Part shown: piece after piece, positions 1 to 64,000 of the stretch
Layout of the letters: every line of letters begins with the position of its first letter
How positions within the stretch are numbered: position 1 is the stretch's first letter
Assembly: GCA_902775195.1 (NCBI GenBank)
Contig: CACYLQ010000001.1
Span: forward strand, 21,253-85,252
DNA from: an uncultured Pseudobutyrivibrio sp.
GTDB lineage: Bacteria; Bacillota; Clostridia; Lachnospirales; Lachnospiraceae
Direction of reading: 5' to 3'
DNA: 64,000 bases
Made by a program: the position numbers and the translations under genes
The notes under the pieces: generated by a model
Seen by the model: only the letters and a program-made list of their open reading frames with translations
Databases searched by the model: none
Told to the model about the DNA's origin: nothing

Positions 1-1
1 C

Positions 2-1405
2 CATTATTTTGGAACCATCAAGCCAAGAGTTTCGGCATTTATGAAGGAGCTTGATGAAGAGCTTTGGAAGCTTGGTGTTCTTGCAAAGACAAAGCATAAC
101 GAGGTAGCACCAGCACAGCATGAGCTTGCACCTGTTTATTCAACAACAAATATCGCAACGGACCATAATCAGCTTACTATGGAGATGATGAAGGTAGTTG
201 CAAAAAGACATGGTATGACTTGCCTACTACACGAAAAGCCATTTGCAGGAGTTAATGGTTCAGGTAAGCATAACAACTGGTCGATTTCGACTGATACCGG
301 AGTAAACCTGTTAGAACCAGGTGCTACTCCTTCCCATAACACACAGTTCTTATTATTCCTTACAGCGGTCATTAAGGCTGTAGATGAATATCAGGAGTTG
401 CTCCGTGTATCGGTAGCTTCTGCTGGAAATGATCATAGACTTGGTGCAAACGAAGCGCCACCAGCAATCATATCAATGTTCCTTGGAGATGAGCTAGAGG
501 CTATTGTTGAATCAATCATTGATGGAACTGATTATGAGGATATTAAAAAGAAAAAGATGTCTGTAGGTGCAACAGTAATCCCAAGCATTTCGCAGGATAC
601 AACAGATAGAAACAGGACATCACCATTTGCATTTACAGGTAATAAATTTGAATTTAGATCCCTTGGTTCATCAGCATCTATCTCTGGACCAAACGTAATC
701 TTAAATACAATTGTGGCTGAGGAACTTGATAAGTTCTCTGATGAGCTAGAAAAGGCAGCAGATTTTGAAAAGGCCTTAGCAGAGCTTTTAAAGAGAGAGC
801 TTACAGCACATAAACGAATTATCTTTAACGGAAACGGTTATTCAGATGAATGGGTTAAGGAAGCTGAAAGAAGAGGACTTAAGAACCTTAAATCTACAGT
901 AGATGCACTTCCTGCTTTCGTCGATAAAAAGGCTATTGATGTATTTACAAAGCATAACGTATTTACGGAACAGGAGCTTTACAGCCGTTATGATATTCAG
1001 CTTGAAAATTACTATAAGGTAATCGACATCGAAGCTCTTACAATGGATGCCATGGTAAAGAAGAACATTATGGCAGCTGCAAACGATTATCAGTATTCAC
1101 TTGCTGAAACATTAAATGCAAAGGCTGCTACAGGAATTGATGTTGATTCCACTGTAGAGACAAAGAGATTAAAGCAGGCATCTAAGCTTACATTCACGAT
1201 GGATGAAAGATTAGAAAAGCTTGAGGCCGATATAGAAAAGGCCAAGGAATTAGAGGATACCTACGAGCTTGCTAAGTTCCATCATGATGTTATTTTTGCA
1301 GATATGAATGAACTTAGAGAAGTGGTGGATGAGCTGGAAACAGTAGTGCCAAGTGACATCTGGCCTTATCCAACCTATGGAGAGATTCTTTATTCAGTAA
1401 AATAA
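2..1405 (+). CDS. glnA: Glutamine synthetase type III (GlnN), 5'-truncated by the window edge
   Basis: Open frame from position 2 (HYFGTIKPRVSAFM...). GS motifs HNEVAPAQHE, EKPFAGVNGSGKHNNWS, RLGANEAPP, DRNRTSPFAFTGNKFEFR and the GSIII C-terminus WPYPTYGEIL. Confidence 0.93.
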   Translation, partial: HYFGTIKPRVSAFMKELDEELWKLGVLAKTKHNEVAPAQHELAPVYSTTNIATDHNQLTMEMMKVVAKRHGMTCLLHEKPFAGVNGSGKHNNWSISTDTGVNLLEPGATPSHNTQFLLFLTAVIKAVDEYQELLRVSVASAGNDHRLGANEAPPAIISMFLGDELEAIVESIIDGTDYEDIKKKKMSVGATVIPSISQDTTDRNRTSPFAFTGNKFEFRSLGSSASISGPNVILNTIVAEELDKFSDELEKAADFEKALAELLKRELTAHKRIIFNGNGYSDEWVKEAERRGLKNLKSTVDALPAFVDKKAIDVFTKHNVFTEQELYSRYDIQLENYYKVIDIEALTMDAMVKKNIMAAANDYQYSLAETLNAKAATGIDVDSTVETKRLKQASKLTFTMDERLEKLEADIEKAKELEDTYELAKFHHDVIFADMNELREVVDELETVVPSDIWPYPTYGEILYSVK

Positions 1406-1420
1406 TAAAATAGTTACGCA

Positions 1421-1455
1421 ATGGGGCGTAGTTCACAATGTGAACTGCGCCCCAT
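1421..1455 (+). terminator. Intergenic 16-bp stem-loop (terminator or mRNA-stabilising hairpin)
   Basis: ATGGGGCGTAGTTCAC-AAT-GTGAACTGCGCCCCAT with one G-U pair; only a short T run follows. Confidence 0.55.
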
Positions 1456-1482
1456 TTAATATATATAAAGGAGGATTTGAAT

Positions 1483-3228
1483 ATGGAAGATTATTCAAGC
1501 ATGCTATTTGGCGTATGGTTTTTAATTGGCGCAGCCTTAGTATTTTGGATGCAGGCTGGTTTTGCAATGGTGGAGGCTGGATTTACCAGAGCAAAAAATA
1601 CTGGAAATATCATAATGAAAAATCTTATGGATTTTTGTATTGGTACAGTAATGTTTATTATTTTAGGCTTTGGTCTTATGTTTGGTGAGAATGCTTTCTT
1701 TGGTCTTGTTGGAAAGCCTTCCCTTCAGGTATTTACAGATTATGCCAGCTTTGATTGGAGTAACTTTGTATTTAACCTGGTATTTTGTGCTACAACAGCA
1801 ACAATCGTAAGTGGTGCTATGGCTGAGCGTACAAAGTTCATTAGCTACTGTATTTATTCAGGTATCATTTCACTAGTAATCTACCCAATCGAGGCACACT
1901 GGATTTGGGGAGGCGGCTGGCTTTCTGCTATTGGCTTCCACGATTTCGCAGGTAGCTGTGCCATCCATATGGTAGGTGGTATTTGTGCCCTTGTTGGAGC
2001 TAAAATCTTAGGACCTAGAATTGGTAAGTTTAATCATGACAGCAAGGGAAAAATTACAAAGGTAAATGCATTCCCAGGTCATAACATTGCACTTGGAGCA
2101 CTTGGTGTATTTATCCTTTGGCTTGGCTGGTATGGATTTAATGGTGCTGCTGCAACATCTGTAGAACAGCTTGCATCTATATTTGTTACAACAACAATCG
2201 CCCCTGCAGTTGCTACATGCACAACAATGGCTTTCACATGGATTAAATTTGGTAAGCCAGATGTATCAATGTCACTTAATGCTTCACTTGCAGGACTTGT
2301 AGCAATCACTGCCCCATGCGACGTTACAGATGCACTTGGTGCAATCATCATTGGTATTGTTTCAGGTTTCCTCGTAGTATTTGGCGTATGGCTTCTTGAT
2401 TATAAGCTTCGCATTGATGATCCAGTTGGAGCTGTAGCAGTTCACATGATGAACGGTATTTGGGGAACAATTGCAGTAGGATTATTTGCTACAACTTCAG
2501 CTCCTGACAGTACACTTACAGGTCTTTTTTATGGAGGAGGATTTAAGCTTCTTGGAATTCAGCTTATAGGTGTTGTTTCAGTAGGTGCCTGGGCAGCAGT
2601 AACAATTACTATCGCATTTACGTTAATCAAAAATACTATTGGTCTTCGTGCATCAGCAGAAGAGGAAATTGTAGGTCTTGATAGAACAGAGCATGGACTT
2701 CCATCAGCATATTCTGGATTCAACATGCTTGAGGATGATTTCGATACAGATGAATATGATGATGAGACAGCAACACTTATTACAGATACATTAGAGGCTG
2801 CTGGTCTTGCATCTATGGATGAGGCAGTTGAGGTTGAGTACACACCTTCGCAGATTACAGCTGCAGGAAAGCCTAGAATGACAAAGGTAGAAATCCTTTG
2901 CAAGGAGCGTAACCTTGAGAAGCTTAAGAATGCTCTTATGAAGCTTGGTATCACAGGTATGACAGTATCCCATGTAATGGGCTGTGGCGTTCAGAAGGGT
3001 GCACCTGAATATTATAGAGGTGTTGCTTTAGAGCCTGCACTTCTTCCAAAGATTAGAGTGGATGTTGTTGTATGTAAGGTTCCAGTTAAGGATGTTATTG
3101 AAACTGCAAAGAAGGTTCTTTATACAGGTCACATCGGTGATGGTAAAATCTTCGTATATGATGTAGAGCAGGTTGTTAAAATCAGAACTGGTGAAGAGGA
3201 TTTCGCAGCTCTTCAGGATGTAGAATAA
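1483..3228 (+). CDS. amtB: Ammonium transporter AmtB fused to a C-terminal P-II (GlnK/GlnB) domain
   Basis: Amt motifs MQAGFAMVEAG, TIVSGAMAER, DFAGSCAIHMVGG, GWYGFN, DDPVGAVAVH. C-terminal PII motifs GCGVQKG..YRG and TGHIGDGKIFV. RBS AAGGAGG before ATG 1483. Confidence 0.93.
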   Translation: MEDYSSMLFGVWFLIGAALVFWMQAGFAMVEAGFTRAKNTGNIIMKNLMDFCIGTVMFIILGFGLMFGENAFFGLVGKPSLQVFTDYASFDWSNFVFNLVFCATTATIVSGAMAERTKFISYCIYSGIISLVIYPIEAHWIWGGGWLSAIGFHDFAGSCAIHMVGGICALVGAKILGPRIGKFNHDSKGKITKVNAFPGHNIALGALGVFILWLGWYGFNGAAATSVEQLASIFVTTTIAPAVATCTTMAFTWIKFGKPDVSMSLNASLAGLVAITAPCDVTDALGAIIIGIVSGFLVVFGVWLLDYKLRIDDPVGAVAVHMMNGIWGTIAVGLFATTSAPDSTLTGLFYGGGFKLLGIQLIGVVSVGAWAAVTITIAFTLIKNTIGLRASAEEEIVGLDRTEHGLPSAYSGFNMLEDDFDTDEYDDETATLITDTLEAAGLASMDEAVEVEYTPSQITAAGKPRMTKVEILCKERNLEKLKNALMKLGITGMTVSHVMGCGVQKGAPEYYRGVALEPALLPKIRVDVVVCKVPVKDVIETAKKVLYTGHIGDGKIFVYDVEQVVKIRTGEEDFAALQDVE

Positions 3229-3296
3229 ATTAATTGCGAAATGTTTAAAATAAGGATATTATCTATCTGAAGTAAACATATAATTAGGAGTCGACA

Positions 3297-4106
3297 TTGA
3301 TTAGGATAGATAATATTGAAGATAATAGAGTAGATATTTTTACTAAATATAATGAGGCGCAGCTTTATCACTATTTTGAGCCCAACGGAGGAGTGTTTAT
3401 TGCAGAAACTCCAGAGGTTATAAAAAGGGCTTTTAGTAGGGGAGCTGAGCCTCTAGCTTTTTTTGTAGAGGAAAAGGCTTATGAATCTGATGTAGTACAG
3501 GAATTGTTAAGTATGGCATCAGATGATGTGGATGTTTTTGTAGCAAAGCTTGAGGTTATTAACAATATCACAGGCTTTAATCTTACAAGAGGAGTTATTG
3601 CCGCTTTTAAGCGCCCAAGTCTGCCTGATGTAAGGGAATTACTTTTGGCATCAAAAAGGGTAGCTATATTGGAGGATGTTATGAATCCTACTAATGTAGG
3701 TGCTATTTTTAGATCTGCGGCGGCACTTGGAGTAGATGCAATCTTCCTTACCTACGCCAGCTCAGACCCATTTTATAGAAGAGCAGCCAGAGTAGCTATG
3801 GGAACAGTATTTCAGGTTCCATGGACTTATTTTGACAAGGATTCTGATTACGTTTCATTGCTAAAGGAGGAAGGATATTCTGTTGTATCCATGGCACTTA
3901 AGGATAATGCAATCCCTTTGTCTGATCCTGTTTTAAAGGAGCAGGAAAAGCTAGCAGTTATATTTGGAACAGAAAGCACAGGAATAAAACAGGAGACAAT
4001 TGATAATAGTGATTTTGTAACTATTATCCCTATGCATCATAATGTAGATTCATTAAATGTAGCTGCTGCAAGTGCAGTTACCTTCTGGGAGCTTTGCAAA
4101 AATTAA
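3297..4106 (+). CDS. TrmH/SpoU (SPOUT) family RNA 2'-O-methyltransferase
   Basis: LEDVMNPTNVGAIFRSAAALG, FGTESTGI, IPMHHNVDSLNVAAA motifs. Confidence 0.88.
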   Translation: MIRIDNIEDNRVDIFTKYNEAQLYHYFEPNGGVFIAETPEVIKRAFSRGAEPLAFFVEEKAYESDVVQELLSMASDDVDVFVAKLEVINNITGFNLTRGVIAAFKRPSLPDVRELLLASKRVAILEDVMNPTNVGAIFRSAAALGVDAIFLTYASSDPFYRRAARVAMGTVFQVPWTYFDKDSDYVSLLKEEGYSVVSMALKDNAIPLSDPVLKEQEKLAVIFGTESTGIKQETIDNSDFVTIIPMHHNVDSLNVAAASAVTFWELCKN

Positions 4107-4123
4107 ATATTTAGGGGGAAATA

Positions 4124-6079
4124 ATGATTTACAAATTTAAGGACTACAAGAAGCCAGAAATAATTAAGAAGCATCTTAATTTAGGCGGCGTTAACGTAAA
4201 TGGAGAAGGTATAGATGTTAACAGCCTTTATGTAGAAAAAAATGGTAAGCCATCCATGGCCATTATGGGGGAAATGCATTTTAGCAGAGTCCCTAGAGAA
4301 CAGTGGAAAACAGCACTTAGGCTGATGAAGGAGGGTGGAATAGATATTGTATCCACCTACATCATCTGGATATATCACGAGCCAGAGGAAGGAAAGCTGG
4401 ACTGGACAGGTGACAACGACCTTAGAGCCTTTGTTCTTATGGCTAAGGAGGCAGGGCTTAAGGTTTGCATCCGCATTGGCCCATGGTGTCATGGCGAGGT
4501 TAGAAATGGTGGCTTCCCTGATTGGCTTATTAATAAGGACTTAGAGCTTAGAACAAATGATGAAGAATATCTAAAGCTAGTAAAAAAATGGTATAAAGAA
4601 ATTTCAATGCAGGTTAGTGGTTTGCTATTTAAGGACGGTGGCCCTATTGAAATGTGCCAGTTAGATAATGAGCTTACAGATAATGCTGAGCATCTGCTTA
4701 CACTTAAAAACATAGCTAAGGAAGTAGGAATAGATGTACCTATTTTTACAGTCACCGGCTGGAACAGTGTAAATGGTGCCAAGATTCCTGTTGATGATGT
4801 AATCCCAGCATTTGGAGGGTATTGTGATGCACCATGGGATGAAGGAACAGGAAAGCTTCCTCCATGCGCAAGATACTATTTTACTGGCATAAGAAATGAT
4901 TCTGCTATTGGTAAGGATTTAATAAAGGCGTTAGAAGAGGATAGCTGGCAATTGCCTTATGACCGCTATCCGTATTTTACCTGTGAAATCGGGGCAGGTC
5001 TTATGAACACCTATCATAGACGATATCAGATTCATGGTATGGATATTTACGCAATGACACTTATCATGTTATGCGAAGGGGCTAATGTGCTAGGATATTA
5101 CATGTATCATGGTGGACTAAATAAGGTGTATCCTGACTATACGCTTCAGGAATCCAAAGCCACAGGCTATCCAAATGATTATCCAATCATCTCTTATGAT
5201 TTTCAGGCTCCAATTTCATCCTATGAGGAAACCAGAGAGTCTTACGATTTGCTTAATCTATTGCATCTATTTATACATGATTATGGAAATAAGCTTGCAA
5301 CAATGACCTATGTAGAAGCTGATAGTAATGCTGAAATAGGTGATATGAAAAAGCTCAGGTACGGAGTTAGAAGAGATGAAAATGGTGGCTTTGTTTTTAT
5401 AAATCATTATCAAAGACTTCATGACGCCCGGGATGTTTCAGATGTGGTGATAGATACAGGTGATGTGATATTTCCAGCTATTGATGTTAAGGGAGATATC
5501 AGCTTTTTCATGCCATTTAACATGAAGCTTAATGATACTGCAGTACTAAAATATGCTACAGCTCAGCCTTTATGTAAGGATAAAGACACATGGATTTTTA
5601 TGGAGCTTCCTGGTATAAAGCCTCAGTTTGAATTTGTTAATCCTGATGAAAAATGTGATATCAGACTAATCAGCCTTGAGGAAGCAAAGAAGCTTAGAAA
5701 GGTTGATGGAAGAGTATTTTATGTAGAGGAACCTGGCAAATCCATAGAAGTATTAAAGACTGCAAGAACATCAGGCTATACGCTTACAAAGCTTATAGAT
5801 GCACCTTTTGTTATTCCTGAAATGTATAAAGCTGAATTATTATATAGTAACAAAGAAATCAGCTACTATAAGCTTGAATTAGAAGATGACAGAGCTTTTA
5901 TCAATGTTGATTTGAAATGTGATGTGGTTCAGGTTTATGTAGATGGAGCTCTTGTAGAGGACGATTTTTACCATGGACTTCCATTTAGATGGCCAAGGAA
6001 AATTCTAAATGGAAAAGAAATCTATTTAGTTGCTAGTGAGTCCCAAAATTATTCATATTTTGAAGGGGATAATCAATAA
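4124..6079 (+). CDS. Glycoside hydrolase family 35 beta-galactosidase
   Basis: GEMHFSRVP, RIGPWCHGE..NGGFPDWL, GGPIEMCQLDNE, YYMYHGG.N, SYDFQAPI. Confidence 0.88.
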   Translation: MIYKFKDYKKPEIIKKHLNLGGVNVNGEGIDVNSLYVEKNGKPSMAIMGEMHFSRVPREQWKTALRLMKEGGIDIVSTYIIWIYHEPEEGKLDWTGDNDLRAFVLMAKEAGLKVCIRIGPWCHGEVRNGGFPDWLINKDLELRTNDEEYLKLVKKWYKEISMQVSGLLFKDGGPIEMCQLDNELTDNAEHLLTLKNIAKEVGIDVPIFTVTGWNSVNGAKIPVDDVIPAFGGYCDAPWDEGTGKLPPCARYYFTGIRNDSAIGKDLIKALEEDSWQLPYDRYPYFTCEIGAGLMNTYHRRYQIHGMDIYAMTLIMLCEGANVLGYYMYHGGLNKVYPDYTLQESKATGYPNDYPIISYDFQAPISSYEETRESYDLLNLLHLFIHDYGNKLATMTYVEADSNAEIGDMKKLRYGVRRDENGGFVFINHYQRLHDARDVSDVVIDTGDVIFPAIDVKGDISFFMPFNMKLNDTAVLKYATAQPLCKDKDTWIFMELPGIKPQFEFVNPDEKCDIRLISLEEAKKLRKVDGRVFYVEEPGKSIEVLKTARTSGYTLTKLIDAPFVIPEMYKAELLYSNKEISYYKLELEDDRAFINVDLKCDVVQVYVDGALVEDDFYHGLPFRWPRKILNGKEIYLVASESQNYSYFEGDNQ

Positions 6080-6202
6080 AAATAGCTAAGCTAGTGCTTG
6101 AAAATTCGGCAATTTTTATTTTGAAGACTATATTCTTTTCTCGTATAAAAATCTATATAATGTATGTAGTTGTATAGAAATACAAATAGGAGGGAATGTG
6201 TT

Positions 6203-7864
6203 ATGCGACTAAAAAGAAATTTCAAGAGAATTATTACTCTTGCAATGGCTTTTGCAATGGTATTATCCATTGGTCTTACTCCAAAGACAGCTTATGCTGC
6301 TGAAGTAAAGGCTGATGTCCGTTCAATTGCCAACGTACCAAATGATTTAAGTGGAAAGACAATTATTCTCCACACAAATGACGTGCACGGAGCTATTGAT
6401 GGCTATGCACAGGCTGCAGCTTTAAAGTATGAATTTAAGGCTAGAGGTGCTGAGGTAATCCTTGCAGACGCTGGTGATTTTAGCCAGGGTACACCATATG
6501 TAAGCACTACAAAGGGAAATGATGCTATTACAATGATGAACTTTGCAGGCTATGATGTTGCAACTCTTGGAAATCACGAATTTGATTATGGTTATGACCA
6601 GCTTAAGAGCAATCTTTCAAGAGCATGGTTCAAAACAATTTGTGCTGATGTATTAGATAAGAATGGCAAGCCAATTCTTGACCCAACATACGAATTCACA
6701 TCAGCTTCTGGTCTTAAGGTTGGTTTCTTTGGAATGGAAACACCAGAGACTCAGACAAAGGTTAACCCTGCACTTATTAAAGGAATCAAGTTCTTATCAA
6801 AGACAGAGCTTTATCCATGTGCTCAGGAACAGATTAACAAGCTTAAGGCTGACGGTTGTGATGTTATCGTTTGCTTAGCACATCTTGGTGTAGACAACGA
6901 ATCTGCTGCAGATGGACACAGAAGCGTTGACCTTTATGCTAAGACAACAGGTATCGATATTATCTTAGATGGTCATTCTCATACAGTAATGACAGCTGGT
7001 GAAAATGGTGAGCCAGTACAGTCTACAGGTACTAAATTTGAAAAAGTCGGTGTAGTTGTTATTGATAATGCAACAAAGAAAATCGAAGATAACTACCTTA
7101 TCAAGGTAGATGATGGTATTGTTAAGGCACCAGCAATTGAGGCTCTTTCAAAGTCTATTACAGATAGAGTAGATGCTGAATATGGCGTTGAATTTGCTAA
7201 GTCAGAGGTTGAATTAAATGGTAAGAAGGACCCAGGTGTTAGAACACAGGAGACAAACTTAGGAGACCTTATCACAGATGCTATTAAGTGGTCTGTACTT
7301 AAGGAAGGCGGACTTAAGGTTAAGGAAGACCATGTTGTAGCTATTACAAACGGTGGTGGTATTCGTGCTTCTATCAACGCTGGTGGAGTTACAAAGAAGG
7401 ATTTAAATACAGTACTTCCATTTGGAAACACTATTTCAGTAGTTTATATCAGCGGTGCTGATTTGCTTGAGGCTTTAGAGGCAAGCACATTCTCTACACC
7501 AGGTGCAATTGGTGGCTTCTCACAGGTTTCTGGTATTAAATATACAATCGATACATCAAAGCCATTTGCTCAGGGCGAAGCTTATCCAGCTTCAACATAC
7601 TACAAGCCAGCAGCAATCAACCGTGTAACAATTGAGAGTATTAATGGCAAGCCATTCTCAGCTACAGACAAGTATGCGGTAGTTACAAACAACTTCTGCG
7701 CAGCTGGTGGTGATACATACTATGCATTTGCAAACGCTTCAGAGCAGTTTGATACAGGTATCGTAATGGATGAAGCTGTTATGGATTTTGTTCAGACTGA
7801 ACTTAAGGGTGTTATTTCTGCTAAGGACTATGGAACAGTTCATGGCAACATTGTAATTAAATAA
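6203..7864 (+). CDS. Secreted 5'-nucleotidase / UDP-sugar hydrolase (calcineurin-like metallophosphoesterase + 5'-NT C-terminal domain)
   Basis: Signal peptide ending AYA. Motifs HTNDVHG, DAGDFSQG, GNHEFDYG, HLG, DGHSH, NGGGIR, LPFGN. RBS AGGAGG before ATG 6203. Confidence 0.9.
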   Translation: MRLKRNFKRIITLAMAFAMVLSIGLTPKTAYAAEVKADVRSIANVPNDLSGKTIILHTNDVHGAIDGYAQAAALKYEFKARGAEVILADAGDFSQGTPYVSTTKGNDAITMMNFAGYDVATLGNHEFDYGYDQLKSNLSRAWFKTICADVLDKNGKPILDPTYEFTSASGLKVGFFGMETPETQTKVNPALIKGIKFLSKTELYPCAQEQINKLKADGCDVIVCLAHLGVDNESAADGHRSVDLYAKTTGIDIILDGHSHTVMTAGENGEPVQSTGTKFEKVGVVVIDNATKKIEDNYLIKVDDGIVKAPAIEALSKSITDRVDAEYGVEFAKSEVELNGKKDPGVRTQETNLGDLITDAIKWSVLKEGGLKVKEDHVVAITNGGGIRASINAGGVTKKDLNTVLPFGNTISVVYISGADLLEALEASTFSTPGAIGGFSQVSGIKYTIDTSKPFAQGEAYPASTYYKPAAINRVTIESINGKPFSATDKYAVVTNNFCAAGGDTYYAFANASEQFDTGIVMDEAVMDFVQTELKGVISAKDYGTVHGNIVIK

Positions 7865-7873
7865 TTGATTACT

Positions 7874-7909
7874 AAAAAAGGCGGGAATCTAATAAAGATT
7901 CTCGCCTTT
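7874..7909. terminator. Bidirectional intrinsic terminator
   Basis: AAAAAAGGCGGGAATCT-aataa-AGATTCTCGCCTTT between convergent genes. Confidence 0.75.
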
Positions 7910-7911
7910 AA

Positions 7912-8988
7912 TTATGCAACGATAACTGTACTTAAATAGTTCTTGTCGATAGATAAATCGACAATGGTCTTAATGCTTGTAATTTTGATTACAGGACGAA
8001 GAGGGTAAGATTTATTCTGTCTGAGAACAGTAGCAACTTGGCCATTGCTAAGTTTAACAGTTGAACCATTAGGATAAATATTAACAACTGATAAGAAGGT
8101 TCTAAATATATCCAAATTGAATTTGTTACTCATGGCAAACATCATTTCGATTGCCTCAGCAGGGCTTTTAGCCTCTTTGTAAGGTCTTTTTGTAACAAGC
8201 GCATCATACACATCTACAATAGAAATAATCTGTGCCATCTTTCCTATTTCATTTCCAGATAATTGCCTAGGATAACCAGTGCCATCAATGTTTTCGTGAT
8301 GATTAAGAATGGCTTTTCTCATATCCTCTGATATATCATCTGAATCTACCAATAATCTGTAGCCACGAACAGGATGAGTTTTCATAAGCTCGAACTCGGT
8401 AAAGGATAGCTTTGCAGGCTTGTTTAAAATATGAAGAGGGATTTCTTCCTTTCCAATGTCGTGAAGTAAACCGGCAACAGCAATATCATTAACGAATTGT
8501 TCAGATTCACCCATGGCTTTAGCAACGATTGCGGCCATAGTACCAACATCTACAGAATGCTTGTAGGTATATTCATCACTTACCTTAAGCTTTGATAGGT
8601 TGATAGATAGTTCCTTGGAATCGTTTATTACACTACAAACCTTACTTCCTATTTCTATAACGCCGTTTGTGAGCTCTTCAACATCTTCTATATTAGAATA
8701 AAGTGTTGTAAGAGATTCAACAGCGTATTTTTTGAATGAATCATCGAAAGAAACCGAATTATCTTCTTCAGGTAACTCAGCATCGTCAGCAACAGTATTT
8801 TCTTCTATATATGTTAATGTAGCTTGAATTTTTCCTTTATAGGCGGAAAGTGACTGGAGCACATCGTCGTTTATAACTGTCATCTTAGGACAGAGAAGTG
8901 CACCAGAAGAATTATAGATATCAGTATTTAGTATAGCGCCTTTTGGAAGCTCATTTACATAACCGTAGATTTCTTTTACTTTTGTCAT
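7912..8988 (-). CDS. HD-GYP domain c-di-GMP phosphodiesterase
   Basis: YTYKHSVDV, LLHDIGK, HHENIDGTGYP, DVYDALVTKRPYK. Confidence 0.9.
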   Translation of the reverse strand: MTKVKEIYGYVNELPKGAILNTDIYNSSGALLCPKMTVINDDVLQSLSAYKGKIQATLTYIEENTVADDAELPEEDNSVSFDDSFKKYAVESLTTLYSNIEDVEELTNGVIEIGSKVCSVINDSKELSINLSKLKVSDEYTYKHSVDVGTMAAIVAKAMGESEQFVNDIAVAGLLHDIGKEEIPLHILNKPAKLSFTEFELMKTHPVRGYRLLVDSDDISEDMRKAILNHHENIDGTGYPRQLSGNEIGKMAQIISIVDVYDALVTKRPYKEAKSPAEAIEMMFAMSNKFNLDIFRTFLSVVNIYPNGSTVKLSNGQVATVLRQNKSYPLRPVIKITSIKTIVDLSIDKNYLSTVIVA

Positions 8989-9191
8989 GTAGAATACCTT
9001 TTCAATAACTCAAAAATTAACCCAAAAATATAACCAACAGGCGTTATTATAAACCTGTAGAAATGAAATGGCAATATTAAATATAACTAAATATGCATTT
9101 AGTCTTGTACAATCGATTGCATTTTGGTGAGAATAATTTTTTCACATATTTTTGTTATACTTGCATAAGAGTCGTTTAGTAGGAGGTGTCT

Positions 9192-9824
9192 ATGGCGTAT
9201 TTTCCTATGTTTTTGGATTTGACAGATGCAAATTGTTTAGTAGTTGGCGGTGATGCTGCTGCATTAAAAAAGACGAGGGCTCTTTTAGATTTTGGTGCTA
9301 AGGTTCATTTGATAGCCGATGATATTTCATTGGATATAGCAGCTCTTTCTGAAGAAACAGACCATCTGCTTTTAGAACAAAGGCAGTTTACACCTATAGA
9401 CTTACAGGAAAGAAAGCTGGTTGTGGCAGCAACAGAGGATGAAGAGCTTAACAGTCAGATTTCAATGATGTGCAAGGAAGGGGGAATTCCTGTACATATT
9501 GTTTCTGATAAGACAAAGAGTACATTTGATTTCCCTACATATCTAAAAGAACAAAATCTTGTTGGAGCTTTTTCTAGCTGTGGAAACAGTGAAGCCTTAG
9601 AAAAGTTCTTAAGAAACAAGGAAAAGGAAGTTCTTACATGGCGTCTTGGTGAATTAAATGAAATGCTAGGCCGATGGAAAGAGCCTATTAATGATTTATT
9701 CCCAAGAGAATCAAGCAGAAATAGTGCATTTGAGCAACTTATAGATTATGCTCTTTGTTATGATGGTATTCCTTCTGATGAAGAGGTGGAAGAGTTGCTT
9801 GGTGCTATTAGTATGTCCCTATAA
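9192..9824 (+). CDS. Precorrin-2 dehydrogenase / sirohydrochlorin ferrochelatase-like (SirC, CysG N-terminal domain)
   Basis: YFPMFLDL...CLVVGG, LVVAATEDEELN, FDFP; RBS AGGAGG. Confidence 0.78.
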   Translation: MAYFPMFLDLTDANCLVVGGDAAALKKTRALLDFGAKVHLIADDISLDIAALSEETDHLLLEQRQFTPIDLQERKLVVAATEDEELNSQISMMCKEGGIPVHIVSDKTKSTFDFPTYLKEQNLVGAFSSCGNSEALEKFLRNKEKEVLTWRLGELNEMLGRWKEPINDLFPRESSRNSAFEQLIDYALCYDGIPSDEEVEELLGAISMSL

Positions 9825-9858
9825 ATCATGATCGGTAAAACTATTGGAGGTATCATTC

Positions 9859-11568
9859 ATGGAAGGATCGAAAAAGAACGGGATTAATCTGCATTCAATT
9901 TATGTAAAGATTCTAGTACTTGTTATCATTAGCGTTGTAGCTTTCTTTGCCCTGAATATGTTTTATATTATTCCACAGGCAAAATCAGCTGTTCAGAAGA
10001 TTAATGAGAACAATATGCAAGATCTTGCCACATTGTGCTCTGAGATTGTAGAGCAGGAGATTGCAGCCCGAGGGGTTGATGGCGTTGACTATGAAGTCTT
10101 AAAGCCTATTTTTGAAGGCAGAGGATTAAATGGTATCTCATCTAGTTATATCTATGTAACAGATGCTGATGGTCTCTTCCTATACCATAAAAAACCTGAA
10201 AAGGTAGGAACCCAGGCCACTAATAATGTAGTAAACGAATTACTTAAACAGATTCCATCCGGAAATTATGTTCAAGCAAAGATTTTTCATTATGTGGATG
10301 AAAATGGCGTAAAGAAATATGCAGCTTATCAGGTTATCAATTCCCAGGGATGGGTTACTGTTTGCGTAGCTGATGAAATTGAAATAATGGCAGAAATCAA
10401 CCAAATTAGGAATCTTGGTTTGCTATTTTCATGTATAGTTGGCGTAGCCATTTTACTGATAGGTATTGTTGCAGGTAATGGTATTACAAAGCCAATCAGA
10501 ATTATCACAGGTGTTATTGAAAACATAGGAAAGCTTGATTTCACAGCAAATGATGATCTTGAATCCATCGAACACAAGAAGGATGAAACAGGTGTTATGG
10601 CTAGAGCTGTTGATTCTATGGAACATAGCTTACGTGATATTGTAGAACGTATCGCCAGCACATCTGTAGATTTGGAGGGACATGCTCTTAGACTTAAGGA
10701 CATCACTCAGGAAATTGATTCAGCAAATGCTGATAACTCTGCAACATCTGAAGAGCTTGCAGCTAGCATGCAGGAAACAAGCGCTACTACAGATGTTATC
10801 AGTGAAAGAACAAATCTTATTAAAGAAAACGCTGATAGCATAGCAGAGGAAGCAAAGGCTGGCGCTAATAATGCTGTAGAAACAAAGAGAAAGGCTAATG
10901 AAGTTTACAAGGAGACAGTTGCAGCAAAAGAAAAGACTGAAAGAATGTATGAAGAGATTAACGAACAAGGTCAGGATGCTCTTGAAAAATCTAAGGCTGT
11001 TGAAAAGGTTAATACTCTTGCAACAACTATTCAGGATATTGCCAGCCAGACAAATCTTCTTGCGCTTAATGCTTCTATCGAGGCAGCCAGAGCAGGCGAG
11101 GCAGGTAAGGGCTTTGCAGTAGTTGCTACCGAAATCGGTGGACTTGCAACTCAATCAAGTGAGACAGTTGCTGATATTATGGAAATCGTTTCAGAGGTTC
11201 AGAATGCTGTTAACCTTATGAACGAATGTCTGACTAGAACTCTTAATTACATTGAGACAGATATTGCAAAGGATTATGATTCCTTCTTATCAATGGCTGA
11301 TAACTATAAGCTGGATGCTGAGAATTTCTCTGATTCCATGACTCAGATATCTAATAAGATTACTGATTTACAGGAATCAACAACTGCTATTTCTGAATCT
11401 GTCGAGCAGATTTCCAGAACAGTGGGAGAGGCAGCAGAGGCTGTTACTACAGTAGCAGAAAAGGCCACAGACGTGGCCAACCTTTCAGATGGAGTTGTAA
11501 AGGTAGTTAGTGAAACAGAAGAGAATTCTGATGAACTTAGGGACATTAAGGATTCATTTAAAATCTAA
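9859..11568 (+). CDS. Methyl-accepting chemotaxis protein (Cache sensor, HAMP)
   Basis: Two TM segments, HAMP (DETGVMA) and signalling core [30 protein letters not shown]. Confidence 0.93.
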
Positions 11569-11963
11569 TTAAATAAACCAAAGAAACGTTGTAGCAAGCT
11601 CTTTTTCCTTTTCTTAAAAGTGAATTTGAGCTTGCTATATTTTTCTAAAGGATCAGCCTTTTGCTCGATTTTTTCCAAAAAGATTCTAATCCAAACAACA
11701 TCTTCATCCTTCCCCTGAAAGTCGTCGAAGCTTACTTCGGCGTCGTCTAGGCTCAGGAATCTGGTTTTCATTTTTTCAAGGCGTGTAATAGTAGGCATCC
11801 ATTCTGGAAGTACATCCTTTACCTCATAGATTGCCAGCTTCATGCGTTTGATATATTCGTCTACCCCGTTTTCTTCCACATTAAGGTAGTTTGCCAAATA
11901 CTCATCAAAGTATTTGTATTCATCGTAGAAATTTTGATTTACAATTCTGTTATTTGACAACAT
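11565..11963 (-). CDS. Hypothetical protein
   Basis: 132-aa ORF with RBS AAGGAGGG, directly downstream of the GGDEF gene. Confidence 0.7.
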
Positions 11964-11983
11964 GGTGTTCGCCCTCCTTTGGG

Positions 11984-13429
11984 TTATCTACGTTTTTCAG
12001 GGTGAGCATCGTAGAATGCATTTTTATCTTCGTACATGTTTTCATCGGCATAGCGCATGGCCAGACGAAGATTACCTTGTGAATCATCATGATAGTGCCC
12101 TATAGCGAAGTTAAGCCAATCAGGGTCACAGGCCTTTGCTCGGACTGCAGCAAGCTTCTTAAGAAAATCATTTTCAGAATCATTTAAAGAAATAACTACG
12201 AATTCGTCGCCGCCGGCTCGATATATTTGGTCTTCAGGGAAAACCTCTTTTAGGACACTTGCTGCATCCTTAAGCAAGTCATCGCCAGAATTATGACCAC
12301 CATGGTCATTTATAGATTTAAGACCATTTAAGTCAAAGAACGCTACTGAAAATGGCTTAGGCTCAAGCTTAAGCTTTAGAGATAATTCATCTACATTTAC
12401 GTTCATGCAGTTACGATTGAATACTCCTGTTAGTATATCTACATTGCTAAGGTATTCAAGCTTCTCTAGGAAGGTATGGTTGGCCACCTCGGCAGTAAGA
12501 AAGAATGAGAGTAATTCTACAATCTCTTTTATTCTGGCTAAGTTGGAACCATCAAAATCTGTTAAATATAAATAACCTATTATTTCTCCGTGATGCACAA
12601 ATGGAGAAAGGCAAAGATTTTTAACATGTGCTTCCTTCATGGTTTTCACCCAGCTTGGGACGAGGGTTTCGTAATAATCCATATCGTTTTCATCTTTAAT
12701 GATGATATTGTTGGTGCCTTTAACAAGCTTTTCCCAGCTGGCAATTATTTCGTAAGGTAAGGTTTTAAAGTAGTCCTTTATGGAATGCACATTATTTTTG
12801 ACAGATTCACTTATAATTTGAAAGGTCTTTCTTTCAGAATCCACTGTTAAGATGCAGGCGTTAAGGGAATCTGTGTATTCTCTTAAATCTTTTATAACCA
12901 CATTCATGCTGGAATAAAATTCGTTTTCATTTCTAAGTTCCAGGCAGGCTTTTATTACATAGCTGGAAATATCTGGAGAAACAGCACTGAATTTTCCGGT
13001 ATCCATTTCCTTGTTAAGCTGATAGATGAAACAGCAATAGGCTATATTTTCTTCGTGCTCACAATCGCAAGGGATTAAAAAATCCTCAGTCCAATATCCG
13101 TACATACTTGTAGTATCTACGTAGGTGTGAATGAACTCCTTATTCCAGGCGCTTCTAAAACATATTTCCTCAAATTTAGGCTCTTTTGAAATAGTAAGAG
13201 TGTAAAGCTGTCCCTCTATGAATGAATCCAACTCATCTATGCTGGCTGGCTCTTTTCCTGATGTCTCAATGAATAGATCATAAAAGCTTCTTTTGAAGGC
13301 ATCATTTACGGCAAAAAAACGAATCTCGCCGCAGGTGCCGTCAGGCTTTCTTTCTACAGCAAGGGCCGTACAAGGAGAAGGAGCAAGATTTACAAATTGT
13401 TTTAAAAGGTTATATGTTGGTGTTTTCAT
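11984..13429 (-). CDS. Diguanylate cyclase (GAF-like + GGDEF)
   Basis: DILTGVFNR, DLNGLKSINDHGGH..GD, YRAGGDEF, ADENMYEDK. Confidence 0.9.
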   Translation of the reverse strand: MKTPTYNLLKQFVNLAPSPCTALAVERKPDGTCGEIRFFAVNDAFKRSFYDLFIETSGKEPASIDELDSFIEGQLYTLTISKEPKFEEICFRSAWNKEFIHTYVDTTSMYGYWTEDFLIPCDCEHEENIAYCCFIYQLNKEMDTGKFSAVSPDISSYVIKACLELRNENEFYSSMNVVIKDLREYTDSLNACILTVDSERKTFQIISESVKNNVHSIKDYFKTLPYEIIASWEKLVKGTNNIIIKDENDMDYYETLVPSWVKTMKEAHVKNLCLSPFVHHGEIIGYLYLTDFDGSNLARIKEIVELLSFFLTAEVANHTFLEKLEYLSNVDILTGVFNRNCMNVNVDELSLKLKLEPKPFSVAFFDLNGLKSINDHGGHNSGDDLLKDAASVLKEVFPEDQIYRAGGDEFVVISLNDSENDFLKKLAAVRAKACDPDWLNFAIGHYHDDSQGNLRLAMRYADENMYEDKNAFYDAHPEKRR

Positions 13430-13632
13430 GCCATCCTCACTTAATTACATAGTTACTTAAAGTATATTTTAGACAATAAATGTGGGTACTTTGTGAATTT
13501 TTTTAAAAATAAATATAGGTAAGGAATGCTAGATTTTGTAATTTATTTGTTTATTTTTACCTTAAGCATAAGTATAATAAGCCTATAGTTTTTATAGGTA
13601 AGAGACTCAATATCTAAAATAGGAGAAAAGTA

Positions 13633-14223
13633 ATGACTGATAGATTAAAAAGACAACTGGATTTTGCTCTTGAAATAGATAAAGAGAAAAATATATTTAG
13701 ACAGACACATATTTCAGGACATGGAAGAAATGAAAATGACGCAGAGCATGCCTGGCATATGGCTATAATGGCATATCTTTTAAGGGAATATTCCAACGAG
13801 CCTGTAGATATAGGAAAGGTTATGCTAATGTGCCTGATTCATGACATCGTGGAAATAGAAGCTGGCGATACCTACGCTTATGATGAAGAGGGAAAGAAGA
13901 CTCAGGCTTTAAGAGAAAAGGCTGCTAAAGAACATCTTTTTGGAATGCTTCCTAGTGATCAGGCCAGCGAGCTTATGGCTCTTTTTGAAGAGTTTGAAGC
14001 CTACGAGACTGCTGAATCAAAGTTTGCTCATTCCATGGATAATCTTCAGCCATTAATGCTTAATAACAGTAACGGCGGAGAGGATTGGAGACAACACGGT
14101 GTTTGTGCTACACAGGTTCACGGCAGACAGGACAAAACAGCTCTAGGTTCAAAAGAGCTTTTTAAGGTTGTTGATTCTATAATAGAAGCCAATGTTAAGG
14201 CGGGGAATATTAAAGACGAATAA
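13633..14223 (+). CDS. HD-domain hydrolase (YfbR/HDDC2-like)
   Basis: ENDAEHAWH, LIHDIVEIEAGD, EFEAYETAES, DNLQP. Confidence 0.85.
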   Translation: MTDRLKRQLDFALEIDKEKNIFRQTHISGHGRNENDAEHAWHMAIMAYLLREYSNEPVDIGKVMLMCLIHDIVEIEAGDTYAYDEEGKKTQALREKAAKEHLFGMLPSDQASELMALFEEFEAYETAESKFAHSMDNLQPLMLNNSNGGEDWRQHGVCATQVHGRQDKTALGSKELFKVVDSIIEANVKAGNIKDE

Positions 14224-14238
14224 GAGGTTTAAGTTTAT

Positions 14239-15306
14239 ATGAAAGCATTAATAGCGATGAGCGGTGGCGTAGATAGTAGTGTCGCTGCATTATTGATGAA
14301 GGAAAAGGGATATGAATGTGTAGGCTGCACTATGAAGCTGTACGCCAATGAGGATATCGGCGTGTGCAATGGTCACACCTGCTGTTCATTAGATGATGTA
14401 GAAGATGCCAAGGCAGTTGCAAGACGTCTTGAAATGCCACATCATACTTTTAATTTCCAAGAAAAATTCAGAGAGACAGTTATCGATAATTTTATAAATT
14501 GCTACGAATGTGGTATGACACCTAATCCATGTATCGAATGTAATAAGCACATGAAGTTTGACGAGCTTTATCGCAGAGCACAGATATTGGGTTGTGAGAA
14601 AATCGTAACAGGTCATTATGTCAGAATTCGTAAAGGCGATAATGGCTATCAGCTTTTAAAGGGACTAGATGCTAATAAGGATCAAAGCTACGTATTATAC
14701 AACATGACACAGGAAGAGCTAGCCCATACAGAGTTTCCACTGGGAGAGCTTTCAAAGGATGAGGTACGCCGTATAGCAGAAAGTCACGAATTTATCAATG
14801 CAAACAAGCCAGATAGTCAGGATATCTGTTTTGTGCCTGATGGAGATTATGTCTCAGCTCTTAAGAGATTTACAGGTAAGGAATATGAGCCTGGCGATTT
14901 TGTAGATATGGATGGAAATGTTCTAGGAAAGCACAAGGGCATAGTAGGCTATACCATAGGTCAGCGAAAGGGGCTTGGAATATCTGCAGCATATCCTTTA
15001 TATGTAGTAGCTTTAGACGTTCCAGGCAACAAGGTTATCCTTGGAAAGAATGAGGATTTATTCTCAAAGGATGTATTAGTTAAGAATATCAATTGGATTG
15101 ATCCAAATGATGATCGAGCAGAGTTTGATTGTAGTGCAAAGGTACGCTATAGAATGGCAGATCAGCCTTGCCATGTGGTCAGACTAGATAAAACTACAGC
15201 TCAGATAACATTTGTGGAACCACAGAGAGCCATAACACCAGGTCAGGCAGCGGTGTTCTACGATAATGATGTGGTGCTGGGCGGAGGCACCATTGTGGGC
15301 AAGTAG
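14239..15306 (+). CDS. mnmA: tRNA-specific 2-thiouridylase MnmA
   Basis: AMSGGVDSS, TPNPCIECN, TGHY, KDQSY, DSQDICF, YTIGQRKGL, TPGQAAVFY. Confidence 0.96.
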   Translation: MKALIAMSGGVDSSVAALLMKEKGYECVGCTMKLYANEDIGVCNGHTCCSLDDVEDAKAVARRLEMPHHTFNFQEKFRETVIDNFINCYECGMTPNPCIECNKHMKFDELYRRAQILGCEKIVTGHYVRIRKGDNGYQLLKGLDANKDQSYVLYNMTQEELAHTEFPLGELSKDEVRRIAESHEFINANKPDSQDICFVPDGDYVSALKRFTGKEYEPGDFVDMDGNVLGKHKGIVGYTIGQRKGLGISAAYPLYVVALDVPGNKVILGKNEDLFSKDVLVKNINWIDPNDDRAEFDCSAKVRYRMADQPCHVVRLDKTTAQITFVEPQRAITPGQAAVFYDNDVVLGGGTIVGK

Positions 15307-15346
15307 TATTAGTAGGCAACAGGTTTTTGCATGAAAGGGAGACAGG

Positions 15347-17776
15347 ATGACACGACAGGAGTTTAGACAGCTATTAGAAGAAAGAATTGTTTTTATTGAC
15401 GGTGCTACAGGAACTGAGCTTCAAAAGCGAGGACTTAAAGCAGGGGTTTGTCCAGAAAAATGGATTATTGATAATCCTTCTGCAATTCAGGATTTACAGA
15501 GATTATATTATGAGGCAGGCTCAGATATAGTACTTGCCCCAACCTTTACGGCATCTAGAATCAAGCTTGCTGAATATGGGCTTGAGGATAATCTAGTTGA
15601 GATGAACAGACAGCTTGTAAGACTCACAAGGGAAGTGGCAGGCGAAAAGGGACTTGTAGCTGCTGATATTTCCATGACAGGAAAGCAGCTGTTTCCTCTT
15701 GGAGATTTAATGTTTGAGGATTTGGTGGATTGCTATAAGGAACAGGTGGCTGCAATACTTGAAGAGGGTGTTGATTTATTCGTGGTAGAGACAATGATGA
15801 GCCTTCAGGAATGTAGAGCTGCAGTGCTTGCAATCAAAGAATCCTGTGACCTTCCTATTATTGTGTCACTTACCTTCAATCCTGATGGAAAAACACTATA
15901 CGGAACCGCACCTGATACAGCCATGATAGTTCTTGAATCTATGGGTGTAGATTGTGTGGGCATGAACTGCAGCACTGGTCCAGATGCTATGCTTGATTTG
16001 GTAAAGCAGATGGTTGCTGTTGCTAATATCCCTATTATGGTAAAGCCAAATGCAGGATTGCCAGAGCTTGAAAATGGCAAAACTGTCTATAAGATGGGAC
16101 CAGTTGAATTTACAGAAGCATGTCTTAAGCTTTATGAGGCAGGTGCATCACTTTTTGGTGGCTGCTGTGGTTCAACACCAGAGCATATTAAGGCTTTGGT
16201 ATCGGCTCTTAAGGACAAGCCTCAGCACGTATATAAGAATGATCCGCTTAGAGTGGTTACCTCTGAGAGAATGAATACATGGATTGATTTAGATGGGCCA
16301 TTTATGGTTATCGGCGAAAGAATTAATCCTACTGGAAAGAAGAAGTTCCAGGAATCCTTAAAGAACGGGTCACTTTCAATGGTAGTGGATTTTGCCAGAG
16401 AGCAGGAGGAAAAGGGTGCCAACATATTAGACGTAAACATGGGTATGAACGGTATCGACGAAAAACAGATGATGCTCGATAGCATTTATGAGGTTACATC
16501 AGCTGTTGATTTACCATTGTGTCTTGATACCAGCCATGTGGATGTTATGGAGGCAGCTCTTCGTATTTATCCAGGTAGAGCACTTATCAATTCCATCTCT
16601 GCGGAAGAAGCCAAGATGGAGGACATGCTTCGCCTGGCTAAAAAATACGGTGCTATGTTTATCACCCTTCCTTTATCAGGGGCAGGCCTACCTAAGGATA
16701 TTGAGGAGAAAAAGCAGCATATAAATACAGTCTTAACTGCGGCAGAACGTATTGGCCTTCGCAAGGAGGATGCTGTTGTTGATGTATTGGTTCAGACAGT
16801 AGGTGCAGAGGGCACAGCAGGCTTACAGTGCTTTGAAACTATTGAATATTGCAAGAACGAGCTTAAGCTTCCTACAGTGTGCGGCCTTTCAAACATTTCC
16901 TTTGGAATGCCTAACAGACCATTTGTTAATACAACATATCTTACTATTGCAGTTAGTATGGGTCTTACAATGGCTATTGCAAATCCTAATCAGGATATGC
17001 TTATGTATTGCGCAGCAGCTGCTGATACTTTGATGAATAAGCCTGGTGCATTGGAAAAATATGCATCACTTCCTGTACTAGAAAGCAGTGTTAGTACTGC
17101 CAGTAAAGGGGCAGGCAGCCCTCAGTCTAGTCAATCGGCCTACGGTGATTTAAGCCCAGTGGCAGAATGTGTAGTTAAGGGCAAAAAGGAGCAGATAATA
17201 TCTGAGATTCAAAAGCTTATTGATGAGGGCGTAGAGCCTCAGGCTATTATAGAAGAACATCTTATCAAGGGAATCAATGTGGTAGGAGATCTTTACGATA
17301 AAAAGAAATACTTCCTGCCTCAGCTAATTGCTGGTGCTAATGCGATGGAGCTTGGCATGAAGCATATCGAACCACTTCTTGCAAGCGAAGATTCCGATGC
17401 TAAGGCTACAATCGTTATCGCTACTGTTGAGGGCGATATACATGATATTGGGAAAAATCTGGTGGCACTTATGCTTAAAAACTATGGCTATAATGTAATA
17501 GATTTAGGCAAGGATGTGCCAGCGGATGCTATAATTGATAAAGCGGTAGAGGTGGATGCTGATATCATCGGCTTGTCCGCACTTATGACTACCACAATGA
17601 TGCGAATGGATGATGTGGTAAAGCTTGCCAAGGAAAAGGGCTGTAGAGCTCAGATTATTATTGGCGGGGCCTGCATCAACGAATCATTTAAGGACGAGAT
17701 TAATGCTGATGGTTATTCTGCAGATGCAGCAGACTGCGTTAAGCTTGTGGCTAATCTTATGAAGAAGTTTGGTTAG
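15347..17776 (+). CDS. metH: Cobalamin-dependent methionine synthase (Hcy, pterin, cap and B12 domains; no AdoMet reactivation domain)
   Basis: DGATGTELQ, GMNCSTGP, KPNAGLP, GGCCG, IGERINPTG, GLSNISFG, GDIHDIGKN, LSALMTTT. Confidence 0.92.
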   Translation: MTRQEFRQLLEERIVFIDGATGTELQKRGLKAGVCPEKWIIDNPSAIQDLQRLYYEAGSDIVLAPTFTASRIKLAEYGLEDNLVEMNRQLVRLTREVAGEKGLVAADISMTGKQLFPLGDLMFEDLVDCYKEQVAAILEEGVDLFVVETMMSLQECRAAVLAIKESCDLPIIVSLTFNPDGKTLYGTAPDTAMIVLESMGVDCVGMNCSTGPDAMLDLVKQMVAVANIPIMVKPNAGLPELENGKTVYKMGPVEFTEACLKLYEAGASLFGGCCGSTPEHIKALVSALKDKPQHVYKNDPLRVVTSERMNTWIDLDGPFMVIGERINPTGKKKFQESLKNGSLSMVVDFAREQEEKGANILDVNMGMNGIDEKQMMLDSIYEVTSAVDLPLCLDTSHVDVMEAALRIYPGRALINSISAEEAKMEDMLRLAKKYGAMFITLPLSGAGLPKDIEEKKQHINTVLTAAERIGLRKEDAVVDVLVQTVGAEGTAGLQCFETIEYCKNELKLPTVCGLSNISFGMPNRPFVNTTYLTIAVSMGLTMAIANPNQDMLMYCAAAADTLMNKPGALEKYASLPVLESSVSTASKGAGSPQSSQSAYGDLSPVAECVVKGKKEQIISEIQKLIDEGVEPQAIIEEHLIKGINVVGDLYDKKKYFLPQLIAGANAMELGMKHIEPLLASEDSDAKATIVIATVEGDIHDIGKNLVALMLKNYGYNVIDLGKDVPADAIIDKAVEVDADIIGLSALMTTTMMRMDDVVKLAKEKGCRAQIIIGGACINESFKDEINADGYSADAADCVKLVANLMKKFG

Positions 17777-17782
17777 GAGATT

Positions 17783-18826
17783 ATGGAAGAAAAGAAGCAT
17801 AAAAGAAGAGTACATTACTCTGGAAAATATCCGAAGAAGTTCGAAGAAAAATATAAGGAGCACAATCCTGAAAAGTATGCCGACACTATAGAGCATGTTA
17901 TTGCAAAGGGCTCTACTCCTGCAGGCATGCATATTTCTATTATGGTTAAGGAGATATTAGATTTCCTACAGATTAAACCAGGTCAGCAGGGTTTAGACTG
18001 TACCTTAGGTTACGGTGGACATACTAGAAAGATGTTAGAGCAGCTTAAGGGTGAAGGTATTATGTACGGCCTTGATGTGGATCCAATCGAATCAGCAAAG
18101 ACCGTAGAGCGTTTGCGTGGCGCTGGCTTTGGTGAGGATAATTTTCAGTTTAGACTTATTAATTTTGCAAACATTGATCAGGTTGCAGCAGAGGCTGGTA
18201 AGTTTGATTTTGTCCTGGCAGATTTAGGTGTATCATCTATGCAGATAGATAATCCAGAAAGAGGATTTTCTTACAAGATTGACGGGCCTTTAGATTTGCG
18301 CTTAGACCCTGAGCATGGTGAAAGTGCAGCAGAACGTCTTCACAATATCACCGAGGAAGAATTTGTCGGAATGATGGTAGAAAACTCTGATGAACCTTAT
18401 GCCGAGGAGATTGCTCACAAGGTATTTACTCTTATGTCAAAGGGCAATCCTATGGATACTACCACAGCTTTACGTGAGGCCATATCAGAGGCTTTATGGA
18501 AGGTACCAAAGGAGGAAAAGGAGCAGGCCATCAAAAAATCCTGCGCAAGAGTATTTCAGGCACTTCGTATAGACGTTAATAGTGAATTCGAGGTACTTTA
18601 TTCATTTTTGGAAAAGCTTCCTGGTATCTTAAATCCAGGTGGCAGAGTAGCAATACTTACATTCCATTCAGGGGAAGACAGACTGGTTAAAAAGTCATTT
18701 AAGGAACTGTCAAAGCTTGGAGTATATTCTGAGGTTTCTTCCGATGTAATTAGACCATCAGCAGAGGAATGCAGAATTAATCCTAGAAGTAAATCTACAA
18801 AAATGCGCTGGGCTATAAAGGCGTAA
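17783..18826 (+). CDS. rsmH: RsmH/MraW-family SAM methyltransferase (paralogue with basic N-terminal extension)
   Basis: DCTLGYGGH, DLGVSSMQ, RGFSY, LDLR, FQALRI.VN.E, FHSGEDR, NPRSKS. Confidence 0.85.
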   Translation: MEEKKHKRRVHYSGKYPKKFEEKYKEHNPEKYADTIEHVIAKGSTPAGMHISIMVKEILDFLQIKPGQQGLDCTLGYGGHTRKMLEQLKGEGIMYGLDVDPIESAKTVERLRGAGFGEDNFQFRLINFANIDQVAAEAGKFDFVLADLGVSSMQIDNPERGFSYKIDGPLDLRLDPEHGESAAERLHNITEEEFVGMMVENSDEPYAEEIAHKVFTLMSKGNPMDTTTALREAISEALWKVPKEEKEQAIKKSCARVFQALRIDVNSEFEVLYSFLEKLPGILNPGGRVAILTFHSGEDRLVKKSFKELSKLGVYSEVSSDVIRPSAEECRINPRSKSTKMRWAIKA

Positions 18827-18849
18827 AATATATTATTGGGGGAATAAAA

Positions 18850-20487
18850 ATGAACAAGATTTTTGTTAATCAGGTTGGGTTTTTACCTAATTCTGAAAAG
18901 AAGGCTGTGCTTAATTTTAATGCAGCAGATTTTCAAGTAATTGATGCAAATGGAGAATCAGTGCTTAAAGGGGAAGCTACTCACTTTGGCACTGATGAAA
19001 TCTCTGGTGAGGATACCTATATCGCTGATTTTAGTCAGATTAAAAATCAGGGTATGTACAAAATCCTTGCAGGAGATGTTTCCAGTGCATCTTTTTTTGT
19101 TGGAGAAAATGCATTTGATAAGCTTATGAAGGCTGTTTGCAAATGCTTTTATTATCTTCGTTGCGGTCATGGCTTGGACAAGAAGTACGCAGGAAAGTAT
19201 TATCATGAGCCTTGCCATGTTTCAAAGGCAACAGTTTACGGTGAGGATGTGCCTCCTGTAGATGTGTGCGGCGGCTGGCATGATGCTGGTGACTATGGCA
19301 GATATTCTACTGCAGGAGCTGTAGCTGTAGCACATTTATTATATGCTGTAAGATTCTTTCCAAAGCTTCTCGATGTGGAATTTGATATTCCAAAGGATGC
19401 TTGTGAGAAAGGGCTTTTGCCTGATATTTTGGCTGAAGTAAAAGTGGAATTGGATTTTCTTATGAAAATGCAAAGAGAGGATGGAAGTGTATGGCACAAG
19501 GTTACAACCTTTAGTCACGCTCCATTTATTATGCCTGAGGATGACAAAGAGGAATTGTTTTTGTTTAATGTATCATCTCTTGCAACAGCGGATATTGCCG
19601 CAGTATTTGCTTTGGCTAATACCGTATATTCAGCTTATGATAAGGAATATGCTAAATTGCTTCTTGAAAGGTCTTTGAAGGCTTATAAATGGCTTGAGGC
19701 TAATAGTGATGCAGTATTATTTAAAAATGCCGAAGGTTCAAATACAGGAGAGTATCCTGAGAATGAAGATAATTCTAATAGATTCTGGGCTGCTGCAGCT
19801 TTGTTTGAAGCGACAGGAGAAAAGAATTATTACCAGGATGCCCTAAAGCAGAAGCAGTTTATTGAAGCATACGATAAGGGGGATGCATTTAAGGAATACA
19901 CAGGAAATATATTTACTTGCTTTGGCTGGGCAGATGTTGCCGGACTTGGTGCACTTTCATTAATCTTAAAGGATGAAGAAAGTGAGCTTTATGAATTTGT
20001 AAAGCAAGCACTAATTGAGGAAGCTAACAGATTAGTAAGAAATGCATCAGAAAATGGCTTTGGCCTTTGCATGAAAAAGGAGAACTTCATCTGGGGTAGC
20101 AACATGGAACTACTTAAGTATCTGATGGTACTTACTGTAGCAAACAAGCTGGAGCCTAAGGCTGAATTCGTAAATACGTTAACAGCAGGACTTAATTATC
20201 TGCTGGGCTGCAATTCAATGGATGTAAGCTATGTTACAGGAAATGGTGAAAAGGCATTTAAAAATCCTCATCTTCGTCCAACCTTTGCAGCTAAATTAGA
20301 TGCATGGCCAGGCCTTGTTTCGGGTGGTCCAAACACAGGCTTACAGGATGAAAGAGCGCAGGAACTTCCAAAGGATACAGCACCAATGAAATGCTATATA
20401 GATCATGTGGATTGCTATTCATTAAATGAAATTACAATCTATTGGAATTCACCACTTGTATTTGTTTTAGCAGGTCTATTGAAGTAG
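18850..20487 (+). CDS. Glycoside hydrolase family 9 (Ig-like N-terminal domain; cellodextrinase/endoglucanase, no signal peptide)
   Basis: VNQVGF, GGWHDAGDYG, WGSN, PHLR, GGPN, YSLNEITIYWNSPL. Confidence 0.9.
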   Translation: MNKIFVNQVGFLPNSEKKAVLNFNAADFQVIDANGESVLKGEATHFGTDEISGEDTYIADFSQIKNQGMYKILAGDVSSASFFVGENAFDKLMKAVCKCFYYLRCGHGLDKKYAGKYYHEPCHVSKATVYGEDVPPVDVCGGWHDAGDYGRYSTAGAVAVAHLLYAVRFFPKLLDVEFDIPKDACEKGLLPDILAEVKVELDFLMKMQREDGSVWHKVTTFSHAPFIMPEDDKEELFLFNVSSLATADIAAVFALANTVYSAYDKEYAKLLLERSLKAYKWLEANSDAVLFKNAEGSNTGEYPENEDNSNRFWAAAALFEATGEKNYYQDALKQKQFIEAYDKGDAFKEYTGNIFTCFGWADVAGLGALSLILKDEESELYEFVKQALIEEANRLVRNASENGFGLCMKKENFIWGSNMELLKYLMVLTVANKLEPKAEFVNTLTAGLNYLLGCNSMDVSYVTGNGEKAFKNPHLRPTFAAKLDAWPGLVSGGPNTGLQDERAQELPKDTAPMKCYIDHVDCYSLNEITIYWNSPLVFVLAGLLK

Positions 20488-20497
20488 TTATTTGTTG

Positions 20498-20554
20498 CTT
20501 AGCCGTAGGGATTTATGTAGATAGGGCAGACTGTTTGTTAGCCCTACGGCTAAG
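20498..20554. repeat. 13-bp perfect inverted repeat with GTAG core (REP/REPIN-like or terminator)
   Basis: CTTAGCCGTAGGG (20498-20510) and CCCTACGGCTAAG (20542-20554), 31-nt spacer. Confidence 0.6.
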
Positions 20555-20611
20555 TGAAAAGTCAGCAAATTAATGCGCAAAAGAAAAATATTGCGAATAT
20601 TAATTTTTGAG

Positions 20612-20640
20612 TTGACATTCTTCCAATCCAATGCTATATT
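20612..20640 (+). promoter_or_regulatory. Sigma-A promoter of the tRNA pair
   Basis: TTGACA-N17-TATATT with extended -10 TG and an AT-rich upstream tract. Confidence 0.8.
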
Positions 20641-20682
20641 ATACGAGTCGCTTGAAGCGGTACACAAATCGCGAAAAGCTCT

Positions 20683-20755
20683 GGGATCTTAGCTCAGCTG
20701 GGAGAGCATCTGCCTTACAAGCAGGGGGTCACAGGTTCGAGCCCTGTAGGTCCCA
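20683..20755 (+). tRNA. tRNA-Val (TAC)
   Basis: GGGATCT/AGGTCCC acceptor stem, D arm AGCTCAGCTGGGAGAGC, anticodon loop CT-TAC-AA, T loop GGTTCGAGCCC; CCA not encoded. Confidence 0.96.
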
Positions 20756-20782
20756 TTTTAAAACTGAATATTTTCGACATAT

Positions 20783-20856
20783 GGCGAGATAGCTCAGTTG
20801 GCTAGAGCACGCGGTTCATACCCGCGGTGTCGAGGGTTCGAATCCCCCTCTCGCTA
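20783..20856 (+). tRNA. tRNA-Met (CAT), elongator type
   Basis: GGCGAGA/TCTCGCT acceptor stem, anticodon arm CGCGG-TT-CAT-AC-CCGCG, T loop GGTTCGAATCC. Lacks the initiator C1:A72 mismatch. Confidence 0.93.
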
Positions 20857-20858
20857 CG

Positions 20859-20898
20859 AAAAAAATAAGCTAGACCAAACGGTCTAGCTTATTTTTTT
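20859..20898. terminator. Bidirectional intrinsic terminator after the tRNAs
   Basis: AAAAAAATAAGCTAGACC-AAAC-GGTCTAGCTTATTTTTTT perfect stem with A and T tails. Confidence 0.88.
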
Positions 20899-20910
20899 AT
20901 AGCAATATGT

Positions 20911-21036
20911 GGATTCAACTCAATCAAACCGCGGGGTTCCCGCGATGTCGAGGGGCGAGCGTGGTCCAGTGGACCACACGGTTGCGAGCCGACCGAGCCG
21001 GCAGGCGAGAGTCGAATCCCCCTTAGTTGGGGATTC
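20911..21036. mobile_element. GC-rich palindromic miniature element containing an interrupted copy of the tRNA-Met 3' half
   Basis: CCCGCGATGTCGAGGG (20939-54) and TCGAATCCCCCT (21012-23) match tRNA-Met CCCGCGGTGTCGAGGG-T-TCGAATCCCCCT. Internal hairpin GTGGTCCAGTGGACCAC; imperfect IR GGATTCAACT / AGTCGAATCC. Confidence 0.55.
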
Positions 21037-21234
21037 TGTCATAAGAGTAACGTGAAATGTGGGTTTGTGAGGAATCTTGTGACAGAAAAAGCCATGTTGA
21101 GCCAAAATCCTGTCACAAGGGCAACGAAAAAAGTGGGTTTGCAGGAGATGCTGTGACAGAAAAAGCCATGTTGAACCAAAATAATGTCACAAGGCCAACG
21201 GAAAATGTTTGTTTGCAAGCAGCTTTGTGACAGA
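21034..21234. repeat. Tandem array A: 3 units of a 74-bp repeat
   Basis: TGTCA(C/T) at 21037, 21111 and 21185 (74-bp period); core TGTCAC-A..AACG.AAA.GTGGGTTTG-N10-TGTGACAGA. Confidence 0.9.
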
Positions 21235-21283
21235 TAGATATGGTTAAGTGTAAATATGTGTTGGAAGTTTTTTATGTCAGTTA

Positions 21284-22063
21284 TCACAGCTGGCTATTTT
21301 TGATTCCCAGCATGCTAAGAGCAAGCTCGGCATCAGAAAATGAGAAAGGATTATTTCTTGATTCGAAAGTAAGTATAAGGTTCTCACCAGGGATAATGTG
21401 GTTGGCCTGGTATGTCTGAAGTTTTGAAAATGCTTTCCTGGCATAATCATTATTGTCCATCATTCCTAAATGCTCCCAATAAATAATATCGCCTGTGACT
21501 GGATGCTTTAATGTGAAATCAGGGTAGAACTTGATTCCATTCAAAATGAGTTCGCATTCATATCTGTAAGGAATAGCATTGCTTGAAAGTGCCATATCAA
21601 TAAAAACTTCTGATTTTGAGCGCACTAAATTACCTGAAGGACATTGAAAGGTCAATTGCTCAGGGTTCTTAGGATTTGAATTATATGATGATTGCCAATT
21701 AATTAAATCATCAGTGGGAATCTTGTTAAAGTAGGGTTTTAACAGATAGTCATATCCTTTGTCTTGCAATAATTCTTGAAGTTCAGAACGTGCAGCTTCA
21801 AAAGCTTTAGTGGAATCATTGTTGATAACATCAATCTGGGCAAGGATTAATGCTTTCTTAAGTTCAAGATATTTTTTCCTAGCAAGCTTTGTTGCAAAAG
21901 AATAATCTTTTTTGGAAATATATTGTCTAGTGGTGTTATTTAAATAAAACCATCTATGCCATTTTCCATTTGGATATACTAATAGATTACCTTTGGGGAG
22001 AGATAAAATCTCCTTTTCGATTTTATCTAATTCTTGATATAAATTTTTTAGATTATAATTCAT
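21284..22063 (-). CDS. Hypothetical protein with C-terminal PD-(D/E)XK / restriction-endonuclease-like domain
   Basis: 259-aa AT-rich ORF. C-terminal motifs VRSKSE, IPYRYE, YPDFTL, IIYWEHLGM fit a PD...E-x-x nuclease-type active site. N-terminal half is helical and basic. Confidence 0.72.
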   Translation of the reverse strand: MNYNLKNLYQELDKIEKEILSLPKGNLLVYPNGKWHRWFYLNNTTRQYISKKDYSFATKLARKKYLELKKALILAQIDVINNDSTKAFEAARSELQELLQDKGYDYLLKPYFNKIPTDDLINWQSSYNSNPKNPEQLTFQCPSGNLVRSKSEVFIDMALSSNAIPYRYECELILNGIKFYPDFTLKHPVTGDIIYWEHLGMMDNNDYARKAFSKLQTYQANHIIPGENLILTFESRNNPFSFSDAELALSMLGIKNSQL

Positions 22064-22109
22064 TAAATTTTTTTGTATGAAATAAAAAACGACGAAACCA
22101 GCAAATTAA

Positions 22110-22138
22110 AAAATATCATAGTAATGAATAATAGTCAA
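22110..22138 (-). promoter_or_regulatory. Candidate sigma-A promoter for the nuclease-like gene
   Basis: Minus strand TTGACT-N17-TATTTT with extended -10 TG, about 45 nt upstream of the ATG at 22063. Confidence 0.4.
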
Positions 22139-22229
22139 GAAAAAAGTTATATATAGATACGTGGATGAAATGCACATTAAATATATAACAATGCGAGAGG
22201 AGGAGATTCCATATTACAGTAGGTTATTT

Positions 22230-22610
22230 CAGAATCAATGAAATCCTGTCACAGGTGTAACGGAAAATGTGGGTTTGTAAGAAAGTTTGTGACAGAAACA
22301 AGCCAGAATCAGTGATATTCTGTCACAGGTGTAACGGAAAATGTGGGTTTGTGAGAAAGTTTGTGACAGAAATCAGGCGGAATCAATGAAATCCTGTCAC
22401 AGAGATAACGAAAAATGTGGGTTTGTGAAGAGGTTTGTGACAGAAAACAGCCAGAATCAGTGAAATTCTGTCACAGGTGTAACGGAAAATGTGGGTTTGT
22501 GAAGAGGTTTGTGACAGAAACAAGCCAGAATCAGTGAAATTCTGTCACAAGGGTAATGGAAAATGTGGGTTTGTGGGGATACTTGTGACAGAAACCCACC
22601 AGAAACAATG
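22230..22610. repeat. Tandem array B: 5 units (plus a partial) of the same 74-bp repeat family
   Basis: TGTCAC at 22247, 22321, 22395, 22469, 22543 (exact 74-bp period). Consensus CAGAATCARTGAAATYCTGTCACAGGTGTAACGGAAAATGTGGGTTTGT-N9-TGTGACAGAA-N6. Confidence 0.95.
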
Positions 22611-22660
22611 GCAGCATTTGGCACTGTGATACTATTGTGATGGCAATGGAGGAGAAAAAC

Positions 22661-23413
22661 ATGTATCAAAAAGGTTTAAAAGTGTTTAGAACATTATCTG
22701 CATTATCTCTTAGTGCAATCATTATCCTGTTGTCGGTTCCTATGGAATCAAATGCTGAAGAAACAGTTGTTTATTCTGCAGATGCATCAGATTTCGTGTT
22801 GTTAAGTGATGCTGTACCTGATGCAATTTTAGAAATCCGTTATTATTCTACTTATAATTTTATAGGAGATAGAATAGATGGCTATGAGGAGCCAGTGGCG
22901 CTACTTACAAAAGAAGCTGCTACAGCTTTAAAGGCAGCCAGTGATGAATTTGTAGCAAAGGGCTATAGATTAAAGATTTATGATGCCTATAGACCTCAGA
23001 TGGCAGTAACAAATTTTGTAGACTGGGCGCAGAATCCTAAGGATACGAGAATGAAACAGTATTTTTATCCAGAGCTTCAGAAGAATGTATTGTTCCCACA
23101 GGGATATATTGCTGAACATTCTGGCCATAGCCGTGGAAGCACTGTAGATCTTACTTTATTTGACATGCGAACAGAAAAGGAAGTTGATATGGGTGGAACC
23201 TTCGATTATTTTGGAGAGCTTAGTCATCCTGATTACACTGGTATCACTAAAGAACAGTATGCAAACCGTATGCTTTTAAGAGATGTTATGCTACGTCATG
23301 GCTTTAATCCATTAGCAGAAGAGTGGTGGCATTTTACTCTTGCGGATGAGCCATATACTAATACATACTTCACATTTCCTGTTAGCAAATCTTCTGTAAA
23401 AGAAAAATTATAA
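22661..23413 (+). CDS. ddpX: D-alanyl-D-alanine dipeptidase (peptidase M15D, VanX/DdpX-like) with N-terminal signal peptide
   Basis: IYDAYRP, SGHSRGSTVD, DMGGTFD, EEWWHF. RBS GGAGG before ATG 22661. Confidence 0.88.
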   Translation: MYQKGLKVFRTLSALSLSAIIILLSVPMESNAEETVVYSADASDFVLLSDAVPDAILEIRYYSTYNFIGDRIDGYEEPVALLTKEAATALKAASDEFVAKGYRLKIYDAYRPQMAVTNFVDWAQNPKDTRMKQYFYPELQKNVLFPQGYIAEHSGHSRGSTVDLTLFDMRTEKEVDMGGTFDYFGELSHPDYTGITKEQYANRMLLRDVMLRHGFNPLAEEWWHFTLADEPYTNTYFTFPVSKSSVKEKL

Positions 23414-23512
23414 AAAAATTGTGAAAAAAGCCTATAGATAAGCCTTTTCTTTTATAATTACAGTATCGAGGTTTGTGGGTAATAATCTACAGCATGTATT
23501 GGAGGGAAAGGA

Positions 23513-25103
23513 ATGAATAAAAAGAAAGGGACAATAGCACAGGCGTTAAATGGTTTTTCGTCATTTACTATCAAGCTGTTTCAAGGAATAACTTTGATAA
23601 TGGCAATATTCCTGGCCGTGATTTTTGTTAATATTTATAGCTTTTACAATGTTCAATTTGTGACTGAAACCTATCAGATGGAAATCAGAAAGGATGTGCA
23701 GACAATTAATAAGCGCTTGCTTTTAGCTGTCGCGTCTAATGATTCTGAGGTTACAGCTGCACAGAAGGAGGATTTGGAGGGAAGATTCCCAAAGATTGAG
23801 GGATATTTTTCAACTATCTCCAAGAACCTTAATAACGATACTTTAGGTGCTCAGCTTACAACTAACTGGAAGGCCTTTGAGGATGCTTCCTTTGAGATGT
23901 TGGCTTTAGTAGAAAATGGAGATTCTAAGAGCGCTTTAGAATATTATAATTCTACACTTAATGATGTATCAGAGACCTTAGCAGATTCTTTGGATGAAAC
24001 TGGTACACTTGCAGAAAAAGCAGCGGCCGGAAAGTATCGAACAATTCTTGTTATTATAGGCGCAGCAGTTGTTGTTTTACTTATAGGTCTTATTGTTATT
24101 ACAACAATTAATAAGAAAACGAGCAAAGCACTTATTAAAGAAATAGAAGAGGATTTGGACGTTCTTGCAAAGGCTACAGAAGAAATCGCTAAGGGCAATG
24201 TTCATGTAGATATTGATTATGATGCTGATAACGAAATTGGAAGAGTTGTAAATCAGCTTAGAACAGCAGTTGAATCGCTGATTTATTACATCGATGATAT
24301 TGGAAACAAGATGTCTACCATGGCACAGGGCAATTTTGATATTGCCTTTGATAGAGATTTTAATGGTGATTTTAGAGATATCCAGAATGCAATCGAATCA
24401 TTTTCACAGCAGATATCTGATTCTATGACGGAGATTATGGAAGTATCTGATATGGTATCAGATGGTGCTAACCAGATCGCTGGCGCAGGACAAAACCTTG
24501 CAGATACAGTTACATCTCAGGCAAATATCGTTGACGATTTGTCAGTTACAGTAAATAGAATTACAGATCAGATTTCTAACAGCTCTACAGATGCTACAAC
24601 AATTTCAAAAGAGGTTGAGGTGGTTGCAGAAAATATTGTAGAAGGCAATAAGAGGATGCAGGAAAACTAACCTGTTGTCACTGAATGCTTCTATTGAAGC
24701 GGCAAGAGCTGGTGAGGCAGGAAAGGGCTTTGCAGTTGTTGCAGGAGAGGTTTCAAAGCTGGCAGGACAGACTGTGGAGGCAGCTCAGGATACAGCAGAG
24801 CTTATTAACGCTTCCCTAAGAAACGTAGAAATTGGTATTTCTATAGCAAATGATACAGCCACAAAGCTTAATGACATGGTTGACCAGGTTCAGGGAATTG
24901 CAGGCAAGGTTAAATCCATTGCAGAGGCATCTAATACACAGGCTGAATCAGTTAAGGAAATGTCAAATGACATTGGTGAGATTTCTTCTGTTGGACAGAA
25001 CAATGCAGCTACATCAGAGGAGTCACTTGCATTAAGCTACGAGATGAACGAGCATGCTAATTCACTTAAGGGATTAGTTGAAAAGTTTAATCTTAAAAGA
25101 TAA
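23513..25103 (+). pseudogene. Methyl-accepting chemotaxis protein disrupted by an internal deletion/frameshift (fragments 23513-24670 and about 24665-25103)
   Basis: Frame 1 ends ...GNKRMQEN*. The shifted frame resumes [26 protein letters not shown], and the usual segment of roughly 25-30 aa before QTNLL is missing. Confidence 0.8.
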
Positions 25104-25123
25104 ATAAGAATAATCTATTAGAG

Positions 25124-25153
25124 TAGAGGGCCGAATCATAGGCCCTCTATTTT
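25124..25153 (+). terminator. Intrinsic terminator
   Basis: TAGAGGGCC-N8-GGCCCTCTA-TTTT. Confidence 0.75.
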
Positions 25154-25189
25154 ATATAAAAAATTTTTCTAATTCTCTATTTAAAATTC

Positions 25190-25241
25190 TTGACGATTTT
25201 ACATAGTTCTGTTAATCTACTTATGGTTAGCAATAGCTAAC
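25190..25241 (+). promoter_or_regulatory. eno promoter with downstream palindromic operator candidate
   Basis: TTGACG-N17-TAATCT (extended -10 TG), then perfect palindrome GTTAGC-AATA-GCTAAC at 25226-25241. Confidence 0.5.
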
Positions 25242-25319
25242 TAATGTGTAAATCATTGTGGAACTCCTTATATTGTTGCTACCAATTGGGAGTTCCCAAA
25301 TTTAAGAAGGAGGAAGTAA

Positions 25320-26621
<1,302 letters not shown>

Positions 26622-26633
26622 TTAATTAAGCTG

Positions 26634-26670
26634 ATAGACCTTTATCTTATGGATAAAGGTCTATTTTTTT
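26634..26670 (+). terminator. Intrinsic terminator of eno
   Basis: ATAGACCTTTATC-N5-GATAAAGGTCTAT-TTTTTT. Confidence 0.85.
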
Positions 26671-26774
26671 GTGATGAATATTACATAAAAGTTACGATTA
26701 TGTTGCGAAATACTCAAAATGTTGATAAAATGAATTTATGGGGAAATCATTACATGAAAAGGGAGAAAATGTAA

Positions 26775-28586
<1,812 letters not shown>

Positions 28587-28613
28587 TAAATAATGACGAT
28601 TTCCCCGAAAATC

Positions 28614-28644
28614 AGACCTGAGCTTAGGCTTAGGTCTTTTTTTT
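28614..28644 (+). terminator. Intrinsic terminator
   Basis: AGACCTGAGC-TTAG-GCTTAGGTCT followed by a T run. Confidence 0.8.
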
Positions 28645-28710
28645 AACATTTTTATCATAAAGGGGTGCTAGAATTATTGCATCTTAAAAAAACGAGGAGG
28701 TTGTAGTTAA

Positions 28711-30249
28711 ATGGGTAATAAAAAGTCTGCTTTCGAAGTGTATTTATCAGCTGTATTTAAATGGGGCATAATAGCTTTGACAGGTGCATGTATGTTTGCT
28801 ACGTGTATGTTTATTACTGAAAAATTGATTGGTTTTTACAAAGATATGTCCTGGGGAGCTGTAATTTGCTTCGCTATTATGGATATTTGTTTTTTATTTA
28901 TAGGTATGTTTATCTTAAAGATGTCATTTGATGAGGATGGGTATCTAATAGATGGCAAATTACAGTTAGGAAAAGTTTATTGTTCTTTAGTCCTTATTAT
29001 TCAGTGGACATATATTGTATTTATGTGCCCTACAAGAAATTTCTGGGGCTTTTTGGCATTCTTTTTAACCTTGATTGGATTTTTCTTAGATATTAAACAG
29101 TTATTAATTACAGGTATAGTTTGCATTGTTACATTAATAAGTGGTTGGATTGTTCGTGGAAGTGCTTTATTACCTGCTAAAGATGAACTGTATGTTACAG
29201 ATATTATAATGTGCATCGTTGGTCTGACAATTTCATTGGCTGGCATATCATTATTTGTATTCTTTGTTTCATATTTCCTTGTTAATGCAAAAAAGGATGA
29301 GTTGGAAGAAAACAATAGAAGAGTTGTGGGAGTAATGGATGCAGTAAAAATTATATCCGAAAAGATGGTCACAGCTGGTTCAGCACTTTTGGATATTGCT
29401 TCTAATGAAAGCGCTTCAGCTGAAGAGTTGTCTGCTACAAGTGACGATTTGGTAGAAAGTAGTAATCTTCTTGGAACTAAGGCAGATGAAAGTATGAACA
29501 ATCTCTCTGAATTAAGTGATTGTGAGAACATAGTCGAGGAAAACGTTGGAAAAGTTGAAATAACCTCAGATAATCTACTTATTAAATCTAATGAAAATGA
29601 GAAATCTCTCAATGATTTGCAGGGAATAAATACAGAAGTATCAGATTCAATGGCAACAACAACGGATGTGGCTGAAAGATTATCAGTTGCTGTTGAAGAA
29701 ATTGGTACAACATTAGAATTGATTCAGGGGATATCTTCTTCAATCAGTCTTTTAGCATTGAATGCATCTATTGAAGCTGCAAGAGCTGGTGAAGCAGGAA
29801 AGGGCTTTGCTGTTGTTGCTACAGAAGTTGGTAAACTAGCAGAAAGTACATCGAGCTCATTAAATGATGTAGGAGCTGTAATAGACAGGGTACAACTGAA
29901 TGTAAAAGAGATTACAACTCAGGTAGAAAATAATGCATCAAAGCTTGAAGAGCAAAATGAACAGTTCAAGAAGGTATTTGATGATATTAGAGATATGAGC
30001 GGTATGTTGAGAGAGTCTGTGGATGCTGTAAATGAAATGAATACAGCAATTAAACGACAGGCTGATATCATCAGACAAACAGTTGATATAAATCAAAATA
30101 TCGCTGAAAGTATTCGAGATGAAAATGAACAATTTATATCAATCAGAGCGATGGCAGAAAGTAATGCAAAAAATACTGAAGAGGTTGCCGTACAAGCTAA
30201 AACAATAAACGAAATGGTGGATGAAATAAATCGACTGTTAAATAGTTAG
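28711..30249 (+). CDS. Methyl-accepting chemotaxis protein with multi-TM sensor
   Basis: About 6 TM helices, then [24 protein letters not shown]. Confidence 0.9.
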
Positions 30250-30290
30250 AAGATTTGGTTCATCAGGGTGGTTGAATATATTACAAAAAT

Positions 30291-30324
30291 AATCGCAGTC
30301 TATTAATTAGACTGCGATTTTTTA
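30291..30324. terminator. Intrinsic terminator
   Basis: AATCGCAGTCTA-TTAAT-TAGACTGCGATT-TTTT. Confidence 0.8.
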
Positions 30325-30368
30325 TTAAATCTAGTATAATGATTAGGAAGCTAAATTTAGGAGGCAAT

Positions 30369-31178
30369 ATGAAAAAGAAATTAGTATCTATTTTATTAAT
30401 ATTATCGGTAGGAAGCGTATGCATGGCATGTGGCTTGGAGCAGGCCACAGACAACGGACCAAAGTCTCTTTTAGGAGGTTCTAAGGATGTAGAAGAAACT
30501 ACAGGCGATGAAGAAAACAATGATGATGTAAAAATAGAGGTAGTGGAAGGCTATAGCTATTCCGATGAATACAAGGCAGCTTTTGAAGCAGATGACAGAG
30601 CAGGTGCTAATTATAAAAAGTCAGGAGATGCTGAGATTTCAGAATTTGAAAGCTGGCAGGAAGCATATAAGTCTTTGATTGAAGACTGTGAAAATGACGA
30701 AATGGAGCATAGCTATTCCCTTATTTATGTAGATGATGATAATGTGCCGGAGCTTGTTTATACAACTATTAACAATCAGCTTGCAATTGCTACATTTACA
30801 AATCCTACAGTGAATATTTTCTCAAGTCAGATAGAGGATATTAAATATATCAAAGGAAAGAATAGCCTTATCGCCCACGAAAACATTGTGGCAGCTTCTA
30901 CATTAAATGATTATGTGGTAGCTATAAAGGATGGCTTCTTTATCCAGCTTGCTTATGGTTCTAGTAGACCTTTAGATGTTTGGGCAGAGGATAGCTTTGA
31001 TGAAAATGGTGACCCAATCATTTCTTACTGGGAAGTTAATGAACAAGAGCTTTCAAGCCAGGAAGAATATGATGAGACAATTAATAAGTATATTGATACA
31101 AAGCTTGTTGTTGATGGCTTCGAAAATGGTGGAGAATCAGCAGATGATATCATTGCAAAGATTGATTCAATGGAGTAG
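30369..31178 (+). CDS. Hypothetical acidic lipoprotein
   Basis: MKKK-hydrophobic-MAC lipobox-like signal; YSLIYVDDDNVPELV motif; RBS AGGAGG. Confidence 0.7.
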   Translation: MKKKLVSILLILSVGSVCMACGLEQATDNGPKSLLGGSKDVEETTGDEENNDDVKIEVVEGYSYSDEYKAAFEADDRAGANYKKSGDAEISEFESWQEAYKSLIEDCENDEMEHSYSLIYVDDDNVPELVYTTINNQLAIATFTNPTVNIFSSQIEDIKYIKGKNSLIAHENIVAASTLNDYVVAIKDGFFIQLAYGSSRPLDVWAEDSFDENGDPIISYWEVNEQELSSQEEYDETINKYIDTKLVVDGFENGGESADDIIAKIDSME

Positions 31179-31180
31179 AC

Positions 31181-31927
31181 ATGCTTAAAGACAAGGACAT
31201 AAGAGAGCCTTTGTTTGATTATCTTGAGTGTGAATATGGTAAAACCAGGATAATCGAAGAAAAGATGATGGGAAGCTCCAGGGCTGATGTAATTATGGTA
31301 ATTACAGGAGCACTTGTGGGTATCGAGATTAAATCTGATGCTGACACATACACACGTCTTGAAAGTCAGATAAAGGATTACGATAAATATTTCGATTACA
31401 ATATAGTAGTGGTTGGAAGCAGCCATGCTAACCATGTGGGAGAGCATATCCCTGAGCATTGGGGAATAATCACTGTAGATGAAGTGGAAAAACAGTGTGA
31501 CTTTTATTTCCTAAGAAGGCCTGAGCTTAACAAAAAGATGAGGCTAAATCGAAAGCTGGAGCTTTTATGGCGCCCTGAGTTGGCAGCCCTTCAGGAAATG
31601 TATAATATGCCAAAGTACAATGGAAAGAGTAAGGCATTTGTCAGAAAGACTTTGATTGAATGGACTAAGCTTCCACCTACTCAGGCAGAAATTACCCGCA
31701 TTAAAAGGGCAGCAAAGGCTGAAGGGGTAGACCCCTTCATACCTGATACAAGAATAAATGCAACTGATTTAAACAAACAGATAAGCGAGCTATTATTCGA
31801 GAGGGATTATGAAAAATTACTTGAGGAAATTGCGGCTTATAGAAAAGAACATACGCCAAGAAGGCGAGGTCCTAAGAAGTCCACCAAGGTGAGACGTATT
31901 AGGCGTATGGCCAAAATTAACAAATAA
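31181..31927 (+). CDS. sce7726-family (PD-(D/E)XK-like) protein
   Basis: IIEE....SRADVI....GIEIKSDADTYTRLESQIKDYDKYFD...VV...H...WGI pattern; basic C-terminal tail. Confidence 0.65.
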   Translation: MLKDKDIREPLFDYLECEYGKTRIIEEKMMGSSRADVIMVITGALVGIEIKSDADTYTRLESQIKDYDKYFDYNIVVVGSSHANHVGEHIPEHWGIITVDEVEKQCDFYFLRRPELNKKMRLNRKLELLWRPELAALQEMYNMPKYNGKSKAFVRKTLIEWTKLPPTQAEITRIKRAAKAEGVDPFIPDTRINATDLNKQISELLFERDYEKLLEEIAAYRKEHTPRRRGPKKSTKVRRIRRMAKINK

Positions 31928-32025
31928 TATATTAAGGAGTATCTGATTTTTTATAATTAGATACTTTTTTTATAAAATAATTGTGATATAATGTATAAAA
32001 ATACATCGTAAGAGGATAAATATAC

Positions 32026-33528
32026 ATGAGAAAAAAATTATTATCATTTTTGGTTCTTGCTGCAGCTGTAATGATGGTAGGCTGTGGAAGCAAGGCTGCT
32101 GAAACAAAACAGATTAAATCAGTTGATGATTTAGAGGGTGCAAAAATCGGTGTTCAGCTTGGTACAGTTGGAGATTTGTATGCATCAGATTTAGAAGGAG
32201 ACGAGGCAGGCACTTCTGTTGATAGATACAACAAGATTGCTGATGCAGTTCAGGCTCTTAAGCAGGGTAAGGTGGATTGTGTAATTGTTGACGAACAGCC
32301 AGCTATTGCAAGTACAGCCAACGAACCAACACTTACTATTTTGGATGAGCCATTTACATTGGAAGAATATGCAATATGCATCGCAAAGGATAACACTGAG
32401 CTTTTGGATGAAGTTAATGCAGCTTTGGCAGAGCTTAAGGAAGAGGGCGTAGTAGAACAAATCACTGCTAACTATATTGGCGATGATACAAAGGGAACAT
32501 GTCCTTATGTTACACCAGAAGGAACTACATACGATAATGGCACACTTGTAGTTGCAACTAATGCAGCTTTCCCTCCATATGAATATTATGAAAATGGCCA
32601 AGTTGTTGGTATCGATATGGAGCTTATCAAGGCAATAGGCGACAAGCTTGGCCGTAAGGTAGAAATAGAAGATATCGAATTCGACAGTATCATCAATGCT
32701 GTATCTTCTCACAAGGCTGATGTAGGTATTGCTGGTATGACAATGACAGAGGAAAGACTTAAGTCTATCAACTTCACAGATTCATACGTTACTACCATGC
32801 AGGCAATCATTGTAAAGGATGATTCTCTTTCAGGAGATAGTCTTGGATTTGTTGCGAACCTTAAGAGAAACTTTGTGGATGATAACAGATATACTTTCCT
32901 GTTAAAAGGTTTATTAAACACGCTTATCATTGCACTTTGCGCTGTACTTGCTGGTATGATTATTGGCTTTTTAGTTGCAATTGTTCGTGTTACCTATGAC
33001 AAGACTGGCGGATTTAAGATTCTAAATGCAATCTGCAAGCTTTATCTTACAATCATTCGTGGAACACCTATTATGATTCAGCTTTTGATTATCTACTATG
33101 TAGTATTCAAGGCAGTTAATGTTCCAAAGCTTCTTGTGGCTATTATTGCATTTGCTATAAACTCAGGTGCTTATGTTGCTGAAATCATGCGTGGCGGTAT
33201 TATGTCAGTAGATGATGGACAGATGGAGGCAGGACGAAGCCTTGGACTTAACTACAAGCAGACAATGACAATCATCATTTTGCCACAGGCAATTAAGACA
33301 GTTTTACCATCACTTGCTAACGAGTTTATTTCTCTTATTAAGGAAACTTCAATCTGCGGATATATCGGTCTTATGGATTTAACCAGAGGTGGAGATATCA
33401 TTAGAAGTATTACATACGAAGCATTTATGCCACTTATTGCAGTTGCCATTATCTATCTTGCAATTGTACAGGTGTTAAATACCTTCGTATCAAAACTTGA
33501 AATGAAGCTTAGAAAGAATGAGAGATAA
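32026..33528 (+). CDS. Polar amino-acid ABC transporter: two substrate-binding domains fused to permease (GlnP-like)
   Basis: Lipobox MVGC, two SBP_bac_3 domains (IGVQLGT; [10 protein letters not shown]), RGTP and EAA loop [21 protein letters not shown]. Confidence 0.9.
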
Positions 33529-33538
33529 AGGAGCAAAT

Positions 33539-34273
33539 ATGTCTGAGGTATTAATTAAAGTAGAAAATCTTTCAAAGGCATACGGCGATAATGTGATTTT
33601 GAAGGATGTAAATATGCAAATTGAAAAGGGAGAGGTTATTGCCATTATAGGACCATCAGGTTGTGGTAAATCTACATTTATCAGAACTCTAAATCAGTTG
33701 GAAAAGCTTACTGATGGTGCGATTTATCTTGATGGCGAGGATATCACAAAAAAGGGAGTAGATATAGATGATGTGCGCCGCAGAGTTGGAATGGTATTTC
33801 AGCATTTTAATCTGTTTCCACATCTTACTATTCAAAAGAATCTTACACTTGCGCCAGTTAAGCTTGGACTTATGAGCCAGGAGGAGGCTGATGAAAAGGC
33901 AAAGGAGTTATTAACAAGAGTAGGCCTTGCAGATAAGGCAACAGCTTATCCTGATAGCCTTTCAGGTGGACAGAAGCAGCGAATTGCTATTGCACGAACA
34001 CTTGCAATGAATCCAGAGGTTATTCTTTTTGATGAGCCAACAAGTGCTCTTGACCCAGAAATGGTAAAGGAGGTTCTTGCACTTATGAAGGAGCTTGCTG
34101 ATGATGGAATGACTATGGTAGTTGTAACTCACGAAATGGGCTTTGCAAAGGAAGTAGCAGATAGAGTACTTTTCTTTGATGAGCAGGGAATCAAGGAACA
34201 GGGTAGTCCTAAGGAGATATTTGAAAACCCTAAGAGCCAAAGACTTCAAGACTTCTTATCAAAGGTACTTTAG
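33539..34273 (+). CDS. glnQ: Polar amino-acid ABC transporter ATP-binding protein
   Basis: [47 protein letters not shown]. Confidence 0.9.
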
Positions 34274-34333
34274 TTTTTTTCATAAAAGGCTATAATAGTA
34301 TTGTTTATAAAAATATTTAGGAGCAATACTAAA

Positions 34334-35503
34334 ATGGAATCAACACTTAGACGTACATGGGCTGAAATCAATTTAGATGCAATCGCCCACAATTATAAAG
34401 TAATTAGACAGAAAATCGGAAGCGATGTTAAGTTTCTTGGAGTAGTTAAGGCAGATGCTTATGGACACGGTAGTATCCAGGTTGGTCGTCTTTTACAGGA
34501 GCTTGGAGCAGATTATCTTGCAGTTAGTAGTGCAGATGAAGCATTAGAGCTTCGTTCAAACGGCATTACAATGCCTATCCTTATTTTAGGGCACACTCCA
34601 AAGGAACAGGTTTCACGTCTTATCGAATATAACATTACACAGGCTATAACCTGTAAGGCAAAGGCAGACGAATACAGCGCTGAAGCTGTTAAATGCGGTG
34701 GCACACTTAAGGTTCACATCAAGGTAGATACAGGTATGTCACGCTTAGGCTACCTATGCGATAATACTTATTTTGATAATGGTGTAGAAGGAATAGCAGA
34801 GGCTTGCAATATGCCAGGCCTTGATGCAGAAGGAATCTTCACTCATTTTGCAGTTGCAGATGAATTTGGTGAAGACAATGATGAATATACAAAGCATCAG
34901 TTTGAATTATTTACTAGCGTAATTAAGGCTGTAGAAGACAAGATTGGTCACAAGTTTAAAATTAGACATTGTGCAAATACAGGTGCTACAGCTCGTTTCC
35001 CTGAGACATATCTTGATATGGTTCGTCCAGGACTTCTTTTATATGGTTATGGTGATTTCGCTCGTCAGATGGATTTGCGTCCAGCTATGACATTAAAGAC
35101 AACAGTCAGCACTATCAAGATTTATCCAGAGGGAACAGCCATCAGCTACGGTAGAACTTTTGTTGCAGACAAGACAACAAGAATCGGTGTTTTACCTTAT
35201 GGTTATGCAGATGGATTCCTTAGAAGTCTTTCTAACAACTGTTCATTAATCACAAAGGAAGGCCCAGCAAAGCTTCGCGGTAAGATTTGCATGGATATGT
35301 GTATGATTGATATTACAGATATGCCTACTGTAGATGTTGGAAGTGAAGTAGAAATCTTCGGTGAGAATAATTCTGTAGATGATCTTGCCGAGAAAGCTGG
35401 CACAATACCTTATGAGCTTACATGTGCAGTTAGTAAGAGAGTACCTAGGGTATATTATAGAAATGGTGAAGAAATAGAGCGTGAGTTAATGCTTAGATTT
35501 TAA
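34334..35503 (+). CDS. alr: Alanine racemase
   Basis: VVKADAYGHG, HIKVDTGMSRLG, MVRPG, ISYG, GYADG, CMD, TIPYE. Confidence 0.95.
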   Translation: MESTLRRTWAEINLDAIAHNYKVIRQKIGSDVKFLGVVKADAYGHGSIQVGRLLQELGADYLAVSSADEALELRSNGITMPILILGHTPKEQVSRLIEYNITQAITCKAKADEYSAEAVKCGGTLKVHIKVDTGMSRLGYLCDNTYFDNGVEGIAEACNMPGLDAEGIFTHFAVADEFGEDNDEYTKHQFELFTSVIKAVEDKIGHKFKIRHCANTGATARFPETYLDMVRPGLLLYGYGDFARQMDLRPAMTLKTTVSTIKIYPEGTAISYGRTFVADKTTRIGVLPYGYADGFLRSLSNNCSLITKEGPAKLRGKICMDMCMIDITDMPTVDVGSEVEIFGENNSVDDLAEKAGTIPYELTCAVSKRVPRVYYRNGEEIERELMLRF

Positions 35504-35549
35504 AAGAAAAGCAGGAGAGCCCTTAAAAGGTCTCTTCTGCTTCTTTTTT
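35504..35549. terminator. Bidirectional terminator overlapping the end of the minus-strand gene
   Basis: AAAGAAAAGCAGGAGAG...CTCTTCTGCTTCTTTTTT imperfect stem between convergent genes. Confidence 0.65.
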
Positions 35550-36041
35550 ATCTGATTTAATTCGGTAAATACCAATAAGACTTGTGACAAGTGAAAAACA
35601 ATCAAATCCAAAAACAATCCAGTTTTGAAGGAAGAAATCGTATGTTCCAAAGCAGATGATACTGCCGATGCAACCAAGCTTAATAACGATATCCTTTTTA
35701 GAGCTAAGTGATAAAGTAATAAATGTTGCAGCCATAAATGGAAGCCAGTCAATCCAACGGTTCTGTGTTGTGATGAATGTGAATACACCCTGGAAGCCGA
35801 TGAAGAAAATCTGAAGTGGTAATGTAAGATTCCACTTGAGGCAGATAAGGTTTCTAAGAAGGCTGACCATATTACCAACAACGGCGGCAATGCCACCTAA
35901 GCATCCGTATGATATGGAAAACAAAACAAACTGAAGGTTCTGAGCCCAAAGGATTGTCTTTTTATGCTTAAGGTAACCTATGATAACCATAAGTATACAT
36001 GCTAGTAGTGAAAAAAATCTTCCGATTAAAACTAAATTCAT
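35523..36041 (-). CDS. YgjV-family inner membrane protein
   Basis: Small multi-TM protein; KKTIL..Q, Y..LGG, N.VS..RN pattern. Confidence 0.65.
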   Translation of the reverse strand: MNLVLIGRFFSLLACILMVIIGYLKHKKTILWAQNLQFVLFSISYGCLGGIAAVVGNMVSLLRNLICLKWNLTLPLQIFFIGFQGVFTFITTQNRWIDWLPFMAATFITLSLSSKKDIVIKLGCIGSIICFGTYDFFLQNWIVFGFDCFSLVTSLIGIYRIKSDKKEAEETF

Positions 36042-36194
36042 GATATATCTCCTATAAAGTTAAAAATGTATTTAACTATAATAAAGCATGATTGTAATTA
36101 TTTAAAGTTCTAAATATAAAACAGATGATTTACCTCTTTAAATTGCTAAAGAGATAGGATAGAATATAGTACAAATAAAAAAAGGAGTCGTGTT

Positions 36195-36662
36195 ATGGGT
36201 AAAGTATTTAAATTCGATAAAGACGTAGATACAGATCAAATCATCGCTTCTCAGTATCTACTATTTCCAACAATAGACGAAATGAAAATGCATACATTTG
36301 AATCTCTAAATGGGGAATTTGCAAGCAAAGTAAAACCAGGGGATTTCGTAGTGGCAGATGAGAACTTTGGCTGCGGTTCATCAAGAGAACAGGCTCCTAG
36401 CGTGCTGAAGGCACTTGGAGTAAAGGCAGTTGTTGCAAAATCCTTTGCAAGAATCTTCTACAGAAACTCCATTAATATAGGTATGCCAGTAATTGTTAGT
36501 AAGGAATTATATGATGTAGTTAAAGAAGGTGATGAGATGGAGCTAGACTTAGAAAACGGAACCATCACAACAGGCGGCGCCACCTATTCCTGCACCAAGC
36601 TCCCAGCAAAAATGCAGGAAATATTAGATCAGGGTGGACTAATAGCGTCACTAGATAAATAG
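36195..36662 (+). CDS. LeuD/HacB/DmdB-like aconitase-family small (swivel) subunit, copy 1
   Basis: DVDTDQII, NFGCGSSREQA, AKSFARIFYRNSINIG, GGL. Confidence 0.9.
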   Translation: MGKVFKFDKDVDTDQIIASQYLLFPTIDEMKMHTFESLNGEFASKVKPGDFVVADENFGCGSSREQAPSVLKALGVKAVVAKSFARIFYRNSINIGMPVIVSKELYDVVKEGDEMELDLENGTITTGGATYSCTKLPAKMQEILDQGGLIASLDK

Positions 36663-36799
36663 GATGCGGGTATAAATTAATTATAGTATTTAGATGAGCT
36701 TATAATTAACAATGATTTATTCTCTGGAAGGAACATATAGTGACTGTAAGAGAATTAATTATTGTTAATGTAATAAGCGGACTACAAGGAGATATAATT

Positions 36800-38041
36800 A
36801 TGGGAATGACTATGGCTGAAAAGATTATCGCGGCTGCCGCTGGAGTTGATGCATGCACAGCAGGCGATATCGAAACGGTTACTTTAGATAGATTAATGTC
36901 AAATGATGGCACAACACATCTTACTATTGATATGTATAACAATTTGAAGCATCCACGCATTGCTGATGTAGATAAGCTGGTATGGATAATAGATCATAAT
37001 ATCCCTGCAGATAGTCCTAAGACTGCAGCAAGCCATAAAAAGATGCGCGATTTTGCAAGAGAGCATGGCATTACATTTTATGAGGGTGAGGGCGTCTGCC
37101 ATCAGGTTATGATGGAAAATCATGTGCGTCCAGGTGAGCTTATTTTGGGTGCAGATTCTCACACATGTGCATATGGTGCACTGGGAGCATTTGGAACAGG
37201 TGTAGGCTGTACAGATTATCTGTATGCAATGGTTACAGGAACATCATGGTTGCTAGTGCCTGAAACAATCAGAATTAATCTTCATGGTAAGCTAAGAAAA
37301 GGTGTTTATGCCAGAGATTTGATTCTTACAATAATTGGTCGTATTTCTGCAAACGGAGCCAACTATAAGGCAATGGAATTTGTGGGAGACGGCATGGCTA
37401 GCCTTTCTATGGCAGATAGAATTTCTATCTGCAATCTGTGCGTAGAAGCTGGTGCAAAGACAGCTCTTATGGAAGTGGATGATGTGGCCTTAGATTATTT
37501 AAAGGACCATGGCAGAGAACCTAAGGCAATCTTTAAATCAGATGAGGATGCCATTTTCTCACAGGTAATCGATATTGATTTAGATGAAATAGACCCTATT
37601 GTTGCAAAGCCTCATTTTGTAGATAACGTAGTGCCTGTTAAGGAATGCGAAGGCACAAAGATTGACGAGGCATTCCTTGGCAGCTGCAATAACGGACGTA
37701 TTGAAGATCTGCGAGTTGGCGCTGAAATTATAAAGGGAAAGCATGTTGCAGATAAGGTGAGATTTCTAGTAGTGCCAGCCAGCAGAGCGGTATATAAGCA
37801 GGCACTAGAGGAAGGTCTTTTAGATATATTTATGGAAGCTGGTGCAATGGTAATGAATCCAAACTGCTCTGTATGCTGGGGCGCATGCCAAGGTGTTATC
37901 GGTGAAGGAGAAACCCTTATTTCCACCGGCACTCGCAACTTCAAGGGCCGCGCCGGCCACAAAGATTCCTTCGTCTACCTTGCCAGCGCCGCCACCGTTA
38001 CAGCATCTGCTATAAAAGGCTACATCACATCGGAGGTATAG
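36800..38041 (+). CDS. LeuC/HacA/DmdA-like aconitase-family large subunit, copy 1
   Basis: MTMAEKI, DH, GVCHQ, GADSHTC.YGALG, GSCNNGR, CSVCWG, TRNFKGR. RBS AAGGAG before ATG 36800. Confidence 0.9.
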   Translation: MGMTMAEKIIAAAAGVDACTAGDIETVTLDRLMSNDGTTHLTIDMYNNLKHPRIADVDKLVWIIDHNIPADSPKTAASHKKMRDFAREHGITFYEGEGVCHQVMMENHVRPGELILGADSHTCAYGALGAFGTGVGCTDYLYAMVTGTSWLLVPETIRINLHGKLRKGVYARDLILTIIGRISANGANYKAMEFVGDGMASLSMADRISICNLCVEAGAKTALMEVDDVALDYLKDHGREPKAIFKSDEDAIFSQVIDIDLDEIDPIVAKPHFVDNVVPVKECEGTKIDEAFLGSCNNGRIEDLRVGAEIIKGKHVADKVRFLVVPASRAVYKQALEEGLLDIFMEAGAMVMNPNCSVCWGACQGVIGEGETLISTGTRNFKGRAGHKDSFVYLASAATVTASAIKGYITSEV

Positions 38042-38042
38042 T

Positions 38043-38528
38043 ATGTTTAAAGCAAAGATTTGGAAACTTGGAGATGACATAGATACAGATATTATTCTTC
38101 CTACAGAGTATTTAGCGTATGAGACTGTGGAAAAGATGAAGCCTTATGCTTTTAGTCCACTTCGTCCAGATCTTGCTGCCAAAATTCAGCCAGGGGACAT
38201 GATAGTAGCTGGCCATAATTTTGGATGTGGCTCATCAAGAGAGCAGGCACCAGAGGTGGTAAAGGCTCTTGGTGTATCCTGCATTGTTGCAAAATCCTAT
38301 GCAAGAATCTTTTTTAGAAATGCTATAAATAATGGCCTTCTTCTTATAGAACAGCCTGATTTGTATGATGAGGTTTCAGAGGGAGATGTGGCAGAGGTTT
38401 TTACAGGCGAAGAAATTAAGGTAAATGGAAAGTCATATCCTATAGCTTCGTTGCCAGATAATCTGTTAGAAATACTTGAAGCAGGCGGCCTTGTAAAGGC
38501 AATGAGAAAGAAGAATGGTTTAGCGTAA
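38043..38528 (+). CDS. LeuD/HacB/DmdB-like small subunit, copy 2
   Basis: DDIDTDIILP, NFGCGSSREQA, SYARIFFRNAINNG. Confidence 0.9.
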   Translation: MFKAKIWKLGDDIDTDIILPTEYLAYETVEKMKPYAFSPLRPDLAAKIQPGDMIVAGHNFGCGSSREQAPEVVKALGVSCIVAKSYARIFFRNAINNGLLLIEQPDLYDEVSEGDVAEVFTGEEIKVNGKSYPIASLPDNLLEILEAGGLVKAMRKKNGLA

Positions 38529-38541
38529 TACGGGAGATATT

Positions 38542-39783
38542 ATGGGACATACATTAGTTGAAAAGATAATTGGAAATAAGGTTGGCCACGAAGTAAAGCC
38601 TGGTGATATTGTAACTGTACCTGTGGACTGGTGCATGATAGATGATATTATGGTGCCATTTGCAGTACAAAAGTTTCAGGAGATGGGATTTGCCAAGGTG
38701 GCAAAGCCTGATAGTGTGGTTTTAATCTATGATCATTTCTTACCTGCTACACAGGTAGATGATACCAGACATTTTAGAGTTGGAGATGAATTTGCTGAAA
38801 AATATGGAATTAAAAACATCCACAGAACAGATGGAATTTGTCACCAGCTGATGACTGAGGCAGGCTATGTTAAGCCAGGTGATATTGCATTTGGAACTGA
38901 TAGTCACACTGTTACTTACGGCTGCGTAGGTGCATTTGCTACAGGTATCGGATATACGGAAATGGCTGGAATTCTTGGCACAGGAGAGCTGTGGGTGAGA
39001 GTTCCAGAATCTATTAAGGTAGAGATTAATGGTAAGCTTCCTAAAAACGTAATGTCCAAGGATGTGATTCTTAGAATTATAGGTGATTTGACAGCATCCG
39101 GGGCAACATATCAATCCATCGAATTTACAGGAAGCACTATAGATGAAATGAGCATTGCAAGCAGAATGACAATGTCTAATATGGCAGTTGAGGCTGGGGC
39201 AAAATGTGGTTTGTTTACACCTGATGAGAAGACCTGCGAATACTGCAACATTCCTTTCGATGACAGTGTTAAGGCTCTTAATGCAGATGAGGATGCGGTA
39301 TATTCGAAAGTGCTAAAATATGATGCGAAGGATTTTGTACCGGTTCTTGCCTGTCCATCGCTTGTGGATAATATTCATCCAGTTGCAGAAGCTAAGGGGA
39401 CAAAGGTTGACCAGGTTTTCTTAGGCTCATGCACTAATGGAAGATTAGAGGATTTGCAGACAGCAGCAGCTATTTTAAAGGGAAAGCATGTGGCACCTTT
39501 TGTAAAGATGATAGTTACTCCTGCCAGTCGAAAGATTTATAGACAGGCCTTAAGTGACGGCACTTTGCAGACACTTTCTGATGCAGGCTGTATCATTACT
39601 ACACCAGGCTGTGGTCTTTGCTGCGGAAGAGGTGGTGGAATCCTTTCCGATGACGAGGTAGTAGTAGCTACCAATAACAGAAATTTCTTGGGACGAATGG
39701 GGACAAGCAAGGTTAAGATATATCTAGCCAGTCCTGCTACAGCGGCAGCCACTGCCATTGCAGGAACAATAACAGAAGCGTAA
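38542..39783 (+). CDS. LeuC/HacA/DmdA-like large subunit, copy 2
   Basis: HTLVEKI, YDH, GICHQ, GTDSHT..YG, GSCTNGR, CGLCCG, NRNFLGRMG, YLASP. Confidence 0.9.
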   Translation: MGHTLVEKIIGNKVGHEVKPGDIVTVPVDWCMIDDIMVPFAVQKFQEMGFAKVAKPDSVVLIYDHFLPATQVDDTRHFRVGDEFAEKYGIKNIHRTDGICHQLMTEAGYVKPGDIAFGTDSHTVTYGCVGAFATGIGYTEMAGILGTGELWVRVPESIKVEINGKLPKNVMSKDVILRIIGDLTASGATYQSIEFTGSTIDEMSIASRMTMSNMAVEAGAKCGLFTPDEKTCEYCNIPFDDSVKALNADEDAVYSKVLKYDAKDFVPVLACPSLVDNIHPVAEAKGTKVDQVFLGSCTNGRLEDLQTAAAILKGKHVAPFVKMIVTPASRKIYRQALSDGTLQTLSDAGCIITTPGCGLCCGRGGGILSDDEVVVATNNRNFLGRMGTSKVKIYLASPATAAATAIAGTITEA

Positions 39784-39818
39784 AAATAGGGCGTACCGTA
39801 AGTGATACGCCTTATTTT
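39783..39818. terminator. Bidirectional terminator
   Basis: AAAATAGGGCGTA-N10-TACGCCTTATTTT between convergent genes. Confidence 0.75.
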
Positions 39819-40750
39819 TATGCACTCATATATTCTTTTATCTTATCCTGGTTTAAATTTTCACCGATTACAATAAATACCTCCTGACCTACAGGCATGG
39901 TATTTAATTCGAAATCCTCTTTTGTGGCATTAAACTGATACCATATTCCATCATCCAAAAAGAAGCCCTTTGCCCTGTGGATGTTTCCAAAGCTGTCATC
40001 AGACATAAGTGTGTCAATTTTTGCTTTAATATCAGCCTTTTTCATTGGAAGCTCTAAGAAGTAAACAGTCTTGTAATCACTGTCATCGGTGGTCCTTCTT
40101 TTTACATAGGAGCGGGTAGCATAGCTTGCGTTTGTAAGCTCTTTAAAATCTTCTTCAGTTAATTCATCCCAGGCCTTTGTAAAGCAAAGTTTATCTACAT
40201 CGATTTTAAGCTGGCTTTTTTCAGCGGCATTCTGTAAATGTTCTTTTGTTTTAGCTATTTGAGCTTTGTCAACAAGCTTCGTTCGACTAAGCACAATTCT
40301 TCCAGCATTTGCTATTTGAGATGCTAAAAAGAAATCGGAGTCAGATGATAAATCATCCTCAAGCTTTGCATTAACTATCGTAATTACGTTACCTATTTCG
40401 TAAAATCTATCCAGTGGCTCTTCGTGTAAAACATCGAAGAATTCATCCACATCAAATATTCCAGATGGCTCAATTATGACTCTGTTGTAGCCACTCATGG
40501 CCATTGCAATAAGCTTTGTTTTAAATCGGCGTTTGTGGCAATCGGCATCGCATCCACCTGCAACCATTTCAAGCTCGCAATTTTCGCCTCTAAGCTCGTT
40601 AAGCAAAAGCATATCCACGTTTACAGCACCGTAATCATTTTCCAATATTCCGATTCTAAGGCCCTGGTCTATAAAATGCTTTGCATATATTTTTAAAAAG
40701 GTTGTCTTTCCGCTTCCTAAGAAGCCTGTTATCAAATCTACTTTAATCAT
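39818..40750 (-). CDS. COG0523/CobW-family G3E GTPase (metallochaperone)
   Basis: ITGFLGSGKTT, ILENDYG, IEPSG, HRAKGF C-terminal domain. Confidence 0.85.
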   Translation of the reverse strand: MIKVDLITGFLGSGKTTFLKIYAKHFIDQGLRIGILENDYGAVNVDMLLLNELRGENCELEMVAGGCDADCHKRRFKTKLIAMAMSGYNRVIIEPSGIFDVDEFFDVLHEEPLDRFYEIGNVITIVNAKLEDDLSSDSDFFLASQIANAGRIVLSRTKLVDKAQIAKTKEHLQNAAEKSQLKIDVDKLCFTKAWDELTEEDFKELTNASYATRSYVKRRTTDDSDYKTVYFLELPMKKADIKAKIDTLMSDDSFGNIHRAKGFFLDDGIWYQFNATKEDFELNTMPVGQEVFIVIGENLNQDKIKEYMSA

Positions 40751-40874
40751 TTTAAATACCTCTCTTAAGTATTAAAATTTTATCATATCCTGCAATATTT
40801 TATACACAAATGTTTGATAAAATTACTGCAGGTGTTATAATCGAAAAGATTATAAATTTGAAAGAGGAAGAAAT

Positions 40875-41804
40875 ATGGGAATCGTAGTACTTGGAGCAGT
40901 ATTTATTGACATTAAGGGACATTCTATTTCTAGTTATATTCCAGCAGGAAGAAATGTTGGTACAGTAGAAGAGGTTCATGGTGGTGTCAGCAGAAATGTT
41001 GTTGAGGATATAGCTAATGTAGAGCTCAGACCTACATTTGTTAGTCTTGTAGACGAAAGTGGTATTGGCACAGGCGTTCTTGACAAGCTTAATAATCATA
41101 AGGTAGACACAAGATTTGTTCGCCGTACACCAGACGGAATGGGTAAGTGGCTTGCAGTTTTTGATAATCATGGTGACGTAGTGGCATCTATCTCAAAGCG
41201 TCCAGACCTTTCTGTTATCAATGATATTCTTGATGAGCAGGGAGATGAAATTTTCAAGGATGCAGATAGTATTGCTCTTGAAATTGATATGGAAAAGGAC
41301 AGCATCAAGCGGGTATTTAAGTATGCTGAAAAATATAACCTTAAGGTTTACGCAGCAGTTTCAAATATGAGTATTGCTGTTGAAAGAAGAGATTTTCTTA
41401 AGAATGTAGAGTGCTTCGTATGTAATCAGCAGGAAGCAGGCATTCTTTTCATGGATGATTATTCAGAAAAGACACCTGATGAAATGCAGGAAATCCTTGC
41501 AAAGAAGATTCAGGGTGCTCAGATTAAGAAGATGATTGTAACTCTTGGAGGACAAGGGGCAGTATATGCAGATATAGATGGCAACACAGGATTTGTACCT
41601 GCAAGAAAGGTAGATGTTAAGGATACAACTGGAGCAGGAGATTCATTCTTCGCAGGTGTAACTATTGGTCTTACTTACGGAAAGACTATTCAGGAGGCTT
41701 GTGAAATCGGTTCGACTCTTGCAGCTTCAGTAATCGTTACATCAGACAATGTATGTCCTAGATTTTTACCTAGTGAATTTGGTATCGAGGTTCCTGAAAA
41801 CTAG
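40875..41804 (+). CDS. PfkB-family carbohydrate kinase
   Basis: GGVSRNV, NQQEA, VTLGGQGA, DTTGAGDSF. Confidence 0.88.
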   Translation: MGIVVLGAVFIDIKGHSISSYIPAGRNVGTVEEVHGGVSRNVVEDIANVELRPTFVSLVDESGIGTGVLDKLNNHKVDTRFVRRTPDGMGKWLAVFDNHGDVVASISKRPDLSVINDILDEQGDEIFKDADSIALEIDMEKDSIKRVFKYAEKYNLKVYAAVSNMSIAVERRDFLKNVECFVCNQQEAGILFMDDYSEKTPDEMQEILAKKIQGAQIKKMIVTLGGQGAVYADIDGNTGFVPARKVDVKDTTGAGDSFFAGVTIGLTYGKTIQEACEIGSTLAASVIVTSDNVCPRFLPSEFGIEVPEN

Positions 41805-41823
41805 CGCAATTATGGTGTGAGCT

Positions 41824-43494
41824 ATGGATAAGGGGTTTTTGCGAAAAGTTATAGTAGCAGTATATGTTATTTTTGTACTTTTTATTGAACTTTTGGGATT
41901 TGCATATTCTAATCAGGAAGATGGCAAATATCAGGAAAACTTTATTCAGTTCGATAGGGGCTGGACTATCGACAATATGGAGATAAATTTTCCATACGAG
42001 GCAGATGACGAATTTACTATCTGTAATACTATGCCGAAGGTATATGGAGATCAGTTCTTAATATTCCAGTGTTATTATGACGAGTTTTCTATATATATTG
42101 GTGGTGTTGAGGTTTATCGTTCTGTAGACAATAAATTATTTAATGCATATACAAATATAGGAAAAAAAGAAATACATTTACCATTAAAAGAGGAATACTC
42201 CAATAAACCTATAGAAATTCGATTAGATTTACAGGATTCTCTTTATGGTTCCGAAATATATGGCGCTTATATTAGCACTCGCTCTGGGTACGGCATTTAT
42301 GTTTTAAAGAAGCAATGGCTTCAGTTAACAATTGCTGTTATCCTGTTTTTCTATGGTATTTGCGAGGTAATATTAGCGCTATATTTTATTTTTAAGCGCT
42401 CACACATTATGCGAAAGCTCTCCTTTGAAGCTTTGCTTTATGCTGGTATTTTTGCTGTTGCAGCCAGTGTATGGCTTTTATGTCAGACCAGATTGTTATA
42501 TATAGTTTTTGGATTTGGAACAGGCTTTGCAATCCTGGAAATAGTTGTCTTTATGATGATGCCAATTGCCTTTTTGGAGCTGGTTCGAGCAGTTAATTTT
42601 AGAGTGAGCTTTTGGGATAATGTTATTGATGGTGCTATAGCTATTTTGGTTATGGTGCTGTTTGTTATATGTATATTTGGTGCCATTGATTGGGGACAGC
42701 TTGTGGTAATAGGACATGTTTATGCTTTTATCATCATGGGGTTATCTTCATACTATTCGTATACAAGTCTTAAAGAGACTAAGCGTAAATCTGAAAGAAG
42801 ATTGATAGCTACCGGTAATCTTATATTTTTAATGGTATGCCTGCTTTCTTTAGCTATGTATATAAATAACATAGATAGTAATTATAACATTATCCTGGTT
42901 TTGGGATTGATGGTTTATATAGGTACTCAGGTTGGCGTTATATATCGAAGAATAGGACTTAAGGTAGAGGAAGAAGAGGAATTGGTTCAGGTTAAAGAAT
43001 TAGCATATACTGATTCACTGACACATCTAACTAATAGAAGATTCTTTTATGATGAGCTTGCCGTATTAGATGACAAGGAGCTTATGAAGGATACCACCAT
43101 GGTTTATCTGGATGTTAATAGGCTTAAATATTATAACGACAACTTTGGACATGATGCAGGAGATGAATTACTTAAAGCCTGTGCTGATTGTTTGAATTAT
43201 GCATTTGAAGACAACTCCACAGCTATTATCAGTAGAATAGGTGGCGATGAGTTTATAGTTATGCTTGTTGCTTCTGAAAATGAGCTTAATCGTAGATTAG
43301 ATAAATTCAATACCCTTGCTTCAGGCTGGAAGGGGAAATATGTTAAAGGCTTATCTGCCGCTATAGGTATTGCTTCAATAAGAGATTATCCTGATGTAAC
43401 TCCAGAAGAATTATGTAATTTGGCGGATGATAATATGCTTCTTGATAAGAAAAAATATTATTCTGAATCGGGCTATGAGCGTAGAAAGAATTAA
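41824..43494 (+). CDS. Membrane-bound diguanylate cyclase (GGDEF)
   Basis: Extracellular domain plus about 7 TM; DSLTHLTNRR, DVNRLKYYNDNFGHDAGD, RIGGDEF. Confidence 0.9.
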   Translation: MDKGFLRKVIVAVYVIFVLFIELLGFAYSNQEDGKYQENFIQFDRGWTIDNMEINFPYEADDEFTICNTMPKVYGDQFLIFQCYYDEFSIYIGGVEVYRSVDNKLFNAYTNIGKKEIHLPLKEEYSNKPIEIRLDLQDSLYGSEIYGAYISTRSGYGIYVLKKQWLQLTIAVILFFYGICEVILALYFIFKRSHIMRKLSFEALLYAGIFAVAASVWLLCQTRLLYIVFGFGTGFAILEIVVFMMMPIAFLELVRAVNFRVSFWDNVIDGAIAILVMVLFVICIFGAIDWGQLVVIGHVYAFIIMGLSSYYSYTSLKETKRKSERRLIATGNLIFLMVCLLSLAMYINNIDSNYNIILVLGLMVYIGTQVGVIYRRIGLKVEEEEELVQVKELAYTDSLTHLTNRRFFYDELAVLDDKELMKDTTMVYLDVNRLKYYNDNFGHDAGDELLKACADCLNYAFEDNSTAIISRIGGDEFIVMLVASENELNRRLDKFNTLASGWKGKYVKGLSAAIGIASIRDYPDVTPEELCNLADDNMLLDKKKYYSESGYERRKN

Positions 43495-43544
43495 TTGATA
43501 TTTTCCCCTGTTATGATAGAATTAAAGTTGATTTTATTATAAAG

Positions 43545-43730
43545 ATGGGCAGGATAATGTTAGAAAATAATACTACAAAATACAGACAGATGTATTTTGA
43601 TATGGATGGAGTCATAAAACAAGAGACATATGTTTTCCAAAGGGAAATGACTGCTGAAGAGCAGGAGACCTACGAGAATTTAGTCGCAGATTCTAATCAG
43701 ATGACAATTTTTGATTTTATAAGTGATTGA
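43545..43730 (+). CDS. Small hypothetical protein
   Basis: 61-aa ORF (alternative start 43557) ending QMTIFDFISD; fills the gap before fchA. Confidence 0.5.
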   Translation: MGRIMLENNTTKYRQMYFDMDGVIKQETYVFQREMTAEEQETYENLVADSNQMTIFDFISD

Positions 43731-43779
43731 GACCTTGGAGGATGTCCAAGGTCTTTTAATATATTTAAGGAGAAAAGTT

Positions 43780-44394
43780 ATGAGTTTATTGGAAGTAAGT
43801 GTTACAGAATTTACCAATCAGTTGGCAGCTAAATCTTCAGTTCCAGGAGGCGGCGGTGCCAGCGCATTAGTTGGAAGCATCGGTATTGCTTTAGGTTCAA
43901 TGGTAGGAGAATTTACTATTGGAAAGAAAAAGTATATTGATGTGGAAGAAGAAATAAAGGCTTTGATGAAGCAGGCAATGGAGCTTCAGAATAAGCTGCT
44001 ACAATGTATTGATGATGATGCTACAGCCTTCGAACCTTTATCTAAGGCTTATGCCATTCCAAAGGAGGACAGCTCTAGAGATAGTATTATGGAGCAGTGT
44101 TTAAAGGATGCAGCCAAGGTTCCATACGAAATAGTTAAGCTTGCAGCATCAGCTATAGATTTACAGGAAGAATTTGCCCAAAAAGGCTCTAAGCTTATGA
44201 TTAGCGATGCCGCAACAGGTGTGGCGTTACTTTCTGGTGCCATGAAGGGCGCGGCTGTTAACGTAAAGGTTAACACAAAGCTTATGAAGGATAGAGACTA
44301 CGCAAAAACAATTGATGATAGTGTTGATGAATATTTAGATAAGTATCTTAAAAAGGCTGATGAAATATATTTAAATGTTATATCAAGATTATAA
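43780..44394 (+). CDS. fchA: Formiminotransferase-cyclodeaminase C-terminal family / methenyl-THF cyclohydrolase
   Basis: PGGGGASA, SMV...T.GKKKY, DDDA.AF, AAVNVKVN; next to folD; RBS AAGGAG. Confidence 0.85.
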   Translation: MSLLEVSVTEFTNQLAAKSSVPGGGGASALVGSIGIALGSMVGEFTIGKKKYIDVEEEIKALMKQAMELQNKLLQCIDDDATAFEPLSKAYAIPKEDSSRDSIMEQCLKDAAKVPYEIVKLAASAIDLQEEFAQKGSKLMISDAATGVALLSGAMKGAAVNVKVNTKLMKDRDYAKTIDDSVDEYLDKYLKKADEIYLNVISRL

Positions 44395-44406
44395 TTAGGA
44401 GGAGAC

Positions 44407-45261
44407 ATGGCTAAATTACTTAAGGGAAAAGATGTTGTTGAAAGTTTAAATTCAAAGCTTACTGAACAAGTGTCAAAGCTTAAGGCAGACGGAATAACAC
44501 CTACACTTGCAATTCTTAGAGTTGGTGAAAGAGAGGACGATTTGTCCTACGAAAGAGGAGCCAAGAAAAGATGTGAGCAGGTGGGAGTTTCAGTTAAGGT
44601 TGTTGCTCTGCCAATGGATGTTACTGAAGAAGAATATTTAGGTGAATTAGATAAATTAAATAAAGATTTAACAGTAAGCGGAATTCTTATGTTTAGACCA
44701 CTTCCTAAGCATATAGATGAAATGAAGGCAAGAAATATGCTTGCAGCTGAAAAAGATGTTGATGGCTGTACAGATTTATCTCTTGCAGGAGTTTTTACAA
44801 ATACTGAGCTTGGATTTGCTCCATGTACAGCAGAAGCTGCTATGGAAATTCTCAAGTTTTATAATATCCCATTACAGGGAAAAAAGGCTGTGGTAATTGG
44901 TCGTTCTTTGGTTATTGGCCGTCCTGTTGCAATGCTTCTTATGCATGCTAATGCAACTGTTACTATTTGTCATACAAAAACAACTGACATTACAGCTATT
45001 ACAAGGGATGCAGATATTGTTGTAGTGGCTTCAGGTCAAATGGAAAGTGTTGGTAGGGAATATCTTAGTGAAGGCCAGACTGTTATTGATGTTGGAATCA
45101 GCTACAACAGCGAAAAGAACAAATTATGCGGCGATGTTAAATTCGATGAAGCAGAGGAAATAGTTGATGCCATTACGCCTGTTCCTGGTGGGGTTGGTGG
45201 TGTTACCACAAGCATTCTTGTAAAGCATGTTGTAGAGGCCGCAATTAGACAAAATTCTTAA
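44407..45261 (+). CDS. folD: Bifunctional methylene-THF dehydrogenase / cyclohydrolase
   Basis: EKDVDG, PCTAEA, IGRSLVIGRP, ATVTICH, IDVG, TPVPGGVG. Confidence 0.93.
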   Translation: MAKLLKGKDVVESLNSKLTEQVSKLKADGITPTLAILRVGEREDDLSYERGAKKRCEQVGVSVKVVALPMDVTEEEYLGELDKLNKDLTVSGILMFRPLPKHIDEMKARNMLAAEKDVDGCTDLSLAGVFTNTELGFAPCTAEAAMEILKFYNIPLQGKKAVVIGRSLVIGRPVAMLLMHANATVTICHTKTTDITAITRDADIVVVASGQMESVGREYLSEGQTVIDVGISYNSEKNKLCGDVKFDEAEEIVDAITPVPGGVGGVTTSILVKHVVEAAIRQNS

Positions 45262-45280
45262 TATTTCTTTATCAAAAAAG

Positions 45281-45308
45281 CAAATTTTTAATTCAAAATG
45301 ACCGATTA
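45281..45308 (+). promoter_or_regulatory. Possible sigma-28 (SigD/FliA) promoter of the PilZ gene
   Basis: CAAA-N16-ACCGATTA, a partial match to TAAA-N15/16-GCCGATAW. Confidence 0.3.
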
Positions 45309-45348
45309 ATTAGGTAAAATATAAATATATTGTAATCGGGAGAGTATT

Positions 45349-46011
45349 ATGACTATTGATAAGTTAGTTGCGGGGCAGATTGTCACCTTAGAGATATTAA
45401 TAGGTGATTCTTCATTTGAATTTAAAACAGAGGTTATAGGTACAAACAAGGGTACTGGAGCACTTGTAAAGCCTTATATTTATAATGGTACAGTAGTTGA
45501 TTTCACTCAGGGGTCACCACAGGGATTGTCTTTTTGTTTACACTGCATAGACCCTGTAACAAACGGAAGGGTTGTTTGGAAGAATTTATCAGTTACTGTA
45601 GTTAACTTTAAAGGAATTGATTATTATGCCATTGATGCTAAGGCATTTGGTAGAATTGCAGCTTCTAGTGAAAGAAGAGAGGATGGGCGCGTTATAGTCA
45701 AAAAGCCTGGTTCTGCTCTTATGGAAGATGGTCATAGATTCTCTGTTTCAGTTCTTGATATTAGCGATAGCGGTATATCTTTTATTGGAAATTCATTCAG
45801 AGTAACAATTGGAGATGTAGTAGAGGTTAACTTTGCAGATGAGGCTAACGATTCGGACTTTAGTTTGGCGGTAAAGGCTAGAATCGTTAGAGCGGAAACT
45901 GAACGCAGAGGTGTCTTTTATGCGGGCAAGATTCTAGAAAGAGACAACAAGCTACTAGCTTACTTATGCTTTAAGGGATTGGATAGGAGAAAAGATACTG
46001 GTTTAGAGTAG
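45349..46011 (+). CDS. PilZ-domain c-di-GMP receptor (YcgR/flagellar-brake-like)
   Basis: RxxxR (REDGR) and DxSxxG (DISDSG) motifs. Confidence 0.82.
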   Translation: MTIDKLVAGQIVTLEILIGDSSFEFKTEVIGTNKGTGALVKPYIYNGTVVDFTQGSPQGLSFCLHCIDPVTNGRVVWKNLSVTVVNFKGIDYYAIDAKAFGRIAASSERREDGRVIVKKPGSALMEDGHRFSVSVLDISDSGISFIGNSFRVTIGDVVEVNFADEANDSDFSLAVKARIVRAETERRGVFYAGKILERDNKLLAYLCFKGLDRRKDTGLE

Positions 46012-46019
46012 GGGCAGCT

Positions 46020-46823
46020 ATGGGGGATGAAAAATTAAAACAAGAGCTCTTATATATGGTAAAGCTTACATCCAAATACGATTTTACCAGGATGGAGGTT
46101 GTCGAAGGAATTCTGAGGCTAGAAAACGAACGAGAAATTCTAGGCTCAGTTTTTGGTAAGAGATTTAAAGGCAGGATTTTTGATATTGCTGCAGGGGTGG
46201 AAGTTGATGACAAATGTGTTATCTGCGGCCAGCATGCAGACAACCATGTAATATGCAATCATTGCATGGAAACAATTGGCGACAGTGATTATGCCAAAAA
46301 TAAAATCAAGACTAAAGAAAAGCAAAGGCTCAAGCTTAACGTTAATGTTAAGAAATGTATCACAACAGTTATTTTGGCTTTGCTCGTTTTAATATTGTTA
46401 TTTCAAATATGGATTCTTATTATGTGGTATAGTATTCCTGATTACAATAAGCCTGAAAAGCCTAGAGTATCAGAATTTGACATAACTCCAGTTTCTTCTG
46501 AGGAGGAAGCATATAATCAAATAATATTGGATTTTCCAGAAGAGGAAGGCTATACAGTTACTTTTGGAAGAGCTGACACAGAATATGTAGGTCGTTTTAA
46601 TCTTGAATTAGGGGATTGCTGTCTTGAAAAAGAAGATGAGCTTACTGATGAAGAAAGATACGATTACTTCTTCACAGAGGATGTGTATATCTTCTATATT
46701 TCTTATTTGCAGAATCATTCTAGCAAGGTAGGAATGGCAGAAATTAATCAGGACGGCGAAATTATAATAGAAGGAACCTTTAACGACGGCAGAAGAACAG
46801 ATTCATTCTACAAATTTAGATAG
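46020..46823 (+). CDS. Hypothetical membrane protein with CxxC..CxxC zinc ribbon
   Basis: CVIC...CNHC, a single TM helix and an acidic C-terminal domain. Confidence 0.65.
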   Translation: MGDEKLKQELLYMVKLTSKYDFTRMEVVEGILRLENEREILGSVFGKRFKGRIFDIAAGVEVDDKCVICGQHADNHVICNHCMETIGDSDYAKNKIKTKEKQRLKLNVNVKKCITTVILALLVLILLFQIWILIMWYSIPDYNKPEKPRVSEFDITPVSSEEEAYNQIILDFPEEEGYTVTFGRADTEYVGRFNLELGDCCLEKEDELTDEERYDYFFTEDVYIFYISYLQNHSSKVGMAEINQDGEIIIEGTFNDGRRTDSFYKFR

Positions 46824-46916
46824 TTATATTTGAAAATTGATTTTTATTTTCACAACTAATACATAATTTTTTGGTATTATGCGTCTATTGAATTATGGTA
46901 TTAGTCGGAGGGATAT

Positions 46917-47375
46917 ATGAGACTTAGACCAGATGAGGAGAGAAGGCTTAAAGCAATTCTTGCACCATTCAAGGCTGATGAAAGGGTGCAAACAATGAAA
47001 GACTACATTCAACATGGTAAGATATCAACCTATGATCATGTGGAAAGTGTTACAAGACTTAGCTTTTGGATTAACAAGAGATTTCATTTAGGTGGGGATG
47101 ACAAGGTATTATCAGTAGGAGCCTTCCTACACGATTATTACCTGTATGATTGGCATGTTACTGATGATGGACATGGCCTACACGGTTTTTCACATTCAAA
47201 GACAGCATGTGATAATGCAACCAAGCATTTTGGCATTTCAAAGAAAACTCAAGGTGTAATCGAAAGCCACATGTGGCCTTTAAATATTACAAAGATTCCA
47301 AAATGCAGAGAGGCATGGATTGTATGTCTGGCAGACAAATGCATTTCTACTAAAGAGACTTTGTTGTGCAGATAA
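46917..47375 (+). CDS. HD-domain phosphohydrolase
   Basis: QHG..STYDH, LHDYYLYDWH, HGFSH, HMWPL, ADK. Confidence 0.85.
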   Translation: MRLRPDEERRLKAILAPFKADERVQTMKDYIQHGKISTYDHVESVTRLSFWINKRFHLGGDDKVLSVGAFLHDYYLYDWHVTDDGHGLHGFSHSKTACDNATKHFGISKKTQGVIESHMWPLNITKIPKCREAWIVCLADKCISTKETLLCR

Positions 47376-47496
47376 ATAGGTAAATAAAGTATTTATATAA
47401 AAAGGGGCTATGATATTGCATTGCCTCTTTATTAATGCTATAACTGTATTAATAGGACTAGAACAGTTCAAAACCTATCGAAAGGGAGAGTTAAGT

Positions 47497-48693
47497 ATGA
47501 AAAAAAAGATTGTGGCAATCTTGTTGATTGCTATTATTTCTGCGTCTGCAGTTTTTACTTTTAAATCTGGAATTCTATCTAATGTTTCTGGAAAATCAGA
47601 TGATTCATCACAAATCTACGTTACACCTTTAAATGAAATAATGGGAGAACAAAGCAGTTACACTCCTGAAGTTTTTATGGGCGTTGTTGAAGGACAGGAA
47701 TCTACTAGCATAACTAAAAGCTCAGAAAGAGAACTAGATCAGATATTTGTTGCTGAGGGGGATAGTGTATCTGAAGGTACTCCATTATTTTCTTATAAAA
47801 CAGATAATCTTGAGGCTGAAATAGTTCAGTATGGCTTTGATATTGAAGGCTATAATTTAAATATTGCAAATAGCACAAGACAGATAGAAAAGCTTCAGAC
47901 TGATTTGGCTAAAATAAAAGGTCAGACCGATAAGGACAAGGATGCCAGAGAAGATATTCAAAATCAGATAAATGGATTAAACACTGATATTGCAATCACT
48001 AAGAATTCAATAGATCAGACTAATGCCAAAATTGAAGAAAACAAAAAGAAGATGGGAAATTCAACAGTAAAGTCAACTGTTTCAGGAACCATTACAAAGA
48101 TTGCGGATGATACTAATCCATACACTTCAGATGGTACCTTTATCACAATCCTTGCATCTAAGGAGATGCGTGTTAAGGGTCAGATTAATGAGCAGAATGT
48201 ATGGGCTATTAATGTAGACGAGCCTGTTACACTTCGTTCTCGCGTGGATGAATCAAAGACATGGTCTGGAACCATTACAAAGATTGATACAGAGTCTAAA
48301 CAGGAAAAAAATGAAAACTCTTATGGCGGTGGAGATTCAAGCGATAGTACATCAACAAAATATCCTTTCTATATAACACTTGATAGCAGTGAAGGATTGA
48401 TGATGGGCCAGCACTTATACATTGAAATTGGTCAGACAGATGCCCCTGAAATGGATTTTTCTAATGGAACTTATCTATATGATTATTACTTAGCTTATGA
48501 TGAGGATGGTAATCCATTTGTCTGGGTTGATAAAAAGGGAAAGCTTGCAAAACAGCCTGTTGAGCTTGGCGATTATTACGAAGAACAGATGGTATATGAG
48601 GTTAAGGGGATAGATAAGAAAACTAAGCTTGCATACCCAATGGAAGATATGAAAGAGGGAATGAAGACCGTTTCTGGTGTTGAGGGTGAATAG
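47497..48693 (+). CDS. Membrane-fusion (HlyD/MacA/YknX-like) adaptor protein 1
   Basis: N-terminal TM, VAEGDSV..GTPLF lipoyl half, coiled coil, KSTVSGTI; in an ABC operon. Confidence 0.82.
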   Translation: MKKKIVAILLIAIISASAVFTFKSGILSNVSGKSDDSSQIYVTPLNEIMGEQSSYTPEVFMGVVEGQESTSITKSSERELDQIFVAEGDSVSEGTPLFSYKTDNLEAEIVQYGFDIEGYNLNIANSTRQIEKLQTDLAKIKGQTDKDKDAREDIQNQINGLNTDIAITKNSIDQTNAKIEENKKKMGNSTVKSTVSGTITKIADDTNPYTSDGTFITILASKEMRVKGQINEQNVWAINVDEPVTLRSRVDESKTWSGTITKIDTESKQEKNENSYGGGDSSDSTSTKYPFYITLDSSEGLMMGQHLYIEIGQTDAPEMDFSNGTYLYDYYLAYDEDGNPFVWVDKKGKLAKQPVELGDYYEEQMVYEVKGIDKKTKLAYPMEDMKEGMKTVSGVEGE

Positions 48694-48695
48694 TT

Positions 48696-49397
48696 ATGAT
48701 AGTTAAATTAAATAATATATATAAAGTATACGGACAATCAGGCTCCGAAACTTCTGTACCAGCACTTAATGATGTTTCTCTTACTGTCAACGAAGGTGAA
48801 TATGTAGCCATAATGGGACCATCAGGTTCTGGTAAAAGTACACTTATGAATGTTATTGGCTGCCTAGATAAACCAACCAGCGGTGAATATTTTTTCGAGG
48901 ATATGGATGTTCTTAAATTAAAGGACAGACAAATGTCGGATTTAAGGTTAAACTCCATCGGCTTTGTATTCCAATCCTTCTATCTGATGAACGAGGAAAA
49001 TGCCATTGAAAATGTGGCCCTTCCATTAAGCTATGCTGGTGTAAAAAAGAAGGAGCGAGAAAGACGTGCTATTGAAGCTTTAAGCAGAGTTGGACTTGCA
49101 GACAGAGTTAAATTCAGACCTGACCAGCTTTCTGGTGGACAAAAGCAACGTGTTGCTATAGCAAGAGCAATTGTTAATAATCCTAAGGTTCTTCTTGCAG
49201 ATGAGCCTACAGGTGCCTTGGATCAGAAATCCGGTGCAGCAATTATGGATTTGTTCCAAAAGCTTAATGATGAGGGAACAACAATTATTATGATTACCCA
49301 CGATTCTAATATTGCCAGCCATGCGAAAAAAACATATCGCATTGTTGATGGTAAGCTCTATTCTGGGTTAGAGGAGGGCAAGCATGAAGAAGTTTAA
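48696..49397 (+). CDS. MacB/LolD-type ABC transporter ATP-binding protein
   Basis: [37 protein letters not shown]. Confidence 0.92.
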
Positions 49398-50958
49398 GCC
49401 TTTAATTATAGTTGTTGTAATTATTCTAATTGTAGCTGGCGTATTGGCTGGGGTATTTAACTACAGACAAAGCAAAAAGACAGCTAAAGTTGTTTCCATG
49501 GCAACCGAGGGTATAGATGAATATTGGGGAGATAATATTCAAAGCTATGGAACAGTTACTTCTGAAAAATCCCAAACCGCTTATATTGCCAAGGGAACAG
49601 AAATCATGTCTGTCAATGTGAAAGAGGGAGATCATGTAAATGAAGGAGATGTCCTGATGGTTGTTAAAAAGCAGTCACAGGATATTAAGGGAAAGGAGCT
49701 TCAGATACAAAAGGCTGCCCAACAGCTTCAGGTTGAACAGACAAAGCTTGACCGTCTTCTTGATACTAAGCCTGCTCCTACAAATACATATCAAATGGAT
49801 TACTATAGCAATTATACTTATGTTTCTGCTATTGATTATATTGCTAAGGCAGATATGGGAGATGACGGCTACGGTGGAACCTACAGAGCTGATGATGTGG
49901 TTGCCAGTGAAATCTATGACGTAGATGGAAATAAGACCAGCACTATTTATTACATCTATAAAGATAGTACTACAGAAATGGATGAGAATAACAATCCAGT
50001 CCGTGAAAAGATGTCGGTAGACAAGCTTAGAGGAGCTGTTACAGCTGAGGATTTAAAGGATACAGACAAATTCGATACTAATTCAAAAACAAGCAATTAT
50101 GAATACATAAGAACTACAGAATATTATGATTCTGAAACTCATAAGGCTGTTGGAGAAAAAGTGTTTTATAGAGATGGAACCCTTGAAAGAGAGCATAAGG
50201 TCCCTGATGGAATGAATGCAGCACAGCTTAAGGACGCTATTGAAACATCTCAGCAGAGTATTAAAAAGCAGGATTTAGAGCTTCGTAAGCTGAAAAATGA
50301 GTTGGAAATAATAATTAACACAAGCGACAATGGAGAAATCTTAGCTAAGGTATCAGGAACGGTATCTAAGGTTCAAAATATTGATAACTATAATACAAAT
50401 CAGCCTTTCTTGATTGTTTCTGCTACTGATGAATACTACATTTCAGGTGCCATCGGAGAATTTTATTTGGATAGTGTAAATGTCGGTGATACGGTTTCAA
50501 TCAATTGCTGGGATAATGGTGCTACAGCAGAAGCGGTTATTACTGAAATCAGCGATACACCAAGTAAGGATTCAAACTTTTATAGTGGAAGTGGAAATAA
50601 TAACAGTAGTAACTACGAATTTAAAGCAAGCTTTGACAGAAGCAGTGGAATAGAAATTGGTTCGGCAGTAGATATTTCTATCACTCCTGCAGGTAGCGAG
50701 GAGGGCGGCTTTTATATTCCATCCTACTTTATTCGTAAGGATGCATCTGGAAGCTATGTTATGAAAATGGGTAAATCTAAAAAGCTTAAGAAGGAATATG
50801 TTAAGGTTGGTAAAAACTTATGGGGTTCTATGACAGAAATCAAACAGGGAGTTACTAAAAAGGACTACCTAGCATTCCCATATGCAAATGGAGCCATAGA
50901 AGGTATTCTTTGTGAAAAAGCTGATAGTTTAGATACCGGTGATGGAGGCTTAGGTTAA
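49384..50958 (+). CDS. Membrane-fusion adaptor protein 2 with large insertion
   Basis: N-terminal TM, VKEGDHVNEGDVL, coiled coil interrupted by about 150 aa, AKVSGTV. Confidence 0.75.
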   Translation: MKKFKPLIIVVVIILIVAGVLAGVFNYRQSKKTAKVVSMATEGIDEYWGDNIQSYGTVTSEKSQTAYIAKGTEIMSVNVKEGDHVNEGDVLMVVKKQSQDIKGKELQIQKAAQQLQVEQTKLDRLLDTKPAPTNTYQMDYYSNYTYVSAIDYIAKADMGDDGYGGTYRADDVVASEIYDVDGNKTSTIYYIYKDSTTEMDENNNPVREKMSVDKLRGAVTAEDLKDTDKFDTNSKTSNYEYIRTTEYYDSETHKAVGEKVFYRDGTLEREHKVPDGMNAAQLKDAIETSQQSIKKQDLELRKLKNELEIIINTSDNGEILAKVSGTVSKVQNIDNYNTNQPFLIVSATDEYYISGAIGEFYLDSVNVGDTVSINCWDNGATAEAVITEISDTPSKDSNFYSGSGNNNSSNYEFKASFDRSSGIEIGSAVDISITPAGSEEGGFYIPSYFIRKDASGSYVMKMGKSKKLKKEYVKVGKNLWGSMTEIKQGVTKKDYLAFPYANGAIEGILCEKADSLDTGDGGLG

Positions 50959-52211
50959 TGTTTGAAAATTTAAGATTAGCCTTTAGAGGCATATGGACAC
51001 ATAAGCTTAGATCATTTTTGACTATGCTTGGTATTATTATAGGTATAGCAGCTATCATCGCTATCGTTTCAACTATTGAAGGAACCAATCAACAAATAAA
51101 GGAAAATCTTATTGGCTCTGGCTCTAATACAGTGGATATCCAGCTTTATCAAAATGATTGGCCAATGGATTTATCCTACACTGAACCACCTTATGGCATC
51201 CCTTGTGTAAGCGATAGTGTATTAGATGAGATTCGTTCCTTATCGGAGGTTAAATCTGCCAGTAGATATGCCAGCAGACAGATATATGATGGGGTTTACT
51301 ACCAGAACACTATGATGAATGGTGGATATGTTAAGGGAGTAGAGCCAGACTTCTTCTCAACTGCAAACCTTACAGTGAAGGAAGGCAGGTTATTTACTTC
51401 AGATGAAGCTAATTCATTTAAAAAGGTATGTATAGTTGATTCAGCTATAGTAGAGGATTTATTGCAAAACGAAGCTCCTATAGGAAAGGTGTTAGAAATT
51501 GGTGGAGAAGCGTATGTTGTAATTGGCGTTGTGGAATCACGCTCAACATTTGAGCCTACTATCAAGACAATAGCTGATTATCAAACATATATGCAGGATG
51601 AAACAGGAACAGTTTATATTCCACTTAAGGATTGGCCAATAAGCTATAGATATGATGAGCCAGAAAATGTTCTTGTAAAAGCAACATCAACAGATGATAT
51701 GACAGCGGCAGGAAAGAAGACTGCAGATATTATTAACGGCAGTATTTCACCAACTGACGATACTATCAAATATCAGTCAAAGGATTTGCTAGAACAGGCA
51801 CAGCAGCTACAGCAGTTATCATCATCTACTAATTCAATGCTTATTTGGATTGCGGCTATATCTCTTTTGGTAGGTGGAATTGGTGTTATGAACATAATGC
51901 TTGTTTCAGTTACAGAGAGAACAGCAGAAATAGGACTTAAGAAAGCCATTGGTGCCAGAAAAGGAAAGATAATGGGACAGTTCTTAACAGAGGCAGCAGT
52001 GCTTACATCAATGGGTGGTGTCCTTGGTGTTGTCTGCGGTATTGGATTGGCTCAGATCATTTCGGTAATGAGCGGAACTCCAGTTGCCATATCATGGCCA
52101 GCAGCCATTATTGCTGTGGTATTTTCTATGGTTATCGGTATTGTGTTTGGAATCCTTCCAAGCCACCAAGCCGCAAACTTAAACCCAATTGATGCTTTAC
52201 GTAGCAATTAA
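50958..52211 (+). CDS. MacB/FtsX-family ABC permease
   Basis: [56 protein letters not shown]. Confidence 0.92.
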
Positions 52212-52963
52212 TTTAAATCAAGCTCGATAGGACAATGGTCGGAGCCGAATACATCAGTATGTATTTTGGCATCGGCCATTTTTTCTTTTAAATCCTCTGA
52301 GACAATGAAGTAGTCGATACGCCAGCCAGCATTTTTCTCTCTGGCTTTAAATCTGTATGACCACCAAGAATAAATATCAGTCATATCAGGGTAGAAATAT
52401 CTGAAGCTGTCGATGAAGCCGGCATTTAAAAGCTCAGTCATTTTTTCACGCTCTTCATCAGTAAAGCCAGCGTTTCTTCTGTTAGTCTTTGGATTTTTAA
52501 TATCGATTTCTTGGTGAGCTACATTTAAATCGCCACAGAGAATTACTCCCTTTTTCTCATTGAGCTTGCAAAGATAATTTCTGAAATCATCCTCCCAGGT
52601 CATACGATAATCTAGGCGCTTAAGCTCGGTCTGAGAGTTAGGAGTGTAGCAGGTAATGAAGTAGTAATCTTCGAATTCAAGTGTGATAACACGTCCTTCG
52701 TTGTCATGCTCTTCAATGCCTATTCCGTAGCTTACACTAATAGGTTCTTTCTTAGAAAAGATAGCAGTACCTGAATAGCCCTTTTTCTCAGCATAGTTAA
52801 AATATACGTGATAGCCTTCCTTTGTAGTATCAAACTGACCTTCAGATAGCTTGATTTCCTGTAGGCAGAAGATGTCTGCATCTACTGAATCGAAGTATTC
52901 GAAAAATCCTTTGCCTACAACGGCACGAAGTCCATTAACATTCCATGAAATGAATTTTTTCAT
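52208..52963 (-). CDS. exoA: Exodeoxyribonuclease III (AP endonuclease)
   Basis: [42 protein letters not shown]; RBS GGAGG before ATG 52963. Confidence 0.93.
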
Positions 52964-53115
52964 AAGAGCCTCCATATAATTAATATATGTAAATATTAAA
53001 GGTTTGCAGGGGTTCAGGCAAGCTAATTTGAATGGCTTTTATAAACAAATATATAAATATAATGCTTTATGTAATGGAATATGTGATATTATTAACCATG
53101 CAGGGAGGTGCTAGT

Positions 53116-53283
53116 ATGGCAGATAAAAAAGAGGGTACATTTGTAGTTCACGTTAATAAATGTGAAAATGATACATGGCAGGGACAGGTAACATGGGCTG
53201 ATCGTGATGAAAAGCTTAATTTTCGTAGCGCCATGGAGCTTATGTCAATCATTGATGCTGCATTAAATGCAGAAGAAAATTAA
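53116..53283 (+). CDS. Small hypothetical protein (55 aa)
   Basis: RBS GGAGGTG before ATG 53116; TFVVHV...N.TWQG.VTW...FRS..EL...I..AL pattern; followed by a terminator. Confidence 0.7.
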   Translation: MADKKEGTFVVHVNKCENDTWQGQVTWADRDEKLNFRSAMELMSIIDAALNAEEN

Positions 53284-53298
53284 ATAAAATCAATAAGA

Positions 53299-53333
53299 AA
53301 GGGACTCGCGATTGCGAGTCCCTGTTGTTTTTT
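53299..53333. terminator. Terminator between two convergent small genes
   Basis: AGGGACTCGC-GATT-GCGAGTCCCT followed by GTTGTTTTTT. Confidence 0.8.
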
Positions 53334-53351
53334 AAGGAAAAGTTCTAATTA

Positions 53352-53477
53352 TTAGAACTGACCAAATGCATACTTGAAAAATGAAACTGGCTCCTTGCCT
53401 TCATTCTTCATTCTCTTGCAATACTTCTCATAATCTGTGTACACGCTGTACATTGTGAATGATACTTCTTCGAACAT
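53352..53477 (-). CDS. Small protein absent from the ORF track (41 aa): MFEEVSFTMYSVYTDYEKYCKRMKNEGKEPVSFFKYAFGQF
   Basis: RBS GGAGGT 7 nt before ATG, double TAA stop, own promoter, codons typical of highly expressed genes here (TTC, TAC, AAG). Confidence 0.7.
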   Translation of the reverse strand: MFEEVSFTMYSVYTDYEKYCKRMKNEGKEPVSFFKYAFGQF

Positions 53478-53520
53478 TCTTATTACCTCCTAAATCTCTT
53501 CTTCTCTTGTTTACGTGGAT

Positions 53521-53549
53521 ATATTAAACCTTGAATTGTGATTTGTCAA
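53521..53549 (-). promoter_or_regulatory. Sigma-A promoter of the 41-aa ORF
   Basis: Minus strand TTGACA-N17-TAATAT. Confidence 0.6.
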
Positions 53550-53674
53550 CAAAAACAGAGTGAAGAAATTGTGAAAATTGTATAAACGGGTTTTTATTGA
53601 GTTAGTTTCCATATTTTGCTACAATTGAGGTGAAGGAAACGCAATAAACAAATTCTAGTTTTTGGGAGCAAAAT

Positions 53675-54235
53675 ATGAATGAACGTATATTAGAAGGGGC
53701 TCTTAAGGTTTTTAGAGAAAAGGGACCAAAATTTACAATGGATGATCTTGCTACTGAAATGAAAATGAGCAAGAAAACAATCTACACTATTTTTAGTGAT
53801 AAAAATGAGCTGATGTGTGACATGATGGACTACGCATTCGATTTAATTAAGGCTGCGGAGGACAAGGTCTATAACGACGAAAGCTTAGGGATTGTTGAAC
53901 GAATTAGAGGCATTCTTGCGGTGCTTCCTGAGTCTCACTATGGCTTTGATTATTCGGCAATGCATCAGCTTGCTAATAAATATCCAATGGCATATCAAAA
54001 GATGAATGACAGATTGGATGGCGGCTGGGAAAAAACCATGGAGCTACTCAGAAAGGGCATCGAAGAAGGCGCAATTAGGGATGTTGACCTTAACATATTC
54101 AAGCTTATGTATGAAGCTTGTGTTGATAGACTTTTAATGGGGGATTATCTTAAATCAAGCGGTATGGATTACCCTACAGCGTTAGCTGAAGTTGTTGATG
54201 TTATGGTGGATGGTATTACAAAAAGGGAAGATTAA
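53675..54235 (+). CDS. TetR/AcrR family transcriptional regulator
   Basis: N-terminal HTH FTMDDLATEMKMSKKTIYTIFSDK. Confidence 0.9.
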   Translation: MNERILEGALKVFREKGPKFTMDDLATEMKMSKKTIYTIFSDKNELMCDMMDYAFDLIKAAEDKVYNDESLGIVERIRGILAVLPESHYGFDYSAMHQLANKYPMAYQKMNDRLDGGWEKTMELLRKGIEEGAIRDVDLNIFKLMYEACVDRLLMGDYLKSSGMDYPTALAEVVDVMVDGITKRED

Positions 54236-56689
54236 ATGGCACAGAAAATTTACTTAGATCGAAAATGGAGATTTAATGAAAAATTTGAAGAGGAAATGAT
54301 TAATGAGCCAATGAAGGAAAGTAAGCTTATTAATATTCCTCACACAGTTAAGGAAACAGCACTTTCTTATTTTGATGAAAGTGTTTATCAAATGGTAAGC
54401 GGTTACCAGAAAAGCATCTTTGCACCTATGCAGTGGGATGGAAAGGTAGTTAGACTTGTGTTCGAAGCAGTCGGACACAGCTGCGACATCTACATCAATG
54501 GAAAGCATGTTAAGCATCATGATTGCGGATATACGGCTATTTATTTAGATGTAACAGATTATATAAAGTATGGGGAGGAAAACCTTATTACAGTTAAGGT
54601 TGATTCTAGAGAAACTCTCAATCAGCCTCCATTCGGTTACGTAATTGACTACATGACCTATGGCGGTATCTACAGAGACGTATATTTCGAAATATCTGAA
54701 CCAACTCATTTTACAGACATTTTCCTTCAGCCTTCATTATTGGAGCGCATTTCTACAGCTAAGCGCACTCCAAAGCAGATTCAGATGATGAAGGTGCAGG
54801 GAATAATTAAAACTGAATGTTATCTTACTAAGAATATTTATGACCTAGCTGTTGGAGAGCATGTTTTTATTAAACAGTATTTAGGTGATGATTTATTAAT
54901 CTCTCAGCCAGTTGGCGGATTAGAAGCACGTGGTGATGGATATCTGCTTAATCTCACTACAGCGCCTACAACAGTTAAGCTTTGGGATGTTGAAAGTCCT
55001 TATCTTTACACTGTTAAGACACAGCTGATTATTGATGACGAAGTAGTAGATGAACATGTTGCAAACGTTGGCTTTAGAAGCTCTGAATTTAGAAAAAACG
55101 GATATTATCTAAATGGCAGAAAGCTTAAGCTCAGAGGTCTTAACCGACATCAGTCTTATCCTTATGTAGGCTATGCAATGCCAGAATCTATGCAAAGATT
55201 CGATGCAAAGATTCTTAAGGAGGAGCTATCACTTAATGCAGTGCGAACATCACACTATCCACAGTCTCAGTACTTTATTGATGAATGCGATAAGCTTGGT
55301 CTTTTAGTATTTACAGAGATTCCAGGATGGCAGCATATAGGTGGAAAAGAATGGCAGGATATTGCCGTACAGAATACAAAGGATATGGTTCTTCAATATA
55401 GAAATCATCCTTCAATCATCCTTTGGGGAGTTCGTATAAACGAATCTCAGGATAATGATGAGTTCTACTTAAGAACTAACGAAGTGGCTCACAAGTATGA
55501 CCCTACACGTCCTACAGGCGGCGTTAGAGCCCATGCTAAGAGCTCATTGCTAGAGGATGTATACACCTATAACGATTTCGTTCACTCAGGAGATAACAAG
55601 GGCTGCTCAAAGAAGAGTGATATCACATCTAACGAGGAAAAGCCTTATCTTGTTAGTGAATACAATGGTCATATGTTCCCAACAAAGTCTTACGACCCAG
55701 AGGAGCATAGACAGGAGCATGCCATGAGACATGCTAACGTTCTTAATGCTATTGCAGGAGAATCAGATATTGCTGGTTCATTCGGTTGGTGCATGTTTGA
55801 TTACAACACTCACAAGGATTTCGGCTCTGGAGACAGAATTTGTTATCACGGTGTAATGGATATGTTTAGAAATCCAAAGCTTGCAGCATCTATTTATTCG
55901 GCTTATTCCGATAACGATATAGTGCTTGATATTACTACAAGCTTTGATATTGGAGAGCATCCTGCATGTAACAGAGGTAAGTCTTACATCATTACAAACG
56001 CTGATTCTGTAAAGATGTATAAAAATAACGTACTTGTTAAGGAATACTTCCCTTCAGATTCTACCTATGAGAATCTGAAGCATGGCCCAATCCTTATAGA
56101 TGATTTTGTTGGCGATTCAGTGGAAAATGACGGAGAATTCACAAAGGGACAGGCAAGACTTATTAAGCAGGCATTAAACCAGGTTACATTAGGTGGATTT
56201 AAGGTAACACCAAAGCTTGCATGGATCGCATTTAGATTAGTCGTATTCCATCACGTTAGCCCTAGCAAGGCAGTTCCAATCTACAACAAATTTATTGGAG
56301 ATTGGGGTGGAGAATCACGTGAGTACAAATTCGAAGCTATAAAGGATGGCAAGGTTGTAAAGACTGTCACAAAGGCAGCTGTTACAAAAGCTCATATAGA
56401 TGCCAAGCCAAGCCATACATTACTTACAGAAGTACATACTTATGATGTATCGCATATACGAATCAAGATCGCAGATCAAAACGATAATCAGCTGTATTTC
56501 TTTAATCAGCCAGTTAGCTTTGAGGTTGATGGCCCATTCGAAATAATTGGACCAAAGGTAGTAAGTCCAATGGGCGGCGCTACAGGCGTTTATGTTAAAT
56601 CAATCGGCGAAGATGGCGATGGTAAGCTTACTATTAAAAGCGATGGCTTAGAGCCAGTTGAAATTTGCTTATCAGCAGAATGCTTTTAG
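54236..56689 (+). CDS. Glycoside hydrolase family 2 beta-galactosidase
   Basis: YGGIYRDV, GLNRHQ, NAVRTSHYP, RNHPSIILWGVRINE, VSEY, WCMFDY. Confidence 0.9.
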   Translation: MAQKIYLDRKWRFNEKFEEEMINEPMKESKLINIPHTVKETALSYFDESVYQMVSGYQKSIFAPMQWDGKVVRLVFEAVGHSCDIYINGKHVKHHDCGYTAIYLDVTDYIKYGEENLITVKVDSRETLNQPPFGYVIDYMTYGGIYRDVYFEISEPTHFTDIFLQPSLLERISTAKRTPKQIQMMKVQGIIKTECYLTKNIYDLAVGEHVFIKQYLGDDLLISQPVGGLEARGDGYLLNLTTAPTTVKLWDVESPYLYTVKTQLIIDDEVVDEHVANVGFRSSEFRKNGYYLNGRKLKLRGLNRHQSYPYVGYAMPESMQRFDAKILKEELSLNAVRTSHYPQSQYFIDECDKLGLLVFTEIPGWQHIGGKEWQDIAVQNTKDMVLQYRNHPSIILWGVRINESQDNDEFYLRTNEVAHKYDPTRPTGGVRAHAKSSLLEDVYTYNDFVHSGDNKGCSKKSDITSNEEKPYLVSEYNGHMFPTKSYDPEEHRQEHAMRHANVLNAIAGESDIAGSFGWCMFDYNTHKDFGSGDRICYHGVMDMFRNPKLAASIYSAYSDNDIVLDITTSFDIGEHPACNRGKSYIITNADSVKMYKNNVLVKEYFPSDSTYENLKHGPILIDDFVGDSVENDGEFTKGQARLIKQALNQVTLGGFKVTPKLAWIAFRLVVFHHVSPSKAVPIYNKFIGDWGGESREYKFEAIKDGKVVKTVTKAAVTKAHIDAKPSHTLLTEVHTYDVSHIRIKIADQNDNQLYFFNQPVSFEVDGPFEIIGPKVVSPMGGATGVYVKSIGEDGDGKLTIKSDGLEPVEICLSAECF

Positions 56690-56713
56690 ATACCATAGAG
56701 GAGGGTATAAATA

Positions 56714-58180
56714 ATGGAAGATAAGAGTAAAGAGATTTTTGGTAATTTAATCTCGGACAGGGATTACAAAAAGGCATGTAATACCAAAAAGAAGAACATC
56801 AAGAAATATGGTGATGATTCTAATGTAGATTACAATATCGTAATTTCGAAGAATGAACATATCGGTGATTCACTTGGTGTATATGATGTGCTTTTAAAGG
56901 ATGGTCAGTCACCAGAAAAATTCGATACTGAAAAGGGTGTTATTGTAGGAAATATCCGTATGGGATTTGGTCATTATCGTATTTCCATGGCTATGGCTTC
57001 AGCTGCAAAGGCCATGGGATATACACCATATTGGATGGATTTAAATGGATATCCTCAGACTACATGTACTAAGGTTATCAGCGCTCAAAACGATTTATAT
57101 TCTTTAGGCTCACGCCTTTCAAAGAATAAGCTTTTTAACAAATTTGTTTGGGAGCCATTGAACTATGAAGGCTTCAGAAAGCTTTCTTATAACGCTTCAG
57201 ACCAGAAGAACGCAGAGCTTATGGCTACTGTATACAAGAATGTTCCAAAGGATATTCCTGTAATCGGAACACACGCATGGCCAGCACAGGCTGCAGTTCA
57301 CGCTGGAATGAAGCACGTTGTCAATGCTATTCCAGATAACTGGCCTATGGCACTTCATTTTGCAGAGGGCGCTGTTCATGCAATCCAGTGTAAGAATGCT
57401 TATATGGGCTACCGTATCTGTAACGGTATGGCTGGGAATATGGTTTGTAATCCAATGCCAAACGATGATTTGGTATACACAGGTCACTATATTGATCATG
57501 AACTTGTTTCTAATATCGAAGCAGATTGCCAGGCTCGTATGGACAGAAAGAAGAATGGCAAGCCAATGCGCTTCCTTCTTACAATCGGTGGAGCAGGAGC
57601 TCAGAAGGAAATCTTTGCTGCAATTATCAAATATTTATTGCCAGAAATTAAGGCTAACAAGGCAGCTTTATATGTAAACGTTGGGGATTACAAGAACGTT
57701 TGGGATGACCTTCTTAATGAGATTCCTGAAATGAAGAAAATAGCTACAGAGCATTTCAATGAATTTGATCAGACTACAGCATTTGCTGAGGAAGCCTTAA
57801 CTGGTGATGTTAATGGTATTCACGGCTTCTATCATGAGAATATATTTGAAGCAGTTTACTGTACAAACTTACTTATGCGTAGCTGTGATGTACTTGTTAC
57901 AAAGCCATCAGAGCTTGCTTTCTATCCAGTTCCAAAGCTGTTTATTAAGCGCGTAGGTAAGCATGAAATGTGGGGTGCTATCCATTCAGCGGAAATGGGT
58001 GACGGAACACTTGAGTGTAGGGATATTTCTCATACACTTCAGATGATTGATATGTTCATGAAGGATGACAAGCTTCTTACCGAAATGTGTGAGAGCATCA
58101 AGATTAATAAAACAATTGGTCTTTATGATGGGGCATACAAGGTCGTAGAGCTTGCTATGGGGATGAAGAGTAATAAGTAG
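56714..58180 (+). CDS. Hypothetical protein with GT-B glycosyltransferase-like motifs (MGDG synthase/GT28-like)
   Basis: MGFGH..ISMA, GTH, PD, TIGGAG, LMRSCDVLVTKP resemble UgtP/MGDG-synthase motifs (GxGH; GG.G; D..ITKP). Confidence 0.6.
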   Translation: MEDKSKEIFGNLISDRDYKKACNTKKKNIKKYGDDSNVDYNIVISKNEHIGDSLGVYDVLLKDGQSPEKFDTEKGVIVGNIRMGFGHYRISMAMASAAKAMGYTPYWMDLNGYPQTTCTKVISAQNDLYSLGSRLSKNKLFNKFVWEPLNYEGFRKLSYNASDQKNAELMATVYKNVPKDIPVIGTHAWPAQAAVHAGMKHVVNAIPDNWPMALHFAEGAVHAIQCKNAYMGYRICNGMAGNMVCNPMPNDDLVYTGHYIDHELVSNIEADCQARMDRKKNGKPMRFLLTIGGAGAQKEIFAAIIKYLLPEIKANKAALYVNVGDYKNVWDDLLNEIPEMKKIATEHFNEFDQTTAFAEEALTGDVNGIHGFYHENIFEAVYCTNLLMRSCDVLVTKPSELAFYPVPKLFIKRVGKHEMWGAIHSAEMGDGTLECRDISHTLQMIDMFMKDDKLLTEMCESIKINKTIGLYDGAYKVVELAMGMKSNK

Positions 58181-58196
58181 TAAGGAGAAGAAAAAA

Positions 58197-60044
58197 ATGG
58201 CAGAAAAAAGAAGTTTATCGGGAGTTGAAAAATTTGCCTATGGTATTGGAGCTGTTGGTAAGGATATGGTTTATATGCTATCAGCTTCATACGTTTTATA
58301 TTATTTCCAGGACATCATGGGAGTTAACGCAATTGCGATGGGAATCATCCTGTTAATTGCCCGTGTCTTTGATGCATTCAATGATCCTATCATGGGTGTG
58401 ATTGTTGCTAAGACAAAGACTAGATGGGGTAAGTTTAGACCTTGGCTTTTAATTGGTACTATTACAAACACAGTGTTGCTTGTACTTATGTTTTCAGCAC
58501 CACCAACAGCATCAGCTAAGGGACTTATCGCTTATGCCGCTGTTACTTATATCATGTGGGGTGTTACATACACAATGATGGATATCCCTTATTGGTCAAT
58601 GGTTCCTGCTTTCACTGAAAGCGGAAAGGAACGTGAAGGCTTATCAGCTCTTGCCCGTTCATGTGCAGGTGTAGGTTCTGCTCTTGTAACTATTGTTACA
58701 GTTATGGTTGTTGCAGCTCTTGGTTCTAAGGCTGCAGCTAATAGCTCAGACAACATTTTAAAGACTTTTGATTCTAACAACACACAGTTCACTCTTTATG
58801 TTGTAGAGCGCGATGCAGATGGTAATCCAACAACTAACACAGACACAATTGATTGTGAGAATGTAGTTCTTAATGTTACAGGCATTCAAAAAGTATTTGA
58901 TGGTGTTGTTGACGAAGAAAACGGATATAATGGTGTAGTATCTCTCAATGGAGATAACACAAATTATAGCTTTACTTTTGGCGACAAAAGCTTTGCAGAG
59001 GGTGATGATTGTGATATCAACGTTGCAATGGATAGCGTAGATTCTGGCAAAGTAGCTGTAGCACTTTATGTGCCAAGTGCAGCTTATGAACAATACGAAA
59101 ATAATGAAGTTGATCTTAGCAATATTACTATTGATATGACATCCACAATGGAAGTTGAAAGACTTGGTTTTAAGTATTTCTCACTTATTATCGGTGGATT
59201 ATTCATTCTTTTCATTGGAATTACATGCGCATGCATTAAAGAAAAGTCTACTGTAGATATGCAGACTGCATCAATCGGTCAGATGTTTAAGGCACTTATC
59301 CAAAATGATCAGGCAATGACTATTGTTGTTACAATCGTTCTTGTTAATACAGCACTTTATATCACATCAAACCTTTTGATTTACTTCTTCAAATATGATT
59401 TGGCTGGAAGCAATTGGCAGGGTAATTACACATTGTTCAACACATTTGCAGGTGGTATGCAGATTTTAGCAATGATGCTTCTGTTTCCATTGCTTAGAAA
59501 AGCATTTACTACTCTTCGTATTTTCTATATCTGTGTAATTGCTGAAATTGTAGGATACATTGTACTTCTTGCAATGGCCCTTTCAGGTGTGACGAATGTA
59601 TTTATTTTCTTTATGCCAGGATTTTTAATTATGTCTGGTGCAGGCATTTTAAACGTTGTTGTTACTGTATTTTTGGCAAACACTGTAGATTACGGCGAGC
59701 TTAAGAATTATCGTAGAGACGAATCAGTTATTTTCTCTATGCAGACATTTGTAGTTAAGCTTGCTTCAGGTATTGCAGCTTTAGTTGCTGCTGTTTGTCT
59801 TGCTATATTTAATATTCAGAAGGATAGTGCGGCAATTCTTGATTTTGCTGGACTTCAGGCAAAGGTTGCAAATAGCGGCTTAATAGAATCTATCGATGCA
59901 AACTCAGTAATTGGACTTAGAATGATTATGACAGTAGGACCTACAGTAGTTCTTGTTATTGCATTCTTCTTCTTTAGAGCAAAATATATTCTTACTGATG
60001 AAAAGCTTGAAGAGATTTCTAATGAATTGAGTGCTAGAAAATAA
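58197..60044 (+). CDS. Glycoside-pentoside-hexuronide (MelB-like) cation symporter with an inserted soluble domain
   Basis: YGIGAVGKD, RVFDAFNDP, TRWGKFRPW, YTMMDIPYWS, DYGELK..R.E. Confidence 0.88.
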   Translation: MAEKRSLSGVEKFAYGIGAVGKDMVYMLSASYVLYYFQDIMGVNAIAMGIILLIARVFDAFNDPIMGVIVAKTKTRWGKFRPWLLIGTITNTVLLVLMFSAPPTASAKGLIAYAAVTYIMWGVTYTMMDIPYWSMVPAFTESGKEREGLSALARSCAGVGSALVTIVTVMVVAALGSKAAANSSDNILKTFDSNNTQFTLYVVERDADGNPTTNTDTIDCENVVLNVTGIQKVFDGVVDEENGYNGVVSLNGDNTNYSFTFGDKSFAEGDDCDINVAMDSVDSGKVAVALYVPSAAYEQYENNEVDLSNITIDMTSTMEVERLGFKYFSLIIGGLFILFIGITCACIKEKSTVDMQTASIGQMFKALIQNDQAMTIVVTIVLVNTALYITSNLLIYFFKYDLAGSNWQGNYTLFNTFAGGMQILAMMLLFPLLRKAFTTLRIFYICVIAEIVGYIVLLAMALSGVTNVFIFFMPGFLIMSGAGILNVVVTVFLANTVDYGELKNYRRDESVIFSMQTFVVKLASGIAALVAAVCLAIFNIQKDSAAILDFAGLQAKVANSGLIESIDANSVIGLRMIMTVGPTVVLVIAFFFFRAKYILTDEKLEEISNELSARK

Positions 60045-60094
60045 GTAAAGTTATTGGTCTTGTGAATTGATACATGACTGGGAGGATTTTTAAA

Positions 60095-62434
60095 ATGATT
60101 AAAGCTGATGGAAAGGTATTTACACTTAATACTAAAAACACAACATACGCATTTCGCGTAATGGAAACAGGTCAGCTGGAACATTTGTATTACGGAAAGC
60201 TCATCCATGGGGATGAGCCTTCTGTGCTTGTGGAGAAGCGTACATTTGCTCCAGGAAATACTGTTACCTATAACAACGAGCATCCAGAGCTTACTTTAGA
60301 GGATGTTTGTTTTGAGGTGTCTACCCTTGGAAAGGGAGACTTTAGAGAGCCAATGATTACAGCTGTTTGTCCTGATGGAAGCAGCACCTTGGATTTTGTA
60401 TATGATGGCTATGAAGTACTTGCGAAAAAGCCTGAGTTTAAAACACTTCCTAGTTCTTATGATGAAAAGGGTAAGGTAGAGACTCTTGTTGTTACCTTAA
60501 AGGATAAAAATCATGGATATACATTAGAACTTTCATATTCTGTATTTGAGGATTGTGATGTTATCACACGTAGCGCTAAGTTTAAAAATACTACAGATTC
60601 TTCTGTAAAGCTTACACGTATGCTTTCTATGCTTGTAGATTTCGAGCATAGTGGCTACAAAATCACATCCTTCCACGGTAGCTGGACTAGAGAGATGAAC
60701 AAAAGTGATATGGTGCTTACTGCTGGAAAGTACGTTAATTCTTCATTTACAGGTACTAGCTCTAACCGTTGCAATCCATTGTTCATCATTTCAGATGCTG
60801 ATTCAACAGAAACTGCTGGTGATGTTTTTGGATTCAATCTTTTATATTCAGGCAATCATTATTCTGCTACAGAGGTATCACCATGGGGCAAGACAAGAGT
60901 AGCCTATGGTATTAATCCAGAAAGCTTTGAGTGGACACTGGAAGCTGGAGAGGAATTTGAAGCTCCTGAAGCTGTAATAACATATTCTAAAGCTGGTTTC
61001 AGACAGATGAGTCTTAATATGCACGATTTTGTAAGGGAGCATATTACAAGAGGCACCTGGAAAAAGAAGGAACGTCCTATCCTTATCAACAGCTGGGAGG
61101 CTAGTTATTTTGATTTCACCGAAAGCTCACTTCTTAAGCTTGCTAAGGTGGCAAAGAGCACAGGTGTTGAGCTATTTGTCATGGATGATGGCTGGTTTGG
61201 TGATAGAAATGATGATAAGCATGCCCTTGGCGATTGGGATATCATCAACAAGAAAAAGCTTCCAGGCGGCTTGGAGGGACTTGCTAAAAAGGTTAACGAT
61301 TTAGGCCTTATGTTTGGTCTTTGGGTGGAGCCTGAAATGATTAATGTTGATAGTGAGCTTTACAAGAAGCACCCAGAATGGGCTATCGACATTCCTGGAA
61401 TGGACCATTCAGAGGGACGTAACCAGCGACTTCTTGATTTATGTAATCCAGAGGTTGTTGATTATATGATAGACAGAATGAGTGAGGTTTTTGCAACTCC
61501 TGGTCTTTCATATATCAAATGGGATATGAACCGTAACTTCTCTGATTATTTCTCTAAGTATTTACCTGCTGAAAAGCAGATGGAGGTTAGTCACAGATAT
61601 GTGTTAGGCTTCTACAGATTACTTAAGACTTTGGCAGAAAGATTTCCAGAGATTCTTATGGAAGGCTGCGCTTCAGGTGGAAATAGATTTGACCTTGGAG
61701 CACTTTGCTACTTCCCACAGATTTGGGCTAGTGATAACACTGATGCAGTCAGCCGTCTTACTATTCAGGATGGATATTCATACGGATACCCACAGAGCAC
61801 ATACACAGCACATGTAAGCTCATGTCCTAACCATCAGACTCTTAGAATTACACCTCTTGAGTCCAGATTTGCTGTTGCTGCATTTGGCGTTCTTGGTTAC
61901 GAGCTAAATCTTAATGATTCTAGTGCAGAAGATATCTCGGCTGTTAAGGCCCAGATTGAATTATACAAGCAGTATAGAAAGACTCTTCAATTTGGTGATT
62001 TCTACAGACTTAGAGCAGATAATATCTATCAGTGGAGCATTGTAGATAAGGATAAGAACACATCTGTATCAATGGTAATGCAAAAAGAGATTAAGCCAGG
62101 AGAGCAGTATCTCAGAATTGGTGCCGCAGGACTTGACGCTGATACTAAATATCATTTCTATGGAAGAAAGCTGGAATATAACCTTAAGGGCTTTGGAGAT
62201 TTGGTTAACACAGTTGCACCAATCCACATCAAACAGGATGGTGTACTTCATAATGTAATAGCTAAATTCGTAAAGATGCCAGGTGAGGTGGAAGACACTG
62301 TAGCCTACGGCGATACTCTTAACGAAGGTGGCGTTAAGCTTGCACAAAGCTTCGTAGGAACTGGATACAATGACCAGGTTCGCTATTTCCCAGATTTCGG
62401 AGCGCGTCTATACTTCATAGAAAAAGTGGACTAG
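60095..62434 (+). CDS. Glycoside hydrolase family 36 alpha-galactosidase
   Basis: INSWEASYF, FVMDDGWFG.R, FGLWVEPEM, YIKWDMNR, CASGGNRFD, WASDNTD. Confidence 0.93.
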   Translation: MIKADGKVFTLNTKNTTYAFRVMETGQLEHLYYGKLIHGDEPSVLVEKRTFAPGNTVTYNNEHPELTLEDVCFEVSTLGKGDFREPMITAVCPDGSSTLDFVYDGYEVLAKKPEFKTLPSSYDEKGKVETLVVTLKDKNHGYTLELSYSVFEDCDVITRSAKFKNTTDSSVKLTRMLSMLVDFEHSGYKITSFHGSWTREMNKSDMVLTAGKYVNSSFTGTSSNRCNPLFIISDADSTETAGDVFGFNLLYSGNHYSATEVSPWGKTRVAYGINPESFEWTLEAGEEFEAPEAVITYSKAGFRQMSLNMHDFVREHITRGTWKKKERPILINSWEASYFDFTESSLLKLAKVAKSTGVELFVMDDGWFGDRNDDKHALGDWDIINKKKLPGGLEGLAKKVNDLGLMFGLWVEPEMINVDSELYKKHPEWAIDIPGMDHSEGRNQRLLDLCNPEVVDYMIDRMSEVFATPGLSYIKWDMNRNFSDYFSKYLPAEKQMEVSHRYVLGFYRLLKTLAERFPEILMEGCASGGNRFDLGALCYFPQIWASDNTDAVSRLTIQDGYSYGYPQSTYTAHVSSCPNHQTLRITPLESRFAVAAFGVLGYELNLNDSSAEDISAVKAQIELYKQYRKTLQFGDFYRLRADNIYQWSIVDKDKNTSVSMVMQKEIKPGEQYLRIGAAGLDADTKYHFYGRKLEYNLKGFGDLVNTVAPIHIKQDGVLHNVIAKFVKMPGEVEDTVAYGDTLNEGGVKLAQSFVGTGYNDQVRYFPDFGARLYFIEKVD

Positions 62435-62452
62435 GTAACTAGTCCACTTTTT
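62421..62452. terminator. Bidirectional terminator hairpin formed by the last codons of two convergent genes
   Basis: AAAAAGTGGACTAG-GTAA-CTAGTCCACTTTTT, a perfect 14-bp stem. Confidence 0.75.
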
Positions 62453-63716
62453 TGTCTATATAGTTGCTTCGATATTTACTGTAGACGATTTTTTGTGCGG
62501 GGTATAATCCTGTGTAGCCTGATACCCAATAGCTGAATGCAACAGCAAGAAGGAAGTAAGGCATTGGTTCATATCCGAAAAGCTCGAAGCAAATAAGTAA
62601 GCTTGAAATAGGGCAGTTGGTAACACCGCAGAAAAGTGCTCCCATTCCTACAGCAGCAAGAAGTGCTGGTGAAAATCCAATCAGCTGTCCAATTGCTGCA
62701 CCAAGAGTTGCTCCAATAAATAAAGTAGGAACGATTTCACCACCCTTATAGCCGCATGATAATGTAAGAGTTGTAAAAATCATCTTTAAAAGGAAAGTGC
62801 CCAAGCTAATGCTTGCTCCAGTAAAGCAGGACATGATAATGGCAGAACCTGTACTATTGTAGGTTTGGTTTCCGACTATTAATGTAAGAACTAATACTGA
62901 AGTACCACCAATGATTGCTTTGATATATGGGTTTGAAACCTTGCCACTTAAAAAGCTTTCATATTTGTGAAGCATAGTGCAAAACAGCATAGAAGCAAGT
63001 CCGCAGATAACAGCAAAGATACATATCATAATAGCTGTTTTTATAGTGAATTTTGGAATCAAATCAATAGGATAAATCTCAGCACCAAGTCCGAAATAGT
63101 TAGCAATATATCTGGCTACTAGTGAAGAAATAACACATGGAACTAAAGCGGCGTAATGCATAATTCCTACCGATACAACTTCCATGGAAAAAATAGCGGC
63201 AGCCATAGGAGTTCCGAATAAAGCAGAGAAGGCTGCACTCATTCCGCACATAATCATAGTTTTCTTGTTGGTTGAATTAAGCTTTAGTGCGCGGCCAATT
63301 CCATTTCCGATTGCACCACCCATTTGAAGGGCAGCGCCCTCACGACCTGCAGAACCACCTACGAAATGTGTGATAAGAGTTGCGATAAAAATCAGTGGAG
63401 CCAATCTGAAAGGAAGATGTTCATCTGATTGAATTGCAGCGATAACAGTGTTTGTTCCGCTATCTTTTTCTTTTAAAATCTGTTTGTACATGAAGGTAAT
63501 AAAGACTGCACCAACAGGAAGCAGGAATATTAGCCATTTGTGTGCTTCTCTAAAACCAATAACATATCTCATAGACAGACCAAAGCCTGTGGCAAACAAT
63601 CCTACGGTAATACCAATAAAAATAGCCGCAAGAGTCCAACCTACCACGGACATTGCACGATGACCGTTATGGTCCATTTTATGCAAAAAATTTTCTTTAA
63701 ACTCATTATTAATCAT
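62439..63716 (-). CDS. CLC-family anion channel/antiporter (EriC-like)
   Basis: GGSAGREGAA, G.SAAFSALFGTP, GGEIVPTLFIGA, NCPI; multi-TM. Confidence 0.88.
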   Translation of the reverse strand: MINNEFKENFLHKMDHNGHRAMSVVGWTLAAIFIGITVGLFATGFGLSMRYVIGFREAHKWLIFLLPVGAVFITFMYKQILKEKDSGTNTVIAAIQSDEHLPFRLAPLIFIATLITHFVGGSAGREGAALQMGGAIGNGIGRALKLNSTNKKTMIMCGMSAAFSALFGTPMAAAIFSMEVVSVGIMHYAALVPCVISSLVARYIANYFGLGAEIYPIDLIPKFTIKTAIMICIFAVICGLASMLFCTMLHKYESFLSGKVSNPYIKAIIGGTSVLVLTLIVGNQTYNSTGSAIIMSCFTGASISLGTFLLKMIFTTLTLSCGYKGGEIVPTLFIGATLGAAIGQLIGFSPALLAAVGMGALFCGVTNCPISSLLICFELFGYEPMPYFLLAVAFSYWVSGYTGLYPAQKIVYSKYRSNYIDKKVD

Positions 63717-63841
63717 ATTTCATTCCTCTTTTTTCATTTCTAACTGATATGCTAACATTCTATTTTTTATAGTGCAAGAAATCCATTGACTTTAGTTTTT
63801 AAAATGACCACAATTATCTTTAGAAATTGAAAGGGAATGCT

Positions 63842-64000
63842 ATGAAGAACGTATTTATTGTAAATAAAGCCAGTCGAACTGGAAAAGCAAAGGAATTATG
63901 GGACAAAGTAGAGGAGTATCTTAATGCAAATGGTGTAGAATATGAAGCGCATTTTACATCAGGTCCTAAGGATGCTACTAATTTTGCCAAGGCAGCCACA
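63842..64000 (+). CDS. Diacylglycerol-kinase-like (YegS/BmrU) protein, 3'-truncated by the window edge
   Basis: MKNVFIVNKASRTGKAKELW...YEAHFTSGPKDATNFAK matches the DAGK N-terminus (IVNP.S..G; T....A); RBS GAAAGGG. Confidence 0.7.
   Translation, partial: MKNVFIVNKASRTGKAKELWDKVEEYLNANGVEYEAHFTSGPKDATNFAKAAT

Follow-up and report, generated by a model that had tools for sequence, protein, structure and literature searches.

A nuclease-like gene of an uncultured Pseudobutyrivibrio sp., together with the palindromic tandem arrays beside it, would on balance be best explained as a selfish system of the RAYT/REPIN kind, in which an unrelated nuclease cuts at its own arrays and drives recombination; this view is derived from sequence comparison. 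It is likely that the array is bound, cut, and spread by the protein, in which case the system would constitute an undescribed class of selfish DNA. The window analyzed, i.e., the whole stretch of 64,000 nucleotides to whose numbering plain positions refer, is one example of a family and not a unique locus. This family lives in ruminant-gut bacteria, with up to about eleven related nuclease-like genes per genome.

The gene, designated P0001, is located on the minus strand (21284..22063) and encodes 259 amino acids with the motifs RSKSE, YE, PDF, and WEHLG, exactly as had been read from the sequence in the original prediction. It is flanked by array A (21034..21234; three units of TGTCA(C/T)A-N34-TGTGACA) and array B (22230..22610; five units in the same orientation), both of them non-coding and without assigned strand. 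The number of units, the 74-bp period, and the shared orientation, likewise predicted, were confirmed by Tandem Repeats Finder (TRF; array A, period 74, 2.5 copies, 21036-21217, score 234; array B, period 74, 5.1 copies, 22230-22604, score 533) and by the arm positions. Absent from the prediction is the composition of the unit, TGTCACA-N34-TGTGACA-N26, which is an inverted pair of 7-bp arms plus a 26-nt linker. The arms start at 21037 (TGTCATA), 21078, 21111, 21152, 21185, and 21226 in array A and from 22247 to 22584 in array B; with unit spacings of 74, 1136, 74, 74, and 74, both arrays belong to one repeat family. A degenerate arm, TATCACA (21282..21288, no strand), overlaps the stop codon of P0001. 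The junction between the last unit of array A and P0001 is the same in contigs of three further gut metagenomes from three studies, and the stretch recurs mostly in bovine, goat, or unspecified gut metagenome runs; a 222-bp skip within array B in runs X4 and X10 may be an assembly repeat collapse.

Upstream of the cassette are found a GH9 cellulase-family gene (18850-20487), tRNA-Val (20682-20756), and tRNA-Met (20783-20857), the latter being followed by a terminator-like 18-bp perfect inverted repeat with A/T tracts (20859..20898), which had been noted before and is not cassette-specific. On the other side lies a D-Ala-D-Ala dipeptidase (Peptidase_M15) gene (22637-23413); a further array, C200, is likewise found upstream of a putative lipoprotein peptidase gene. 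The interrupted 3' copy of tRNA-Met described beside the cassette is present (~20921..21025, plus strand), with a GC-rich insert of ~55 nt in the T-arm. It is a separate tRNA-linked repeat: the insert occurs also at G000:C14:1989-2046 (G000 being the window's genome) and after the same tRNA in several relatives devoid of the cassette, so that the suggested link to the tRNA is not supported. Integration at the tRNA site was rejected, an integrase ORF being absent nearby and the interrupted copy existing without the cassette. Neither is the G018 allele an empty tRNA site, since a deletion there begins in the tRNA pseudo-copy and runs on into the dipeptidase gene. The candidate promoter of P0001 (22110..22138, minus strand) does match 9 of 12 positions, but it is not above chance, because shuffled sequence would be expected to give 8.2 sites of this quality, and nine were counted.

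The AlphaFold model of P0001 is confident (pLDDT 94) and predicts the order helix, three-stranded beta-sheet (amino acids 26-49; 21917..21988, minus strand), long helices, and alpha/beta domain. For the C-terminal domain (amino acids 118-259; 21287..21712, minus strand), a restriction-endonuclease-like PD-(D/E)XK fold of the TnsA/Vsr type is predicted, in line with the fold anticipated earlier. Modeled alone (pLDDT 94.5), this domain finds its best structural match in TnsA (Z 8.3, rmsd 3.3, 115 aligned residues), followed by Bax1 (Z 8.1), I-Bth0305I (Z 7.9), VRR-NUC, and Vsr; the Z values are middling, with the majority of the top 25 matches being nucleases of the same fold. Foldseek gave a best E value of 1.1e-3 for the domain, none below 0.001, and no match at E<=0.001 for the full model. 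At the sequence level, a weak RSxxE-YE-PDF match to T7 endonuclease I (E 0.48) was seen, and no family of Pfam, NCBIfam, or PHROGs scored above cut-off. Named relatives were found in Pseudobutyrivibrio, Butyrivibrio, and Eubacterium; the Atlas neighbors of the protein are unnamed, the nearest named cluster having DUF6788 on 14% of its members. While the predicted fold is that of TnsA of Tn7, I-Bth0305I, and T7 endonuclease I, P0001 differs from all three by its N-terminal domain of coiled coil and beta-sheet and by the missing canonical lysine; it has, unlike TnsA, no adjoining TnsB/TnsC partner and, unlike the Vsr-like homing endonuclease I-Bth0305I, does not reside in an intron.

In an alignment of 45 sequences reaching down to ~25% identity, E152, D182, E197, and H198 are invariant. 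The canonical PD-(D/E)XK motif carries a lysine two residues after the second acidic residue; in the alignment, the position two residues after E197 is leucine or phenylalanine, and K214 is at least 90% conserved. Presumably, H198 or K214 would need to replace the canonical lysine. A rough count gave a dN/dS of ~0.15 against two orthologues. The N-terminal domain, which may resemble an AP2/Tn916-type fold, contains the predicted sheet between long helices as the candidate arm-reading module. Columns 30, 32, 33, 35, and 37 of this sheet are among the best separators of the arm groups, being 75-83% identical in same-arm pairs versus 29-56% in different-arm pairs at matched overall identity; as specificity determinants they are only a lead, because the same data had served to select them.

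The genome of the window contains 11 paralogues according to an HMM search. Ten of them are located beside an array, no two of these arrays having the same palindromic core; the array lies within a few hundred bases for nine and beyond an inserted IS110-like gene for the tenth, while the eleventh has scattered degenerate arms only. An IS110-like gene separates the L037 paralogue from its TATACGC array (G000:C6:31000-33267), and an IS interrupts the TGTCACA array in G036:C11 (L206). At six further G000 sites the TGTCACA array occurs without the gene. In G000, 48 palindromic tandem arrays were picked up by a general detector; 44 of these are outside ORFs of at least 150 amino acids, and the periods cluster at 52/53 and 72-75. 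For the TACTA(C/T)C arrays (34 units at seven G000 sites, in contigs C6, C18, C38, C49, C89, C188, and C211), no cognate paralogue was found in the assembly, which is 87% complete. Three array families within 2 kb were observed at G000:C159:3086-5316 and at C120:8659-11088, an arrangement kept in G010 and G036; the C159 cluster surrounds a small two-gene pair. A 74-bp array was seen in none of the 89 viral loci that contain the arm pair.

Of the 34 genus genomes, 32 possess the family (31 of 33 besides G000), as do 18 of 201 genomes of a class-wide draw. The 129 loci examined comprise a subset of the 194 matches in the genus together with loci from the class level; 117 of them were kept after removal of two duplicates and ten partial or fused proteins. 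The linkage of repeat and nuclease, proposed earlier as a check, is evident: at least two units within 600 bp were found at 83/117 homologue loci versus 36/1551 control genes, and at least three units at 66/117 versus 25/1551, where the controls are G000 genes only and the orthologues within the 117 loci are not independent. The array lies upstream in 64 of these loci, downstream in 26, and on both sides in just seven; at 34 no array was detected. The sandwich, originally taken as the defining anatomy, is thus not typical of the family. Arm type and period follow the protein clades in a quick IQ-TREE tree, as would be expected from the predicted covariation; many clades share or stay at one locus.

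Across genomes, arm types go along with cognate genes. TGTCACA reaches at least nine units in exactly five of the 34 genomes, those with the gene of this clade (G000, G010, G032, G034, and G036; the G034 gene is 50% identical to P0001 and was assigned to the clade by tree and adjacent array), while a single unit was found in G004 and none in the remaining 28 genus genomes. The GGTATAAC pattern is seen in exactly seven genomes, the same seven that possess its single-copy gene (91-96% identical). For TACCACT, 14 of the 34 genomes have both, two the pattern only, one the gene only, and 17 neither; G035 contains 11 units without gene. TATCGCA has 4-20 units in five genomes with an adjacent gene and 1-3 units in four further ones, in which no adjacent gene was found. 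One species split does not explain this pattern, because the genome sets differ between families; the 34 genomes are related, and the Fisher p-values of the arm-gene match are overstated by kinship. The repeat population, it appears from these counts, depends on the cognate gene, with exceptions. The original prediction had regarded genome-wide scattering independent of the gene as speaking against a joint system; the repeat is indeed scattered, but not independently, and since the scattering needs the cognate gene in the genome, it supports the link.

Concerning the nature of the arrays, 20 of the 22 distinct unit spacings up to 110 are within 2 bp of a multiple of 10.5 bp, as opposed to 27 of 71 integers, and the phase score peaks at 10.5 bp. 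In 108 distinct TGTCACA units, the bases beside the arms pair no better than shuffles, and no complementarity above chance was found beyond the 7-8-bp arms; only one of 18 symmetric position pairs clearly beats shuffles, and it is not beside the arms. The helical spacing and the non-covarying stems point to binding sites on duplex DNA instead of RNA.

Insight into the dynamics comes from a comparison of alleles. At the locus of P0001, array A and the gene are separated in the close relatives G010 and G036 by 1.9 and 2.9 kb, respectively, of cargo that differs between the two, and homology of the gene end to these genomes stops a few bases from the degenerate arm, where the cargo starts; G032 has a solo array. 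Because of the cargo in relatives, the tight sandwich is likely derived, i.e., it would have arisen by deletion of cargo between array A and the gene. The former placement of array A in the 3' untranslated region of the gene would hold for the window, but as a derived state. At the uppP-hypF site, G032 shows array-gene-array, while the solo array of G000 (C83) is the same minus 1422 bp, with the junction inside the 8-bp arm CTGTCACA; the direction of the change is not provable. In G032, 4.6 kb of cargo lie between the copies of a 306-bp array duplication, and cargo includes HEPN-like and Fic genes. At least four contexts contain the cassette of the sister family GGTATAAC, with identities of 90-97%. 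Three of 12 gene-less copies of this family retain the last 65-70 nt of the gene, which in one of the three is connected to the upstream end; five of the 12 share a leader of ~110 nt with a sharp boundary. TGTCACA solo arrays have no gene remnants and no shared leaders. The neighboring ORFs of the GGTATAAC elements (L303-L315 and the gene-bearing loci) are nearly all on the opposite strand, and the shared leader contains an outward-facing TG-TATAAT-like site just 5' of the start of the next gene; a strand bias or a role as cassette promoter is possible. No target duplication was found at four filled/empty sites, where the alleles show replacement or deletion, and no consistent one in five leader-type GGTATAAC copies. 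Since the element ends are variable and target duplications were not found, no transposition chemistry is seen.

From these data a scenario may be drawn in which the selfish-element and the binding-site options of the original prediction, both of which are supported, probably combine. Within arrays that are in phase with the DNA helix, the predicted PD-(D/E)XK nuclease would likely recognize the 7-bp arm that belongs to it. The N-terminal beta-sheet may read the arm, and several protomers would assemble along the same face of the helix. Where the DNA is nicked or broken close to an arm, host recombination would carry out the repair, which would lead to gain or loss of units, to loss or capture of the gene and of cargo between arrays, and, in trans, to array copies at new intergenic sites. 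Rather more tentatively, and somewhat short of an even chance, this would amount to a new class of selfish DNA composed of diversifying PD-(D/E)XK nucleases, in which a small beta-sheet retargets each enzyme to a 7-bp arm of its own; up to ~11 orthogonal pairs would coexist in a genome, with phased arrays as recombination platforms that copy arrays and capture, excise, or shuffle cargo without transposase or integrase.

An unlikely alternative, albeit the one that survives best, is that of domesticated, non-cutting DNA-binding proteins acting as regulators or chromosome organizers, in which case host recombination would spread the arrays and these would persist wherever the binder is present. 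Binding agrees with the phasing and with the lack of covariation in the arms, array B lies at an operator-like, near-fixed distance from the gene (164-182 bp upstream in five of six loci of the P0001 clade), many clades are syntenic, and the canonical lysine is absent; the acidic active-site residues, however, are invariant in all aligned paralogues, the presence of the family is patchy, near-identical cassettes have spread recently, solo copies derive from the gene, and the crossover lies inside an arm. Somewhat less probable again is a defense or addiction nuclease that is restrained by its arrays through DNA titration or autorepression and released by phage or array loss. The nuclease domain matches the C-termini of the PADLOC candidates PDC-S68 (52/52 members, best E 8e-31), HEAT_CxxC_PDDEXK (48/52), and PDC-S69 (47/52), the same domain ends SF1 helicase proteins, and HEPN-like and Fic genes are among the cargo. 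Yet the PADLOC match is limited to the shared domain of proteins of ~1200 amino acids, this scheme would not lead one to expect arrays at many housekeeping spacers or solo copies derived from the gene, and G018 is without the gene at this site but has arm remnants elsewhere. In the open reading frames L148 and L150 (1239-1279 amino acids), the RSKSE nuclease domain forms the C-terminus of an SF1 helicase, without arrays.

A passive association, in which self-propagating arrays mark insertion hot spots with nuclease genes as frequent passengers, is quite improbable. It would account for the solo state of the majority of arrays, for the 34 loci without detected array, and for two Fic genes also bearing a two-unit palindromic array, but not for the fact that arm types correspond one to one to protein clades and to genome content, nor for the candidate specificity residues of the beta-sheet (chosen post hoc) tracking arm type at matched identity. 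The Fic genes concerned, L038 (G000:C41:1680-2734) and L039 (G000:C239:642-1693), have the TTAGGGAA/TTCCCTA array, with a period of 56, directly upstream, possibly as an autoregulatory operator or as a parallel system; the Fic N-terminus aligned with the nuclease family at 2% probability, and a shared array-binding domain is unproven. Transcription of the arrays and processing to ~74-nt RNAs serving as antitoxin or guide, an option of the original prediction after the model of type III toxin-antitoxin or CRISPR systems, can hardly be maintained: array B units do fold as hairpins (z -1.9 to -3.7), which any inverted arms permit, and one low-depth RNA-library contig, which could be DNA, covers 20977-21163, but against it stand the lack of stem covariation, the helical phasing, the folding of the array A unit on the plus strand no better than shuffles (z 0.49), inner segments that are identical between units in 33-47 of 48 nt and therefore are not spacers, the position of arrays on either side of the gene or kilobases away, and the absence of Rfam matches in the arrays, CRISPR included, of ToxN/CptN/TenpN-family matches in Pfam, NCBIfam, and PADLOC, and of any terminator-like site on the gene's own strand in the interval from array B to the gene. 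The RNA data as a whole are uninformative here; that run X20 had no contig covering the gene carries no weight.

Several known systems use related modules. In type III toxin-antitoxin systems (ToxIN, CptIN, TenpIN), tandem non-coding repeats adjoin an endoribonuclease gene in an operon of upstream array, terminator, and toxin. Tandem non-coding repeats also adjoin the nuclease-like gene in the present family, but with a DNase-type fold, DNA-helix phasing, neither Rfam nor Pfam match, and no fixed operon of that order; from CRISPR it is set apart by inner segments that are shared instead of unique spacers. Solo-LTR scars result from the collapse of repeat-element-repeat to a solo repeat; repeat-gene-repeat would collapse here to a solo array in a comparable manner, albeit by crossover in just 8 bp of identity. 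Precise ends with target-site duplication, as in IS, MITE, or Tn7-like elements, are not found. With PDC-S68, a homologous C-terminal nuclease domain is shared, while PDC-S68 models have ~1200 amino acids and the two helicase-fused homologues lack arrays.

The closest parallel is RAYT-REPIN. According to two sources, an enzyme gene is flanked there by its own palindromic repeat, of which dispersed extragenic, non-autonomous copies exist, several cognate pairs occur per genome, and repeats are scarce or decayed without the gene (bioRxiv 10.1101/2021.07.10.451892; PMC3337134). Measured against this account, the present family likewise has an enzyme gene flanked by its cognate repeat, dispersed extragenic copies (44/48 arrays, as above), and an array population that depends on the cognate gene in genomes that are not independent of each other. 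It would differ in the predicted PD-(D/E)XK enzyme, RAYT being an HUH/tyrosine (IS200-like) transposase; no Y1_Tnp-type Pfam match was found in 45 family members. The REPIN doublet is a long single-stranded DNA hairpin that includes the spacer; the units of the present family, in contrast, are tandemly ordered 7-bp arms spaced by multiples of 10.5 bp, with neither hairpin covariation nor extended pairing. The up to 11 paralogues per genome, and cassettes that also move between genomes and carry cargo, are further differences. MITEs, as defined in the first of these sources (bioRxiv 10.1101/2021.07.10.451892), offer a parallel to the GGTATAAC gene-less copies derived by internal deletion, but terminal inverted repeats, target duplication, and a DDE transposase were not found here. 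Full-text literature searches, in a collection with few subscription papers, listed no published description of the nuclease-array family.

Provided that the nuclease mobilizes the arrays, the family would be a second, independently evolved answer to the question raised by REP/RAYT, namely by what means short palindromic repeats spread and persist; the bacteria concerned, Clostridia of the gut and rumen, are a major group. The panel of protein-arm pairs makes cognate recognition testable by swaps, and such pairs could yield small orthogonal site-specific nucleases or recombination tools. If true, the proposed mechanism would also account for the turnover of cargo at intergenic hot spots in these bacteria.
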